Below the pieces are notes generated by a model. That model was not told the DNA's origin. It made no database searches and saw only the letters and a program-made list of their open reading frames with translations. The translations under genes and the position numbers were made by a program. 64,000 nucleotides of DNA from Rhodospirillales bacterium (GTDB taxonomy: Bacteria > Pseudomonadota > Alphaproteobacteria > JAJFIK01): positions 7,620 through 71,619 of the forward strand of contig JAJFIK010000012.1 in assembly GCA_021775005.1 (NCBI GenBank), given 5' to 3'. Shown here in pieces: positions 1 to 64,000 of this stretch (its first letter is position 1; the number at the start of each line of letters is the position of its first letter).

Positions 1-558
1 ATTATGTTGCCGGTGTCCGCCTTTGCCATTGTGGCGGCCATGCTGGTTTTTGCCTTTGTCTATGAGTCCGATGACCGCCTGACGGTGCGTTTTTCAAACG
101 TGCAGCAGGTCGACAATGATCTGCGCATGGTCAACCCGCAGTTTTCTGGCGTTGATGCCGAGCGTCGGCCGTTTCTCGTGACCGCCGAGGCAGCCATTCA
201 AGACCCGCAAAACCTCCGGGCGGTGACTTTGCAAACCTTGCAAGCGGATATGGCGCTGAGCCCGACCGCTTGGGTTTCGGTTAACGCCGACGAGGGTCTG
301 CTTGATACGGAATCTGAGACCCTGACCCTTGCAGGCTCCATCGATGTTTATTCCGATACCGGCTATGAGTTCCACATGGAGCGCGCCACCATCGACTTTA
401 ATGAGCACCGCGTCGAGACGCAGAGCCCCGTTGTGGGCCAGGGGCCGCTGGGCACCTTGCGTGCTGACCGTTTTATAGCTGAGGATACGGGCCAGAACCT
501 CAGATTCGACGGAAATGTCCGGATGCGAATTTTTCCGCCCGCCCGCAGTGACGACTAG
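1..558 (+). CDS. lptC: LPS export protein LptC (N-terminus probably cut by the window edge)
   Basis: Frame open from base 1; TM segment then jellyroll-like 'MVNPQFSG...TAEAA...LAGSIDV...FDGNVRM'; directly upstream of lptA-lptB. Confidence 0.85.
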   Translation: MMLPVSAFAIVAAMLVFAFVYESDDRLTVRFSNVQQVDNDLRMVNPQFSGVDAERRPFLVTAEAAIQDPQNLRAVTLQTLQADMALSPTAWVSVNADEGLLDTESETLTLAGSIDVYSDTGYEFHMERATIDFNEHRVETQSPVVGQGPLGTLRADRFIAEDTGQNLRFDGNVRMRIFPPARSDD

Positions 559-622
559 CCGGCCTTCAAAGCGGCAGTTGCCAGGCGAACGGCCACAATA
601 ACGAAGGTATGACACGGGCTTT

Positions 623-1198
623 ATGATGCGCCTTCTTGTTCTCCCAATACTCCTCATCGCTGTGATCGCGGCACCGCCGGCCGTTGCGCAAACCGGTTTT
701 TTGAGTGCGGGCGGTCAGCCCATTGATACTTCCGCCCCCATTGAAGTTGCCGCCGACTCCCTTGAGGTGCGGCAAGAAGATCAAGTCGCTGTATTTGAAG
801 GCAATGTGGATGCCAACCAAGGCGAGTTGCGCTTGCAGGCAAATGAACTTGAAGTGCACTACCTTTCCGGCGGCGGCGCTGGGGGTGAAATTACCCAACT
901 AAACGCGCGCGGCAATGTGCACGTTTCAAGTCCCCGTGAAACCGCGCGCGGCGACTCGGCGGTTTATGATGTGCTCCAAGAACAAGTCACCATGGTCGGC
1001 AATGTTGTGTTGAGCCAGGGCGCCAATGTTATTCAAGGCGACCGGCTTACCATTGACCTTGTCACCGGGCGCAGCCGCATTGAAGGCAGCGTCAACGCGG
1101 CGGGCGAATCCGGCGATAGCGATGGTCGCGTTCGGGGTTTGTTTACCATACCGAGCGATGAGCCGAGTGACGGTGATACTCCGTCCTCGGACGAATGA
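623..1198 (+). CDS. lptA: LPS transport periplasmic protein LptA (OstA family)
   Basis: Signal peptide; 'PIEVAADSL...AVFEGNVDANQG...ARGNV...GNVVLSQG...GDRLTIDL...RVRGLF'; position in lptCAB. Confidence 0.9.
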   Translation: MMRLLVLPILLIAVIAAPPAVAQTGFLSAGGQPIDTSAPIEVAADSLEVRQEDQVAVFEGNVDANQGELRLQANELEVHYLSGGGAGGEITQLNARGNVHVSSPRETARGDSAVYDVLQEQVTMVGNVVLSQGANVIQGDRLTIDLVTGRSRIEGSVNAAGESGDSDGRVRGLFTIPSDEPSDGDTPSSDE

Positions 1199-1279
1199 TA
1201 TGAAGGCGCTCATATTAAACGCGGCTTCATGCAATTTTAAGCGGATTGGCTTCATATGGGCGCTCGTTGGGGCAAGAGC

Positions 1280-2068
1280 ATGACTGACAATTCAAATACG
1301 GATGTTACGTCCGAGCTTGAAGAGGGCCCCCGGCTCATCGCTGAATCCAAAGGTCTTGTTGTTGAGACCATTGGCAAGTCTTTCAAGCGTCGGCCGGTGG
1401 TTCGTGGAGTTTCGCTTACGCTGCAACGTGGTGAGGTGGTGGGTCTATTGGGTCCTAATGGGGCTGGTAAGACGACCTGCTTTTATATGATCACGGGGCT
1501 GATACCAGTGGACTACGGACAGATCGAACTTGATGGACATGACGTGACGAAATTGCCGATGTATCGGCGGTCGCGGCTTGGCATTGGCTATCTGCCGCAG
1601 GAATCATCAATCTTCCGCGGTCTAACGGTTGAGGAAAATTTGCGCGCCGTTGTTGAACTTGTTGAACCTGAAGCGGACAAGCGCCGCATGATGGTTGACG
1701 ATCTTCTGGCCGAATTTTCTATCACCCATTTGCGCACAACGCCGGCACTTGCCCTTTCGGGCGGGGAACGTCGGCGGGTTGAAATAGCGCGGGCGCTCGC
1801 CGCCAACCCTGCCTTTATGTTGCTTGATGAGCCCTTCGCGGGCATCGATCCGATTGCGATCGGCGATATTCGCGAACTTGTCGGCCACTTGAAGGACCGG
1901 GGTATCGGCGTGCTCATCACCGATCACAATGTACGGGAAACTTTGGACCTCATTGACCGGGCCTACATCATTCATGATGGCCAGGTGATTATGGAAGGTA
2001 CCCCCGACGAGATTATCGGCAATGAGCAGGTGCGCAGGGTATACCTGGGCGACCGCTTTACACTGTAA
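1280..2068 (+). CDS. lptB: LPS export ABC transporter ATPase LptB
   Basis: Walker A GPNGAGKTT, LSGGERRRVEIAR, DEPFAGIDP, ITDHNVRETL, C-terminal VYLG; upstream of rpoN. Confidence 0.97.
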   Translation: MTDNSNTDVTSELEEGPRLIAESKGLVVETIGKSFKRRPVVRGVSLTLQRGEVVGLLGPNGAGKTTCFYMITGLIPVDYGQIELDGHDVTKLPMYRRSRLGIGYLPQESSIFRGLTVEENLRAVVELVEPEADKRRMMVDDLLAEFSITHLRTTPALALSGGERRRVEIARALAANPAFMLLDEPFAGIDPIAIGDIRELVGHLKDRGIGVLITDHNVRETLDLIDRAYIIHDGQVIMEGTPDEIIGNEQVRRVYLGDRFTL

Positions 2069-2079
2069 GGGGCGGGGCG

Positions 2080-3597
2080 ATGGCACTCACTCCCCGTTTG
2101 GAAATGCGCCAAGGCCAGTCATTGGTCATGACGCCGCAACTGCAGCAAGCGATCAAACTTCTACAATTCTCAAATCTTGAGCTTGCGGCCTATGTGGAAG
2201 CAGAGCTTGAAAAGAACCCGCTTTTGGAACGGGCCCGGGACGAAAGCGAGCGGGCAGATGGTGAAGCCCCGGTTTCTGTCAGCGAGGCGTTGGATACACG
2301 CGCCTGCGACGTGGCGGTTCAGTCCGAAAATCACCCGGTCAATGATGCTGAATTCAATACCAACAACGACAATGCCAACAATGGCGAAAGCCCAATGGGC
2401 CAGGGCGAATCGGCAGAGGCAGGTGGGACCATGGATTGGTCCAGTGTGGGCAGTGGCGGCGGGACAAGTTTTTCAGGGCAAGCGCGGGATTTAGAAGCCA
2501 CCCTGTCGGATCAGTTGAGTTTGCGTGATCATCTTCTTGAGCAACTCAACGTGGCGACCAGCGATCCCACCTTGCGCCTGATCGGCTCTGATCTCATTGA
2601 TCAGATCGACGAAGGGGGCTATTTTCGCGGGGCCGTTGGTGATGTGGCAATGCGTTTGGGCGCAGCGCCAGAAGCGGTGGAGCAAGTCCTCAAGACTTGT
2701 CAGGCGTTTGAGCCTACCGGCGTCATGGCACGGGATCTGGGGGAATGCCTTGCGCTGCAGCTAGCAGAAAAAGATCGCCTTGACCCCGCAATGGTGCGAT
2801 TGCTCGCCAATCTTGAGCTGCTGGCCAAACATGATTTGCAATCACTTGTGCGTATCTGCGAATTGGATGCTGATGATGTGGTTGATATGATCAGCGAAAT
2901 TCGCGCGCTCAATCCCAAACCAGGATTATCGTTTGGCGGCGAAGCGGCGCAAACCGTGGTGCCTGATGTATTCGTACGCCAAGCGTCAGATGGCAGCTGG
3001 CGGGTGGAGCTTAACTCGGACACCTTGCCGCGCGTTCTTGTGGATTCGCATTACTATGCAGAAGTTTCAGGCAAAACGAAGGACGTTCAGTCGAGAACTT
3101 TTTTGACGGAGTGTTATTCCAGTGCCAATTGGCTCATCAAGAGTCTTGATCAACGGGCCAAAACTATTTTGAAAGTCGCAATTGAGATTGTGAAGCAACA
3201 AGACGGCTTTTTCGCACACGGGGTTCAACACCTCCGTCCGCTCAATCTAAAAACAGTGGCTGACGCCATTGAGATGCACGAAAGCACAGTCAGTCGCGTG
3301 ACCTCAAACAAGTACATGGCGACGTCGCGCGGCATCTTTGAATTGAAATATTTTTTCACCTCCTCCATTCAATCAACCGGCGATGGTGAGGCCCATTCGG
3401 CCGAAGCTGTGCGACATCGCATCAAGGGTTTGATTGATGCGGAAACGTTGCGTGATGTGCTGTCTGATGATCGTATTGTCACTTTACTGAAAAGTGATGG
3501 AATCGACATTGCCCGCCGCACCGTCGCGAAGTATCGTGAAGCCATGAGAATACCTTCGTCGGTGCAACGGCGCCGGGCGAAAAAGGCTTCTGCATAA
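2080..3597 (+). CDS. rpoN: RNA polymerase sigma-54 factor
   Basis: N-terminal MTPQLQQAIKLLQ, HESTVSRV HTH and RpoN box ARRTVAKYRE. Confidence 0.98.
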   Translation: MALTPRLEMRQGQSLVMTPQLQQAIKLLQFSNLELAAYVEAELEKNPLLERARDESERADGEAPVSVSEALDTRACDVAVQSENHPVNDAEFNTNNDNANNGESPMGQGESAEAGGTMDWSSVGSGGGTSFSGQARDLEATLSDQLSLRDHLLEQLNVATSDPTLRLIGSDLIDQIDEGGYFRGAVGDVAMRLGAAPEAVEQVLKTCQAFEPTGVMARDLGECLALQLAEKDRLDPAMVRLLANLELLAKHDLQSLVRICELDADDVVDMISEIRALNPKPGLSFGGEAAQTVVPDVFVRQASDGSWRVELNSDTLPRVLVDSHYYAEVSGKTKDVQSRTFLTECYSSANWLIKSLDQRAKTILKVAIEIVKQQDGFFAHGVQHLRPLNLKTVADAIEMHESTVSRVTSNKYMATSRGIFELKYFFTSSIQSTGDGEAHSAEAVRHRIKGLIDAETLRDVLSDDRIVTLLKSDGIDIARRTVAKYREAMRIPSSVQRRRAKKASA

Positions 3598-3750
3598 AGG
3601 GGTTAGCGCGTGTGAAGCAGCCCGGTTGACATCGCGCAGGGCCCCCGCTTATGGTCCGGCGCCTTGCTCGAAGGCGAGGGCGCAAAATGAACAAAACAAT
3701 GCCTATACTTCGCCTATCGGGACCACCACCGATTATGCTACGGACGATCT

Positions 3751-4335
3751 ATGCAAATTCACATTAGTGGCAAAAGTATCGACACTGGCGACGCCTTGCG
3801 CGCGCATGTGACAGACAGGCTCAACGATGCCGTCGACAAATATTTCGACCGTTCGGTTGACGCTCATGTCACCTTTTCAAAGGAAGGCTTTGCCTTCCGC
3901 TGTGATGCGCAGGTTCATTTGAGCTCAGGCATGGTGCTGCAAGCGCATGGGGAGTCGGCGGAGGTTTATGCCGCTTTCGATAATGCGCTGGAGCGCATGG
4001 AAAAACGCCTGCGTCGCTACAAGCGCCGCCTTAAAAACCATCACAATTCCAAGGACAGCGGACGCGCCTTTTTTGATGCGCCCTCTTTTGTTATTCAGCC
4101 TGATGATCAAGACGAAAGTGAAGACACAGGCAACGCAGAACCAATTATTATTGCAGAAGAAACCAAGCGCGTGCAAAGCCTGTCGGTTGGCGACGCGGTG
4201 ATGGCGATGGAATTACAAGATTCGCCCGTACTTTTGTTTGAAAACAGTGCTCATGGAAAATTAAACTTGGTCTATCGTCGCGCAGACGGCAATATCGGCT
4301 GGGTGGATCTACCTGGTGGGTCAAAGGACGCGTAA
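3751..4335 (+). CDS. hpf: Ribosome hibernation promoting factor (long HPF/RaiA)
   Basis: 'MQIHISGKSIDTGDALR...EKRLRRYKRRLK' plus C-terminal 'VYRRADGNIGW'; downstream of rpoN. Confidence 0.95.
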   Translation: MQIHISGKSIDTGDALRAHVTDRLNDAVDKYFDRSVDAHVTFSKEGFAFRCDAQVHLSSGMVLQAHGESAEVYAAFDNALERMEKRLRRYKRRLKNHHNSKDSGRAFFDAPSFVIQPDDQDESEDTGNAEPIIIAEETKRVQSLSVGDAVMAMELQDSPVLLFENSAHGKLNLVYRRADGNIGWVDLPGGSKDA

Positions 4336-4415
4336 TGCAAGTTAGTCATTTGGGGGCCCGCCGGCGTCATATCGTGCGGACTGGAAGCGGACAAAAACAG
4401 TTAGGAACGAGCAGG

Positions 4416-4883
4416 ATGGATCTATCTGATCTCGTCATTGCCGAGGGCATGATCTCCAATCTCAAAGCCACCAGTAAGAAACAAGCGCTGCAAGTGCTTG
4501 CGACCAAGGCTGCAAGTATTTTTTCGCTTGAGGAGCCGGTGGTGCTTGATCTTTTGTTGGAGCGTGAGCGCCTTGGTACCACAGGCGTCGGCAATGGCGT
4601 TGCCATTCCCCATGCTAAAGTCCCTGGCTTGGCAGAACCGCGAGGGGTTTTTGCGCGCCTTGATCAGCCCGTGGACTTCGATGCCATTGATGATCAGCCA
4701 GTTGATATTATTTTTCTACTGCTTGCCCCCGAAGGGGCTGGCGCAGAGCACCTAAAGGCACTGGCGCGCGTGAGCCGTATGTTCCGCAATGGATCGCTTT
4801 GTGAGAAACTGCGCGGGAGCCACGACAAGACAGCGCTGTTTGCGCTTTTGTCTGAGCCGGCTGAGCCGACAGCCGTCGCCTAA
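4416..4883 (+). CDS. ptsN: PTS EIIA-Ntr nitrogen regulatory protein
   Basis: 'ERERLGTTGVGNGVAIPHA' phospho-His motif, 'HLKALARVSR'; start moved to ATG 4416. Confidence 0.95.
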   Translation: MDLSDLVIAEGMISNLKATSKKQALQVLATKAASIFSLEEPVVLDLLLERERLGTTGVGNGVAIPHAKVPGLAEPRGVFARLDQPVDFDAIDDQPVDIIFLLLAPEGAGAEHLKALARVSRMFRNGSLCEKLRGSHDKTALFALLSEPAEPTAVA

Positions 4884-4892
4884 CTATCAAGA

Positions 4893-5168
4893 CTAATGAA
4901 CGCTAACCGGTTCTAGCTCATGCTGGAGCGCGGCGGCGAAAGCTGCTTCGCGCCCGTCTATGAGCGCCATGGGTGTGCCATCGGCGGCATGAACTGCAAA
5001 AAGATCAGCGCCTTCTGGTATTTCACTCACGTCATTGATTTGGTCGGCCAGGTCTTCGGCACGCACAGCTTTGACATAGACCACTTTCGGGGCACCAAGT
5101 TTAGCCAATGCCTCCAGGCTGATGTGAATCGGGTTCACCGCATTTGCGATTGTTTTTGGGATAGACAT
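4893..5168 (-). CDS. DUF1150 family protein
   Basis: 'LAKLGAPKVVYVK...LFAVHAADGTPMAL...AFAAA...PVSVH'; typical partner downstream of hsp20 in alphaproteobacteria. Confidence 0.85.
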   Translation of the reverse strand: MSIPKTIANAVNPIHISLEALAKLGAPKVVYVKAVRAEDLADQINDVSEIPEGADLFAVHAADGTPMALIDGREAAFAAALQHELEPVSVH

Positions 5169-5219
5169 TTTCGTACTCCTTCCTCCGGCTTCCATGGGAG
5201 CGCCGGGATACATCGCCGC

Positions 5220-5693
5220 CTAGCTTGCTTCCTTTGTTTTCGCCAAATGAATGCGCTGTGGCCCGGCCTCCACATCGCCTTCTGCCTCGCCGGTATCAAT
5301 TTCGATTTGCTTCACGCTCACTTGCGGCGTCGGGCGCTCAAGGTCGATGCATAAGAGGCCGTTGCTCAGCCCGGCGTGGGAAATTTCAATGCCGTCCGCC
5401 AGCACAAAAGCGCGGCGAAATTTGCGTGCGGCAATCCCGCGGTGCAGAAACTCACGATCAACTTCATCTTCTTGTTCACCGGCAATGACGAGCTGATTGT
5501 CTTCAACGGTGACGGCGAGGTCTTCTTTCGCGAATCCGGCAACAGCAAGCGTAATGCGCAAGGCATTCTCGCCTGTCTGCTCAATGTTGTAGGGCGGATA
5601 GCCATCGCCTGCGGATTTGGCCACGCGATCAAGCACACGCTCAATTTGGTCAAATCCCAGCAAGAAGGGGCTGTTGAAATAAGCGCGGCTCAT
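5220..5693 (-). CDS. Small heat shock protein (Hsp20/IbpA-like)
   Basis: 'SPFLLGFD...YPPYNIEQ...LAVAGF...FLHRGIAARKFRRAFVLADG...NGLLCIDL'; ATG at 5693 preceded by AAGGA. Confidence 0.95.
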   Translation of the reverse strand: MSRAYFNSPFLLGFDQIERVLDRVAKSAGDGYPPYNIEQTGENALRITLAVAGFAKEDLAVTVEDNQLVIAGEQEDEVDREFLHRGIAARKFRRAFVLADGIEISHAGLSNGLLCIDLERPTPQVSVKQIEIDTGEAEGDVEAGPQRIHLAKTKEAS

Positions 5694-5758
5694 GGTTTTT
5701 GTCCTTTTCCAAGCGACGCTGCCGTCAAGCCCTCTCCATGAGGCGCTCAACACGGCAG
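5694..5758 (-). promoter_or_regulatory. ROSE-like RNA thermometer in hsp20 5' UTR
   Basis: Minus strand: 5' hairpin CUGCC..GUUGAGC..GCUUGAC.GGCAG, then GUC(G)CUU-GGAA-AAGGAC pairing the SD with a bulged G. Confidence 0.7.
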
Positions 5759-5973
5759 AAAATATAACCTTCTGGCCCAGGTCACCCCGGCACCGTCCCC
5801 CTAGAGGTGGGGGCCATCGGTCCTCAAATCAAGGGGGGAGGGCCCGCCCATGGCCTCAATTCTACCCCAATTGGGCGTGTGGATGAGCATTCTGGAGTGT
5901 TGCTGATTTGAGGGAATCAGCTGCAAATTTCCCCCGGGGTGGGACAGCCCGATCTGACGACCATGGAGCCCCT

Positions 5974-8733
5974 ATGTGGGAATACGCCATTCTGCTCGTC
6001 CTCTGGCTGGTCATTGCGCCGCTTCTTGGCGTAATTGCCTATTTCCGGAAGGACCATGCGCGCGCAGCCGAAAATATCAGTAATCTTCAAGACAAATTGC
6101 GCCAGCTCACGCTGCGGGTTGCGGAGCTAGAGAGCCCAGGCGCCGCAGCGACCACAGCCCGCGAGGCTGTTCCGCCGCGCGATGACGTTGAGCCAGATGC
6201 GATTGAGCAAAGCCCTCACGCCGCTGCGAACCATAGCGCAGAAGAAGAAGCGCAACCCCAAGCCGCTTTAAGCAGTGCTCCCGCAGCCGCTCAAAAAACC
6301 AGCACGCGCAGCGAGGCCATGTTTGCGTCGCGCTGGCTGGTTTGGCTCGGCGGCATTGCAATTGCCATCGGTGGAGCCTTTCTCGTGTCCTTATCAGTAG
6401 AGGCGGGTTGGCTGGGCCCGGCGCAGCGCATTGGCGCAGCCATTCTTCTCGGCATCCTCTCTATTGCGGCCGGTGAATACACTCGTCATCGCCCCTTGGC
6501 CCGCGTCGCCGCTGCCCTCAATGCCAACACCATTCCCGCCGCGCTGACGGCTGCAGGTATCGCCATTACATTCGCCGCCATTTACGGCGGTTATGCGCTT
6601 TATGGATTTTTCGGCGCTCTGCCTACCTTCGCAATGCTGTCATTGACAGCATTGGTGGCGGTCGCGCTCGCGTTGCTTCATGACCGCTATGGTAGCTTCA
6701 TTGCCGCATTGGGGCTCTTGGGGGCATATGCAGTTCCCTTGCTGGTGCAAACTGGATCTCCTGATGCCGCCGGGCTCTTCCTCTATGTTGGGCTTATCAA
6801 CGTCGCCGCGCTTTCGTTACTCCGGTGGCGGGGTTGGATGTGGCTCGGCTGGGGTGTCTTTGTCGGCGCAATAGCCTGGCCGATATTGTTTGAGGCTAAC
6901 GCCGCAATCGGCGTGCTGGAAATTCGCGTGTTGGGAATATACGCCGTTGCCTCCTCGGGCATTGCCGCGCTCATTTTGAGTCTTGGGCGTTCCTTCCCAA
7001 ACATTCTGCTTGCCGATCCAAAAACCTATCCTTCGATCACAAAAGCATCGGGGATTTGGATTTCTATCCTTGGCACCGTTGCGGCGGCGGCGCTGCTGGT
7101 CATGCTGGCGCTCGCCCCAGAATTTACAAACACCGCGATACTCAATGTTGTTTGGGGGGCGATTATATTTACCACGTTGGCGGCATTGGTGCGCCCGCTA
7201 TTTCCCATCGCGCTCGTGAGCATCGCCATGATGGGCGCTGTCATTATTCTTTGGCCGCTGGGGAACCAAATTGGTATTGAGTTAAGCCCAAAATTGTTTT
7301 CTCGTAACGTGGTGGGCGATGTGGAAATGTTCCCTGCCGCGACCCTTCCACTGCTGCAAGTCACCGCTGCAGCAATGCTGGGTATTTTCCTCACAGGCAT
7401 GGCGAAGCTATGGCATGAGCGTCCGGGATATTGGGGTGCAATTGCGGCTCTTGCACCATTGCTCCTTTTCGTTCTTGCCTATGTGCGGTTGGCAGCATAC
7501 CCCCATAGTTTTTCATGGAGCTATGCCGCGCTCGCCCTTACTGTTGGTTTCGAAATTGCGGCCTATTTGATTTGGCGCGTTCGCGATCGCGGTGCCCTGG
7601 ACCATGCCCTTGCTGCCATGTTGTTTGGAGTGACGGCATCTTTGTCGCTCTTCATTGCGCTGACGCTGGAACAAGCCTGGATGACCGTAGCCCTTTCATT
7701 GCAGGTTCCCGTGCTGGCCTATATTCATCGCCGTCTAAACGTGCCTGTCCTGCGCCTTATCGCAGGCTTGATCGCCACGTTGGTTATCATCAGGCTTTTG
7801 TTTAATGCTGATGTAACAAATTACGCTCTGCCGGTGGATGGCTCGCTGCTGAACTGGATTTGGTATGGCTATGGTGTGCCTGCGCTTGCATTTGTTTTTG
7901 GCGCGCGCTGGTTTGAAGACAAAGCGCGCAATTTTCATGCCGTTGGCTTGATGAAAGCCGCTGCCGTTGGGTTGGCGGTAGTCATGGTCACATTGGAAGT
8001 TCGTGTGCTGGCGTCTGATGGCGTATGGAATCCAAATACCTACTCGCTACTGGAGTCTGCTTTGGATGTGATTGCCTGGTCGGCCATCGGCCTGGCGCTA
8101 TACGCGTTTGTAAAATCCCCTTCAGCTGTCATCAAAATCGCGCGCGGGGCTCTGGTTCGATATGCCGCTATCCATGCAGTGGTGGTGCATCTCATACTTT
8201 TCAATCCGCTTTGGTCGCGAATTGAAGTCAGCCAATTGCCGCTGTTTAATGTCCTGGGGTTGGCCTATTTGGCGCCGGCGCTCATCGCTGCATTTGTAAC
8301 TCTCGTTAGCTTGACGCGAGCTGCCAAGGATCGATTTGTGCCCGTTAAATTGTCCAGCGGCATCGCAGCGCTTATGGCATTTGCCTATGTGAATTTTGAG
8401 ATACGCGCCATGTTCCACGACGGTGTACTTGGCGGTTGGGGTGTCACCCAGCCCGAACTCTATACTTATTCCGGGGCGTGGTTTTTAATGGCCGCGGCGC
8501 TGCTGACGGCGGGAATTGCCTGGCAGGGCCGCCAGCTCCGCTTTGCCGGGTTGGCAATGCTGGCGCTCGTCGTTGCAAAGGTTTTCCTGATTGACATGTC
8601 TCAGCTTGAAGGCATTTTCCGCGTTCTCTCGTTCATTGGGCTCGGCGCGGGCCTGGTGGTAATAGGGTATGCCTATCAGCGCTTTGTCTTGCCCGCTGCA
8701 TCTGATGAGTCTGAAGTGGATTTGTCTCATTGA
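5974..8733 (+). CDS. DUF2339 family polytopic membrane protein
   Basis: N-terminal TM, coiled coil and Ala/Pro linker; 'E.MFASRWLVWLGGIAI'; many TMs; C-terminal 'KVFLIDMSQLEGIFRVLSFIGLG'. Confidence 0.85.
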   Translation: MWEYAILLVLWLVIAPLLGVIAYFRKDHARAAENISNLQDKLRQLTLRVAELESPGAAATTAREAVPPRDDVEPDAIEQSPHAAANHSAEEEAQPQAALSSAPAAAQKTSTRSEAMFASRWLVWLGGIAIAIGGAFLVSLSVEAGWLGPAQRIGAAILLGILSIAAGEYTRHRPLARVAAALNANTIPAALTAAGIAITFAAIYGGYALYGFFGALPTFAMLSLTALVAVALALLHDRYGSFIAALGLLGAYAVPLLVQTGSPDAAGLFLYVGLINVAALSLLRWRGWMWLGWGVFVGAIAWPILFEANAAIGVLEIRVLGIYAVASSGIAALILSLGRSFPNILLADPKTYPSITKASGIWISILGTVAAAALLVMLALAPEFTNTAILNVVWGAIIFTTLAALVRPLFPIALVSIAMMGAVIILWPLGNQIGIELSPKLFSRNVVGDVEMFPAATLPLLQVTAAAMLGIFLTGMAKLWHERPGYWGAIAALAPLLLFVLAYVRLAAYPHSFSWSYAALALTVGFEIAAYLIWRVRDRGALDHALAAMLFGVTASLSLFIALTLEQAWMTVALSLQVPVLAYIHRRLNVPVLRLIAGLIATLVIIRLLFNADVTNYALPVDGSLLNWIWYGYGVPALAFVFGARWFEDKARNFHAVGLMKAAAVGLAVVMVTLEVRVLASDGVWNPNTYSLLESALDVIAWSAIGLALYAFVKSPSAVIKIARGALVRYAAIHAVVVHLILFNPLWSRIEVSQLPLFNVLGLAYLAPALIAAFVTLVSLTRAAKDRFVPVKLSSGIAALMAFAYVNFEIRAMFHDGVLGGWGVTQPELYTYSGAWFLMAAALLTAGIAWQGRQLRFAGLAMLALVVAKVFLIDMSQLEGIFRVLSFIGLGAGLVVIGYAYQRFVLPAASDESEVDLSH

Positions 8734-8772
8734 TCGCCAGCAGGCAAAGCCTGCCCATGAAAGGAGGTTCAG

Positions 8773-9156
8773 ATGTTTTCCCATGTCACCCTTGGAACCA
8801 ACGATATGCCGCGCGCAGTTACGTTTTACGATGCCGTGCTGGGCGCGCTGGGTCATCGACAGGAATTCAAGGTCGGCCACGCGGTGGTTTATGGCGCGAT
8901 CAAGGCCCCAAAGACGTTCATTCTCTCTCCCTTCAACGAAGCCGAAGCGGTGCCGGGCAATGGTGTGCACGTCGCCTATCTCGCCAAGTCCCGCGCTGAA
9001 GTTGATGCCTTCTTCGCCGCCGCGATGGCTCATGGCGGCACGTCAGAAGGCGACCCCGGCCTTCGGCCCCATTACCACCCAAATTACTACGGGGCCTATG
9101 TGCGCGACCCCGATGGCAACAAGCTGCAAGCGGTGTGTCACTCTGCCTCAGGGTGA
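8773..9156 (+). CDS. VOC/glyoxalase family protein
   Basis: 'FSHVTLGTND...FYDAVL...GNGVHVA...EGDPGLRPHY...YYGAYVRDPDGNKLQAV'; SD AGGAGG. Confidence 0.92.
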   Translation: MFSHVTLGTNDMPRAVTFYDAVLGALGHRQEFKVGHAVVYGAIKAPKTFILSPFNEAEAVPGNGVHVAYLAKSRAEVDAFFAAAMAHGGTSEGDPGLRPHYHPNYYGAYVRDPDGNKLQAVCHSASG

Positions 9157-9299
9157 CAATTTGCCGGTTTCGCCCATTCCCGGTAGATTTTAGGCTTTCT
9201 CATAAATGTCAAATCGATGGCGGATGGGAACAGCGTTCCCACCGATGTCCGGCTCATGACTGCTCTTGGTTCATGGGTCTTTTCAAGTGAGATGGGCTG

Positions 9300-10559
9300 A
9301 TGAATTTAGCAAGAATGATCGCTTTGGGTTTTGTGGCAGGTAGCGTTTTGTGTGCGCCCCTGGCTGTTGCAGATGAAACAGATACTGCGAGCAGCACGTC
9401 TTCAAGCTTTATAGATGCCATCTTAGATGGCGAGTTCTCCGCAAGCCTTCGGTATCGCTATGCGCATATTGATCAAGCTGGTTTTGCAGAAGATGCCGAA
9501 GCGTCCACTATTCAAATTCTGCTGGGATATGAAACCGGGATTTGGGAAGGGCTCAGCGCCTTTGGTCAGCTCCGCAACGTAAGTGTGTTGGGGTCAGAGC
9601 GCTATAACAGCACCGTAAATGGTTTGGCGCAGTACCCGGTGGAAGCGGATCCCGATACCACCGAAGTGGATCAACTTTTCGTTCGTTACGCGGGGCTTCC
9701 CAATCTCACCGTTACTGTGGGACGTCGGAAACTGAACTGGGGCAATCAGCGCTTCGTCAGCGCGCTTGGTTGGCGTCAGAACAATCGCTCATTCGATGGC
9801 ATTGTTGTGGAATCAACGCCGGTCAATGATCTTTCATTCCGCTATGCCTATTCTCTTGGCGTCAATCGCGCCTTTACCGATGAATCGCCGGTGGGGAATT
9901 TTGACGGCGATTTCCACCTCTTCAATCTTGTCTATGGCGGGCTTGAGCACGGCACACTCACGGGCTACGCCTATGTCAATGATTTCGATGATGCTTTTGC
10001 CCTTGGGCTCTCGTCGCAAACCTATGGCGCGAATTTTACCGGCAGCACCACGGTCAATGACTTGACCCTTGGCATGGTTTTGGAATACGCGCATCAGTCC
10101 GATTTTGGCAATCACCCATCAAGCTATGATGCGTATTATTTCCGTGTTGAGCCGTCTGTTTCTGCCCATGGTCTGACCCTGCGGGGGGGGCTGGAAATTC
10201 TTGATGGTGACGGCACCAATTCATTTAAAACGCCACTTGCTTTGCTGCACGCCTATAACGGCTGGGCCGATCAGTTTTTGGTCACGCCGGGGGCGGGCCT
10301 GCAAGATGTGTATGGTTCCGCGTCATATCGGTTTGGCAGCGACACGCCGGAATTTCTTGACGGTGTTCGTGTGACAGTCGCCTACCACGACTTCCAGGCG
10401 GAAGAGAGCTCTATGTCCTACGGCACAGAGTGGGATGGCTCAATTGTTGTGCCTTTGGGGGATCATTTCTCTACCTCCCTCAAGTTTGCGAGCTATAGCG
10501 CCGACGGGTTCCGTGTCGACACCGAAAAAGTCTGGTGGATCTTCACCGCGCGCTATTAG
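9300..10559 (+). CDS. Outer-membrane beta-barrel protein (alginate-export/porin-like family)
   Basis: Signal peptide, amphipathic beta strands, 'RFVSALGWRQN', 'FKTPLALLHAYNGWADQFL', aromatic C-terminus (FTARY). Confidence 0.75.
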   Translation: MNLARMIALGFVAGSVLCAPLAVADETDTASSTSSSFIDAILDGEFSASLRYRYAHIDQAGFAEDAEASTIQILLGYETGIWEGLSAFGQLRNVSVLGSERYNSTVNGLAQYPVEADPDTTEVDQLFVRYAGLPNLTVTVGRRKLNWGNQRFVSALGWRQNNRSFDGIVVESTPVNDLSFRYAYSLGVNRAFTDESPVGNFDGDFHLFNLVYGGLEHGTLTGYAYVNDFDDAFALGLSSQTYGANFTGSTTVNDLTLGMVLEYAHQSDFGNHPSSYDAYYFRVEPSVSAHGLTLRGGLEILDGDGTNSFKTPLALLHAYNGWADQFLVTPGAGLQDVYGSASYRFGSDTPEFLDGVRVTVAYHDFQAEESSMSYGTEWDGSIVVPLGDHFSTSLKFASYSADGFRVDTEKVWWIFTARY

Positions 10560-10582
10560 GCAAACTAGCGATCGCGAAGGTT

Positions 10583-10619
10583 AGGCAGCCTCTTGGGTGA
10601 CCAGGGGGCTGCCTTTTTT
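10583..10619 (+). terminator. Intrinsic terminator between convergent porin and osmC genes
   Basis: AGGCAGCCTCTTGG-gtga-CCAGGGGGCTGCCT followed by TTTTT. Confidence 0.75.
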
Positions 10620-11208
10620 ATCCGTTGCTGTGGTAGCTGATCTCAATGGGTGGAGAGTGCTTGATCGTCTGCATCACAACGCAGCTTTCCTCTCCGGCTT
10701 TGAGGATCGCAGCAATGGTTTGCTCCGGCACGTTCCCGCCATCAATGTCCACGTCAATGGTGAATGACTGAAAGCCCACAGGCACACCTTGGGCCATTTT
10801 GAGCGTTCCGCGCACGTCCACATGACCGCGCACCTGAACGGACAGCGCCTTGAGATCAACGCCCAGGCGGCAGCAGATCAGGCGAATGCAACTGTCAAAG
10901 CAGGCGGCGATGGCCGCACACAGCAGCTCCCCCGGATTTGGGAAGTCGTGATTGCCGCCCACTTTCTCATGAACGCCAATGTCGATGGGCGGTAGATCGT
11001 AGTGCCCGAGGGTCACTTGGCTGTAGAGCGCAGTGGTGCCCGGCACAAAGGCGCTGGTGGTCACCGCCTCGTCCACCACAAGGGCATGGCCTGCATCGGC
11101 CTTGTAAGCCGCATCCAGGCCCGCGTGACGCGCCCCCAGATCAACGGGCAGATAGCTCAGAACAGTGTCCTTAAACGATGGCTGGATGGTTTGGTGCTGA
11201 ATGGTCAT
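10618..11208 (-). CDS. OsmC/Ohr family protein
   Basis: 'GG..DFPNPGELLCAAIAAC' and second Cys 'ESCVV'; 'VDVRGTL...VPVGFQS'. Confidence 0.85.
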   Translation of the reverse strand: MTIQHQTIQPSFKDTVLSYLPVDLGARHAGLDAAYKADAGHALVVDEAVTTSAFVPGTTALYSQVTLGHYDLPPIDIGVHEKVGGNHDFPNPGELLCAAIAACFDSCIRLICCRLGVDLKALSVQVRGHVDVRGTLKMAQGVPVGFQSFTIDVDIDGGNVPEQTIAAILKAGEESCVVMQTIKHSPPIEISYHSNG

Positions 11209-11315
11209 TTTTGGCGCTCCTTCATTGTCTTGATGGCAATGAGGTACGCCCCCCGGGCCGTTGTTGATACTTTGGCCGCGCTAGCATTAGGCTTTGCATT
11301 CGATAGAGAGTCGCT

Positions 11316-12035
11316 ATGAATTTCGTAGTGACCACCACGGAGGCCCATTTGAACAAATCCGGCAGCCTGTGCCCGGCGCTGAAAGCCGCTGATATGATTG
11401 GCGACAAGTGGGTGCTTTTGATCTTGCGCGAGCTGTTTCTCGGCGCAACGCGCTATTCGGACATGCAGCGCGCTATCGCGCGCATTTCCCCCAGTGTCTT
11501 GAGCGGTCGGCTGAAACAGATGGAAGCCCACGGGCTCATCATCAAGCGGACGATCAAAGGGCAGAAGGGCAGTGAGTATCGCCTGACCCGTTCGGGCAAA
11601 GAACTCGCGCCCCTTGTGGATCAGCTTTCCCGCTGGGGCCTTCGGTGGGCGCGGCGCAGATTGGAAGATGAAGACATTGATGTGGGCACATTCATGTGGG
11701 ACTTCCACCGCACGCTCAAGGTTGATGAGCTTCCCGACGGGGAAACGGTCTTCAGTGTTCAAATCACCAATGCCGCCCAGCAAGATAAGTGGTGGCTTTT
11801 GGTGAATGGTGAAACAGTTGATCTTTGCACAGAGGATCCTGGCCAGGACGTGGATCTCTACATCACCGGGGCGCTGAGCGACATTGTGGCGGTGTGGATG
11901 GGGGATGTGACGCCCAAGGACGCCGTGGCAGCGGGCACCGTGCAGCTCACCGGTGCAAAGCATCTCCTCAGCTCAGCCGCGCGCTGGTTTCCGCGCTCTA
12001 TATATGCGGATGTGCGGCCCGAGGATGGGACTTAA
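11316..12035 (+). CDS. HxlR-family winged-helix regulator with C-terminal SCP2-like domain
   Basis: 'CPALKAADMIGDKWVLLILREL..GATRY...LSGRLKQME...EYRLTRSG..L..W'; divergent from osmC. Confidence 0.88.
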   Translation: MNFVVTTTEAHLNKSGSLCPALKAADMIGDKWVLLILRELFLGATRYSDMQRAIARISPSVLSGRLKQMEAHGLIIKRTIKGQKGSEYRLTRSGKELAPLVDQLSRWGLRWARRRLEDEDIDVGTFMWDFHRTLKVDELPDGETVFSVQITNAAQQDKWWLLVNGETVDLCTEDPGQDVDLYITGALSDIVAVWMGDVTPKDAVAAGTVQLTGAKHLLSSAARWFPRSIYADVRPEDGT

Positions 12036-12144
12036 TGTCTCCGGCCTTTTTCTTTGGCAGTGTCCCAAGGCATGTTCCTTGAATCGCTCAGCCACAGGGA
12101 TGCCGGAAACTCGCTCACCGGATGCAATGCCATCTCGATGGAGG

Positions 12145-14460
12145 CTATTCCGATTGCGAATAAAGATGCACATCCCTTTGTGGGAAAGGGATTGCAATGC
12201 CCTGTTCTCTGAAGGCTTTGAATAGCGCAATGCGAATATCGTTGCCCACAAAAAATCTTTTCTGAACGTCGGAGATGAAAACCCGCAACTCAAAATCCAG
12301 TGAGCTGTCCCCGAAGTTCGCAAAATAAACAAAGGGCTCAGGCTCACGCAAAGCAAGGGGGTGTGCCCCTGCGATGTGAAGGGCAATGTCGCGCACCTGT
12401 TCAGGATCCGAACGATAGGAGACACCGAACGGCACAATCACGCGGCCCACGCGATCTTTTAACATCCAATTGGTAATCGGAGCAGTAATCAGCTCGGAAT
12501 TCGGAACAATAATTGACGAGCGCTCAAACGTCTCTATCTCGGTGGAGCGGATGCCAATTTTCTTGACGATGCCTTCGGCCGACGTTGCCACAATCCAATC
12601 ACCTACTTTGATGGGCCGTTCGAACAATAAGATCAATCCGGAAACAAAATTGTTGACGATACTCTGAAGGCCAAACCCGATGCCAACCGAAAGGGCGCCT
12701 GCGATCAGAGCAACACCGGTGAGGTTGAATCCAAATGCGGAAATCGCTGCGGTGAGTGCGATGACGAGCCCCACGTATCCCACTATGGTTTGAAGGGAAT
12801 TACGAATACTGGGCTCAATCTTCGTGCGGGGCAGAATAGTTCGGTCCAAAACCAATTGAAAAAGCCTGGTCGCAGAGAGCAGCGCGACAAACAATCCAAT
12901 TCCGAAAAGAATATTGGCAATGGAAATAGTTACAGGGCCAATTTGAATGCCAAAAAAGGCCTGGGTGAGCCAGTCGGCCAGATCAATCCAATCAATCCCG
13001 AAGATTATCAAAAAGATTGGCAAACTGACCAACAAAATGAGGGCATCCAGCCCAAAATTTATCCAAAAGATAGACAGGCTTGCTTCCGAACTCTGATCCT
13101 CGTTAGGCGGCCCGTGGGTTGCGATAACCGCCTCGGTGGAAAGCCGGTGTACATAATAAACCGTCGCGCCCAGCGCCGTTAGAAACAGCGCTTTTACAAC
13201 AATCAATGCCCCAAGGGCGGGGTAACCGACAAGCGCGGCCCCAACTGCAAGTGTTGCGGCGGCGCGCGTAAGACCATTTATCACCGCTGGCGGCCAACCA
13301 CGTGTCGATACGCGGAATAGAACCGAATGCCAGAATGTCGTGCCGCCCAATAGAAAAAGTGCTGGGCCCACTACAATAGTAAAGACGTAGCTTTGAATAA
13401 TAGTCGCTTCCACGGGGAATGCCGCCATCGTGGCAATCCAATTGAATCCGAGGAAGGCAGCGAGCCCGATGGCGCACCACCAGAATAGCCTGCCGATGCG
13501 TCGCGCATTTCGGTCATCTACATGGACCACACGAAATTCATGGCGGCGCGGCGCCACAAGGGAGGCACCGCTGACGCCCCCAAATGCCAAGCACAGCCCA
13601 ACTTGAAAAAGGATAGCCAAAACCGCAGCATTCTGAAGTGCGGATACACCAAACAGAGCTGCGCCTTGGGCAACCGAGAAGAGTGATGCCAGAACCCAAA
13701 GCCCAACAAGACCAAGGGTTACCGTCGCAAACGCCAACTGCCGTAGATGGCGCTCATGCAGATGCTCTATCTGATGGACCAGCTGATTACTGGCCAAGCG
13801 GCGAAGGCCAAACGCCAAGAAGGGTCCGCCAAAGAGAAGCGCCAGCGCAAATACAATCCGGAGGGAGATCGTATCATTAGTTGACTGCGTCGCTTGTGAC
13901 CAAAGGCTATTTAGGGATGCCGCGTAGTTCTGGAGCCCGTTGGACCAAAGCTGCGCATCAAAAACCAGGGGCGCGGACTGTGTGGCCTCGGATAAATAGA
14001 TGTTACGCCGCTGCGCAGAAACGCGGGAAAGAAGGCGGGATGACTCGGCAAAATTGGAATCCGATTGACGCATAATGTCTTCAAGTCGTTGAGACTGGAT
14101 AAACAGGTCCGTGCGCACAGTGCCAAAGGCGTCATCCTCTGGACCAATCCCCGCTGGCGTTTCTCCCAGCTCGGCAATCTGCAAAAGGACGACAGCTTGG
14201 CGCTGTCTGAGCTGATCTGCCAAAGCGCGCGAGCTACTTCGAACATTGCGGGCGATGGTTCGAATTTCTCTAAGGCGGCTATCGGCCAAATTGTTGGTCG
14301 CCATCTCCACAGAGATCGCCTCAAGCATAGCGCGCCGCTCAACCTGCAAACTGGTAATTTCAGCCAAATCGAAATCCTGGGCAATTACAGGATTCGCCAA
14401 TAGGCTGATGAGGAGTATTGGAAACAGAAAAAGCGACTTCCTGAATGTATCTAAAGCCAT
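12145..14460 (-). CDS. Large MscS-family mechanosensitive channel (N-terminal DUF3772-like helical region)
   Basis: 'GALSVGIGFGLQSIVNNFVSGLILLFERPIKVGDWI...GIRST...IIVPNS...FGDSSLDFEL...IPFPQRD'; ATG 14460 overlaps the zntB end. Confidence 0.92.
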   Translation of the reverse strand: MALDTFRKSLFLFPILLISLLANPVIAQDFDLAEITSLQVERRAMLEAISVEMATNNLADSRLREIRTIARNVRSSSRALADQLRQRQAVVLLQIAELGETPAGIGPEDDAFGTVRTDLFIQSQRLEDIMRQSDSNFAESSRLLSRVSAQRRNIYLSEATQSAPLVFDAQLWSNGLQNYAASLNSLWSQATQSTNDTISLRIVFALALLFGGPFLAFGLRRLASNQLVHQIEHLHERHLRQLAFATVTLGLVGLWVLASLFSVAQGAALFGVSALQNAAVLAILFQVGLCLAFGGVSGASLVAPRRHEFRVVHVDDRNARRIGRLFWWCAIGLAAFLGFNWIATMAAFPVEATIIQSYVFTIVVGPALFLLGGTTFWHSVLFRVSTRGWPPAVINGLTRAAATLAVGAALVGYPALGALIVVKALFLTALGATVYYVHRLSTEAVIATHGPPNEDQSSEASLSIFWINFGLDALILLVSLPIFLIIFGIDWIDLADWLTQAFFGIQIGPVTISIANILFGIGLFVALLSATRLFQLVLDRTILPRTKIEPSIRNSLQTIVGYVGLVIALTAAISAFGFNLTGVALIAGALSVGIGFGLQSIVNNFVSGLILLFERPIKVGDWIVATSAEGIVKKIGIRSTEIETFERSSIIVPNSELITAPITNWMLKDRVGRVIVPFGVSYRSDPEQVRDIALHIAGAHPLALREPEPFVYFANFGDSSLDFELRVFISDVQKRFFVGNDIRIALFKAFREQGIAIPFPQRDVHLYSQSE

Positions 14461-15449
14461 TTGAGGTGCCTGAAAAATGCTAACAATCCCACACCAATAC
14501 CGCCGAGCCCCAAGAACACGAACCAAAAAGCCCAGGGATAGTTTGCACCGGGTATACCCCCCACATTGATCCCCAGAAGGCCGGTTAGAAATCCAAGTGG
14601 CAAGAAGATTGCCGCCACGATGGACAGAACGAGCATGTTTCGGTTCATTGCCTCTGCACGCAGATCGACAATTTGATCATTAAGGATGGCACCCCGATCC
14701 CGCACCGCATCCAGTTCTTCAACATTCCGCGTTAAGTGGTCGGCAAATCCGCGCAACCTGACACGTTCCCGCTGCTGTACAAATGGGGCACCGCTGGATG
14801 CAAAATGATTTAACGCCTCTCTCTGGGGACCGACATGCCGACGAAGCTGAATGGCTGATCGCCGCAGTTGAGCTACCAGGCCCCGGTGGGTGCCAAACTC
14901 GCCATCGACGGTGGCCGCTTCGATTTCATCAACGCTCTCTTCAAGACTTTGAACAACCCCGTCCATTCGCGCTGTCAACCGACCTGCCAGCTCTACTAGA
15001 ATGTGGGTGGTGCTCTGCGGCTTCCACCCCGTCTCGATCATCGCTTGCAAATCTTTGATCGCCATCAGTGGGCGGCGACGCGTTGTAATCAGAATATATG
15101 GTGTCAGCCAAGCCCGAAGCGAAACCATGTCTTCTGGGTCTGCCCCCGGATTGAGATTGATGCCGCGAAAATTGACCAAGAGATCGCCGTCAATTTCCTC
15201 GTATCGCGGGCGGGTCTCCTCGGCCACCAGAGCAATTGCGATTTCTGTTGGAATGTCATTGTTGGCTTTAAGCCAAGCGGTAGTCTCTTCGGACAACGCA
15301 TCCATGTGAAGCCAAAGGAAACTATCTGAGCGGGGTTTCGCAGCGCGATCCTTTACTTCGCCCCAATCAAGGACGGTCACTTCCTGACTTGGAGCTACTG
15401 CAACACCAAAGATCAAAGGTTCAGACATTAGGTATGGTTCCGCTTGCAT
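14451..15449 (-). CDS. zntB: ZntB/CorA family divalent cation transporter
   Basis: 'WLH...ETRPR...NFRGINLNPGADPEDMVSLR', 'FLPLGFLTGLLGINVGGIPG' (GIN rather than CorA GMN), two C-terminal TMs; alternative start 15428. Confidence 0.88.
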   Translation of the reverse strand: MQAEPYLMSEPLIFGVAVAPSQEVTVLDWGEVKDRAAKPRSDSFLWLHMDALSEETTAWLKANNDIPTEIAIALVAEETRPRYEEIDGDLLVNFRGINLNPGADPEDMVSLRAWLTPYILITTRRRPLMAIKDLQAMIETGWKPQSTTHILVELAGRLTARMDGVVQSLEESVDEIEAATVDGEFGTHRGLVAQLRRSAIQLRRHVGPQREALNHFASSGAPFVQQRERVRLRGFADHLTRNVEELDAVRDRGAILNDQIVDLRAEAMNRNMLVLSIVAAIFLPLGFLTGLLGINVGGIPGANYPWAFWFVFLGLGGIGVGLLAFFRHLKWL

Positions 15450-15553
15450 TGGGGTTTAATAATATCTCCCCGCCAGGCTCAAGTAAAAAGAAATATGCGT
15501 TCTGCAGCCCACTGCCTAACCTGGGCGGCGCACAGAAACATACCGCTGATGCA

Positions 15554-15575
15554 TCATGAGAGCATGCTCTCATGA
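15554..15575. promoter_or_regulatory. Perfect 22-bp palindrome, candidate operator upstream of zntB
   Basis: TCATGAGAGCATGCTCTCATGA reads the same on both strands. Confidence 0.5.
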
Positions 15576-15786
15576 CCAAAGACATAGTATACACAGAACG
15601 ATCATTGTGAACATTGGGCTGATCGGATACTGGAAAACGGGTCCCATAGAAAATACCTTGCCGACAACAGATATGTTAGATTGCAACGTCAAGCCGCGCG
15701 GGAGGCAGCCCTCACCAAAGATTGAGAGAGGTGATCTGTGCTGACGCCCTAAGGCATAACCCCTATGCGTCTACTCTGCGATTCCA

Positions 15787-16830
15787 TTAGATGATTTCGT
15801 CCTCATCGAAACTTTGATCAGCATCCAGTTGCGTGGTCATGCTGTCGATTGTTGATTCCGCATCAGTGTTGACCGATAATTTGGCAATGTGGAACAAGCC
15901 GTCGCCTTCGTTCACGACGGGTAAATCTGTTCGACCGACTATCAATCCAGCTTCTGTAACACGAAGTTCTGTTTCGCTTTCACCAAAGGGGTCCGAGATA
16001 ATGCCGAGAATATCATTTTCTGCGACCTGGTCACCTGTGGTTTTGAATGTGCGCATCAAACCTCCAGCAGATGCCCTGATCCAATAGCTAGACCGTGACT
16101 TCATCGGGCTGATTTTGTTGTGGCTGGATTTTTTCGTCGCAACCATATTCAGATGGCGCATCACCCGCTGGATACCCGATACACCAGCACGCACCGCAAA
16201 CTCATCGAACCTAAGGCCCTGCCCGCCTTCATAGACCAGCGCATCAATGTTGTTCTCCTGCGCCATGCGTCGAAGCGAGTTTTCCCTGGTTTTAGCAGTA
16301 AGGATCAGCGGCGGCGCAAAGGCCTCCGCCAGGGCCATGGCGCGCGGGCTGGAGGGAGAAATACGAATCTGCGGTAAATTCGTTCGGTTGACCGCGGCAG
16401 AGTGAAGATCAATGCCAACATCGGACCGCAAAACAACCTCGGTCATGAAGATGTGGGCTAGACGCGCGGCCAGGGATCCTGTGGGGCTGCCGGGAAATGA
16501 TCGGTTCAAGTCTCGCCGATCAGGCAAGTACCTGGAATGGGTCATAAAGCCAAATGTATTCACTACTGGGATCACCAACAGAGTACCTTTCAGGCGCCGC
16601 AAGGCCGGTGATCGAAGAAGCCGCCGCGCAATCTCTACGCCAATGATTTCATCTCCGTGTATGGCGGCGCTAACGAACATGGTTGGGCCCTCGCGTTTGC
16701 CATGCACCACATGCACCGACATGGACACGGGCGTATGGTCAGGCATCACACTTACGGGCAGGTCAACCGTTTCACGGGTTCCGGCCAGAATATTGTGTGT
16801 GCCAATACGAAAGGGTTCTCTTTCTGGCAT
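15787..16830 (-). CDS. Succinylglutamate desuccinylase/aspartoacylase-like M14 zinc deacylase/carboxypeptidase
   Basis: 'AIHGDEIIG', 'RRDLNRSFPG', 'IDLH', 'YEGG'; C-terminal 'GGL...GD.V...PVVNEGD' domain; start overlaps the rimK stop (TAATG). Confidence 0.9.
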   Translation of the reverse strand: MPEREPFRIGTHNILAGTRETVDLPVSVMPDHTPVSMSVHVVHGKREGPTMFVSAAIHGDEIIGVEIARRLLRSPALRRLKGTLLVIPVVNTFGFMTHSRYLPDRRDLNRSFPGSPTGSLAARLAHIFMTEVVLRSDVGIDLHSAAVNRTNLPQIRISPSSPRAMALAEAFAPPLILTAKTRENSLRRMAQENNIDALVYEGGQGLRFDEFAVRAGVSGIQRVMRHLNMVATKKSSHNKISPMKSRSSYWIRASAGGLMRTFKTTGDQVAENDILGIISDPFGESETELRVTEAGLIVGRTDLPVVNEGDGLFHIAKLSVNTDAESTIDSMTTQLDADQSFDEDEII

Positions 16831-17735
16831 TAGCCTCTGCCCTTGGTCTTGGTTTTGTTTGGTTGTGCTGACTTCTCGATGAATTCAATAATTCGGCCAG
16901 CAACATCAATCCCCGTCGCTTTTTCAATGCCTTCGAGTCCGGGCGACGAGTTCACTTCCATGACGACCGGCCCTTCATTGGATCGGAGCATATCGACGCC
17001 GCACACATTCAGCCCCATTCGTTTGGCAGCGCGAACGGCGGTGGAGCGTTCTTCTGGCGATATCTTGACAATTTCGGCGGTACCGCCGCGGTGGAGATTG
17101 GAACGGAACTCACCTTCTGCCCCTGTGCGCTTCATTGTTGCGACCACTCTCTCACCAACAACAAGGGCACGGATGTCGCTACCCCCGGCCTCTTTGACAA
17201 ATTTTTGCACCAGAATATTCACATTGGCTCCACGAAACGCTTCGATAACGGACATGGCCGAGCGATCGGAATCCACCAGCACCACGCCAATCCCTTGCGT
17301 GCCTTCCAGAAGTTTGATCACAAGCGGCGCACCGCCGGTGACACGCAGAACTTCCTCGGTTTGCTTTGGATCATAGGCAAAGGTGGTTTCCGGCAATCCG
17401 AGGCCAGCCTGGGCCAACAACTGAAGAGAGCGAAGCTTATCCCGTGACCGGCCTACAGCAACCGACTCGTTCAAAGGATAAACGCCCATCATTTCGAACT
17501 GTCTCAGAACGGCAAGACCATAAAATGTAATCGAAGCTCCTATGCGAGGAATGACGGCATCGTATCGAGGAAGTTTCTCGCCGTTGTAATAGATCGCTGG
17601 ATTCTTGGACACAATATTCATGTAACAGCGCAGCGTGTCGATGACGTCCAATTGGTGGCCACGTTGTTCGGCGGCTTCTTTCAACCTCTTGTGGGAATAG
17701 AGGTTGGGATTTCGTGCAAGCATTGCGATTCTCAT
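16830..17735 (-). CDS. rimK: RimK family alpha-L-glutamate ligase (ATP-grasp)
   Basis: '[14 protein letters not shown]', '[15 protein letters not shown]', '[12 protein letters not shown]', '[11 protein letters not shown]', 'FRSNLHRGG', '[13 protein letters not shown]'. Confidence 0.96.
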
Positions 17736-17788
17736 GAGTGAAACCCTTTCGAGGTCTGTTGGGGATTAGCAGAATTCGGGAATAAGGA

Positions 17789-18268
17789 TCAGATCGAGTG
17801 GTCTGCTGCGGCGCGAAAAGACCGAGGCAGACCCGCGAGATACGACCGCCCCGGGTCAATGCAAATCCGCCTATTTCTTAGTGCCGTTCGGCCCAAAATG
17901 AGGTCGAACTTCATTTGCTCCCGATCCGCGAGAAACAGTTCAATTCGCCATTGCCGCCGACCGAGCGTTAAATTGGTTTCTATTACATACCTGAGCTCAG
18001 GAACGCCGCTTGTATTCTTGACCTTGCGGGTGTCAAAGATCGGCGCGCGGCAGCGACGCAGGCGCGACGCGCCGGTAGACACAACATCGAATTCGATCCA
18101 GCGCGTATCTTCATGATCGAGCTCGCCAATAATTACCGCGTGTAGCGCAGATGTTCGTGCACCAGTATCGATTTTGGCATTGAGTGAATCGATGCCAAGG
18201 CCGGGTAGCGCGATTGTTTCGCGCCAGCCTATCTCTGAATTCGACCTTTTGGGCTGGCAGGTTGTCAT
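17789..18268 (-). CDS. RimB-like retropepsin-type protease (often annotated ATP-dependent Zn protease)
   Basis: 'IGWRE...AKIDTGARTSALHA...VKNTSG..E.RYVI...LADREQM...ILGR...IDPGRSYL'; ATG 18268 overlaps the upstream stop (ATGA). Confidence 0.88.
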   Translation of the reverse strand: MTTCQPKRSNSEIGWRETIALPGLGIDSLNAKIDTGARTSALHAVIIGELDHEDTRWIEFDVVSTGASRLRRCRAPIFDTRKVKNTSGVPELRYVIETNLTLGRRQWRIELFLADREQMKFDLILGRTALRNRRICIDPGRSYLAGLPRSFRAAADHSI

Positions 18269-18546
18269 TTGAGGCACTCTTCATTGGCGCGCCGATAATT
18301 CACAAATGAATTCGCACTCATCATTACAAAAAAACTCTCCATGTCGATCAGGATGTAGCCTCGATCAAGTAATTCCCGGGTGAGAAAGAGCACATCATCT
18401 TCAAAGAGGCGGCGGCATTTAGTGAGGTGACGGAGGTGTTTGACCGCAATGCGGAAGCGCCCCCTCGGTTTCCCCCCAAAAGGGCGGTCGTAGAGCTTCG
18501 CTAGAGTGCCGGCAGCGTCGATCAGGTTTTGGCGGTCGTCTCTCAT
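18265..18546 (-). CDS. Small hypothetical protein (93 aa), first gene of the rimK operon; possibly winged-helix fold
   Basis: Stop coupled to the protease start by ATGA; ATG sits just after a consensus sigma70 promoter; helix/strand alternation seen by eye. Confidence 0.75.
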   Translation of the reverse strand: MRDDRQNLIDAAGTLAKLYDRPFGGKPRGRFRIAVKHLRHLTKCRRLFEDDVLFLTRELLDRGYILIDMESFFVMMSANSFVNYRRANEECLK

Positions 18547-18552
18547 ACAAAT

Positions 18553-18581
18553 ACTATATAATGGCAAACAATATTTGTCAA
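18553..18581 (-). promoter_or_regulatory. Consensus sigma70 promoter of the rimK operon (leaderless geometry)
   Basis: TTGACA (18581-18576), 17-bp spacer, TATAGT (18558-18553), 6 nt, then ATG at 18546; no SD. Confidence 0.75.
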
Positions 18582-18961
18582 ATAGGTATTTTTTTTGTGA
18601 TATAGACAAATTATATTGTATGTTACCCTGCTAAGACCCAAGCGAGAGGATCCCATGCCGCTTCGTGCCGCCGCTCAATTGACTGATGAGACCTCATCCA
18701 TTGCCAGAGCATCCTCCGCGCCTTTGTGCGGCATGGATCGGCGCAAGCGCATCGGGTCCCCGGGGAGGGGGCACCATCTTTGGCCTGTGGTATTTGCGCA
18801 TGCGCTGAGATCCGCTTCCGGTATTGATGGTCCCAGTTTCGCCGAGTTGGGTCGTCAGATGCCCTCAATTTCTGGAGGCCTTTGACCCTCAACTCAAGCT
18901 GGTGGCGGGCAGATATAGCTGTGCTAGGCTGCTGCCGGGTGATGGATTGGGACGGTTTCAG

Positions 18962-20767
18962 ATGCGCCAAATTGGCATGTCTCAAGAATTATTGCGTTTT
19001 CGTATTTGTATTGCTTGCCTTGGCATCTTCATGCTGCTGGGCGGAGCAGGTGCGGCGTGGGCGAGCGAAATCAGATATCAAACCCAAATCGAAGGCGTCC
19101 GCGATGCAGGGCTGCTTAATCTTCTTTCCCAGTCGTCTCAACTGAAAGCCCTTGAAGGAAGCCCGCCAGCCACCGCCACTGGCCTGCGGCGGCGCGCACA
19201 AGATGACCTTGGGCGTCTCAACGCTGTCTTGCGATCAGAGGGCTATTATGATGGCGAGGTTGGCTTCCGCCTTGTGAGTGGTGACAGTGGAACCACGGTC
19301 TATCTTGACGTGGAAACCGGACAGCGATTTGATCTACGCAGTTTCTCGATCAGCTACGATGGTGTGCCGCCGCGACGGGCGCCACATGCGATCGCTGATC
19401 TCGGTGCCGTGCGGGGTCAACCTGCAACCGGCCGGCTGGTGCTGAGTTTACAAGCGCAAGTTCTCGATACTCTTCACAACAACGGATATCCGTTTGCAGA
19501 GATATCAAGCCGGGACGCGCGGGCGATCCTGGAAACCCATGGTCTTGATGTTGATCTTAATGTTGCACTTGGCCCAATGGTGACCTTTGGCAGTACGAAT
19601 ATTTCCGGGCTCACGCGCATAGATCAATCTTTTGTTCTTGAGCGTATTACTTGGCAAGCGGGAGAACCGTTTAGTCGGCAGAAACTGCGTGACACTCATA
19701 CTGGATTGGAAGGTACCGGCCTCTTTGGAAGTGTCGCTGTCAATGCTGCCGACACGGCCAATGCCGCTGGACAACTTGACGTCAATATCGAAGCGGCGGA
19801 ACGCGCGCCGCGCACCGTTGGCGTCGGTCTTCGTTTTGGCACCAGCGAAGGTGCCGGCGCGCGCGCCTATTGGGAGCACCGAAATATTTTGGGGCGCGGT
19901 GAAAACTTGCGATTTGAAGCTCAGGCTGCGGAAATCCACCAAGAGTTATCTGCGCAGCTTCGTCAGCCGGGGTTTCTTCGGCCCAACCAACAACTCATAA
20001 CGGGCTTGTCGGTCTTCAATACGGTCGCTGAATCCTATGACGAGACAGGCATCACTGGCAGTATCGGACTTGAACGCCAGCTGGATGAAGACTGGCTTGT
20101 GCACGGCAGGGTCGAGGTGCGCGCGTCTTTGGTCGATGAGGGGGACGTCAGGCGCGATACCCGCTTGCTGCAGTTTCCCACGGGGGCCTCTTACAATTCG
20201 TCCAATGATGTTTTTGATCCCGATGCCGGCGCCCGGCTTTCGCTTGTGATCACACCGTCCATTGGCAGCAGCGAGACAGACCTGCTTTTTACCAGCACCG
20301 AAATTCGGGGTTCTTTCTATGAAGGGATCGGCCCCGGTGATCGCATAATTTTGGCCATGCGGTTTCGGGCAGGTTCAATTCTGGGGGAAGGCACGCGCGA
20401 TTTGCCAGCCAGTGACCGCTTTTATTCCGGTGGCGGGGGGTCAGTGCGCGGGATTGGATATCAATTGGCCGGGCCCCTTGACGGCGTGAATGACCCCATT
20501 GGCGGACGTTCTGTTTTTGAAGTTGGTGCCGAAGCGCGCCTTCGTGTCGGTCAGCGCTTTGGCATTGTACCGTTCATCGAAGGCGGCTCGGCGTTCTCAA
20601 ACGATATTCCAGATTTTAGTGAGGATTTGCGATGGGGTGCCGGGATTGGCGTGCGATATTATACGCCAGTGGGCCCGGTGCGATTGGATGTAGCGATCCC
20701 GCTCGACCGCCGGGAAGGGATAGACGACGTCGTGCAGATTTACCTTAGCCTTGGACAGGCATTTTAA
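18962..20767 (+). CDS. tamA: Translocation and assembly module TamA (Omp85 family)
   Basis: Signal peptide, POTRA motifs 'LRSEGYY', 'NNGYPFA'; barrel 'RFYSGGGGSVRG', 'GVRYYTPVGPVRLDVA', C-terminal 'LGQAF'; start 18962 or 18977. Confidence 0.92.
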   Translation: MRQIGMSQELLRFRICIACLGIFMLLGGAGAAWASEIRYQTQIEGVRDAGLLNLLSQSSQLKALEGSPPATATGLRRRAQDDLGRLNAVLRSEGYYDGEVGFRLVSGDSGTTVYLDVETGQRFDLRSFSISYDGVPPRRAPHAIADLGAVRGQPATGRLVLSLQAQVLDTLHNNGYPFAEISSRDARAILETHGLDVDLNVALGPMVTFGSTNISGLTRIDQSFVLERITWQAGEPFSRQKLRDTHTGLEGTGLFGSVAVNAADTANAAGQLDVNIEAAERAPRTVGVGLRFGTSEGAGARAYWEHRNILGRGENLRFEAQAAEIHQELSAQLRQPGFLRPNQQLITGLSVFNTVAESYDETGITGSIGLERQLDEDWLVHGRVEVRASLVDEGDVRRDTRLLQFPTGASYNSSNDVFDPDAGARLSLVITPSIGSSETDLLFTSTEIRGSFYEGIGPGDRIILAMRFRAGSILGEGTRDLPASDRFYSGGGGSVRGIGYQLAGPLDGVNDPIGGRSVFEVGAEARLRVGQRFGIVPFIEGGSAFSNDIPDFSEDLRWGAGIGVRYYTPVGPVRLDVAIPLDRREGIDDVVQIYLSLGQAF

Positions 20768-23700
20768 GTGCAAGTGATGTCTCATTTCTCAATTGTCACG
20801 CTACGGCGACATGCGCCGCGCGCCGCGCGGTGGATGGGTTTCGCCCTGCTTGGCTTGTCGATTTTGTGTGGTCTTGCTCTGGCGGGGATGCAAACGTCGT
20901 GGGTTCAGCGGGCCGCGATAAGCGCTGGACTCAACCCTGTGTTAGCCTCGCGCGGGCTTTCCGCTGAGGTCGGCGATACCGGCGGGTTCTGGCCATGGCG
21001 CGTTTCTGTGCGGGAAATAACTCTTTTCGATCAGGACGGCGCTTTTGCAACAATTGAAAGCATCGACTTTACGGCACGACCCTTCGTATTTCTTGGCGGG
21101 CGTTTGCATCTACCGCAGCTTCAAATTGCCGGCGGCACGATTGATCGCCAACCGGCGTTAGCGACACAAGAAACACGCACAACCCGCTTTCCAACGTTCC
21201 CAGAACATCTTGAACTTCCAGTTGAGGTTCTCATTGATGAGCTGACATTGGAAAACCTTGTGAGCAACGTTGGTGCGCGTTCGGTGACTTTGGCCGGAGA
21301 TGGTCAGGTTCGTCTTACTGATACGCGTTGGATTGGAGCGCTTAATCTCGACAGCGGTGATGGGGGCGGGGCACTTGAATTTGAGTTCAATCCGTCTTCG
21401 CGGGCGGCGCAGATTGATTTTGAACTCGCAGATCCGAACGGCAGTTGGTTGGCACCCCTGGTGCGCCTGCCTGAAGGGGCCGCCTTAAGCGCGAGTCTTC
21501 ATCTGTCGGGGCCCTCCCACGCACTTGAAGTGGCGGGGCAAGCTACCTGGCCAACAGCGCGCATAGCAACGACGGGGACAATCGCCTGGACCGACGTCAT
21601 CGATGCCACGTTGAGCGTTCATGCAAATGGAATGACGCCGCAGGCGTGGGCGGACCTGGCGGGTCAGCGGCAGGACATCACGGTGGCCCTTCACGTCGAT
21701 CAACAAGGTGCGGTGACCATAAGCAGCGGCGAGGTGAGCTCAGGCTCCCTTCACGCGACGCTGGCGGGGTCGATTGCGGAAGATGTGAACCTCAGCGGCC
21801 AGGTGACGCTCGCGCCCGGTTCAGCAGGGCGGCACAACTTTGCGAGCAATCATGTGCGCGAAGCTCAAATGGATTGGGTCCTTGCCGGCTCACGCGATGA
21901 GCCCGCACTTACCCTGTCCGGCAATCTCCAGCAGTTCGGTATTGCAGGAACCGAAATTGACAATTCCGAGATCAATGCCGTTGTCGCTATAGGACGGAAT
22001 GGTCGCCTGGCGGATGTAGCCGTTGAGATTGCCGCAAATGGATTTGAAGGTGGTGCCCTTCCTCCCCAGCTTTTGGGCGAGCCGCTTTCGGCCCGCGCCC
22101 GCTTCCGGGCTGACGTCGAGCGGGAATCTGCAAACATAGAAGAACTTGTGGCGGTATGGGGCGCGGTCGAAATTGAAGGCGAGGGAACAGTGGCCGTTGA
22201 CCGGGCCATGTCCTTTGCAGGGCAGGTGTGGGTTCAAGATCTCGCGCTGGTGCATAGCGAGGCTCGCGGCACAGCGCGCATCACCTTCGACGCACGACGC
22301 CGTTCGCGAGAAGGGCCTTTAACGCTCTCGGGCGGGATGGAAACCGAGGGATTGCAGCTCCCCGATCAATTGGCGCGGTTATTTGGGGATAACCCGACGG
22401 CCACATTTGATGCAGAAGTCCTGCCGCTGGAGATCAATCTTACTTCGTTTTCACTGGCAGGCGTCGGCGCACGCGCCACAATGGGTGGCCGCGTTGATCG
22501 GGGGCAAAACAGGGTTGCCCTTTCCGGCAGCGCTGAGCTTGACGATTTGGGTGCCCTCGATGCCTTGTTGACCGGGCAGGCAACAGGCACTTTCGACATC
22601 CAGGGCCCAATGGATGCCCCGCAGGTGCAGGCGCAAGGCCGCAGCAATGCGATGACCCTTGGCAGGGCCCCGTTGTCAAATCTTGTTGCAACGGTTGCTG
22701 GCACCCCTGATCAGATGCAAATCACGGCAACAGCGCGATCAGGCGATGCGCCCGTTGAGTTGCATTACGATTTTTCGCACATGCCTGATGTGATGATTGG
22801 CGAGCTGGCGCTTCAGATTGCCGCCCTTCGTGCATCCGGGCCTCTTGGTATTCGGAACGGAGAGGTGACTGGTAGCCTAGCGCTTGCCGCAGATGACATT
22901 GCGGACGCGGCTGTAATGGTACGTGCCTTTGGCGGTACGCAAGATAACCTTTCTGTGCATGGCGGTCTTGAAGGGCAGGTGAACCTTGAGGGCGGTCTCC
23001 TCTCGGCCGACGTTATTCTAACCGCGCTACGACTTGACGGGATTGGGTCAGCTGCCAATGCCGCTGCGTTGGAGCTATCGGGGCAAGTCGATGTTTCAGA
23101 CTTGCGCGTGATTGCGGCAGAAGCGGCCCTTCGTGATGCCCTCTTTGGGCCAAGTACTTTTAGCTCCATAACCGCGACAGCGTCAGGACCACTTAATGCT
23201 CTTGCCGTTGATCTGGCCCTTCGAGGGCCCTCTGACTATCCATTTGAAGTTGATGCCGCAGCGTTGCGGCGCGAAAGCGGTGCGGGTTCTGTAGTTGAGA
23301 TCACAAACTTTCAAGGGCGATCACTTGGGTTCATTGTAGCGCTGGAGCAGGGCGGGGCGATTGAGCTGGGCCCCAACGGTGTCACATTGGCGGAAACGCG
23401 CTTCAGCGTTGCAAATACGGCAACAGGGCGGGTTGGGACACTTGCAGCGCAAGCACAGCTTTGGGCGGGCGCCCCTTTTGTGAGGCTTGAGGCTGAAACT
23501 GTTCCTGCTGGCGCTTTGGCTGTTTTTGGCATTCCAGTTGACTGGACCGGAACACTCAATGGTCTTGCCGTACTTGATGCGCGCGGTGACGGGGATCGGC
23601 TCGCCGTTGATATGCGCGCAAGCAATCTGACCAATGATCCCGACGTGTCGCCTCTCGATGTCGATCTTGTTGCCCGTGCCAGTGGGCAAGATTTGGTTGC

Positions 23701-25117
23701 CAGTTTAACGGTCAATGATTCAAGCGTTAATAGATCGCTCGTGAATGCAGAGATGCGCGGACCGCTGGTCTGGCCCAGCGGTGTGCTTGTGCCCCCCTTT
23801 GATTGGGATGCCCCAATTGAGGGGGCGGCAGACATCCAGTCGCCGCTTGAACGCCTATGGCTGTTTGTCCCGATTGATACCATTGGTGTTGCTGGAATGC
23901 TGGAAGGGGCCGTTGAATTTGGGGGATCTTTAGGCGCGCCTGCGGCAAACGGAAGCTTGAATTTGACCAATGGAACTCTTGAGCACGTCCAGACCGGGTT
24001 TTTGTTAGCCGATGCGCAGGGCGCGTTGAGCTTCACCCAATCTGGCGACATCAACATCGACTTTCGCGCCAGCGATGGAAACAGCGGTCGGGCGCGGTTG
24101 ACCGGAACGGCCCACCTGCCGCGCGCCCAGGCATGGCAGATCGAAGGGGGGCTGCGCCTCAACTCATTAGCCCTGGGGCGCCGCGATGAATTGCGCGCGG
24201 TCGCCAGCGGCAATCTTGAGCTTTCCGGTTCACTTGTCGATGCGCGTCTTTCCGGTGATCTCACAATGGAGCGCATTGACGCTCAAATTCCAAACCGACT
24301 GCCGCCCTCCGTTGTGGAAATTGAAGTGGTCCGTATCGGCGCCGACGGCGCTCCGATTGTTAGACCTGCCGATCCGGTTAGGCGTCAGCAGATGAGATTG
24401 CCTATAACGCTGGACGTCAACGTTGCAATCCCCAATCGCGCCTTCATACGCGGTCGCGGTTTGGACAGTGAATGGGGCGGCTCGCTTGCTCTTTCGGGCA
24501 CCATGACTGCGCCGCGAATGCGTGGCACATTAGATGTGCTGCGCGGCACCTTCGATTTTTCCCGTACGCGTTTCGCGCTTACACAAGGGCAGATCGTCTT
24601 CACAGGCGGGGATCGGATTGATCCATCCCTGGCCGTACGCGCCGAAGCGCCGGGCCCTGAATTCACCTCTATTTTGATCGGCAGCGGTCGGGCGCGGGCA
24701 CCGTCTATTCGGGTTACCTCTGATCCGGTCCGGCCTGAGGAGACTGTGATGGCTCAAATTCTTTTCGGCAAGCCGCCGGACGAATTGACAGCTCTTGAAC
24801 TCATCCAAATAGCGGATGCGATGGCAACGCTATCGGGTCGGGGCGGTGGCGGTGTTCTATCCGGAACCAGGCGCGCCCTTGGGCTTGACTTTCTTTCCTT
24901 TGATACCGGCACCTCGGCGGAGGGCAATCGCAATGCGAGTGTCAGCGTCGGTCAGTATGTAACGCCCAACATCTTTGTGGGGACCAGAAGGGGGGCCGAG
25001 GCCGGCAGCGGCAGCGTAACCGTAGAAATGGGTGTCAGCCCCAATGTAACCGTCGATGCGGAGGTTCGCCAAGACGGTCAGGGAAGCATGGGTGTGGATT
25101 GGCGACGGGATTATTAG
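20768..25117 (+). CDS. tamB: Translocation and assembly module TamB (DUF490)
   Basis: N-terminal TM, long Gly-rich beta repeats, C-terminal 'IRGRGLDSEWGG.L.L.GT...P', 'LFGK', 'VGQYV', 'GVDWRRDY'; adjacent to tamA. Confidence 0.9.
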   Translation: MQVMSHFSIVTLRRHAPRAARWMGFALLGLSILCGLALAGMQTSWVQRAAISAGLNPVLASRGLSAEVGDTGGFWPWRVSVREITLFDQDGAFATIESIDFTARPFVFLGGRLHLPQLQIAGGTIDRQPALATQETRTTRFPTFPEHLELPVEVLIDELTLENLVSNVGARSVTLAGDGQVRLTDTRWIGALNLDSGDGGGALEFEFNPSSRAAQIDFELADPNGSWLAPLVRLPEGAALSASLHLSGPSHALEVAGQATWPTARIATTGTIAWTDVIDATLSVHANGMTPQAWADLAGQRQDITVALHVDQQGAVTISSGEVSSGSLHATLAGSIAEDVNLSGQVTLAPGSAGRHNFASNHVREAQMDWVLAGSRDEPALTLSGNLQQFGIAGTEIDNSEINAVVAIGRNGRLADVAVEIAANGFEGGALPPQLLGEPLSARARFRADVERESANIEELVAVWGAVEIEGEGTVAVDRAMSFAGQVWVQDLALVHSEARGTARITFDARRRSREGPLTLSGGMETEGLQLPDQLARLFGDNPTATFDAEVLPLEINLTSFSLAGVGARATMGGRVDRGQNRVALSGSAELDDLGALDALLTGQATGTFDIQGPMDAPQVQAQGRSNAMTLGRAPLSNLVATVAGTPDQMQITATARSGDAPVELHYDFSHMPDVMIGELALQIAALRASGPLGIRNGEVTGSLALAADDIADAAVMVRAFGGTQDNLSVHGGLEGQVNLEGGLLSADVILTALRLDGIGSAANAAALELSGQVDVSDLRVIAAEAALRDALFGPSTFSSITATASGPLNALAVDLALRGPSDYPFEVDAAALRRESGAGSVVEITNFQGRSLGFIVALEQGGAIELGPNGVTLAETRFSVANTATGRVGTLAAQAQLWAGAPFVRLEAETVPAGALAVFGIPVDWTGTLNGLAVLDARGDGDRLAVDMRASNLTNDPDVSPLDVDLVARASGQDLVASLTVNDSSVNRSLVNAEMRGPLVWPSGVLVPPFDWDAPIEGAADIQSPLERLWLFVPIDTIGVAGMLEGAVEFGGSLGAPAANGSLNLTNGTLEHVQTGFLLADAQGALSFTQSGDINIDFRASDGNSGRARLTGTAHLPRAQAWQIEGGLRLNSLALGRRDELRAVASGNLELSGSLVDARLSGDLTMERIDAQIPNRLPPSVVEIEVVRIGADGAPIVRPADPVRRQQMRLPITLDVNVAIPNRAFIRGRGLDSEWGGSLALSGTMTAPRMRGTLDVLRGTFDFSRTRFALTQGQIVFTGGDRIDPSLAVRAEAPGPEFTSILIGSGRARAPSIRVTSDPVRPEETVMAQILFGKPPDELTALELIQIADAMATLSGRGGGGVLSGTRRALGLDFLSFDTGTSAEGNRNASVSVGQYVTPNIFVGTRRGAEAGSGSVTVEMGVSPNVTVDAEVRQDGQGSMGVDWRRDY

Positions 25118-25422
25118 GGCTGTCGTGTGTAGTCAGAGGAAAACGGTTTGAGGCGGTGAATAAAGCTCGATAACGTCCTTTGATGATAAATCCCTTCCGA
25201 TACTTCAAGACATTGCCCGAGATTATTCGCCTTGCCGTGATGATGTACGTCCGCTTCCCGCTCTTGCTGGAAAACGTCAAAAATCTCCTCCATGCGCGTG
25301 GTATTGGCGGCAGTCACGAAACGATCCGGGCCAGGTGGAATCGGTTGGGCCATTTTTTTGCTAACCGCAGAAACGCGGGGCGTCTCAGCCGGTGGCGAAG
25401 GACGCAAAATGCGCTATGCTGA
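25117..25422 (+). mobile_element. IS6-family insertion sequence remnant (left end and truncated transposase N-terminus)
   Basis: 'NPFRYFKTLPEIIRLAVMMYVRFPL.L.NV..LLH.RGI..SHETIR..WNR.G..FA' matches the IS6 transposase N-terminus; similarity ends after about 60 codons; DDE domain absent. Confidence 0.8.
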
Positions 25423-25425
25423 GGT

Positions 25426-26736
25426 ATGATGGAATTCTTGCTCAGTCACTTGAGGCTTGCATTGGTTCTGGGGTCAGTGGCAGGCGCTGCGGTTGTGGGC
25501 ACCGCCGTGGTGACGCTGACGGGTAATTCAAACAATGATGGCTCGTCTCAAGCCACGATCGCTGGCGAAGCCGAAGGCACCGAGACGGCACTCGCAGCGC
25601 GCATTCACGACGCCATGGCAGTTTTGGCGGAGGGCTTTGAACCCGGTGAGCCAGCTGCCTTTCAAGACATGCTGGCGGAACATCCGGAGGCGCGTGGTGA
25701 AGCGCTATTTGGACAGCTGCTGTATATGCGGCGTCACTTTGATCGCTCTGCGTGGTTCTTTGGTGCCGACGCCCTTGCAAACCCCAGCAGCGCGGCAGGG
25801 TTGAACAATTTTGCCTCGCTCCTGCAGGAAGTCTATCTTGATCGCCCCGAGGGACGTTCCGATGACTGGCCAAGTCTGTCAGTTGCGGTGCTTCGCCAAG
25901 CCAGGGAACTCGACTCTCAAAACCCGGACATCCTCAATAATTTGGGCCGCGCTTTAGTGGGCCAGTGGCGTGTGGACCCTGATGCGGTTGATCTTGATGA
26001 AGCGGTTGAATTGCTCCAGCGCGCGCGGGATCTAGGCGGTGAAGAACTGGTGGTCCTGGGTAATTTGGCCTTGGCGCTGGATGCGGCCGGAGACGCCGCA
26101 GGCGCAGCCCAGATATTGAATGAGATGCATATGGCGCTCTCTAGCCATCCCACGTTCCTGAGCGCCAGTGGGCAAGTCAGCAATAGTACGCAACAAACCT
26201 ATGCGGGGCTGCCGCGGACTTATTGCAATGTGAATTTCAGGTGCAGCGAGGTTTGCCCGCCCAGCATTATCGGTCGCATCAATCTCATCTCATGTGAGAT
26301 TGATCAAACCACCGCGCAACAGAATTGCCAGGCAGGTCAGCCCTATCCGGAACGTTACGATTGTGTTGGCGAACTCCCTGAGTTCGGTGTTCAAATCCCT
26401 GGGATTGATTCTGGCTTTTCCATCTCCACGCCGTTTGGCTCAATAGGTGCCAATACCGACGGGGATGGAAATGTACGTTGGCGCATTGAGGTGGGCCCGA
26501 ATTTCGGACCAGTGAACCCTTATATGCGCACTGACGGTCGTTACAATCCTAAGGGAGGGTGGAGCAGAACGCAGTTTCGCGGCGGGGTGAAATTCAATCT
26601 TGTGAACAACAACACTGCAGGCCGCATCACCGGGCGTTGGGGCTATCAACCGGCTTATGTCCAAGTCCAAGCTGGCGGGACTGGCGCAACGAATATATCC
26701 GCCGGAGCCTATGGCAACGCAACGGTCATTGGTTAA
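25426..26736 (+). CDS. Hypothetical protein with N-terminal TM/signal, TPR-like repeats, Cys-rich segment and Gly-rich beta C-terminus
   Basis: 436-aa ORF; TPR-like 'AGLNNFAS.L', 'ILNNLGRAL', 'VLGNLALAL'; six Cys in about 50 aa. Confidence 0.75.
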   Translation: MMEFLLSHLRLALVLGSVAGAAVVGTAVVTLTGNSNNDGSSQATIAGEAEGTETALAARIHDAMAVLAEGFEPGEPAAFQDMLAEHPEARGEALFGQLLYMRRHFDRSAWFFGADALANPSSAAGLNNFASLLQEVYLDRPEGRSDDWPSLSVAVLRQARELDSQNPDILNNLGRALVGQWRVDPDAVDLDEAVELLQRARDLGGEELVVLGNLALALDAAGDAAGAAQILNEMHMALSSHPTFLSASGQVSNSTQQTYAGLPRTYCNVNFRCSEVCPPSIIGRINLISCEIDQTTAQQNCQAGQPYPERYDCVGELPEFGVQIPGIDSGFSISTPFGSIGANTDGDGNVRWRIEVGPNFGPVNPYMRTDGRYNPKGGWSRTQFRGGVKFNLVNNNTAGRITGRWGYQPAYVQVQAGGTGATNISAGAYGNATVIG

Positions 26737-26800
26737 ATCTCGCGCCAGAAATGAAGCGACCAAGGTTGACATAGCGCAGAGCGCACCAACGACCTGGTAA

Positions 26801-26962
26801 ATTGGTGCTGATAAAACTACCCCCATCAATCCTGTCCGCAATGCAGCGCTGATCATTAAGGTGGCGCTAAAGGCAGGCTTTGGCAGTGTGCGGCGGTTCA
26901 ATCATTGCTTCAAAGAACAATACGGCATGAGCCCGAGCCAATGGCGTAATGCTTTGCAGTGA
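26801..26962 (+). pseudogene. AraC/Ada-type HTH C-terminal remnant
   Basis: Frame from 26861 reads VALKAGFGSVRRFNHCFKEQYGMSPSQWR, the AraC second-HTH signature; in-frame TAA at 26798; rest of the gene absent. Confidence 0.65.
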
Positions 26963-27051
26963 GTGAGTGAAAAACTGGTGGAGGTGAGAGGTAAAACCTC
27001 GAGCCGGAACCCGCGCGATGGGTTGGTGGGCGGCATCGCGCAAGAAAAGAT

Positions 27052-27127
27052 TGGTGGAGCCGAGGGGAATCGAACCCCTGACCTCTACACTGCCAGTGTA
27101 GCGCTCTCCCAACTGAGCTACGGCCCC
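27052..27127 (-). tRNA. tRNA-Ala (anticodon GGC)
   Basis: GGGGCCGTAGCTCAGTTGGGAGAGCGCTACACTGGCAGTGTAGAGGTCAGGGGTTCGATTCCCCTCGGCTCCACCA: 76-nt cloverleaf, G3-U70 pair, encoded CCA. Confidence 0.98.
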
Positions 27128-27226
27128 ATCTTTAATCATGGCGCCGCGATTTGGGTTGCGGTGCGCGGCGCGGGACAATCAAGTTTCTCGCGCAAGATCT
27201 TTGCACCCCATCGAAGGGGCCAAGGA

Positions 27227-27721
27227 CTATTTGGTAATGTCGTCCTCATCGTCGTCGGGAAGCAGCACGTCGTCGTCATCCTCGTCATCAAGAATGTCTG
27301 CGGCGTCATCATCAACTTCCGTCAACTCGTCGTCGGCGGTTTCGCTCGTGCCAGCCTTTTTCGGCTTCGTTGGGGTGCCGTCTTCACCATCTTCGTCGTC
27401 ATCTTCGGTAATCACAATGGTGCCAGATTCAAGATCGACTTCTTTAATGTCGTCGTCTTCTTCCAGCTCGTCTTCGTCCTCTGCCTTGACAGCGGTCTTT
27501 TCGAGCTCTTCGTCATCCTCCTCGTCATCATCATCATCTTCTTTAGGCTTTTCAGCGACGGGCTCAGACTTTGGCGCGCGGGTGCGGCGCGGCTTCAAAA
27601 GCACTTCCGGTTCGAACGTTTCAGCGCACTTTGGGCACTCGATGGGACGCTTTTCAAGGTCATAGAACCGCGCGGCGCAGCTGGGGCAAACACGTTTGGT
27701 TCCGAGTTCTGGTTTCGGCAC
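27227..27721 (-). CDS. TIGR02300 / FYDLN-acid domain protein
   Basis: 'MPKPELGTKRVCPSCAARFYDL.K.P..CPKC' zinc ribbon plus very acidic tail; usual position between tRNA-Ala and aroA. Confidence 0.92.
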   Translation of the reverse strand: MPKPELGTKRVCPSCAARFYDLEKRPIECPKCAETFEPEVLLKPRRTRAPKSEPVAEKPKEDDDDDEEDDEELEKTAVKAEDEDELEEDDDIKEVDLESGTIVITEDDDEDGEDGTPTKPKKAGTSETADDELTEVDDDAADILDDEDDDDVLLPDDDEDDITK

Positions 27722-27850
27722 TTTTAACCCTCACAGAGGTAGATGGTGGTGGAGCAAATTCGGTTGGCTCCCTTGCCACGGATGGCGGGCAGTGTCAAAG
27801 ACAAACGCAGCCCCCTCCACCGGCCCAGGCCGGACTAGAATAGAAGGCCC

Positions 27851-29182
27851 ATGACGCACCACATTCTCACTGCCCGGAAGTCTGGCCCACTCAAGGGTTC
27901 TGCCCAGGTGCCGGGGGACAAATCCCAGTCCCATCGGGCGCTGATCTTTGCGGCGCTGGCGGTTGGAGAGAGCCGTATTGAGGGGCTCCTGGAAAGTGCG
28001 GACGTGGCCGCCACCGCAGCAGCCCTTAGCGCCCTTGGGGCCCGGCTTGAACGCCGGGGCGATGGCGCATGGTCCGTATGGGGTCGCGGCATATCGGGTT
28101 TTTCAGAACCAAATGTCCCCCTTGATCTTGGAAATTCCGGCACCGGCGCGCGGCTACTGACAGGCCTCATTGCCCAGCAACCTATTCGCGCTATTTTGAC
28201 CGGCGATGGCTCCTTGCGGTCACGGCCCATGGCGCGCGTTTTTGACCCTTTGCGCACAATGGGTCTGGGGGTTTCGGCGCGGGATGGGGATTTATTGCCC
28301 GCGACGCTGACGGGGCCAGCACGATTAATTCCGGCCCATTATGAGTTGCCGGTGCCGAGCGCCCAAGTGAAGTCGGCGGTATTGCTGGCAGGCCTTGGGG
28401 CACCAGGTATCACCACAGTACTCTAATCCGAAGCAACCCGCGATCATACAGAGCGGATGGCAAGGGCCTTTGGCGCGCGCGTTGATGTGGCGGACGAAGG
28501 CGGGCGGCGCATCATCCGCCTTACCGGCCAGCCGGAGCTCAGCCCGTGCTCAGTTCAGATCGCCGCCGACCCATCGTCTGCCGCTTTTCCCATCGTGGCG
28601 GCGCTTTTGTGTGAAGGGTCCGATCTCCAATTGCCCGGCGTTTTGCAAAACCAGACGCGCACGGGGTTATTTACCTGCCTCGCCGAAATGGGCGCAGAGA
28701 TTTCTTATGAGAATGCGCGGGATGTTGCGGGGGAGCTGGTGGCTGATATGCGGGTAAAGGCATCCGCGCTCAAAGGGATCGATGTCCCGCCGGATCGTGC
28801 GCCGCGCATGATTGATGAGTACCCCGTGCTGGCGGTGGCGGCCGCCTTTGCCGATGGGCGCACGACATTGCGCGGGTTGTCTGAGTTGCGCGTGAAGGAA
28901 AGTGATCGCCTCGCCGCCATTGCCACCGGCCTGCGTGCCATTGGCGTAGAAGTTCAAGAAAGCGAAGACAGCTTGACGATTGAGGGGCGCGCGCATGACG
29001 TGCCCGGCGACGCAACCGTCGCCGCCCAATCGGACCACCGCATCGCCATGGCGTTTCTTGTGGCCGGGCTTGGCGCACGCGGGCGCGTTCAAATTGACGA
29101 TGCTCGTATGATCGCCACCAGCTTTCCTTCGTTTGAAAGATTGATGACGGGCCTTGGCGCGCGCATTGAAAGGTCAAACTGA
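27851..29182 (+). pseudogene. aroA: Class II EPSP synthase interrupted by one in-frame TAA at 28424-28426 (pseudogene or sequence error)
   Basis: [32 protein letters not shown] and DHRIAM all in one frame; junction reads [15 protein letters not shown]. Confidence 0.9.
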
Positions 29183-29844
29183 TGGCCGCAGCGCCGATTA
29201 TTGTCGCCATTGACGGCCCCGCAGCGGCGGGCAAAGGCACCATCGCCCGGCGCTTGGCGGCGCATTTCAATCTTGCTTATCTCGATACCGGTTCGCTTTA
29301 CCGCCAAGTAGGATTCTTAGTCTTGGAAGCTGGCGGTGACCCTTCTGAGGGCGAAGACGCTGTGGCTGCCGCACGCGCAATTTTTGGTCGGTCTTTTGAG
29401 GATCAACGATTGCGAACCCAAGCCGTGGCCGACGCGGCCGCGCGTGTCGCGGCTATTCCAGAGGTGAGAGCCGCCTTGATTGAGGCGCAGCGGCGCTTTG
29501 GCACCACCCCGCCGTTGCTCCCCGACGGCAAACCCCCCAAAGGGGTAGTGGTGGACGGTCGCGACATCGGCACGGTGATTTTCCCTGAGGCGGGCATAAA
29601 GCTCTTTATAACCGCCAGCCCCGAAGAGCGCGCGCGCCGCCGCCACCAAGAGCTCATGGATCGGGGGATTTCTGCCAATTTCGGCGAGGTTTTGGAGGAA
29701 GTCCGGGCGCGGGACGAGCTTGATGCAACCCGGCCGGTGTCCCCCCTCAAACAAGCCAGCGACGCCCACTTGCTCGATACTACTGATTTGAGTATAGAAG
29801 CGGCGTTCGAGGCGGCCCGGGACATTGTGGCCGCTACGGTTTAG
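29182..29844 (+). CDS. cmk: Cytidylate kinase
   Basis: 'VAIDGPAAAGKGT', 'LDTGSLYR', 'DGRDIGTV.FP', 'RD..D..R..SPL'. Confidence 0.96.
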   Translation: MAAAPIIVAIDGPAAAGKGTIARRLAAHFNLAYLDTGSLYRQVGFLVLEAGGDPSEGEDAVAAARAIFGRSFEDQRLRTQAVADAAARVAAIPEVRAALIEAQRRFGTTPPLLPDGKPPKGVVVDGRDIGTVIFPEAGIKLFITASPEERARRRHQELMDRGISANFGEVLEEVRARDELDATRPVSPLKQASDAHLLDTTDLSIEAAFEAARDIVAATV

Positions 29845-30078
29845 CAAGGGAGTAAGGCCAACCCAGCCAAGCTTGAGACCATCTTGAGCATTGTTCCAGG
29901 GTAAGGCTCTTCGCCTTGCCCTTTTTGTTTTTGTGCACACGCAGATTGTGAACGCGCGCGCATCTCGCAAAATCGAACCAATGAGGACTTGAAGCCAACG
30001 CCACTTCCGGCGGGGCAAGGGTTCCAAAGACCGGCGGAGACAACCGCCCGGCCAGAACATATCGACCTAGGAGTTTTA

Positions 30079-31845
30079 ATGTCAGATACAAACATCGAAA
30101 GCGTTGCCGATTCGCTTAATCCGTCTTCAGATGATTTCGCCGCAATGCTTAAAGAATCCTTCGAATTTGACGGTGGCCCGGTTGAGGGCAACGTCGTGAA
30201 GGGCACGGTGATCGATATCCAAAATGATATGGCGATCATCGACGTGGGCCTCAAAACCGAAGGCCGCGTCCAAATAAGAGAATTCCATGGCGACGAAGTT
30301 TCAAATATCGCTGTTGGTACAGAGGTCGAAGTCTTTCTCGAGCGCATTGAAAACGAAATGGGCGAAGCGGTTCTTAGCCGCGAAAAAGCTCGTCGCGAAG
30401 AAGCCTGGATCCGTCTCGAAAAATCATACGAAGCAACTGAGCGTGTTGAAGGCCGCATTGTGGGTCGCGTCAAAGGCGGCTTTACCGTGGACATGGGCGG
30501 CGCATTTGGCTTCCTGCCCGGTAGCCAGGTAGACATTCGCCCGGTACGCGATGTGTCGCCTCTGCTGAACTTGCCGCAGCCATTCCAAATCTTGAAAATG
30601 GATCGCCGCCGGCAAAACATCGTCGTCTCACGTCGTGCGGTGCTGGAAGAAGCCCGCGCCGAGCAGCGCAGCGAGATTGTTCAAAACCTTGCTGAAGGCC
30701 AAGTGATCGACGGTGTCGTCAAGAATATCACCGATTACGGTGCATTTGTGGATCTGGGCGGCGTTGATGGCCTGCTTCACGTGACCGACATCGCCTGGCG
30801 CCGGGTTAATCACCCAACCGACGTCTTGACCATTGGTGAGACTGTCAAAGTGCAGGTCATCAAGGTCAATCAGGAAACCCAGCGCATCAGCCTTGGCATG
30901 AAACAACTCGAAGCTGATCCTTGGGAAGGCGTTGAAGCTAAGTATCCGCTCGAAACCAAACTCAAGGGCCGCGTTACCAACATCACCGACTACGGTGCAT
31001 TTGTTGAAATTGAACCTGGCGTTGAAGGTCTCGTGCACGTTTCTGAAATGTCCTGGACGAAAAAGAATGTTCATCCGGGTAAGATCGTTTCTACCAGTCA
31101 GGAAGTCGAAGTTGTGGTGCTGGAAGTTGATCCGCAGAAGCGCCGCATCTCCCTTGGTCTGAAACAAACCATGGAAAACCCATGGATGAATTTCTCCGGT
31201 CAGTATCCGTCTGGAACTGAAGTTGAAGGCGAAGTCAAAAACATCACCGAATTTGGCCTGTTTATCGGTCTTGATGGTGACGTGGACGGCATGGTTCACC
31301 TTTCTGATCTCGATTGGGAAAAGTCTGGTGAAGACGCCTTGAAGGAATTCAAGAAGGGCGACGTGGTTCATGCGATCGTGCTTGAAGTCGACACGGAAAA
31401 GGAACGTATTTCCCTTGGCGTGAAGCAACTGCAAGGCGACCCGATGGAATCCCTTGGCACCATCAAACGTGGTGACCGGGTGACCTGTACGGTTTCTGCG
31501 GTGCAGGAAAATGGCGTCGAAGTGAAGGTTGGCGATGAAGACTTCAAAGCCTTCATCCGTCGTTCTGATCTTGCCCGTGATCGCGCCGAACAGCGCGCTG
31601 ATCGATTCTCCGTGGGTCAGAAGTTTGACGCTATGGTGACCCGTATCGACAAGAGCGCTCGCTCCCTTGGTCTTTCCATTAAGGCCATGGAGGTGGCGGA
31701 AGAAAAGGAAGCGGTTGAACAGTATGGTTCAGCCGATGCCGGTGCCTCCCTGGGTGACATTCTCGGTGCTGCCATGAACAAAGCCGATGACACCGACGAT
31801 GCTGGCGATAAGTCAGACGACGCTGGTGATAAATCAGACGACTAA
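30079..31845 (+). CDS. rpsA: 30S ribosomal protein S1
   Basis: Six S1 repeats ('VKNITDYGAFVDLGG.DGLLH', 'RISLG.KQ'); SD AGGAG before ATG 30079. Confidence 0.98.
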   Translation: MSDTNIESVADSLNPSSDDFAAMLKESFEFDGGPVEGNVVKGTVIDIQNDMAIIDVGLKTEGRVQIREFHGDEVSNIAVGTEVEVFLERIENEMGEAVLSREKARREEAWIRLEKSYEATERVEGRIVGRVKGGFTVDMGGAFGFLPGSQVDIRPVRDVSPLLNLPQPFQILKMDRRRQNIVVSRRAVLEEARAEQRSEIVQNLAEGQVIDGVVKNITDYGAFVDLGGVDGLLHVTDIAWRRVNHPTDVLTIGETVKVQVIKVNQETQRISLGMKQLEADPWEGVEAKYPLETKLKGRVTNITDYGAFVEIEPGVEGLVHVSEMSWTKKNVHPGKIVSTSQEVEVVVLEVDPQKRRISLGLKQTMENPWMNFSGQYPSGTEVEGEVKNITEFGLFIGLDGDVDGMVHLSDLDWEKSGEDALKEFKKGDVVHAIVLEVDTEKERISLGVKQLQGDPMESLGTIKRGDRVTCTVSAVQENGVEVKVGDEDFKAFIRRSDLARDRAEQRADRFSVGQKFDAMVTRIDKSARSLGLSIKAMEVAEEKEAVEQYGSADAGASLGDILGAAMNKADDTDDAGDKSDDAGDKSDD

Positions 31846-31880
31846 GTTGGCTGATAAATACAACCCCCTGTGAGGGGATG

Positions 31881-31913
31881 AAGGGCCGGGGCGCTTGCCG
31901 CTCCGGCCTTTTT
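31881..31913 (+). terminator. Intrinsic terminator after rpsA
   Basis: GGCCGGGGCG-cttgc-CGCTCCGGCC followed by TTTTT. Confidence 0.75.
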
Positions 31914-32066
31914 AATGCACTCAAGCTCCCTAATTGTGACCTCTGAGCCATGTCTCCCCCAAAAATACGTTTAACTTGAAGGGCTTAGGCTTGACGAGGG
32001 AGCCCGCCTTTGGCAGCTTCGGGCCAACAATGGGGTGCATCAATAACCGCTCCGGGGGAGCTGAGA

Positions 32067-32387
32067 ATGATCAAGTCAGAACTGGTAACGCGTTTGGCTG
32101 AAGCCAATTCCCATCTCTACCAGAGAGATGTGGAACGGATCATCTCAACGGTGTTCGATGAAATCACTTCAGCACTTTCGCGCGGTGATCGGGTGGAATT
32201 GCGCGGCTTTGGAGCGTTTTCCGTGAAACATCGGCCGGCGCGCGTGGGGCGCAACCCGCGCACCGGTGACCCCGTTGAGGTTGAGGCCAAGTCGGTACCG
32301 TTCTTCAAGGCCGGCAAAGAATTGCGTGATCGGTTAAATAAGGACGACGCACCTGCTACCGGCAGTACCGAAGGGGTGGGCGCTTGA
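32067..32387 (+). CDS. ihfB: Integration host factor beta
   Basis: 'MIKSELV...[21 protein letters not shown]...[10 protein letters not shown]'. Confidence 0.96.
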
Positions 32388-32665
32388 GGATCGGCACCTG
32401 GATTGCCATCATTCCTACCGCTGCCATCTCTATTTGGTTTGCCTTGGCGAATCGGTCATCTGTCACGCTCAGCTTTGATCCCCTCAGTGTGGATGAACCG
32501 ACCTGGGCAATCCGAATTCCGCTCTTCGTGGTAGTGTTTGGCGGTGTCTTTATTGGCATGATCGCTGGCGGTATTGTGGTCTGGTGGGGTGAGGGGCGCT
32601 GGCGGCAGGAAGCCCAAAAAAGCCGCATTGAATCCCGAAAGGCGGTCGATCCTGTCGCTGAGTAG
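32384..32665 (+). CDS. LapA/DUF1049-like small membrane protein
   Basis: 'FALANR..VTLSFDP', second TM, 'GRWR'; conserved position after ihfB. Confidence 0.75.
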
Positions 32666-32689
32666 GCCTAATCCAAGGAGAGCAGCGAC

Positions 32690-33394
32690 GTGACCCCTAA
32701 TCCCATTTATTGCGCCTTTGATACCCCCGACGCCGCTGCGGCCATTGCTCTTGCCGCGCAGCTCAAGGGTTCAATTGGCGGCATTAAATTGGGACTTGAG
32801 TTCTTTATGGCCAACGGCCCTGAGGGCGTTCAAGCGGTGACCAAGGCGGGCCAATTGCCGATTTTCCTTGATGTGAAACTGCACGACATTCCCAACACGG
32901 TGGCGGGCGCGGTGCGGTCGCTTTCCACCCTCGATCTCAGCATATTAAACGTTCACTGCGGCGGAGGGCCTGCGATGATGGAAGCCGCTGCCGCTGCGGT
33001 GGGTGAAGCCGGCGATGCGCGACCCAAACTAATTGGCGTGACGGTCCTCACAAGCCTTGATGATGCGGATCTCAGCGCCGTAGGCGTTGCGGACGATACC
33101 GGTATGCAGGCTGAACGCCTTGCCTTGCTCGCCAAAAGCTGCGGCCTCGACGGGGTTGTTTGTAGTCCCAAAGAAGTGGCGCGCATTCGCGCTGCATGCG
33201 GGTCTGATTTTTTGCTTGTGGTTCCCGGCATTCGGCCCAAGGGCGCTGCGATAGGCGATCAGAAGCGCGTGCTTGGGCCAGCGGATGCGCTGATTGCGGG
33301 GGCGGATGTGCTTGTTATTGGTCGCCCCATTACCCAGTCAGATGACGCCGCCGCCGCCGCCCGCGCCATCGCTGACGAGATCGCTGCGGCGTGA
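32690..33394 (+). CDS. pyrF: Orotidine-5'-phosphate decarboxylase
   Basis: 'FLDVKLHDIPNTV', 'VTVLTS', 'VVPGIRP...DQKR', 'VIGRPIT'. Confidence 0.97.
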   Translation: MTPNPIYCAFDTPDAAAAIALAAQLKGSIGGIKLGLEFFMANGPEGVQAVTKAGQLPIFLDVKLHDIPNTVAGAVRSLSTLDLSILNVHCGGGPAMMEAAAAAVGEAGDARPKLIGVTVLTSLDDADLSAVGVADDTGMQAERLALLAKSCGLDGVVCSPKEVARIRAACGSDFLLVVPGIRPKGAAIGDQKRVLGPADALIAGADVLVIGRPITQSDDAAAAARAIADEIAAA

Positions 33395-34032
33395 TGCCCA
33401 TTGTCAAAATATGTGGCCTCAATGATGCGGTGTCTGTTGCTGCTGTCGCAAAGGCGGGCGCGGATATGGCGGGGTTTATGTTCTTCGCCGCCAGCCCGCG
33501 CCACCTGACCTATGACCAAGCCGCAAACTTGGCATCACATGTGTCGCCAGGTGTTGCCAAAGTTGCTGTGACCGTTGACGCCAGTGATGACGAATTGGCA
33601 ATAATCAAAGACGTCCTTGGGCCCGATCTGATTCAGCTTCATGGCTCCGAAACTGTTGAACGCGCGGGCCAGATCGCGAAACAATTTGGCGTTAAAATCA
33701 TCAAAGCGCTGGCACTGGCGACACCCGAAGACCTTGAGCTTGCGCGGGTTTACGATGGCCAGGTGGATTGGTTGCTGTTTGATGCAAAACCGCCTAAATC
33801 GGGCCGCCCCGGCGGATGGGGGACAGCGTTTGATTGGCGCTTGATGGCGGGCACCACATGGGCGAGCTCTTGGATGCTCGCAGGCGGGCTGACGCCGGAT
33901 AATGTTGTGGCGGCTTTAGGCATCACCGGCGCGCCGGGGGTGGATGTTTCCTCAGGCGTTGAGCGTGAATTAGGGCGCAAGTCGCCGCAACTGATTGAAG
34001 AGTTCGTGCGCAAGGCGCGATCGGGCGGATAG
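33394..34032 (+). CDS. trpF: Phosphoribosylanthranilate isomerase
   Basis: 'VKICGL', 'SPR', 'IQLHGSE', 'GG.G..FDW', 'LAGGL..DNV', 'VDVSSGVE'. Confidence 0.96.
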
Positions 34033-34036
34033 GGCA

Positions 34037-35248
34037 ATGGCAGGCGAAAATTCCTTCAAAGCAGGTCCTGATGAGCGTGGCCGCTTTGGCATCTACGGCG
34101 GACGCTTCGTTGCGGAAACCCTGATGCCGCTGATCCTTGATCTGGAAACCGCATACGAGGCGGCCAAGAAAGATGCAAGCTTTCAAGCCGAGTTCGATCT
34201 CTTGCTGCGTGATTATGTGGGGCGACCGAGCCCGCTCTATTTCGCTGAGCGGCTGACAGCTCATTTCGGCGGCGCGCAAATTTATTTTAAACGCGATGAG
34301 CTCAATCACACCGGCGCGCATAAGATCAACAATTGCATTGGCCAAATATTGCTGGCGCGCAAGATGGGCAAAACGCGCATCATCGCTGAAACCGGCGCAG
34401 GTCAGCATGGTGTGGCCACCGCTACGGTTGCCGCGCGCTTTGGCCTTCCCTGTACCATCTATATGGGCGCTGTCGACATGGAGCGGCAAAAGCCCAATGT
34501 GTTTCGCATGCGCCTTTTGGGGGCGGAAGTGGTGCCGGTGACCAGCGGCAGCCATACGCTCAAAGATGCCATGAACGAAGCCATGCGCGACTGGGTCGCC
34601 CATGTGGATGACACATTTTACATCATCGGATCGGTGGCCGGCCCGCACCCTTATCCCGCCATGGTGCGTGATTTCCAGTCCGTCATTGGGACCGAAGCGC
34701 GGGCGCAAATGCTTGATCGGCTGGGGCGCTTGCCCTCAACCCTTGTGGCGTGCGTGGGCGGGGGCTCAAACGCTATGGGGCTTTTCTATCCCTTTCTTGA
34801 TGATGCCGATGTTGAGATCATCGCCGTGGAAGCGGCCGGCAAAGGTGTGGATACGGGCGAACATGCCGCCGCCATCGCCAAAGGTACACCGGGGATTTTG
34901 CATGGCGCGCGGAGCTATCTGCTGCAGGACGAAGATGGCCAGATCATTGAGCCGCACTCGATCTCTGCGGGGCTCGATTACCCTGGCATTGGTCCGGAAC
35001 ATTCCTGGCTGCATGACAAGGGCCGGGTGAAATTTGAAACCGCTACCGATGCCGATGCCCTGGAAGCCTTTCAGTTATGTTCTCTCCAGGAAGGCATCTT
35101 GCCCGCGTTGGAGCCGAGCCACGCCCTTGCCCATGTTGGCAAGATCGCTCCCAAGCGCAGCAAGAGCGATGTCATCTTGGTCAATCTCTGCGGCCGCGGC
35201 GACAAGGACATTTTCACCGTCGCCGATCACCTGGGGGCAAAGCTATGA
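34037..35248 (+). CDS. trpB: Tryptophan synthase beta chain
   Basis: '[11 protein letters not shown]' PLP lysine, 'AETGAGQHG', 'GGGSNAMG', 'SAGLDYPG'. Confidence 0.98.
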
Positions 35249-35739
35249 GCGACAAGGACCTGAGCCCGAGTAACTCCTCATCCCGAGCGGGGCAAGTCGC
35301 GCGGAAATTGTTCTATTTTGCCGCGTCATTCGTACTAGTTTTGTTGGTAGAAATTCCACTGATTTCGTTAGTTGTGTCAGATTCATATTCCAGAGAAGGC
35401 CCAACCCTCGGTGAAATCTTGTTCCTGCCAGTCGTCGCTGGAGTGTTTATCGGGGCATTCTCAGACCAGATGCCGTTCAACAAGAATATCGGCAAGTACC
35501 TTGATGGTCTCGTTTCGCGGCAGAGAATTGGGAGCCGCGTTTGGGCCTCTCTTTCTCTGATATGGGTCGTTTGTACTGTGCTATATTTGCTTGCTTTTGA
35601 GCCATATGGCTATCGAGTTAGGGACGATGAGTGGGCTCACTTCTTCGTTGTAGTTGTATCGCCAATTGCAATTGGCGCTGCAGTTCTAAGTGCAATTGAC
35701 TGGTCAACCAGATCAGAAGATCCGAGTGACAAACAATGA
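35245..35739 (+). CDS. Hypothetical 4-TM membrane protein inserted between trpB and trpA
   Basis: 164-aa ORF from ATG 35245; ATGA overlaps with both the trpB stop and trpA start; four hydrophobic segments; visibly more AT-rich than the flanks. Confidence 0.75.
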
Positions 35740-36587
35740 TGAGCACCCGCATCGATGCGCGGTTTGCCGAATTGAAGGCCGCCAATCGCGCCGGCTTCGT
35801 TGCGTTCGTGACCGCCGCCGATCCCGACATTGAAACCTCGTTTGAAATCATCAAGGGCTTACCCGGCGCAGGCGCAGATCTCATTGAGCTTGGCATGCCC
35901 TTCACCGACCCTATGGCCGACGGCCCTGCCATTCAGGCAGCATCATTGCGCGCCTTAAAAGCGGGCGGCTCCATGGTCGTCACATTGGATCTTGTGAAGC
36001 GTTTTCGCGCCGGTGATGACGCCACACCGATCATCCTTATGGGTTATTACAACCCGATCTATGCCTATGGCGTGGACGCATTTGTTCGCGATGCCGCCGC
36101 GGCGGGGGTGGATGGGCTAATCATTGTTGATCTACCGCCGGAAGAAGACATTGAGCTGTGCCTTCCGGCCAATCAGGCGGGGCTCAATTTCATTCGTTTG
36201 GCAACCCCGACCACCGACTCCGTGCGATTGCCTGCAGTGCTGCAGAACACATCTGGATTTCTTTATTATGTGGCCATTGCAGGTATTACCGGAACAGCCA
36301 GCGCAGATGCCCAAAAATTGCGCCAAGCGGTGGAAGAATTGCGTAAATCTACCAAATTGCCTGTAGCGGTTGGTTTCGGCATAAAATCGCCTGAAAATGC
36401 GAGCGATATCGCGGCATTCGCCGATGCGGTTGTGGTGGGGTCGGCTCTTGTGCAGCGCATTGCCGATCACATAGCGCCTGATGGGTCCCAGAATGAAGGA
36501 CTTGTGAAAGGTGTTCTTGATACGGTAGTCACCCTTGCTAGCGCTGCCCATGGCGCGCGATCCGGGCCCGGCGCCCCGAAGGAGTAA
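35736..36587 (+). CDS. trpA: Tryptophan synthase alpha chain
   Basis: '[18 protein letters not shown]', 'LMGYYNPI', 'VDLPPEE', 'GITG', 'VGFGI'; start 35736 or 35739. Confidence 0.98.
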
Positions 36588-36590
36588 CGC

Positions 36591-37568
36591 ATGAACTGGC
36601 TGACGAAAATTGTTCGCCCTAAGATTTCGACGCTTTGGAAAAAGCGCGATACGGCGGAAAATCTTTGGCACAAATGCGCGCAATGCGGGGAGATGATTTT
36701 CCACCGTGATTTGGAAGCGGCACAGAAAGTTTGCCCCAGCTGTCAGCATCACATGCGCTTGCCCGCGCGGGATCGCTTGCAGTCTCTTTTTGACGGTGGC
36801 AGCTATGACGAAGTTGAATACCCCGACGTGCAAATCGATCCGCTCAATTTCAAAGACGAAAAGAAATACACTGATCGTTTGAAGGCTGCGCGGAACAAGA
36901 CCGGCGACAAAGATGCCTTCATCATCGCAGCTGGTACTTTGGACGCGCAGTCCATTGTGGTTGCGCTTCAAAATTTTGAATTCATGGGCGGCTCCCTCGG
37001 CATGGCTGCAGGCGAAGCAATTGTCCGCGCTGCCGACGAAGCGGTGACACGCAAAACACCTTTGATCCTTTTCGCAGCATCTGGCGGCGCGCGCATGCAG
37101 GAAGGCATTCTTTCGCTCATGCAATTACCGCGCACGACAGTTGCTGTGCAACGCCTGAAAGATGCCGGGCTTCCTTATTTGGTGGTTCTAACTGACCCGA
37201 CTACCGGCGGCGTAACCGCGTCCTACGCAATGTTGGGGGACATCCAAATCGCTGAGCCAGGCGCTCTTGTTGGGTTTGCCGGGCCTCGGGTTATTGAGCA
37301 AACCATCCGCGAAAAACTGCCCGACGGATTTCAACGTGCTGAATACCTTAAAGATCACGGCATGGTGGATATGGTGGTGCATCGGCATGAGCTGCGCGCG
37401 ACCCTCAGCCGTCTTGTCCGGCTTTTGATGGAAAAAGGCATGGCGGCACAGATAACGGCACCTGTTTCTGAACCTGCGCAATTGCCTGTGACCCAGGTGC
37501 AAACGACCTTAGCGGTCGCCGCCAATGAAGACACCGATCCTCGCGCAGAAAAAGACGCCGCTGAATGA
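36591..37568 (+). CDS. accD: Acetyl-CoA carboxylase carboxyltransferase beta
   Basis: Zinc finger 'W.KC..C...VCPSC.HH', 'FMGGSLG', 'SGGARMQEG', 'PTTGGVTAS'. Confidence 0.97.
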
Positions 37569-38893
37569 CTGTCACGCGGGCGCGCACGTCGGAAATTCTT
37601 GACCGACTGACCGCACTTCACCCCAAGAAAATTGACCTCTCTCTTGAGCGGCTTGAGCTGTTGCTTGAGCGGTTGGGCGCGCCACATACCAAATTGCCTC
37701 CAGTCATCCACATTGCAGGCACCAATGGCAAGGGCAGCGTGCTCGCTTACCTCAAGGCAATATTGCAAGCCACTGGCAAGCGCGTGCACGCCTATTCCTC
37801 ACCCCATCTTGTGCGATTCAATGAGCGGATCGAGTTGGCGGGCACACCAATATCCGATGATGCCTTGGGTGAGCTTCTTGATGAAGTTGAAGAAGCCAAT
37901 GCCGGTGCCCCCATCACTTTTTTTGAAATTACCACCGCAGCAGCGTTTCTGGCGTTTGCGCGGCAACCTGCTGATGTTCTGTTGCTGGAGGTTGGGCTTG
38001 GCGGGGGCTTGGATGCGACCAATGTTATTGATCGCCCCGCGCTCAGCGTGATTACGCCGATCTATCTCGATCATCAGGATTTTCTTGGCTCCACCTTGGG
38101 CCAGATCGCCGGGGAAAAAGCGGGCATCCTGAAGTCAAAAGTGCCTGCCATCATCGGGCCGCAGTCCGCCGAGGCGCAATCAGTGATCGAAGCACGAAGC
38201 GGCAAGGTTGGCGCGTCGCTGCGACTACATGGCACGGACTTCATCGCCCATGAAGAACAAGGGCGTTTCATTTATCAAGATACTGACGGGCTTATTGATC
38301 TGCCGTTGCCGCGCTTGGAGGGCCGTCATCAAATTGAAAACGCCGCCATGGCCATTGCGGCTTTCAAAGCGTTTGCGGGAACATCCTATGAGCCTGAAGC
38401 GCTTGCGGCGGGAATGCGCACGGTCACCTGGCCAGGACGATTGCAGCGCTTGAAAGACGGGCCACTGGTGGACGCTTTGGGTGGCGACGGGCCGAGCGAT
38501 CCCAACCGGCCGGACTTGTGGGTCGATGGGGGTCACAATCCCGGTGCCGCACGCGTGGTGGCGCAAGCTATGGCGGATCTTGATGAGCGCTTGTCGCGGC
38601 CACTCTATGTCTTGGCCGCTATGGGTAAAGGCAAGGACGCCCACGGCTTTTTCAAGCCATATGTTGGCCTTGCGCGCCGGGTCTTTACCGTAGAAATGCC
38701 TGGCGGACATGAGGGCTATAGCCCGCAAGAACTGGCAGCAGAGGCGTCCGGGGCGGGATTGGCAGCTTCAACCGCGGCAAACATCGCGGACGGGATTGCC
38801 CAAGCATTGGCGGACGCAGGTGGCGAGGCCCCACGTATTCTGATCACAGGGTCGCTCTATCTTGTCGGTGAGGTTTTGCAGGACAACACGTAA
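37565..38893 (+). CDS. folC: Folylpolyglutamate/dihydrofolate synthase
   Basis: '[10 protein letters not shown]', 'SPHL..FNERI', 'EVGLGG.LDATN', 'WPGRLQ', 'DGGHNP', 'GSLYLVG'. Confidence 0.96.
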
Positions 38894-38949
38894 AAACGAC
38901 CGAGCTGTTTCCAGCCCGGCCGCTTGGATTTTTGTCTTGAGGTGCCCGC

Positions 38950-39270
38950 TTAGATGGACGATTGAATCCACTCTTCAATTTTGGTTTTGGGAAGCGCGCC
39001 AACTTTAGTTGCCGCGACTTGCCCGCCATTGAAAATCATCATCGTCGGAATGCCGCGCACGCCATATTTGGCGGGCGTATCTGGGTTCTCATCAATGTTG
39101 ATTTTTTTGACCGTCAGCTTGCCGTCCATCTCGGCTGAGATTTCTTCAAGCGCCGGACCGATTTGCTTACACGGCCCGCACCACTCCGCCCAAAAATCTA
39201 CGAGGACAGGGCCTTGCGCATTGAGAACATCGGTTTCGAAATTGCCGTCGGTGGTCTGCGTGGTTGCCAT
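38950..39270 (-). CDS. trxA: Thioredoxin
   Basis: '[12 protein letters not shown]', 'GVRGIPT'. Confidence 0.98.
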
Positions 39271-39362
39271 GTTACTCTACTCCTTCGTCATTCATGCGGC
39301 GTCCAGGCCGTGCCCGGGCACGAAAGCCCCCGAAGGCATCCGGGGGCTCGCTTTGAAATTGA

Positions 39363-39391
39363 ATGTAGGAACGGTGCGCAAACCGGTCAAG
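39363..39391 (-). promoter_or_regulatory. Putative RpoH (sigma32)-type promoter of trxA
   Basis: CTTGAC-N16-CCTACAT, close to the alphaproteobacterial RpoH consensus CTTGAA-N15/16-CCTATAT. Confidence 0.6.
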
Positions 39392-39421
39392 CAATGGCAG
39401 CTATGCGCCTCCCTTTTAGGC

Positions 39422-42400
39422 TCAAGAAGCGCACAATTCCGCCCATTCTTTTTCCAGCATTTCTGTGGGCAATTCCATTAGATAGGGCCGGTGGGTCCAA
39501 AGCAACGCCGCCCGAATCGATTTCCCCGGATAGCTGGCTTTGAGAATTTCTCGATAGGCCGCCATCTGCCGCAAATAGGGGCGCGGCACATTTTGGGTTT
39601 CTGTGGGGGCCGGGCGGTTGGTCTTGTAGTCCACAATCCACACGGCCTCATCGGTTACCGCCAGCCGATCTATGCGCCCTTCGATTGTCTCATCTATGCC
39701 GCCAATTGAAACCTTGCCGCTGATGCCAACTTCCGCGCGGGAGTGACCCCCAAACAACACGCTCATGTCCTCATGCTCAAACAGGGCCAAAGTTTCTTGT
39801 GCCAGTTCCTCTTGCTCAGTGGCGTCAAAGTTGTCGGCATATTGGTTGAGATAGACCCGCGCCGCGTTGCCGCGTTTGTCAGCGCTAAGCTCAGGCAAGG
39901 TTTCCATGAGCCGGTGGACCAAGTTGCCGCGGCGGATGGCTTTTTCATTGGCGGCTGTGGGGGCAAAAACTGCGGGGGCATCGGGGGCGTCATCGCCCAT
40001 GGATGATGGCGACAATCGTCTTTGTGGGCGTTCCGGCTCTGCCGGCACTTTGATCCATGATGGCATTTCTTCCAGCGCCACTGTTGCCGCGTCGCTCGAC
40101 GTTTTATCACGGGGAGGCCCGCTGCGTGTACGTTTCAAGCCCTCGCCGGTGGGGGCATCAAAGGCCTCACCAAGATCATCGAGCGCGCTTTGGATCAGCG
40201 TGTGCCAGCTGCCTTTTTGCGGGCCGTGCCTGCCGGCGAAGCCACAGATATAGAGCCGCTCCTTGGCGCGCGTCATGGCGACATACAAAAGCCGCCGATA
40301 CTCTGTTTCGGTGGCGGCGGAATAGGCATCGCGGCTTAATGCGGTAATGGCATCGTCGTCATTTTTGCGAAGACTGAAGAGAAGCAGCTGCGTCGCATCA
40401 AGTTCCGCGTCATCTGCAACAGTAGATTTCAAGAACCCCCGGTCGCTTTGGCCGCGCGGACGCGTGCAGGTATCGGGGCAAAACACGATCTCGCTTTGCA
40501 AACCTTTCGCGCCATGGACGGTCATCACGCGCACTTCTTCAAGGCCTTTGTCCATGTCGCGTTTAATGTCGGTGGTGCTTGCCTCTATGGCATAAAGGAA
40601 CCCTTCCAATGACGGGGGATGCCCTTGCTCGTACCGTAGCGCGTAGGCGAGAAACTCGTCCACCGGGTCTTCGGCGTCGGGCCCCAGGCGGGCCAGCAAT
40701 TTCCCTAAGCCGCCGTCGTCTATGAGGATGCGAGAGAAGAACTCATAGGGCGCCATGAAGTCGGCGCGATCCCGAACCTGGCACAGCCACGCCCAGGCGG
40801 CCTCAAACGCAACGTCTGCTTTGCGATGCTGGGCCAGGGTGGCCCACAAAGTGCCTTCGCGCCCATGCGCGAGGGCAAAGAGCTGTTCTTCGTCAATGCC
40901 CACAAAAGGCGACTTCAAAACCGTTGCCAGGGTCAAGTCATCTGAGGGCAGCAAAGCAAAGCGAGCAACGGCCATCAAATCTTTGACGGCAATATGGGCG
41001 GTGGCCCGAAGGCGGTCTGCGCCAGCCACCGGCACTTTGTGATGCTTGAGGCGACGGATCATATGCTCCATGAACGCACCGCGCTGGCGCACTAAAATCA
41101 TAATGTCGGAGGGGCGAATGGGGCGGCCCGCGCCCTCCAGGACTTCTTTGTTTTCAATCCACCCAGCGATGGTTGCCGCAATGGTGTCTGCCAATTGTCC
41201 GGCGGGGCTTTGCGGCGGAACGGAGTCCACGGGAATGTCCCATGGCACTTCGGGTTCAGTTTCGCGCGCCAAAATGGGCGGCCAAAGCTCTACCAATCCC
41301 GGTGCATTGTTGTGGACGGTAAGGTGTTCAATGGCGCCCATGTCATCTTGGAAGGTGGAAAGCAGCTCCTCAGCGAAAGTGGCATCCACGACCTCAAGTA
41401 TTGGGGCGGCGGAGCGAAACGACAGGATCAAATCCAGCGCTTCGAACGGTTTGCCAACGTCGCTTAAAGCCGAGCTGAAGTAATCGCGCATGGCAGCGAA
41501 CTGGTGCGGGTCTGCTCCTTGAAAGCGGTAGATGGATTGCTTGACGTCGCCAACTGCAAACACCGTGCGGTTCCGCCCTGCGCCTTCTGCGGCACCAAGC
41601 CCCGTCGTCATCTCGTGCGTGAGACGGCGAATGACGCTCCATTGCGACGGGCTTGTGTCCTGGGCCTCGTCCACCAGCACATGATCAATGCCCTGATCGA
41701 GCTTGAAGTGCACCCAACTTGCGCGGCTGGGCGTGAGGAGAGAGCGGGTAAAGCGGATGATGTCAGCAAAATCGAGCACGCCTTCGCGCACTTTGAGCTG
41801 CTCATATTCTTTGATGTAGCCATAGCCGACGATGAAGGCGGCGCGAGACAGGCTGGCAATATTTGCCGCCTTGATCCGCCCATAGGCGAGGACAAGTCGC
41901 TGCTGTTCGTCAGCTAAGATCGGTTCGGCCTCAGGATCAGCCTTGATAGCGGCTTTGGTAATCAGAGTTTTGCGCGGTTGAAATTTCCCCGTGAGAAAAC
42001 AATCGAGATAGTCTGCGAAATGATTGGCTCGATCACCAGCGCGCCAATACGTTTCCATGCGATCAGCCATGGCGACACTGGTGGCTGTACCGTGGCGCAG
42101 GGCCGCAATCGCCCGCCCGATACGGTCTCCATCAACGGTATCGTCCGAAATCACATCAGCTTGCAGCGCCTCACCTGTGTCGCCTGGGGAAAGCCCCAAA
42201 TGACGCCAAAGAAGCGGCCAGAGCTCGTCAGTATTGGCCAAGCGCTCCACTGCGGCTTCAAAGTCTTCTGCCTTGTTAAGAGCGGTAACAAGTAACTCGG
42301 CGTATTGGCCGTCCCCTAATTGGTCGATCAGATAGGTGTGGGCGTCATTGAGGGGTTCATCGCTCCGCTCCGCAATACGTTTGAACAGTTGAATGCGGGC

Positions 42401-42886
42401 GTCGTCACGCAACTCATTTGCCGCGCTATCTTCGATTAGCTTGAAATTCGGATTGATCCGCGCCTCAACAGGAAACCGTGACAGCACGGTCTGGCAAAAC
42501 GCGTGGATGGTTTGAATTTTCAAACCGCCGGGGGTGTCGAGCGCTTGCGCAAAAAGCTGCCGCGCGCGGCGTAGGTCTTCGCTCTCCGCGCGCTCGCCTT
42601 GCAACTCCCGAAGGGCGGCCCGAAGATCATTGTCAGAAAGAAGTGACCACTCACCCAGTTGCTCAAACAGTCTTGTGGTCATCTCCGCCGCGGCGGCGCG
42701 GGTGTAGGTGATGCACAAAATCCGTGACGGGCGCGCACCCGCGAGCAAAAGCCGTGTTACGCGATTCACCAGCACATGGGTTTTGCCGGTGCCCGCATTG
42801 GCGGAGACCCATGCTGATTTCGCCGGATCCGCCGCGCGACGCTGGCGTGCTTTGGTGTCGTCAAGCAGAGACTGTGCTTTAGTCAT
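39422..42886 (-). CDS. addA: Double-strand break repair helicase-nuclease AddA
   Basis: 'VSANAGTGKT', 'LVDEAQDT', 'VGD.KQSIY.FQGA', 'MTVHGAKGL', 'LLYVAMTRA', nuclease 'GRIDRL...VDYKT'. Confidence 0.96.
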   Translation of the reverse strand: MTKAQSLLDDTKARQRRAADPAKSAWVSANAGTGKTHVLVNRVTRLLLAGARPSRILCITYTRAAAAEMTTRLFEQLGEWSLLSDNDLRAALRELQGERAESEDLRRARQLFAQALDTPGGLKIQTIHAFCQTVLSRFPVEARINPNFKLIEDSAANELRDDARIQLFKRIAERSDEPLNDAHTYLIDQLGDGQYAELLVTALNKAEDFEAAVERLANTDELWPLLWRHLGLSPGDTGEALQADVISDDTVDGDRIGRAIAALRHGTATSVAMADRMETYWRAGDRANHFADYLDCFLTGKFQPRKTLITKAAIKADPEAEPILADEQQRLVLAYGRIKAANIASLSRAAFIVGYGYIKEYEQLKVREGVLDFADIIRFTRSLLTPSRASWVHFKLDQGIDHVLVDEAQDTSPSQWSVIRRLTHEMTTGLGAAEGAGRNRTVFAVGDVKQSIYRFQGADPHQFAAMRDYFSSALSDVGKPFEALDLILSFRSAAPILEVVDATFAEELLSTFQDDMGAIEHLTVHNNAPGLVELWPPILARETEPEVPWDIPVDSVPPQSPAGQLADTIAATIAGWIENKEVLEGAGRPIRPSDIMILVRQRGAFMEHMIRRLKHHKVPVAGADRLRATAHIAVKDLMAVARFALLPSDDLTLATVLKSPFVGIDEEQLFALAHGREGTLWATLAQHRKADVAFEAAWAWLCQVRDRADFMAPYEFFSRILIDDGGLGKLLARLGPDAEDPVDEFLAYALRYEQGHPPSLEGFLYAIEASTTDIKRDMDKGLEEVRVMTVHGAKGLQSEIVFCPDTCTRPRGQSDRGFLKSTVADDAELDATQLLLFSLRKNDDDAITALSRDAYSAATETEYRRLLYVAMTRAKERLYICGFAGRHGPQKGSWHTLIQSALDDLGEAFDAPTGEGLKRTRSGPPRDKTSSDAATVALEEMPSWIKVPAEPERPQRRLSPSSMGDDAPDAPAVFAPTAANEKAIRRGNLVHRLMETLPELSADKRGNAARVYLNQYADNFDATEQEELAQETLALFEHEDMSVLFGGHSRAEVGISGKVSIGGIDETIEGRIDRLAVTDEAVWIVDYKTNRPAPTETQNVPRPYLRQMAAYREILKASYPGKSIRAALLWTHRPYLMELPTEMLEKEWAELCAS

Positions 42887-45875
42887 CTGCGCCTCCCTCG
42901 CCGCCGCCCACTACAGACCATTCGAGCCGTCGGGCCAGATGGTCATATTCGCCCCAAGTTGAGACGAACTGCGGGCGCGGTTGAGACGGGTAGGGCCGGT
43001 CTTGCCGTTGAAAACCCTTTACCAAAGCAAGAAAATGTTCAAAGGCATGCTCGGCCCACTCATCGGTTTCCTCAAGGGAGGTGGTCATTTCACGCACTTC
43101 GCCGGGCTCACGGGTGCCCCAAAGCCCGATGTATGTGAGTGCAGAAATCACCTCAGGCACGGGGTCTGAAAACGCGCCGCGCTTGGCCATGGCCGCTTCC
43201 AACGTGACCTGCGGCGCGAGGCCGGTTTCGCACTCCTCAGCTTTGGGCATGCGTCCGGTCTTGTAGTCGATGATGGCACCGCTGCCATCATCGTACATCT
43301 CGATGCGGTCAGCGCGGGCGCGCAAGGTATAGGCGGTGCCGTCCACTTCAAACGAAAGCGCGCCCTTCTGCTCAGTGAGAATTCGCGTCACCCGCTGGCG
43401 CATCTCTTGTTCGCGATCAATGAACCAGGCAGCCATGCGTTCAAACCGCGGCCACCAAAGAACCGCCACCTCCGGCGATGTCTTGAGGGCTTCAAAATGC
43501 ATGCCGCCAATGCGGATCAAGTCGTCGTAAGCACCGTTGCCCAGAGCGCCAGGGTGGGTTTGTACAAACTCTTCCAGAATATTGTGGATCAAGCTGCCGC
43601 GATCTGCGCCACTTAACGGGCGCATCAAGGGCTCAAGCGCTTTTAGCCCCAACACACGCTTGGCATAAAGCCCATAGGGATCGCGAATCCAGGTCTCAAT
43701 TTCAGTTACGCTAAACCGGGTTGGACGCGCGGCGACCGGGGGCCGCGGTTGTGGCGGATCAATCGGTGTCGCGCCACCATCCGGCCTATCCAGTTCATGT
43801 GCCCACTGGGCGTGGGGCAGGAGCAGCGGCGCAATAGAGCGCAGCCCGGTCCCTTTCAGCAATGTTTCCAGGCGAAGCCACCAGCGAGAGGGGACGGCGG
43901 GTTGGCCATCGACCTTTTCCGACCGAGTCAAAATCACCCGAGGTGATGCAGCAAGTTGCGCAAAGTCATGCGCCGACTGGCCAATGCGTCGCTCCGGCGG
44001 GCTTAGTTTTAGCTGCGCACGCATCTGGCGAGAAAGCCATGGATCAAGCCCCGCATCCATAGGCCAGACGGTTTCGGTGAGGCCGCCTAATATCATCACG
44101 TCCGCCTGTTGCAGACGGGCTTCCAACGGCCCCCAAATGAACAGCCTGGGGTGCGCGCCTGCAGGCACACGCACGGAATGCTCCCCCAGCAGCAGTTTCA
44201 ACATGGCGTTGAAATCACTGGCGCTGAGGGATCCAAAGTCATCGGTTGCGGCGCGAAGATCGGTCAAGACACCGCTCAACTTGTCACCGGCGACCCCGCG
44301 CCATAACTCGTCTGTATTGCCGGTCTCGTCGGTGGCCAGTGCAATGGCGCATTCCGTCAATGCCGTGACCCAAAGGGAAAACGGTGCGCCGCCGGATGGC
44401 AGCGCAGATATAGGCGCAAGGGCTGCCTCAAGGTCATCAAGAAGTGCAATGGCAGCGCCCGCCCTGCGCTCGCTCTCCTCAAGCGCTGAGTGCAGGGGTT
44501 CAAAACCGTTCGCCAGTGGCCCCGCACGAAGCGCCTGTATTTCCAAGGCATCCACTGCTTTGCGAAGGGCCGCTCGTGATCGACCAAGGCGCGTGAAGGG
44601 ACTTTTCAGGACGGTGAGCAGGTTAACAGGTGTCCAATCACTTGCTACCGCGTCCATCAGTGCTTCGATGTGGTGGGCAGGCGGTGTTTGGTGCAGGGGC
44701 ACACCGGCGCTATCGTCGATCTCTAACCCAAAACGCCGCGCTTCAGCGATGACGCGGCGCGCAAGAGTGCGGTCCGGGGTCACAAGCGCCGCAGTTTGCC
44801 CCGGCGTTTCCAAGGTTTCGCGAAACAACAACGCTATGGCAATGGCCTCTTCGCCGGAATGCCGCGCCACAAGAAATGAAAGCCCGTCGCATGCCACCTC
44901 AGGATCAATGCTCTTAAGTGCCTCAAGCCACCCATCGGTCGCCGCGCTGGGGCGCAGGGCTTCACTGATCAATATGCGACGCTTCTCGGCCTTGGCGCTT
45001 GTGGCACCAAGAGGTTTGGTATCTTCGCGCGCGGCCTCCAGATGCTTGAGCAGGGCCTTGAGCCCATACTGCGGATGGCTTTCCTCAAGGGCATCCCAGG
45101 TTTCGCGTGCCATAGACGTATCCAGCCCCGGCAGCACGACAGCGCCGTTGGGCAACGCAGCAATAACTTTCAATAGCGCAGCCGTGGCGGGGATGCTGCC
45201 TGTGGATCCGGCGGCAATGACAGGGAAATTGGGCGGCGTGGCGCGCCATTTCTGCGCAAGGGCATCGAGCAATAAATTGCGCCGCGTTGCTGCGTCAACT
45301 TTTCCCCGCGCGGCAAGGTCTGCTGGCCAATAATCGCGAATGATTTCCAGGAACGTCAGGCTGTCTTGCCAATGTGCGGCAAATTCCGCCGGGACGAGGG
45401 CTTCAATTTCCGCAAGCGATACTTGCTCAATGATGGCGGTATCAAGAAAATGCGCCAGGCTTTTGCCCATGGCCAGATCACGTTCGGGGTCTGGGGGGTA
45501 GCCCTGCCTATCAAAGCGTTGTCGCACCAACCGGGCTAATGCAAATGATCGCTCAAGATCAGGGATCGCGGGCGGGATAGCCAAGGCATCCTCGGCAACT
45601 TCACCGGCGCCCTGCAGCACAAGCTCTTCTTCATCCACGTCGCCAATGGGGGCAATGCGCGGCAGGATCAATGTGCTTTGCCCCGCCGCGCGCACTTGGC
45701 GTCCAAAAGCATCAGAAAGGGCGCGAACGGAACGCCGGGTCGGTAACAGGATCAAAACATCCGCTAGGGCAAGGGGGTCATCTGGTTTGGCGAACCGCGC
45801 CAACACCTCGCTCGCCAGCACATCAGTAAAGCTCTGGCCGGACGGGATGGTGGCAAGGCGGGGAAACGATGTCAC
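42879..45875 (-). CDS. addB: Double-strand break repair protein AddB
   Basis: 'LLPTRR', 'AAGSTGSIPATA', 'GPLEARLQ', 'SVTEIETW.RDPY', 'RADRI...IDYKTG'. Confidence 0.95.
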   Translation of the reverse strand: MTSFPRLATIPSGQSFTDVLASEVLARFAKPDDPLALADVLILLPTRRSVRALSDAFGRQVRAAGQSTLILPRIAPIGDVDEEELVLQGAGEVAEDALAIPPAIPDLERSFALARLVRQRFDRQGYPPDPERDLAMGKSLAHFLDTAIIEQVSLAEIEALVPAEFAAHWQDSLTFLEIIRDYWPADLAARGKVDAATRRNLLLDALAQKWRATPPNFPVIAAGSTGSIPATAALLKVIAALPNGAVVLPGLDTSMARETWDALEESHPQYGLKALLKHLEAAREDTKPLGATSAKAEKRRILISEALRPSAATDGWLEALKSIDPEVACDGLSFLVARHSGEEAIAIALLFRETLETPGQTAALVTPDRTLARRVIAEARRFGLEIDDSAGVPLHQTPPAHHIEALMDAVASDWTPVNLLTVLKSPFTRLGRSRAALRKAVDALEIQALRAGPLANGFEPLHSALEESERRAGAAIALLDDLEAALAPISALPSGGAPFSLWVTALTECAIALATDETGNTDELWRGVAGDKLSGVLTDLRAATDDFGSLSASDFNAMLKLLLGEHSVRVPAGAHPRLFIWGPLEARLQQADVMILGGLTETVWPMDAGLDPWLSRQMRAQLKLSPPERRIGQSAHDFAQLAASPRVILTRSEKVDGQPAVPSRWWLRLETLLKGTGLRSIAPLLLPHAQWAHELDRPDGGATPIDPPQPRPPVAARPTRFSVTEIETWIRDPYGLYAKRVLGLKALEPLMRPLSGADRGSLIHNILEEFVQTHPGALGNGAYDDLIRIGGMHFEALKTSPEVAVLWWPRFERMAAWFIDREQEMRQRVTRILTEQKGALSFEVDGTAYTLRARADRIEMYDDGSGAIIDYKTGRMPKAEECETGLAPQVTLEAAMAKRGAFSDPVPEVISALTYIGLWGTREPGEVREMTTSLEETDEWAEHAFEHFLALVKGFQRQDRPYPSQPRPQFVSTWGEYDHLARRLEWSVVGGGEGGADD

Positions 45876-46582
45876 GAGCTCGCCAACATCTTTTCTGCCT
45901 CGGCCAGACCCTCCGGCGAGCCCACATGCATGCCGATGCCGTCATGAACATGGCCGAACAAGCGCTCTGTTGAGATCAGGCGATCCCAAATCAGATTATT
46001 TGAGAACGGCACATCGGGCGTGTCAGCATAAAGCCCCGGCTTGATGAGCTGCACGCCCATCCACGCGAATGGCGCTGTGTCCGCCTCGCCGCGACGGGTG
46101 AGGTGCCCCGCGTCATCACGAAAAAAGTCACCTGGATGCTCAAACCCTGTGGTGCGGTCCATATATGACAATAACATAAGTGCGTCCATGCGCGCCGGAT
46201 CCCACGCCTCCACGAGCCGCGACAGCACATCCGCGCCCTGCCATATAAAGTCTGAATTGTAGGTCATGATGGGATCGCCGCTGAGCAGCGGCCGGGCATG
46301 TTTCACGCCGCCGCCCGTATCGAGCAGCTGTTTTGTTTCATCGGAAATCTGCACGGATACATCGTCACGCTTGGCAAGATGCGCCCGTAGCATCTCGGCG
46401 CGGAAATGCACATTGACCACGATCGAACTAATGCCCGCGTCCTTGATGGCGTCTATCACACGATCAATGAGGGCACGTCCTGCCACATCCACGAGAGGTT
46501 TTGGGCGCTCGGCTGTCAGATGCCGCATGCGCGTGCCAAGCCCTGCTGCCAGCACCATGGCACTTTCAACCTTCGCGGTCAT
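45872..46582 (-). CDS. murU: N-acetylmuramate alpha-1-phosphate uridylyltransferase (MurU-like)
   Basis: 'MVLAAGLGTRMR.LT...PKPL', 'LLDTGGG', 'HVGSPEG'; adjacent to amgK. Confidence 0.8.
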   Translation of the reverse strand: MTAKVESAMVLAAGLGTRMRHLTAERPKPLVDVAGRALIDRVIDAIKDAGISSIVVNVHFRAEMLRAHLAKRDDVSVQISDETKQLLDTGGGVKHARPLLSGDPIMTYNSDFIWQGADVLSRLVEAWDPARMDALMLLSYMDRTTGFEHPGDFFRDDAGHLTRRGEADTAPFAWMGVQLIKPGLYADTPDVPFSNNLIWDRLISTERLFGHVHDGIGMHVGSPEGLAEAEKMLASS

Positions 46583-47706
46583 GGGTGGGCCTCCGCAGCA
46601 AGGCGCGCCAAATAATCGCCGCGATATTTTGCCGGGATGGTGTCATCGAACCATCCGCGCATGGTCGCGAATTCAGTATGCGTGAGATCGGCATCAACAT
46701 AGCGCCACAAGCGCGGGATAAATTTTGGATATTGCGGTTTGCCATCGCGCTTCCAAAGGCGCGCAAAAATCCCCAGTATCTTTGTGTTTCGCTGCAAGCC
46801 GAGCAAACCATATGCAAATCGAAATCTGTCTTCGTCAAAGCCCGCGTTTGCTTTGGCACCTGCGATGTAGCGATCAAGCATGACGTCAGCAAGCGGCGCT
46901 GGCACATCCCGGCGTGCATCTTCAAGCAGTGAAACAAGATCATAAGCGGCATGACCGCGAAGACCGTCCTGAAAGTCCAAAAGCCCGACCCGCGCGGCGC
47001 CTGCGCGTTTCGGCAACCACAACAGATTGTCTGCGTGGTAGTCGCGTAGCACCAAAACATCTGGCGCGGGCAGCTGGCCTAACAACGTTCCCCAGATCGA
47101 TTGCAGCTCTTGCGCGGCGGCAGTGTCATCAATACCTGCGGCCGGTAGATACCATTCCACCAGAAGCCCAATTTCTTCGCGCATGGCGACATCATCATAG
47201 CTGAGCAGTGCGACCGGCGCAGTGTCGCGCGCGGGTAATTGATCGGGGGGTGTCTCTTCGTGGAGCGCAAGCAACGTATCGATGGCGGCTTCGTATAGTG
47301 GTTGCGCGTTCTGGCCTGCGGAAAACTCGCGATTAAAAATGCTGTCGCCCAGGTCTTCCAGCAGCATTAGCCCATTTGCAAAATCGACAGCATAGATTTG
47401 CGGTGCGCTCAGTCCGCGCGAGGTGAGGTAGTCCGCGATAGCCACAAAAGGTCTTAAGTCCGGACCAGCCAGGCGGGCCAATGCGTTGTAGCCAAGGCTT
47501 CGCCGTGTTGCCTCGTCTGCATCGGGCGGACAGGGCGGGGCTTCTGCTGCCGGGGGGGCATCCATGAGAACCGCCCCTTTCTGACCCAGCGCCACACGCT
47601 CATAGGCCCGCGTGGAGGCATCAACCGCCAGCGGTTTGCGTATGGCCCCGGCCCAACCAGCTTGCGCCAGAAAGTCGTCTATCTGACGGTCTCTCTCAGA
47701 GCTCAT
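46579..47706 (-). CDS. amgK: Anomeric MurNAc/GlcNAc kinase (AmgK-like, APH family)
   Basis: 'DASTRAYER', 'LMDAPP', 'LLEDLGD', 'LRDYHADNLLW', 'LDFQD', 'QRN.KILGIFARL..RDGK'. Confidence 0.8.
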   Translation of the reverse strand: MSSERDRQIDDFLAQAGWAGAIRKPLAVDASTRAYERVALGQKGAVLMDAPPAAEAPPCPPDADEATRRSLGYNALARLAGPDLRPFVAIADYLTSRGLSAPQIYAVDFANGLMLLEDLGDSIFNREFSAGQNAQPLYEAAIDTLLALHEETPPDQLPARDTAPVALLSYDDVAMREEIGLLVEWYLPAAGIDDTAAAQELQSIWGTLLGQLPAPDVLVLRDYHADNLLWLPKRAGAARVGLLDFQDGLRGHAAYDLVSLLEDARRDVPAPLADVMLDRYIAGAKANAGFDEDRFRFAYGLLGLQRNTKILGIFARLWKRDGKPQYPKFIPRLWRYVDADLTHTEFATMRGWFDDTIPAKYRGDYLARLAAEAHP

Positions 47707-48178
47707 GCAAGCGTCCATCCCAATTGCCCATGCGTTCAATGGTGACCCGGCGTGTGCCCTCGGAATCGCCAAAACTAAGGGTGACGTCTATGCGCCTTGC
47801 GGGCAACAGGGCACCGGCATGTTCCGGCCATTCCACCAGCGCAATGGCGTCGGCCAAGGCGTCGTCCCAGCCCATCTCCACAAGCTCAGAGGGGTCCTCT
47901 ACGCGATAGAGATCAAAATGAGCAATAGGGGCGGCGGCGTCATCATAGGTCTGAAGCAGGGTAAACGTTGGGCTCGGCACAGCTTCATCGGGGTGACCCA
48001 GCCGGGCGCGGATCAACGCCCGCGCCAAGGTGGTTTTGCCCGCCCCCAAGTCACCACGAAGTGCGACCAAATCGCCGACTTGGAGGTGGGTGCCCAGCGC
48101 CGCGGCAAGAGTGGCCGTCGCTGCCTCACTGTCGCAGATTTGTTCAAGAATAAGGTGGCGCTGGGGGGTTGTCGTCAT
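47696..48178 (-). CDS. tsaE: tRNA t6A biosynthesis ATPase TsaE
   Basis: 'LRGDLGAGKTT', 'VPSPTFTL', 'HFDLYR', 'LVEWP'. Confidence 0.95.
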   Translation of the reverse strand: MTTTPQRHLILEQICDSEAATATLAAALGTHLQVGDLVALRGDLGAGKTTLARALIRARLGHPDEAVPSPTFTLLQTYDDAAAPIAHFDLYRVEDPSELVEMGWDDALADAIALVEWPEHAGALLPARRIDVTLSFGDSEGTRRVTIERMGNWDGRLHEL

Positions 48179-48347
48179 AAGACCAGTTAGCCTTGGGCGG
48201 GTCCGGGAGACAAGTCGAGAGCGGCAATTTTTCAAGGCCCGTCCTAGGGTCTTGCGAACGATGGTGGTTTTGTGAAACACAAGAGCCCACCGACAAAGGG
48301 GCTATCTGCCTCAATGCATTCACATCAAGGGTCAGGGCCGCAGCAAC

Positions 48348-48668
48348 ATGCCGAAAATCACCTATATCGAAAATGATGGAACTGAGCACGTGGTGGATGT
48401 GCCTGAGGGCTGGACGGTGATGGAAGGTGCGGTGAAGAACATGGTCCCGGGCATTGATGCGGACTGCGGCGGGGCCTGCGCCTGCGCCACCTGTCATGTC
48501 TATGTGGATCCGGCTTTTGCGGAAAAAACCGGCAAGGCTGAGGGCATGGAAACCTCCATGCTCGACTTTGCTGAGGACGTGAAAGACAACTCCCGTCTGT
48601 CGTGTCAAATCACAGTGTCAGCTGATCTTGATGGCCTGACCGTGCGGATGCCGAAAAGCCAACACTAG
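48348..48668 (+). CDS. 2Fe-2S ferredoxin (adrenodoxin/putidaredoxin type)
   Basis: '[16 protein letters not shown]...SRLSCQI'. Confidence 0.95.
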
Positions 48669-48680
48669 CCGGGCGTAGAA

Positions 48681-51086
48681 TTATTCAGCTGCATTTGAAT
48701 GAACTGCCCGTTCCGGCAGGGCAAAGGTCGCAATGGTGCCTTGTCCTTCGGTGCTATCGAGGGTGACCCAGCCGCCGTGGAGATCAATGAAGCTTTTTAC
48801 GAGCGCAAGGCCAAGTCCTGCGCGCCGACCGCCGGTGTCATCACTGGCGAAACTATCAAAGGCGCGGCGCAGAATTTCCGGCGGCAACCCCGGGCCGGTG
48901 TCTTTCACCCAGATTGTAACCTGTCCGGCTTCGCGGGTTGCGCCGAGGGTGATTTCGTCACCAGCGCGGCAATGGCGAATGGCATTGGACATCAAAGCGA
49001 ATAGAACCTGACGCAAGCGTTTTTCGTCTGCATCCACCACATCAACGGCCTCGGAAATGTCATACCGGATGGGCACGGCACTGTGCTCAGCGCGCGTTAC
49101 CGCCATGCGTGCCGCACCCTCCAACAGGCCGCGCACATTTACCTCGGACACCTCAAGCGACAAAGTACCGGCCTCAATCATGGCGAGGTCAAGAATGTCA
49201 TCGATCAAATCGCGCAATTGATTGGCGCCGCGGATCACATCGCCGACGTATTCATTTTGCTTCTCATTGAGGTCGCCAGCAATGCCGGTTTGCAGGAATT
49301 CTGAAAAGCCCAATATGGAGTTCAAAGGATTTCGCAATTGGTAGGAGACGTTTTCGATAAATGCAGATTTCAGTCGGTCAGCCGTTTCCAGCGCTTCGTT
49401 GCGTTCGCGAAGGGCGCGTCGAACTTTGTCCTGCGCTGTTTGATCAAGGAACGTCACCAAGGTTTGCCCGCTGCGCAACGGTTGCACCTCAAAAAGCAGC
49501 AACGAGCCATCGATCAGGCGCATCTCGCCCCTGTGATCGGTGCGCGCGTCTTCTCCGCCGGTCACCCGCGCGCGTATGGTGCGCCATATTGGCTCCTGGT
49601 CAAACAGGTCTTTGCAGAGGGTAATAACCTCGTTGATGTGAAGCGGGGTTGAGAGTTGATCAGGCTCCAGCCGCCATAGAGTTTCAAACGACATGTTGTG
49701 AAGGGCGAGGCGACCATCGGTGCCGAACACGGCCACGCCTTCGTCCAGGTGATCCAATGTTTTGCGCTGCACCTCCGCCAACGTGTTGACCTGGCTCTCA
49801 AGGGCGTAGCGCTCGCTCACATCTTCATAAAGGAAGATCATGCCGCCTTGCGGGTGAGGCCGGGCGAGAATACGCACGGAACGCCCGTCCGGCAGGTGCC
49901 AGGTATCGGTTTTGATGTCCGTCAATGTTGTGTAAAGCGAAAGGCGTTGATCTTTCCAGCCGCGGAAGTCTCGTTGTTCGGGTAAGCGGCGCGCTTCGCG
50001 AAGCCGGTCAAGAATTTCCCCGTGGGGCGGGTGAGTACCAAGCCATTCGCGATCAAGATCCCATAGGCGGGCAAAGGCGCGATTGAAATATTGCAGCGTG
50101 CGCGCCTCATCAAAGATAGCAACGGCAGAGGTGAGGTGTTCTAATGTACTGTGATGGGCCTCGACCTTGCTGCGCAACTTTTGGTCAAGATTGTCTGCTT
50201 CGCTTTGGTCGATAGCAATGCCGCCGGAGCCATCGGGAAGGGGGAATTCCATCACGTCCATGGCACGGCGATCCCCGGCAGCAACGACATAGCGCCGGTC
50301 TTGCGTGGTCTCACCGTTTGTGATCTGCGCTAAACGCTCCTTTACACCGTCCGCCAGTTCCACCTGATCGTCGATGGCGTTTTCCAGGCTGGATGCATCC
50401 ACCGCATGGGCATAGGCACTGTTGAGCCAGGTGAGTTTACCTGATCGGTCGCGAAGCCATGCTGGCTGTGGCAGGCATTGCAGCAGATCGGCCAATTGGC
50501 GGCGCTCCACTTCGGTACCCTCAAGCAACGCTGTCAAGCGTTTCACCTCGCGTAAAGCGCCAGAGACATCGCGGATCCGCACCACAGCACGAGGGCCAAC
50601 GGTTTCGCCAATAACCTCAAACTCACCCTTGTCTTTGCGCGTAAGCACAAGGGAAAAGGGCGTCCCGCGGGCGCGCAGATCATCCAGTGCTACGGCAAAG
50701 CTGCTCAGGTCTTCGTTTCTGATGCGCATAAGTAGCGTGCGAAACTGCTCCGCTGGTGTGCGCTCTGCCTTGCCGAGCAATGCTTCAAAATCTCCCATGA
50801 CCCAATTGGGCGCCATGGGCACGATCCCCTTTGGTAGATAGGCGGTGGGTACGGGGAGGGATGGGGCCGCATGGCTAACCTCGCCCCACACCAGCACCAG
50901 GCCGGGGTCGGACGACAGCACCGCATCGGCGTGGTCGAGCTTGGCTTCTGAGTCTTTGAGTTTGGCTTTAAGGGATGTCTGAACCCGCCGCGCCTCAGCA
51001 TTAGAGGCAGCTGCCCAGAAGGCGCAGGCCAGCGCCAGGCTGACCGCCCCCATAATCGGCACGAGACTCAGTATCTCTCCACCCAC
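48681..51086 (-). CDS. divL: DivL-like PAS-domain pseudo-histidine kinase
   Basis: N-terminal TM, several PAS domains, H-box 'NVSYQLRNPL' with Tyr in place of His, HATPase 'GLGLALV'; position between ahcY and tsaE. Confidence 0.85.
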   Translation of the reverse strand: MGGEILSLVPIMGAVSLALACAFWAAASNAEARRVQTSLKAKLKDSEAKLDHADAVLSSDPGLVLVWGEVSHAAPSLPVPTAYLPKGIVPMAPNWVMGDFEALLGKAERTPAEQFRTLLMRIRNEDLSSFAVALDDLRARGTPFSLVLTRKDKGEFEVIGETVGPRAVVRIRDVSGALREVKRLTALLEGTEVERRQLADLLQCLPQPAWLRDRSGKLTWLNSAYAHAVDASSLENAIDDQVELADGVKERLAQITNGETTQDRRYVVAAGDRRAMDVMEFPLPDGSGGIAIDQSEADNLDQKLRSKVEAHHSTLEHLTSAVAIFDEARTLQYFNRAFARLWDLDREWLGTHPPHGEILDRLREARRLPEQRDFRGWKDQRLSLYTTLTDIKTDTWHLPDGRSVRILARPHPQGGMIFLYEDVSERYALESQVNTLAEVQRKTLDHLDEGVAVFGTDGRLALHNMSFETLWRLEPDQLSTPLHINEVITLCKDLFDQEPIWRTIRARVTGGEDARTDHRGEMRLIDGSLLLFEVQPLRSGQTLVTFLDQTAQDKVRRALRERNEALETADRLKSAFIENVSYQLRNPLNSILGFSEFLQTGIAGDLNEKQNEYVGDVIRGANQLRDLIDDILDLAMIEAGTLSLEVSEVNVRGLLEGAARMAVTRAEHSAVPIRYDISEAVDVVDADEKRLRQVLFALMSNAIRHCRAGDEITLGATREAGQVTIWVKDTGPGLPPEILRRAFDSFASDDTGGRRAGLGLALVKSFIDLHGGWVTLDSTEGQGTIATFALPERAVHSNAAE

Positions 51087-51306
51087 CTCAAAAGGGCCCC
51101 CGGGTACTCTACGTCGCTCTCACCTTGAGCGAATCACTTGAATACAAATGATTTGACTCCCGCGAGACTCAGGCAGCAAGGAAAATTCGTACTTTGTTAA
51201 CCATTAAGGCAGGGGTGAGAGTCCGTACACAGACTCTCATGCCGCGAAGTGTTGCAATTCGGACTCAGCGAAACGGTCTGGGATTGAGGTGTCGCGTGGG
51301 CGGCGC

Positions 51307-51339
51307 AAAAAATGGCCTCGCCCGATGAGGGCGAGGCCA
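51307..51339 (-). terminator. Intrinsic terminator after ahcY
   Basis: 11-bp stem TGGCCTCGCCC/GGGCGAGGCCA with a T6 tail on the minus strand. Confidence 0.8.
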
Positions 51340-51367
51340 GAAAGGAGCGTGTGAGTCGCGCCGCTGA

Positions 51368-52762
51368 TTAGTAGCGGTAGTGGTCAGTTTTGAACGGCCC
51401 GGTTTTGGGAACGCCGATATATGCAGACTGCTCATCAGTGAGTGTGGTCAGCTTCGCGCCCAGTTTGGCGAGATGAAGCTCGGCCACCTTCTCATCAAGA
51501 TGCTTAGGCAGCACATAAACCTCGTTCTTGTACTTGTCGCCATGGACCCAAAGTTCGATCTGCGCCAGCACCTGATTGGTGAAACTGGCTGACATCACAA
51601 ACGAAGGGTGCCCCGTAGCGTTGCCAAGATTGACGAGACGCCCTTCGCTGAGAAGGATCATGCGCTTGCCGTCAGGAAATTCGATCAAATCCACTTGGGG
51701 CTTCACGTTGGTCCATTTGAAATTCCTGAGGCCCTCAACCTGAATCTCATTGTCAAAGTGGCCGATGTTACAAACGATGGCCATGTCTTTCACTTTGCGC
51801 ATATGGTCAACGGTCAGGATGTCTTTGTTACCGGTCGCGGTGACGATGATGTCGGCGCGGTGGATGTCTTCGTCCATGGTCACGACTTCAAAGCCGTCCA
51901 TGGCCGCTTGCAGGGCGCAGATGGGATCGATTTCTGTGACCATCACGCGCGCGCCGCCGCCTTTGAGCGATTGCGCGGAGCCTTTGCCCACATCGCCGTA
52001 ACCGGCAACAAGAGCGATTTTACCGGCCATCATCACATCGGTGCCGCGGCGAATGCCGTCTATCAGCGATTCCTTGCAGCCATATTTATTGTCGAACTTT
52101 GACTTGGTAACGCTGTCATTCACGTTGATCGCAGGAAAAGGCAGGGTGCCATTCTTTTGACGATCGTAAAGCCGCAACACACCAGTGGTGGTTTCCTCGG
52201 AAACACCTTTAATGCTGGCTTTGACGCGTGAGTAATAGCCGGGGTCTTTTGCAATGCGCGCCTTGATGACCTTGAAGAGCTCCTCCTCTTCCTCATTGGA
52301 AGGTTTGGCGATGACGGAAGAATCTTTTTCTGCATCGGCACCAAGAAGGATCAACATGGTGGCGTCGCCGCCATCGTCGAGGATCATGTTGGCCACTTCG
52401 CCATTGGGCCATTCAAAAATCTTGTCGGCGAATTCCCAATATTCCTGCAGCGTTTCACCCTTGTGCGCGAACACAGGAACACCAGTGGCGGCAATAGCAG
52501 CGGCAGCATGGTCTTGGGTCGAGTAAATATTGCACGACGCCCATCGCACTTCAGCGCCCAGCGCAGTAAGGGTTTCGATCAGCGCAGCGGTTTGGATCGT
52601 CATGTGCAACGACCCTGCAATGCGCGCGCCCTTGAGGGGTTGGCTGGGGCCATATTCTTCGCGCGTGGCCATCAGGCCCGGCATTTCGGTTTCAGCAATG
52701 TCGAGTTCGGTGCGGCCCCATTGGGCCAGGCCAATATCTTTCACGGCATAGTCGGCGGTCAT
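51368..52762 (-). CDS. ahcY: Adenosylhomocysteinase
   Basis: 'GSLHMTIQT', '[13 protein letters not shown]', 'EETTTGV', '[10 protein letters not shown]', 'GYGDVGKG', 'GHPSFVMS'. Confidence 0.98.
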
Positions 52763-52856
52763 AATTGCTCCGTCAGGGATTTTTTGCTGGGGGCGGCATC
52801 GTGTGGAGCCCCGGAACACGGGCGGTCCTATAGCAAGCCTGCCGGACCATGTCCAG

Positions 52857-52884
52857 AAGCATATAAAGAAATCTTTATATGCTT
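52857..52884. promoter_or_regulatory. SahR-like operator upstream of ahcY
   Basis: Perfect 13-2-13 inverted repeat AAGCATATAAAGA-AA-TCTTTATATGCTT; core ATAAAG-N4-CTTTAT resembles the recalled SahR motif. Confidence 0.75.
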
Positions 52885-53170
52885 ATTTGGTGTCGGTTTC
52901 ACCGAAGCCTGAAGCCAATAAGGCATCCAAAGCGGCCAAGGCGTCCAACGCCTCCGGCCCCGTGGCAGCGACCTCCAGGGCGGATCCGGGCCCCGCCCCC
53001 AGCATCAAAAGCCCCATGATGGAGGTGCCGGGCACGGTCTCGCCGTCTTTTGTGACCGCAATAACGGCGTCGAAGCGACCAGCGCATGCCACAAATTTGG
53101 CAGCAGGGCGGGCGTGAAGTCCCTTTTCGTTTTGGATGACTAGCGTTCGGCGAAGGGCTTTGCCGCTCAT
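52883..53170 (-). CDS. HPr/NPr phosphocarrier
   Basis: 'NEKGLHARPAAKFV', 'SIMGLLML'. Confidence 0.95.
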   Translation of the reverse strand: MSGKALRRTLVIQNEKGLHARPAAKFVACAGRFDAVIAVTKDGETVPGTSIMGLLMLGAGPGSALEVAATGPEALDALAALDALLASGFGETDTK

Positions 53171-53562
53171 TCGATCTCGTCGCCTGCAGAAACGATGTAT
53201 TTCCTGCCGGCTTCTTTAGCTTCCCGCACAGCCCGCTCCATATCGCCGGATTTTCGCACATCAGCGAGCTTGATCAGCATGGGCACATTGACACCCGCCA
53301 CGACCCGTGAGGGGCCGCCATTGGCGGCGGAAAGCGCGGCATTCGAAGGGCTGGAGCCGATCACATCAGTAAGGACAATGGCCCCGGTGCCGCTATCCAC
53401 TTGCGCCACGGCTTCTCGAATATGATCGCTACTGAGGGCCGGACTGTCATCGGGATCAACGCACACAGTCGCCACTTGAGCCTGCGGGCCACATACATGT
53501 TCCGCAGCTTTCAGTAGCTCTAGGGCAAGCCCGCCGTGGGTGACCACGACCAGGCCGATCAT
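53167..53562 (-). CDS. PTS EIIA mannose-type component (ManX-like)
   Basis: 'MIGLVVVTHG.LA', 'LTDV.GSSPSN', 'GVNVPMLIK'. Confidence 0.92.
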   Translation of the reverse strand: MIGLVVVTHGGLALELLKAAEHVCGPQAQVATVCVDPDDSPALSSDHIREAVAQVDSGTGAIVLTDVIGSSPSNAALSAANGGPSRVVAGVNVPMLIKLADVRKSGDMERAVREAKEAGRKYIVSAGDEIE

Positions 53563-53745
53563 TTCGTCATCCGTCCAAATCCCGTAGGACCGCCGCATAC
53601 GGCGTCCCAGCACCCCCGCCAGGTGCGAACTGACATTCTTTCACCAGCTTTTTGCCCACTACAAGTAAAATCGGTGCAGGCGGGCTCACCAGTGCCATAA
53701 GGATTGGGTGTGATTCTTACCTAATGCTTTATCTTGAGCCGTTCT

Positions 53746-54180
53746 CTAACGTATTTGCTGCGTGAGCGCTGCAAGCGTCAGGCGGATCTTATCCGGGGCC
53801 GAGACCTCAAAGGGGGCAAGGGCAAAGCGGCGGATGCGGCCGACAGGCCCCAACTCAGCCCATTCTTCCTCAGGCAATCGCGGCACTTCGCTGGGTGCTA
53901 CCAAATCAAAAACGGCGATCAGGGGGGCTTGTGGCAGGCACTCCACATCAAGAATGCCAACGCCGCGCATTTCCAGCTTGCCTGCGAGGCGTGGATCGCC
54001 GCGTACCAAGGGGGGCGTCCCGGACGTAATCCAAACCTGATCATCACCGATCAGGCTTGCGCCCCGCTCAATCAACCGTAAAGCAAGGTCGGATTTCCCC
54101 GCGCCGGGCGCGCCGCGCAACAGGGCTGCCAGACCATCGCAGGCAACTGCCGTGCCGTGCACGCGAACGGCGTCGGTCAT
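53746..54180 (-). CDS. hprK: HPr kinase/phosphorylase (short alphaproteobacterial form)
   Basis: 'VHGTAV...LLRGAPGAGKSDLALRLI', 'LIGDDQV', 'LEMRGVGI'. Confidence 0.9.
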   Translation of the reverse strand: MTDAVRVHGTAVACDGLAALLRGAPGAGKSDLALRLIERGASLIGDDQVWITSGTPPLVRGDPRLAGKLEMRGVGILDVECLPQAPLIAVFDLVAPSEVPRLPEEEWAELGPVGRIRRFALAPFEVSAPDKIRLTLAALTQQIR

Positions 54181-55943
54181 GACGTCTGAATCGCCGGTAA
54201 CGTCACCACAAACCGTGCCCCGATGATGCTGCCATCGCCGTCGCGGCGATTTTCCGCCCAAATCTCACCATTGTGGGCGCTCACGATTTGGCGAGAGATT
54301 GAGAGCCCCAAGCCGGAGTTCTTACCAAAGCTCTCAACACCGGGGCGTTCGGTATAAAAGCGGTCAAAGATGCGGGTCAGGCTCTCCTCAGGGATGCCGG
54401 GCCCTGAATCGTCAACGGTCAATATGATGTAGTCGCGCCCGGCACGGCGATCAATTTTCGCGGCCAGCACGACCTCGCCTTGATCCGGACAAAATGAAAT
54501 TGCATTGGCGAGCAGGTTTTGCATAACTTGCCCGAGACGGGATTCAATGCCGTGCACAGCGAGAGAGTTTTCGGGCAGCGCCCCCACATTGATCTCCGCA
54601 CGCACGCTGACATTGCGCTCGTGCGATAAGTCCAGGTGAATCCGCGCCAAGCCGCGCAGGAGCGGGGCAAGATGTACAACCTCTGCAGACTCCCGGGTCA
54701 GTTCTGCATCAAGGCGCGACGCATCTGAAATATCCGTGATGAGCCGATCGAGCCGGCCGACATCGTCTTTGATGATTGCGAGCAAGCGCGCCTTGGCGGT
54801 TTCGTCTTTGGCAAAATCCAGGGTTTCCACTGCCGACCGAAGCGACGTTAGCGGGTTCTTGATCTCGTGGCTGACGTCGGCAGCAAAACTCTCAATGGCA
54901 TCAATGCGATTATAGAGCGCGCTGGTCATATCTTTCAGCGACCGCGCCAGCTCACCAATTTCATCTCGGCGGTCAGGCCAATCAGGCAGACGCGGCATGT
55001 TGGTGCCGCTCCCCGCGCTGCCCGCTTGGCGCACACGGTCGGCATCTTGTGCCAGCCTGCGGATGGGGCCCACAACGGTCATGGCATAGCCTACAGAAAT
55101 GGCGGTAAAAGCGAAAATCGCAAACAGAAAAATACGGCCCAATACATTCCGTTCCTCGCGGATTGCCGCTTTAATGTCATCGCCTTCAGCCGATAGCAGC
55201 AGGGCCCCCAAATAGGCGCGGAAGCGTTGTACCGGCGTGGCAACGGAGATCACCACATCCCCTTGATCATCAATGCGCACGGCGTGAAGCTGGTCCAGGC
55301 TTTCCGTTCCTGTAAGGGCCGCGTCTACTTCACGATAGTGAACGTTTGGGCCTTCCTGATAGCGCTCTGCGTCGCGGGGAACGACCCCGAGGACCCAATC
55401 AAGCCCCCCCGAAACGCGCTGAAAAAACGCCTCAAATCCAGAGGGCGGGTCGATAATGCGCATTTCCACGGTGCCGCTAGTCTCCAACATGCGGCTGTCG
55501 GCGATTAAGACGCCATCTGTACCGTAAAGACGCGCACGATATCCGGTCGGCAGCACAAGGCGGCGCAAAACCCGGTTGGCGGCATCGATGTCGATATTTT
55601 GCTCAGCGGCACCCGCGGGGGCATCCACCGCCCCATCCACAATGGCACCGGCAATGATGCGGCTATGAATTTCCAGCGCCCGGGCGCGTTCGTCGATGAG
55701 CCCCGTGGGCGAGCCTCCAAACCAAATGATCATGATGCCAAGTAGGGCCAGTCCGGCGAGATTCACCAGCGCTAAACGGACCGCCAGGCGATCGGTCAGC
55801 CGGGCACCTTTGGAGCGGTCAGGTAAAAGGGCATCAGCTGCCCGGCGGCGTGCAGCGGCGATCTGGCGCCAGAAAGACGTCATGCGTGCAGAATCCGGGG
55901 GCAAATTCGTTTGTTCGCCATGTTGCGCGTCTTCCGACGCCAT
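54177..55943 (-). CDS. chvG: Sensor histidine kinase ChvG/ExoS
   Basis: Two TMs, 'RARLY...L.ADS', HAMP 'RRDEIG.L', H-box 'ADVSHEIKNPL', 'RFYTERP...FGKNSGLGL'. Confidence 0.92.
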   Translation of the reverse strand: MASEDAQHGEQTNLPPDSARMTSFWRQIAAARRRAADALLPDRSKGARLTDRLAVRLALVNLAGLALLGIMIIWFGGSPTGLIDERARALEIHSRIIAGAIVDGAVDAPAGAAEQNIDIDAANRVLRRLVLPTGYRARLYGTDGVLIADSRMLETSGTVEMRIIDPPSGFEAFFQRVSGGLDWVLGVVPRDAERYQEGPNVHYREVDAALTGTESLDQLHAVRIDDQGDVVISVATPVQRFRAYLGALLLSAEGDDIKAAIREERNVLGRIFLFAIFAFTAISVGYAMTVVGPIRRLAQDADRVRQAGSAGSGTNMPRLPDWPDRRDEIGELARSLKDMTSALYNRIDAIESFAADVSHEIKNPLTSLRSAVETLDFAKDETAKARLLAIIKDDVGRLDRLITDISDASRLDAELTRESAEVVHLAPLLRGLARIHLDLSHERNVSVRAEINVGALPENSLAVHGIESRLGQVMQNLLANAISFCPDQGEVVLAAKIDRRAGRDYIILTVDDSGPGIPEESLTRIFDRFYTERPGVESFGKNSGLGLSISRQIVSAHNGEIWAENRRDGDGSIIGARFVVTLPAIQTS

Positions 55944-55977
55944 ACCGCCCCCTTACTTGCTCAGTTGATCTGTATTG

Positions 55978-56688
55978 CTAAGCCGCTGAGCCTTCATCGC
56001 GGAACCGATATCCCACACCATAAAGCGTTTCGATGGCAGCGAATTCTTTGTCGGTCAGTTTGAATTTGCGCCGCAGCCGTTTGATGTGACTGTCGATGGT
56101 CCGATCATCCACATAGACCTGATCATCATAAGCCGCATCCATAAGGTTATCACGACTTTTGACGAAGCCTGGTCGTTGCGCCAAGGCTTGAAGGATCAAA
56201 AATTCCGTCACCGTCAGGGTGACATCCTGGCCATCCCACTTACAGGAATGGCGCAAAGGATCCATGGTTAGTCGCCCGCGCTCCATAATATGGTTTTCTT
56301 CGCCATCAGGAATGTTGCCTGCGTCGGCAGAAACCCTGCGCAGCACAGCGCGAACCCGCGCCAGCAGCAGTCGTTGGGAAAATGGCTTCTTGATGTAATC
56401 GTCTGCCCCAAGCTCAAGACCCAGCTGCTCGTCAGCTTCTTCGTCTTTCGAGGTCAGAAAGATCACCGGCACATCTGTCTTTTGCCGCAGGCGGCGCAAT
56501 AGCTCCATGCCGTCCATGCGCGGCATCTTGATATCCAATATGGCCAAGTCAGGGCTGGTGGCGGCGAACGCAGCCAAGGCCGAGGCCCCTTCGGTGAAGG
56601 TTTTGACGTTATAGCCTTCGGATTCCAAAGCCATGCTGACTGAAGTGAGAATATTTCGGTCGTCATCAACCAGCGCGATTGTTGCCAT
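55978..56688 (-). CDS. chvI: Response regulator ChvI
   Basis: '[14 protein letters not shown]', 'DIKMPRMDG', '[18 protein letters not shown]', '[13 protein letters not shown]'. Confidence 0.95.
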
Positions 56689-57077
56689 TGCGGTGCCCTA
56701 CCTCAGCCCATCATAAATTGCCTGCTCGCGGTCCTTCGCGAATCTCAGGCGCGCGGCCACGATAGACCAAAGATTTCAGCCGTTCCATGGCCCATAAGGG
56801 GCGGGATTGGGGCAAAACATGGTTGAGATTGGCAGCGGGGGGCCGACAGTGGGGTGCCCTCGGCAAACATCTTGTGCTCGGGGGCCCTTTTGCCTATGAG
56901 GGGAGCCACTGGTGGGTAGCGCTTGCCGCAAACATAAAGCGGCATATCTGGCCTCTCAAAGGGCTGGGAACCAAGCCGTGACGCGAGCGCAAATTTCCCC
57001 GATCGGAATGACCAATGGCGGCCAAAGCCTGGCTGCCGCGCGCGGCGTTTGTGCTGCGGACCATAAGGAGAGTAACG

Positions 57078-58679
57078 GTGAACGAAACCGGACCTGTGAT
57101 CAGCAAACACGGACTCGACAAGCTCGGCTTCCGCAAACTAAAGGCAGCCCATTGGAACCATTGCGCCCCGGTGATTTACCAAACCGCCATTGAACGCGGC
57201 GAAGGCAAAGTCGCCAGCGACGGCCCGCTTGTAGTTCGCACGGGGCAGCACACCGGTCGCTCCGCGCAAGACAAATTCATTGTGCGTGAGCCGTCTAGTG
57301 AAGCTCACATTTGGTGGGAAAATTCCAAAGACATCTCTGAAGCGCAATTTGATGCGCTCTATGAAGACATGATGTCATTTGCAGAAGGCAAAGAGCTTTT
57401 TGTGCAAGACCTATATGGCGGCGCGGACAAAACCCATCGCTTGCCCGTGCGGATCGTAACGCAACTTGCGTGGCATTCATTGTTCATTCGCCACTTGTTG
57501 CGTCGGCCGCCCCAGGAAGACCTTGCTGATTTCTATCCGGAATTTGCCATTATCAATCTGCCGGAATTCAGCGCCAATCCGGAGCGCCATGGCTGTAAAT
57601 CTGAAACCGTCATCGCGGTAAATTTTGCCAAACGTATGGTGCTCATTGGCGGCACGTCCTATGCGGGCGAAACCAAGAAGTCAGTGTTCTCGATCCTCAA
57701 CTATCTGTTGCCCGCCAAAAAAGTCATGCCCATGCATTGCTCGGTCAATGTAGGCGACAAGGGCGACGCGGCGATCTTCTTTGGCCTGTCGGGTACGGGC
57801 AAGACGACGCTTTCCGCCGATCCCCATCGCACGCTCATTGGCGATGATGAGCATGGCTGGAGTGAAAACGGCCTCTTCAATTTTGAAGGCGGCTGCTACG
57901 CCAAGATGATCAACCTGTCGGCGGAGGCCGAGCCGGAAATTTTTGCCACCACCAAGCGTTTCGGCACCGTGCTTGAAAACGTCGTGATGGACGAAGCAAC
58001 GCGCGAGCTTGATCTTGACGATGGCTCGCTGACGGAAAACACCCGCGGCGCCTATCCCCTCGACTTTATTCCCAACGCCAGCGAAACCGGTATTGCGCCG
58101 CAACCCAAAAACATCATCATGCTCACCTGTGATGCCTTCGGCGTGTTGCCTCCCATTGCGCGGATGACCCCAAGCCAGGCCATGTATCACTTCTTGTCGG
58201 GCTATACGGCAAAAGTGGCAGGCACCGAAAAAGGCGTCACTGAACCCACCGCCACGTTCTCCACCTGCTTTGGTGCCCCCTTCATGCCGCGGCACCCAAC
58301 TGAGTACGGCAACCTGCTCCGGGATCTCATTGCTGAGCATAATGTGGACTGCTGGCTTGTGAACACGGGCTGGACCGGCGGTGCCTATGGTACCGGCAAT
58401 CGCATGCCCATTAAGGCGACGCGTGCGCTTCTGTCAGCGGCCCTTGACGGCTCGCTTTCCACTGCGCCCATGCGCGTTGATCCGCACTTTGGCTTTGAAG
58501 TGCCCACAGCCGTGCCCGGTGTTGACCCTAGTATTCTTGATCCGCGCAGTACCTGGGCCGACAAAGACGCCTTTGACGCCCAAGCGCAAAAACTGGTGGG
58601 GATGTTCATTGCGAACTTTGCCAAGTACGAGGCCCATGTAGGCGACGACGTGAAAGCAGCAGCCCCCGGCGCAGCGTAA
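57078..58679 (+). CDS. pckA: Phosphoenolpyruvate carboxykinase (ATP)
   Basis: '[11 protein letters not shown]', 'LIGDDEHGW', 'NFEGGCYAK', 'NTGWTGG'; GTG start after AAGGAG; divergent from chvI. Confidence 0.97.
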
Positions 58680-58689
58680 CTCAATAAAT

Positions 58690-58786
58690 GTCATTCCGGG
58701 GCGGGCGTCGCCCGAGCCCGGAATCTCAATGTGCAGCCAGAGAAGATTAGATCCCGGACAATCGCAATGGCGATTTCCGGGATGAC
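58690..58786. repeat. REP-like bipartite palindromic element (GTCATTCCGG...CCGGGATGAC) between convergent pckA and polA
   Basis: Terminal IR GTCATTCCGG/CCGGGATGAC; internal hairpins ATTCCGGG..CCCGGAAT and ATCCCGGA..TCCGGGAT. Confidence 0.7.
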
Positions 58787-58804
58787 TGTGTGGGGTTTGG
58801 CAAG

Positions 58805-61687
58805 CTAGTGCGCTTCGTCCCAGGTGGCACCGTCATTGGCGTCCACCACTAATTGCACGCTGAAATCAAGGGCCGGGTGACAAGCGTCTTCCATCACTTG
58901 GCTGGCAAGTTTCTTGGTGGCGGCGACCTCAGCCTCGGGCGCTTCGAAAATCAATTCATCATGCACTTGAAGCAGCATGGTCGCCGTTAGCTTCTTCCTG
59001 GCAAGGGCGTCAGGTATGCGGATCATGGCACGGCGAATGATGTCTGCGGCCGAGCCCTGGATCGGCGCATTGATGGCCGCGCGCTCGTTAAATGACTTCA
59101 TCGATGGATTGCTCGAGTTGATATTGGGGTAGTGGCAGCGCCGCCCAAAGATGGTTTTGACATAGCCGTTCTTGCGGCAAAACTCTTTGGTGGAGTCCAT
59201 ATAGTCGCGAATGCCCGGGAAACGCTCAAAATAAGTTTTGATATATTCCTGCGCCTCGCCGCGGGGGATACCCAGCTGGTTCGCCAAGCCAAAGGCGGAA
59301 ATGCCGTAGATGATACCAAAATTGATGGCTTTGGCTTGGCGGCGCACGTTGGGGTCCATGCCTTTGATAGGTACGCCAAACATTTCCGAGGCCGTCATGG
59401 CGTGAATGTCGAGCCCATCGGCAAAAGCCTTCTTGAGTTCGGGAATATCCGCTACATGGGCGAGCACGCGCAGCTCAATTTGGCTGTAGTCCGCTGAAAT
59501 CAGGCGGCAGCCCTTTTCTGCGATGAAGGCGGTGCGGATCAACCGGCCTTCCGGCGTGCGGATGGGGATGTTCTGCAAATTGGGATCGGATGAGGCAAGC
59601 CGCCCTGTTGTGGTGGCCGCTAGCGAATAAGACGTATGTACGCGGCCGGTTTCCGGGTTGATAAATTCCGGCAGGGCATCTGTGTAGGTACCTTTGAGTT
59701 TTGAAAGCTGCCGCCAGGTCAGCAGCACTTTGGGTAGCTCATGGCCTGCAGCGGCAAGGTCTTCCAGTACATCGGCCCCGGTAGCATAGGCGCCTGTTTT
59801 GGTTTTCTTGCCCGCAGGAATGCCAAGCTTTTCAAACAATATTTCGCCAAGCTGCTTTGGCGATCCCAGATTGAATTCTTCCCCTGCCAGCGCGAAGGCT
59901 TCGGCCTCCAGTGCTGTCATGCGCTGCGCAAAGTCGCCCGATAGGCGAGAGAGAACCTGGCGGTCAACCTTGATGCCCGCCATCTCCATGTCGGCAAGAA
60001 TGGGAATGAGTTTACGCTCCAATGTCTCATAAACCGTAGTGCGCTGCTCTGCGGCAAGCCGTGGTTTCAATATGCGATGCAGCCGCAGCGTCACGTCTGC
60101 GTCTTCGGCGGCGTATTTCGTCGCTTCGTCAATGGGGATTTTGTCGAATGTTTTTTGCGCCTTGCCTTTGCCTGCGACCTCAGAAAAAGGAATAGGCGCA
60201 TGGTCGAGGTGTCGTTTTGACAACTCGTCCATGCCGTGCCCGTGCAATCCCGCATCGAGGGCATATGACATCAGCATGGTATCATCGATGGGCGTTAGGC
60301 GAATGCCGCGCCGGGCGAAAATCTCAAAGTCGTATTTCATATTCTGCCCCACCTTGAGCACAGAGGCGTCTTCAAGGAGGGGCTTCAATGCTTTCAAAGC
60401 GTCCTTCATGGAAATTTGTTCAGGGACCTCATCAAAGCCGAGCTCGTCCCCCGCCCCGTGACCGAGCGGAATATAGGCCGCCTTGCCTGGCACGATGCAA
60501 AGGGAAATGCCGGCGAGGTCTGCCTGCATTGTGTCGAGGGAGGTGGTTTCGGTATCCACCGCCACGGTACCAATTTCATGAGCTTCAGCGATCCAGGGGG
60601 CCAGCGCCGCCAAGGTCAGGATGGTCTCGTAGCTATCGGGATCGAACGCGGTGGGGGCATCATCTGCGCGCTTTGCGGCACGGGGCTTGCTGGCATTGGT
60701 GCTGCTCGCAGCGCCTGCGCCGCCGCTTTTGCTGGACGGCGCGTGGGCTGCGTCCGCAGCAATGGCATCCACGTCATCGACTTTGTGAGCTGCTGCCACC
60801 CGCTTGGTCAGTGCGCTAAATTCCATGGCCTTCAAGAATGCGATTAAAGACACGGCATCCGGCTCTTCAATGCGGAAGTCATCAAGAGGCACTGGCGCAT
60901 CCACATTTTGGTCGAGTGTGACGAGGCGTTTGGAAACGCGCGCTTGATCAGCAAACTCAATCAAGTTCTGCCGCCGCTTGGGCTGTTTGATTTCTTCGGC
61001 GCGCGCTAACAGCGTTTCAAGATCACCAAATTCGTTGATCAACAATGCCGCGGTCTTAATGCCGATGCCTGGTACGCCGGGAACATTGTCGACGCTGTCT
61101 CCTGCAAGCGCTTGCACTTCGACGACTTTGTCGGGGCCAACGCCGAATTTCTCCCGCACCTCATTGGGTCCGTTGCGCTTGTTCTTCATAGTGTCGAACA
61201 TCTCAACGCGATCATTTACCAGCTGCATCAAGTCTTTATCCGACGACACGATGGTAACCTCAGCGCCCAAGGCTTGCGCTTGGCGCGTGTAAGTGGCGAT
61301 CAGGTCATCCGCTTCAAAGCCTTTCATTTCGATAGAGGGCACGCCGAAGGCGCGCGTGGCATCGCGCACCAGGCTGAATTGCGGGATCAGATCCTCTGGT
61401 GCCTCCGGGCGATGGGCTTTGTAGTCCGGATAAAAGTCGTTGCGGAAGGTCTTACCGGAGTGGTCGAAAATGACCGCAAGGTGGGTCGGCGCATCAGGGC
61501 CTTTCAAGTCCTCCATAAGCTTGTGAAGCATGCTGGAAAATCCCGCCACAGCACCCACAGGCAAGCCATCCGATTTGCGGGTCAGGGGCGGCAGAGCATG
61601 ATAGGCGCGAAATATGTAACCTGAGCCATCCACCAGATAAAGGTGATCGCCTTTGCCGAATTTGGGGGAAGATTTCTTGGCAGCCAT
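58805..61687 (-). CDS. polA: DNA polymerase I
   Basis: 5'-3' exonuclease 'LVDGSGYIFRAYHA', 'FEADD'; 3'-5' exonuclease 'DTETT'; polymerase 'ADYSQIELR', 'KAINFGIIYG', 'QVHDEL'. Confidence 0.98.
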   Translation of the reverse strand: MAAKKSSPKFGKGDHLYLVDGSGYIFRAYHALPPLTRKSDGLPVGAVAGFSSMLHKLMEDLKGPDAPTHLAVIFDHSGKTFRNDFYPDYKAHRPEAPEDLIPQFSLVRDATRAFGVPSIEMKGFEADDLIATYTRQAQALGAEVTIVSSDKDLMQLVNDRVEMFDTMKNKRNGPNEVREKFGVGPDKVVEVQALAGDSVDNVPGVPGIGIKTAALLINEFGDLETLLARAEEIKQPKRRQNLIEFADQARVSKRLVTLDQNVDAPVPLDDFRIEEPDAVSLIAFLKAMEFSALTKRVAAAHKVDDVDAIAADAAHAPSSKSGGAGAASSTNASKPRAAKRADDAPTAFDPDSYETILTLAALAPWIAEAHEIGTVAVDTETTSLDTMQADLAGISLCIVPGKAAYIPLGHGAGDELGFDEVPEQISMKDALKALKPLLEDASVLKVGQNMKYDFEIFARRGIRLTPIDDTMLMSYALDAGLHGHGMDELSKRHLDHAPIPFSEVAGKGKAQKTFDKIPIDEATKYAAEDADVTLRLHRILKPRLAAEQRTTVYETLERKLIPILADMEMAGIKVDRQVLSRLSGDFAQRMTALEAEAFALAGEEFNLGSPKQLGEILFEKLGIPAGKKTKTGAYATGADVLEDLAAAGHELPKVLLTWRQLSKLKGTYTDALPEFINPETGRVHTSYSLAATTTGRLASSDPNLQNIPIRTPEGRLIRTAFIAEKGCRLISADYSQIELRVLAHVADIPELKKAFADGLDIHAMTASEMFGVPIKGMDPNVRRQAKAINFGIIYGISAFGLANQLGIPRGEAQEYIKTYFERFPGIRDYMDSTKEFCRKNGYVKTIFGRRCHYPNINSSNPSMKSFNERAAINAPIQGSAADIIRRAMIRIPDALARKKLTATMLLQVHDELIFEAPEAEVAATKKLASQVMEDACHPALDFSVQLVVDANDGATWDEAH

Positions 61688-61848
61688 GGGACCCGTTGAA
61701 TTGTTTGTATGGTGATCTAGATGGAAACGCGTAGCAGACTTGTGCGGCTGAGGCATTGACGCTGCGCTCAACCGGATGATACCGAAGGCCCCCCTTGGTG
61801 CAAAGATGCGGCCTAGAAGGCACCAGGGCCGAAACTCAGGACATACTG

Positions 61849-62868
61849 ATGCAAAAAGCGGTCAAAGGACATGCCATCGAAGCGCGCGGATTGAGCAAGA
61901 TCTATCGCGGTGGTCGCGGTCAGCCGCCGCAAGAGGCGCTGAAGGGTATCGATCTGGTGATTCCGCAAGGCTCGATATTTGGCCTTTTGGGGCCCAATGG
62001 CGCGGGCAAGTCCACCTTCATCAATATCCTTGCTGATCTGGTAAATAAGACCGCCGGAGAGGTTTCCATCTGGGGCTTTGATATTGACAAGCATCCACGT
62101 CAAAGCCGGGCTTCCATTGGCGTGGTGCCGCAAGAATTAAATATCGATCCGTTCTTTACCCCAGCTGAGGCAATGGAATTGCAGGCGGGGCTTTACGGGG
62201 TACCGAAATCTGAACGCCGCACAATGGAAATTCTCACCGCTCTTGGCCTTGAGGACAAAGCAGACGCCTACGCGCGCACCTTGTCCGGCGGGATGCGGCG
62301 CAGGCTTCTGGTGGCCAAAGCGTTGGTGCATAACCCTCCGGTGCTGGTGTTGGATGAACCCACCGCCGGCGTCGACATTGAATTGCGCAAACAGCTTTGG
62401 AAATATGTGCGCGAGCTTAATGAGCGCGGCGTCACCATCGTGCTGACGACGCATTACCTCGAAGAAGCCGAAGAACTTTGCGATACCATCGCCATTATCG
62501 ATCAAGGTGATGTGGTGGCCTGCAAACCCAAAGACACACTACTGCGCATGATTGAGCAAAAGCAGTTGGTGGTGAGGCCTGCAAATGGCGCGCCTGCACC
62601 TGACCTGGATGACTTCAAGGTGGAAACCCGCGCTGATGGCTGTTTTGTTGTGACCTATTCACCGGAGGATGTAACCGCGGGCGAAATTATCGCGCGCATT
62701 CAAGCCGCCGGCATTGGCATAGATGACATCACCACGCAGCAATCAGATCTTGAAGATGTCTTTCTGCAGCTCACTTATTATCGCGAAGACGGCCCCAATC
62801 CCAATGGCGGTCAGGCCGGTCGCGCAGGGCCTGCGTTGGCACCATCCGGTCGAGGGCCTCAAGCCTAA
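61849..62868 (+). CDS. ABC-2 type transporter ATP-binding protein (YadG-like)
   Basis: 'GPNGAGKST', 'LSGGMRRR', 'LDEPTAGVD', 'TTHYLEEAE', 'LEDVFL'. Confidence 0.92.
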   Translation: MQKAVKGHAIEARGLSKIYRGGRGQPPQEALKGIDLVIPQGSIFGLLGPNGAGKSTFINILADLVNKTAGEVSIWGFDIDKHPRQSRASIGVVPQELNIDPFFTPAEAMELQAGLYGVPKSERRTMEILTALGLEDKADAYARTLSGGMRRRLLVAKALVHNPPVLVLDEPTAGVDIELRKQLWKYVRELNERGVTIVLTTHYLEEAEELCDTIAIIDQGDVVACKPKDTLLRMIEQKQLVVRPANGAPAPDLDDFKVETRADGCFVVTYSPEDVTAGEIIARIQAAGIGIDDITTQQSDLEDVFLQLTYYREDGPNPNGGQAGRAGPALAPSGRGPQA

Positions 62869-63946
62869 GCCGCTCGCCTTTTGTGCGCCGATGAAAATAG
62901 AGCCATTGCGCCACGGCGCGCATAGGCGCTGTGCCCAGGCTTGCATTCCACACCGCGTCCGGAAGGCCAACATCCATTAAAAGGCGCTGCAAGCGCTTGA
63001 TGCGAAAACGCGGGTTTTCCCGTGCCATCAATGCGGCCGGGCAGGGCCCCTCGTCCAACAAATATTCTGCGATGGCTTGCCCGGCGCGGCGCCCCGAACG
63101 AAGGGCAGGCTGAATACCGCCCGCTGTCATGGGTGAGACAAGCCCTGCTGCATCCCCAACAAGAAGCGTGCGCGATGTGCCGATGCGCCTTAACCCGCCA
63201 CCAGCGGGGATAGCGCCCGCGCGTCGGTCAACGATGCGCGCTCGCTCCATGCCCAAAGCGCGCTGCACGTGGACAAGCGCTTGCTCGATCGACGGCTTTT
63301 TGTGTTCTGACGCGGCAAGGCCAATTTGAATGTGGTGCGGTCCCGGCACCGCCCAGGCGATGTAACCCGGCGCAACGTCTTGCCCCAAGAAGCAGTGCAA
63401 GTAATTGGGGTCCACGGCGTCGTCGAGCGGCACGCCAACTTCCACGCCATAAAGAAAGTGCTTGTTGGCGCTAAGCCCCAGCGCGCCAGCGACGGCAGAC
63501 TTCGCCCCATCCGCCCCCACAAGATAGCGCGTGTTGATGCCAAGGTCCTTAAGGCCATAGCCGCCGGCAATTTCGGTCAGCCCGCGAAAGGCGCAGCCAA
63601 AGCGAATTTCCGCGCCAGCGCGAATGGTTTCTTCTGCCATCCATGAGAGCAACGCCGGGGTGTCTGTGGCGTGAAAAGCGTAGCCGGGGGAATGCAAGTC
63701 GATTGATGTGAGTGCGGGCGCATATAGCCGCACGCCATAGATTTTGCGCGAGAGTTTTGCCGGGAAATCCATCTCCTCGGCGGCTTCCTTGACGAATATT
63801 CCCGTGGTGCGGACGCGCGCGCCGGCGCTTTGCTTTTGCTCAAGCACCAATACCCGCAAGCCTCGCAGGGCGGCGGTCTTGGCGCAGCGCAGGCCCGCAA
63901 AGCTCGCGCCAATAATAACAAGGTCGAAAATCTCAGGCTTGGTCAT
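62771..63946 (-). CDS. FAD-dependent oxidoreductase, geranylgeranyl reductase-like family
   Basis: 'DLVIIGASFAGL', 'VGADGAKS', 'PGYIAW', 'LVGDAAG.VSP.TAGGI'. Confidence 0.85.
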   Translation of the reverse strand: MTKPEIFDLVIIGASFAGLRCAKTAALRGLRVLVLEQKQSAGARVRTTGIFVKEAAEEMDFPAKLSRKIYGVRLYAPALTSIDLHSPGYAFHATDTPALLSWMAEETIRAGAEIRFGCAFRGLTEIAGGYGLKDLGINTRYLVGADGAKSAVAGALGLSANKHFLYGVEVGVPLDDAVDPNYLHCFLGQDVAPGYIAWAVPGPHHIQIGLAASEHKKPSIEQALVHVQRALGMERARIVDRRAGAIPAGGGLRRIGTSRTLLVGDAAGLVSPMTAGGIQPALRSGRRAGQAIAEYLLDEGPCPAALMARENPRFRIKRLQRLLMDVGLPDAVWNASLGTAPMRAVAQWLYFHRRTKGERLRLEALDRMVPTQALRDRPDRHWDWGRLRDNK

Positions 63947-64000
63947 GGCTTCCCCCCTCATGGATCGCGTCTTTGGCAAGGCCAGAATGGCCTTGGATCA

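Follow-up and report, generated by a model that had tools for sequence, protein, structure and literature searches.

A RimK glutamate-ligase cluster beside a CmaX/ZntB-type transporter and an MscS-family channel in an alphaproteobacterium, with hints of a role in ion or osmotic stress

Introduction

Enzymes that write and remove chains of glutamate are known from several systems to which the locus described here can be compared. In the eukaryotic tubulin glutamylation cycle, ATP-grasp ligases (TTLL) write glutamate chains and zinc enzymes of the M14 clan (CCP carboxypeptidases) trim the ends; tubulin has gamma-linked branch points, and the cycle involves neither an endopeptidase nor any connection with ion transport. 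The RimABK/RimBK system of Pseudomonas is described as RimK together with the RimB protease and the RimA phosphodiesterase (PMC4741518, PMC7343187, PMC11957791), in which RimK writes and RimB erases the tail of ribosomal protein S6 (PMC11957791, PMC4741518). RimB cuts poly-glutamate tails and stimulates the synthesis of free poly-alpha-glutamate by RimK, and the authors discuss an osmotic consequence of this drain on the pool of glutamate (PMC11957791). P. aeruginosa RloABC consists of secreted RimB-like proteases, an inactive 7TM transglutaminase and a RimK-like ATP-grasp protein; it is linked genetically to hypo-osmotic stress tolerance, the RimB paralogues RloA being required when cells face such stress (PMC12239564).

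A second point of comparison is the cmaX-cfrX-cmpX cluster of P. aeruginosa, which encodes a CorA/ZntB-type transporter (structure 7nh9), a small protein and an MscS-type channel (PMC7641640). PaZntB/CmaX is reviewed as a transporter of Zn2+, Mg2+, Cd2+, Ni2+ and Co2+ (PMC10932157). In a comparison of sister genomes, rimK, corA and a mechanosensitive channel gene were each commoner in brackish than in marine members (PMC10219603). A literature search found no paper on a polyglutamate-based ionic or osmotic link between RimK, such transporters and MscS channels.

Results and Discussion

The window, a stretch of 64,000 nucleotides from a Rhodospirillales bacterium, carries six ORFs on the minus strand that fall into two modules. 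Module 1 is composed of ORF93 (18265-18546; 93 aa counted from the ATG), a RimB-like retropepsin-type aspartic endopeptidase with DTG at residues 34-36 (17789-18268), the ATP-grasp alpha-L-glutamate ligase RimK (16830-17735) and an AstE/AspA-type M14 zinc hydrolase (15787-16830). Module 2 is composed of a CmaX/ZntB-type CorA-family divalent-cation transporter with a GIN pore motif (14451-15449) and a large MscS-family mechanosensitive channel of 771 aa (12145-14460) with a long N-terminal part and a signal-like start. The mscS start was placed at the ATG that gives a 10-nt overlap with zntB; the longest ORF would begin at 14526. The stop of ORF93 and the ATG of the protease overlap by 4 nt, the rimK stop and the M14 start have one base in common, and spacings of 53 nt and 337 nt (15450-15786) separate the protease from rimK and M14 from zntB. 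The coordinates and family matches agree with the first-pass annotation as to the places and names of the six genes and the junctions at ORF93/protease, rimK/M14 and zntB/mscS, and also with its statement that the window contains no rpsF; that gene was located on another contig (C42) of the same genome. Its label of "accessory" is reasonable, as two genomes of the same genus, G001 (96% complete) and G002 (91% complete), yielded no RimK match at E<=1e-40 and no ZntB-like match at E<=1e-20, and the G+C content is 0.52-0.54 across 12-18 kb versus 0.54-0.61 for most of the window.

RimK matched PF08443 and PF18030 and scored above the cut-off of the S6-glutamate ligase equivalog (NF007764, 442.9 bits versus 331), with full-length matches to the solved RimK of Pseudomonas (7qyr, 440.3 bits) and of E. 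coli (4iwx, 395.7 bits). The protease matched PF05618 (102.8 bits) and remained below the cut-off of the RimB equivalog NF052261 (117.7 bits versus 200); D34 and G36 are invariant and T35 is nearly so in 28 sequences. The M14 hydrolase matched PF24827 (127.7 bits), and the solved structures 3cdx and 6twl have the same residues aligned to its H58-x-x-E61 and H143; 6twl is DoeB, the second-best relative. Since the scores of the hydrolase are far below the equivalog cut-offs for DoeB (73.2 versus 402.7), AspA (22.2 versus 180) and AstE (20.5 versus 305.65), it belongs to a separate subfamily with RimK as conserved partner. Among 80 RimK loci, RimB adjoins RimK in 63, M14 adjoins it in 61 and all three occur together in 48. 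The family and motif tests therefore fit the earlier proposal of one writer and two erasers, and the M14 enzyme is proposed to be exo-acting and to release glutamate. None of the genome's naive ORFs of at least 100 aa ends in EEE or holds six consecutive Glu residues, so that the substrate of the RimB-like protease would have to be a RimK product.

As in Pseudomonas RimABK, the gene for an orthologous RimK immediately follows that for a DTG protease from the Pfam family of RimB, and the writer/eraser logic is the same. Unlike that system, the window has no RimA, the protease does not reach the RimB equivalog cut-off, the M14 gene is translationally coupled to rimK, a small dedicated regulator-like gene (ORF93) is present, cation transporter and MscS channel genes recur in linkage with such clusters, and S6 usually has no terminal Glu in this class. 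RloABC resembles the window in pairing a retropepsin-like poly-Glu protease with an ATP-grasp ligase, and its osmotic phenotype is the same theme as the MscS neighbour. It differs in that the window protease has no signal peptide by eye and scores 56-60 bits with the Rlo models against cut-offs of 210-280, and in that no RloB-type membrane protein is encoded and the ligase is RimK proper instead of RloC. The tubulin cycle shares the division of labor between an ATP-grasp writer and an M14-clan trimmer of chain ends, with other subfamilies of both enzymes.

The chemistry of module 1 could instead be that of a small molecule, with RimK joining Glu to a small acid or making a short, defined oligo-glutamate that serves as a metal-binding compound or compatible solute; M14 would then be a specific amidase, and the channel or transporters would carry this product or its metal. 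N-acetylaspartylglutamate and beta-citrylglutamate are products of the RimK-like enzymes of mammals, the named members of the M14 family hydrolyse N-acyl amino acids (succinylglutamate, N-acetylaspartate, N-acetyl-diaminobutyrate), the mammalian RIMKLA/B and aspartoacylase co-occur in papers on N-acetylaspartate metabolism, and cation transporters recur beside RimK clusters. This explanation is nevertheless considered highly improbable, given that the RimK is closely related over its full length to polymer-forming, S6-modifying enzymes, that the cluster has no further conserved ligase and no conserved acyl-donor enzyme, and that the RimB-type endopeptidase is so frequent a partner of RimK, the Pseudomonas enzyme requiring runs of Glu (PMC11957791, PMC12239564).

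The S6 protein was considered as the only target. In that case RimK, RimB and M14 would just tune the S6 Glu tail, as in Pseudomonas, and the neighbouring genes would reflect retuning of translation when those ionic or osmotic stresses arise, ribosomes being Mg2+-dependent, with no polymer chemistry. The relationship of the ligase to S6-modifying RimKs and the roles of the Pseudomonas enzymes agree with this explanation, as does the S6 of the window's genome, which ends in Glu. However, in the sampled alphaproteobacteria a terminal Glu on S6 was found in 5/21 RimK-positive versus 14/38 RimK-negative genomes, and Glu-Glu in 1/21 versus 5/38, indicating that genomes which retain RimK mostly lack the S6 end that is the known acceptor in E. 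coli and Pseudomonas. Furthermore, AstE/AspA-type enzymes are best known for acting on small N-acyl amino acids, not on protein tails. Restriction of the system to S6 is thus judged unlikely. As to the earlier contention that the cassette is "not merely" an S6 modifier, the tail counts weaken S6 as a general target in the class, but this genome's own S6 carries the terminal Glu and may be modified, and a wider role here is an inference.

The transporter of module 2 matched PF01544 (211.8 bits) and scored 222.1 bits with the ZntB model NF007092, below the cut-off of 292. Among solved structures it is closest to P. aeruginosa CmaX (7nh9, 193.9 bits), with which a pore-loop stretch is identical, followed by E. 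coli ZntB (5n9y, 160.6 bits). The channel matched PF00924 and PF21082, and its C-terminal 260 aa matched the MscK, MscM and MscS models, all below the equivalog cut-offs. Module 2 is therefore like cmaX-cfrX-cmpX in having a transporter nearest CmaX followed by an MscS-family channel on the same strand. It is unlike that cluster in that no cfrX-like gene lies between the pair, a consequence of the overlap of the two genes, and in that the channel is an MscK-like form and not a small MscS, the pair showed no neighbour of the sigX type, and it adjoins a rim cluster. A ZntB-MscS pair was found in at least 11 sampled alphaproteobacterial genomes besides the window's own, and at least 9 sampled genomes have the pair without adjoining RimK (6 of these have RimK elsewhere). 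The pair is a separate module, often far from RimK.

The gap between the modules (15450..15786, minus strand) has two weak promoter-like sites (15611-15584 and 15487-15459, each 9/12) and a perfect 20-bp palindrome (15555-15574) that has a single occurrence in the 2.85-Mb genome when as many as 3 mismatches are allowed. The gap contained no terminator-like site on the genes' strand and no Rfam match at E<=1. Based on its length, its own promoter-like sites and the unique palindrome, the two modules in the window are probably regulated separately and may also be transcribed apart. These features are also what would be expected if an unrelated rim cassette and a cmaX/cmpX-like pair had met by chance in a variable region, since islands gather accessory genes. 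Each module occurs alone in many genomes, the same-genus genomes searched had no RimK or ZntB-like match, and in genus g49 three genomes have the mscS-zntB pair, of which only one has the rim cassette adjoining it.

The distribution of the genes argues against a chance meeting. In 400 other alphaproteobacterial genomes, RimK was found in 59, a ZntB-like gene in 85 and both in 28. The two genes are at most 10 kb apart in 6 of the 28, within ~3 kb in five, and apart in the other 22. Uniform placement predicts 0.215 linked genomes, giving a Poisson probability of 1e-7 that assumes independent genomes and so overstates the case, kin not being independent; the six linked genomes belong to five families. 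Outside the class, 1 of 30 genomes counted with both genes was linked. A ZntB, MscS, MgtE or CDF gene was present within 4 kb of the core in 10 of the 80 RimK loci (MgtE in 5, MscS in 5, ZntB in 4 and CDF in 1) and in none of the remaining 70. The density of these genes was 24.2 per Mb within 4 kb and 7.6 per Mb at 4-10 kb, versus 2.5 per Mb over the whole of the window's own genome, an approximately tenfold local enrichment that falls with distance. MgtE and CDF are unrelated to ZntB, so the linkage extends over three unrelated transporter families, and it was found with both split RimB+RimK and hybrid RimBK types.

Gene orders vary among the linked loci, several of which are tight operons: ORF93-rimB-rimK-M14-(33 nt)-mscS-(4-nt overlap)-zntB in L099, zntB-rimB-rimK-M14-mscS-CDF in L100, ORF93-rimB-rimK-M14-CDF-zntB-mscS in L015, rimK-zntB-mscS-rimB in L043 and zntB with a rimBK hybrid in L101, with a convergent arrangement in L045 and divergent arrangements in L081 and L168. 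Such interleaving in overlapping operons (L043, L099, L100, L101) is difficult to reconcile with an accidental meeting. On a RimK tree of 93 rows, in which L099-L103 were picked because they are linked, the linked loci are scattered; the linked label requires 16 changes, of which starred branches force at least 8, against a shuffled mean of 17.4, which indicates that linkage was gained or lost many times. An accidental neighbourhood is on balance improbable. The first-pass annotation had joined zntB and mscS to the triad, and such linkage does recur elsewhere far above chance, in shuffled orders and several families, but it is a minority state. The refuting outcome named there, a lack of zntB/mscS linkage to the triad in other genomes, was therefore not observed.

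The preferred reading, held with a probability of about 0.5, is that the two modules act in one physiological circuit, module 1 making and breaking alpha-Glu chains and module 2 handling cations and solutes. RimK would spend ATP adding Glu to a protein C-terminus or making free poly-alpha-glutamate, the DTG protease would make internal cuts in the chains, and the AstE/AspA-type hydrolase would take terminal Glu off the short products; module 2 would transport divalent cations and vent solutes. We infer the chain itself to be the relevant product. Interconversion of free glutamate and polyanion would shift how many osmotically active particles there are and how much Mg2+, Zn2+ and K+ is bound, so that cells running the cycle would gain from an adjoining cation transporter and release valve. 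Functional coupling of the two modules as such seems fairly probable, and a polyanion or osmolyte buffer as the mechanism is put forward tentatively. The recurrence of the pairing in many related bacteria hints at a part for glutamate chains in coping with ions or osmotic stress.

ORF93 is a conserved basic protein of a family without a name. Homologues of ~93 aa number 55 among 57 candidates, the mean column identity is 63% in an alignment of 28 rows, and no match was found in Pfam or NCBIfam. The AF2 model has a pLDDT of 88.9, with weak fold matches that are mostly to winged-helix domains. A sigma-70-like promoter of the ORF93 operon is predicted at 18553..18581 on the minus strand (consensus match 11/12, spacer 17 nt), the best of 8 sites found where shuffles expect 5.0±2.2. 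Since the ATG (18546) begins 7 nt past the second hexamer, the mRNA would have little or no leader. ORF93 is present in 13 of the 80 RimK loci, each with the full triad (11 co-directional, 2 divergent), as the first gene or divergent. A palindrome lies just upstream of ORF93 in 8 of these 13 loci (at most 2 mismatches) and in 0 of the 67 loci without ORF93; it is absent from the window even at 3 mismatches, where only degenerate copies are seen by eye. The ORF93-specific palindrome, the first or divergent position and the winged-helix-type fold matches point to ORF93 as a probable winged-helix autoregulator acting on the rim operon. As such it would bind DNA at the operon promoter, which the palindrome overlaps in other genomes.

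Organization and genomic setting of the rim cluster

The six open reading frames that the first-pass annotation had described as one cluster were recovered in place, all on the minus strand, and encode in order ORF93 (18265-18546), a PF05618 protease (17789-18268), RimK (16830-17735), an AstE/AspA-type M14 hydrolase (15787-16830), a CorA-family transporter, here zntB (14451-15449), and an MscS-family channel (12145-14460). The couplings reported between the genes were confirmed on the sequence of the window. The stop of ORF93 overlaps the protease start by 4 nt, the rimK stop and the M14 start have one base in common and zntB and mscS overlap by 10 nt, with gaps of 53 nt ahead of rimK and 337 nt ahead of zntB. 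The reported absence of rpsF from the window was borne out, the gene being located on another contig of the same genome. The region had also been labelled accessory and looks so: no match to RimK or to the ZntB-like transporter was found in the two same-genus genomes searched (96% and 91% complete), and the G+C content of the region dips to 0.52-0.54. At the DNA level only a porin gene and small pieces matched the same-genus genomes (67-75% identity) and, therefore, no insertion boundary can be drawn.

The 337-nt gap separates the first four genes from zntB-mscS and contains two weak promoter-like sites, each scoring 9/12, with no terminator-like site found in it on the coding strand. A perfect 20-bp palindrome at 15555-15574, with a weak promoter-like site on one side and zntB on the other, has no second copy in the 2.85-Mb genome when up to 3 mismatches are allowed, and is a candidate operator. 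A search across 11900-19000, gap included, returned no riboswitch or other Rfam family at E≤1. Since the gap has its own promoter-like sites and a unique palindrome, the two modules are probably regulated apart in the window, even should read-through take place.

Divergent from the rim operon are tamA (Omp85/POTRA) and a gene for a 1449-residue TamB-like protein (18824-25117, plus strand). In the same-family genome G008 (locus L091, G008:C61) rimK-rimB is divergent from tamA as in the window, and tamB is followed by a zntB-like gene. On the mscS side the cluster is flanked (10618-12035) by an OsmC-family gene on the minus strand and an HxlR-type regulator on the plus strand, the C-terminal part of the latter being SCP2-like; homologues of neither were found in the 80 RimK loci described below.

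RimK and its probable partner hydrolases

RimK has been known for decades. The protein encoded in the window passed the S6--L-glutamate ligase model NF007764 (442.9 bits, cut-off 331), contains domains PF08443 (217 bits) and PF18030 (154 bits), and aligns over residues 1-301 with the solved Pseudomonas RimK 7qyr (440.3 bits) and end to end with the solved RimK of E. coli (396 bits). By these profile and alignment scores, it is a member of the S6-glutamate ligase equivalog with full-length ATP-grasp/pre-ATP-grasp architecture, and is predicted to add alpha-linked Glu at the cost of ATP. The protease scored 102.8 bits with PF05618 (cut-off 27) and 117.7 bits with the RimB equivalog NF052261, under the cut-off of 200, and is therefore named RimB-like rather than RimB. 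D34 and G36 of its DTG motif are invariant among 28 sequences and T35 is nearly so. The M14 enzyme scored 127.7 bits with PF24827 (cut-off 25), and its H58 and E61 (His-x-x-Glu) and distal H143, which we take to be the zinc ligands, align with identical residues of 3cdx and 6twl. Scores far under the cut-offs of the AstE, AspA and DoeB equivalogs indicate that it represents a separate subfamily. That the enzymes act on a small-molecule product is an alternative for which the AstE/AspA-type fold of the hydrolase may speak, against which stands the placement of RimK with the S6 ligases; we consider it improbable.

The neighborhood of rimK was examined in 80 loci encoding RimK 68-83% identical to that of the window, the best 80 of 590 confirmed. 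A RimB-like gene adjoins rimK in 63 loci, an M14 gene in 61 and both in 48, counts that are lower bounds because some loci end near rimK (3 of 80 within 700 nt upstream and 3 of 80 within 1100 nt downstream). The AstE/AspA-type hydrolase is assigned as the likely partner enzyme of the RimK/RimB system.

Ribosomal protein S6 as a possible target

Tuning of S6 alone, the reaction for which the RimK equivalog is named, is a second explanation of the cluster. The S6 encoded in the genome of the window has one C-terminal Glu instead of Glu-Glu. The C-terminus was compared in all 21 RimK-positive genomes among the 150 matches listed and in the first 39 RimK-negative genomes by rank, leaving out G051 and G249; one negative row, the frame of which ran off the contig, was dropped to leave 38. 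Among the matches listed, S6 ended in Glu in 5/21 RimK-positive and 14/38 RimK-negative genomes, and in Glu-Glu in 1/21 and 5/38, respectively, showing no positive association of a Glu tail with the presence of RimK. These proportions (5/21 versus 14/38) indicate that retention of RimK does not go with Glu-ended S6 in the class, and the discussion of PMC11957791 makes the general point that some RimK-bearing bacteria are without Glu-ended S6. We consider S6-only tuning rather unlikely, though it is the strongest of the rivals. Genomically encoded poly-Glu was not found, none of 6792 naive ORFs of at least 100 residues ending in EEE or holding six Glu in a row.

ORF93 and its upstream palindrome

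ORF93 belongs to a family without a name, for which 55 homologues were obtained among 57 candidates; the Atlas cluster holding it has 1412 members (score 0.92). The gene is present in 13 of the 80 RimK loci, always with the full triad of rimB-like, rimK and M14 genes, co-directional in 11 and divergent in 2. The predicted structure is confident (pLDDT 88.9). Comparison by fold gave weak matches, with a best E of 0.043 in Foldseek and a best Z of 6.8 in VIA (none reaching 8), and most of the top ones are winged-helix domains. The sequence matched nothing below E 0.4 among solved structures. The JGI label of YcgL on some homologues was rejected, 3 of 28 members touching PF05166 at E 0.097 or worse.

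Upstream regions of the ORF93 loci have in common a palindrome over the first promoter hexamer. With up to 2 mismatches allowed, 8 of the 13 ORF93 loci (0.22 Mb searched) have it, in each case immediately ahead of ORF93, and none of the 67 loci lacking ORF93 do (1.19 Mb searched); with 3 allowed, the counts are 10/13 versus 13/67. It is absent from the window at up to 3 mismatches, where two degenerate copies were discerned by eye. We infer that ORF93 is an autoregulator and, together with the palindrome, assign it to the RimK/RimB system as the likely regulator. The promoter-like site before ORF93 (18553-18581, minus strand) is the best of the region, scoring 11/12. Its second hexamer ends 7 nt before the ATG (18546), a position suggesting that translation of ORF93, which opens the operon, would begin on a leaderless mRNA. 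The same spacing of 6-8 nt from promoter to ATG was seen by eye in several other ORF93 loci.

The transporter and channel pair

The transporter contains PF01544 (211.8 bits) and scored under the cut-offs of both the ZntB equivalog NF007092 (222.1 bits, cut-off 292) and the CorA equivalog (108.8, cut-off 200.75). The ZntB-type pore motif is G-I/V-N rather than GMN. The best solved relative is CmaX of P. aeruginosa (7nh9, 193.9 bits versus 160.6 for E. coli ZntB), with which the GIN-containing pore loop is identical. The channel matched the MscS beta domain (PF00924, 84.4 bits) and C-terminal domain (PF21082, 63.8 bits) over the cut-offs, and its long N-terminal part recalls MscK, the model cut-off of which it missed as it did those of MscM and MscS.

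The P. aeruginosa cmaX-cfrX-cmpX operon encodes a CorA-like transporter and an MscS-like channel (PMC7641640), and PaZntB/CmaX is reported to carry Zn2+, Mg2+, Cd2+, Ni2+ and Co2+ (review PMC10932157). The window is similar in that a CorA/ZntB-type gene is followed on one strand by an MscS-type gene, but differs in being without the small cfrX between them, the two genes overlapping by the 10 nt. A ZntB-like/MscS pair without adjacent RimK was found in at least 9 genomes (G004, G054, G138, G198, G206, G250, G325, G336 and G355), with RimK located elsewhere in G054, G198, G206, G250, G325 and G355; the count is from comparing by hand the ZntB and MscS tables, in which 150 of 302 MscS matches were listed. 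The results show that pairing of the cmaX-cmpX type, in which a CorA-type transporter accompanies an MscS channel, is widespread in a second class. The closest ZntB relatives in metagenomes were on 3 loci only, too short for gene context.

Linkage of rim clusters to cation transporter and MscS genes

In 400 other alphaproteobacterial genomes, one per species and drawn evenly (G051 and G249 counted only in the denominators), RimK (E≤1e-60) was found in 59, a ZntB-like protein (E≤1e-30) in 85 and both in 28. The two genes were within 10 kb of each other in 6 of the 28, separated by 8.2 kb in G008 and by 1.4-3.0 kb in G085, G111, G218, G227 and G391, versus 0.215 genomes expected under uniform placement (Poisson 1e-7, an overstatement of the significance, since related genomes are not independent). 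Five families are represented among the six, G111 and G391 being of the same genus. The linkage of zntB and mscS to the triad that the first-pass annotation had drawn from the window thus recurs in other genomes, as a minority arrangement, with the genes apart in 22 of the 28. Among other Pseudomonadota, 30 genomes have both genes and 1 has them linked (G509), where zntB is followed by divergent rimB-rimK-M14 and then by a convergent weak MscS match.

A ZntB, MscS, MgtE or CDF gene was located within 4 kb of the core in 10 of the 80 RimK loci (MgtE 5, MscS 5, ZntB 4, CDF 1), as detected by tblastn with a few seed proteins, a search that thereby missed distant transporters; L035 additionally has part of an MscS gene, truncated where the contig ends. 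The density of these genes is 24.2/Mb within 4 kb and 7.6/Mb at 4-10 kb, compared with 2.5/Mb in the genome of the window. When the 599 neighboring ORFs were clustered without bias, most families reflected lineage-specific synteny, with MscS (5 loci), MgtE (4) and ZntB (3) among the few that cross lineages. On a FastTree phylogeny of RimK with 93 rows, of which L099-L103 were chosen for linkage and L091 and L094-L098 as relatives, the label of an ion gene within 6 kb (19 rows) required 16 changes, at least 8 forced by starred branches, compared with a mean of 17.4 for shuffled labels. The similarity to shuffled labels indicates that the linkage is scattered rather than inherited in one clade. 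That these genes are chance neighbors would accord with the 337-nt gap of the window and with the occurrence of either module alone in many genomes, and is opposed by the density near rimK, by the excess of linked genomes and by the repeated changes on the RimK tree; we regard it as unlikely, more so than S6-only tuning. Recurrent linkage to MscS and to divalent-cation transporters of three unrelated families provides a concrete handle on the wider role of RimK.

The linked loci differ in anatomy. L099 (G227) is arranged ORF93-rimB-rimK-M14, followed after 33 nt by mscS and, with a 4-nt overlap, zntB; in its genus, g49, three genomes have the mscS-zntB pair and only G227 has the rim cassette directly upstream. 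L015 is arranged ORF93-rimB-rimK-M14-CDF-zntB-mscS, L100 (G218) msrB-zntB-rimB-rimK-M14-mscS-CDF and L043 (Parasulfitobacter algicola) rimK-zntB-mscS-rimB. L103 (G391:C14) contains mscS, zntB and a Na+/H+ exchanger gene, both of them split, rimK and M14. In L101 (G111) and L102 (G085) zntB adjoins genes in which RimB and RimK are fused. L045 is convergent and L081 divergent. In L010, L042, L044, L072 and L076, which are of different families, a gene for an MgtE-type Mg2+ transporter is found 4 kb or less from the RimK cluster; in L010 and L072 mgtE precedes rimB by approximately 50 nt, on the same strand. Cultured species with MgtE next to the cluster include Pelagimonas varians and Devosia rhodophyticola.

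Proposed role of the cluster

The best-supported reading is a module for turnover of glutamate chains that has a functional tie to osmotic and divalent-cation homeostasis, with S6-only tuning, chance neighbors and a small-molecule product as its rivals. RimK would write the chains, the RimB-like protease would cleave them internally and the M14 enzyme would finish the short products from the end, with ORF93 as the putative regulator of the module. The tie to ion homeostasis would follow from binding of cations by the polyanion and from a lowered solute count upon polymerization. This chemistry agrees with the speculation in PMC11957791 that making poly-alpha-glutamate alters the glutamate pool and osmolality, and with the phenotype that RimB paralogues show under hypo-osmotic conditions (PMC12239564). 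According to PMC10219603, brackish genomes carry each of rimK, corA and a gene for a mechanosensitive channel more often than their marine sister genomes do.

A broader proposal, advanced tentatively as a possibility, is that RimK, RimB and the M14 enzyme constitute a regulated cytoplasmic "polyanion capacitor" in which polymerization and depolymerization of glutamate could reset the count of osmotically active solutes within minutes and, by the same cycle, how much Mg2+, Zn2+ and K+ can be bound. The CmaX/ZntB, MgtE and CDF transporters and the MscS channels would be the matching valves, and glutamylation of S6 would be a side use of a wider device for ion and osmotic homeostasis common to several phyla.

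The biology of RimK and RimB and the cmaX-cmpX pair are already known, and the Pseudomonas papers themselves pose the purpose of free poly-alpha-glutamate as a question. A literature search covering few subscription journals returned nothing on an M14 partner of RimK, on ORF93 with its palindrome or on linkage of rim clusters to CmaX/ZntB, MgtE, CDF or MscS. Among the matches listed for RimK paired with CorA or mechanosensitive, titles and abstract starts contained no report of linkage, and those pairing RimK with aspartoacylase had titles concerning N-acetylaspartate or further subjects outside bacteria.

Further features of RimK loci

RimB-RimK hybrid genes, described in PMC11957791, are common in the alphaproteobacterial sample as open frames of 460-530 residues, and those of L101 (G111), L102 (G085) and L103 (G391) are also beside zntB-like genes. 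The L103 cluster holds two rimK genes, and its zntB-like and Na+/H+ exchanger genes are each split into two ORFs, which could result from decay or from assembly frameshifts. RimK proteins 68-80% identical to that of the window were found in records titled Pirellulaceae (L008), Nocardioides marinus (L077) and Marinimicrobia (L058, L064, L079 and L080); these nest among alphaproteobacterial rows of the RimK tree, suggesting either transfer of the gene or mis-binning of the contigs. In L043 a circularly permuted ATP-grasp gene (PF14403/PF04174; 8369-9793 of that locus, minus strand) is directly upstream of, and divergent from, rimK.
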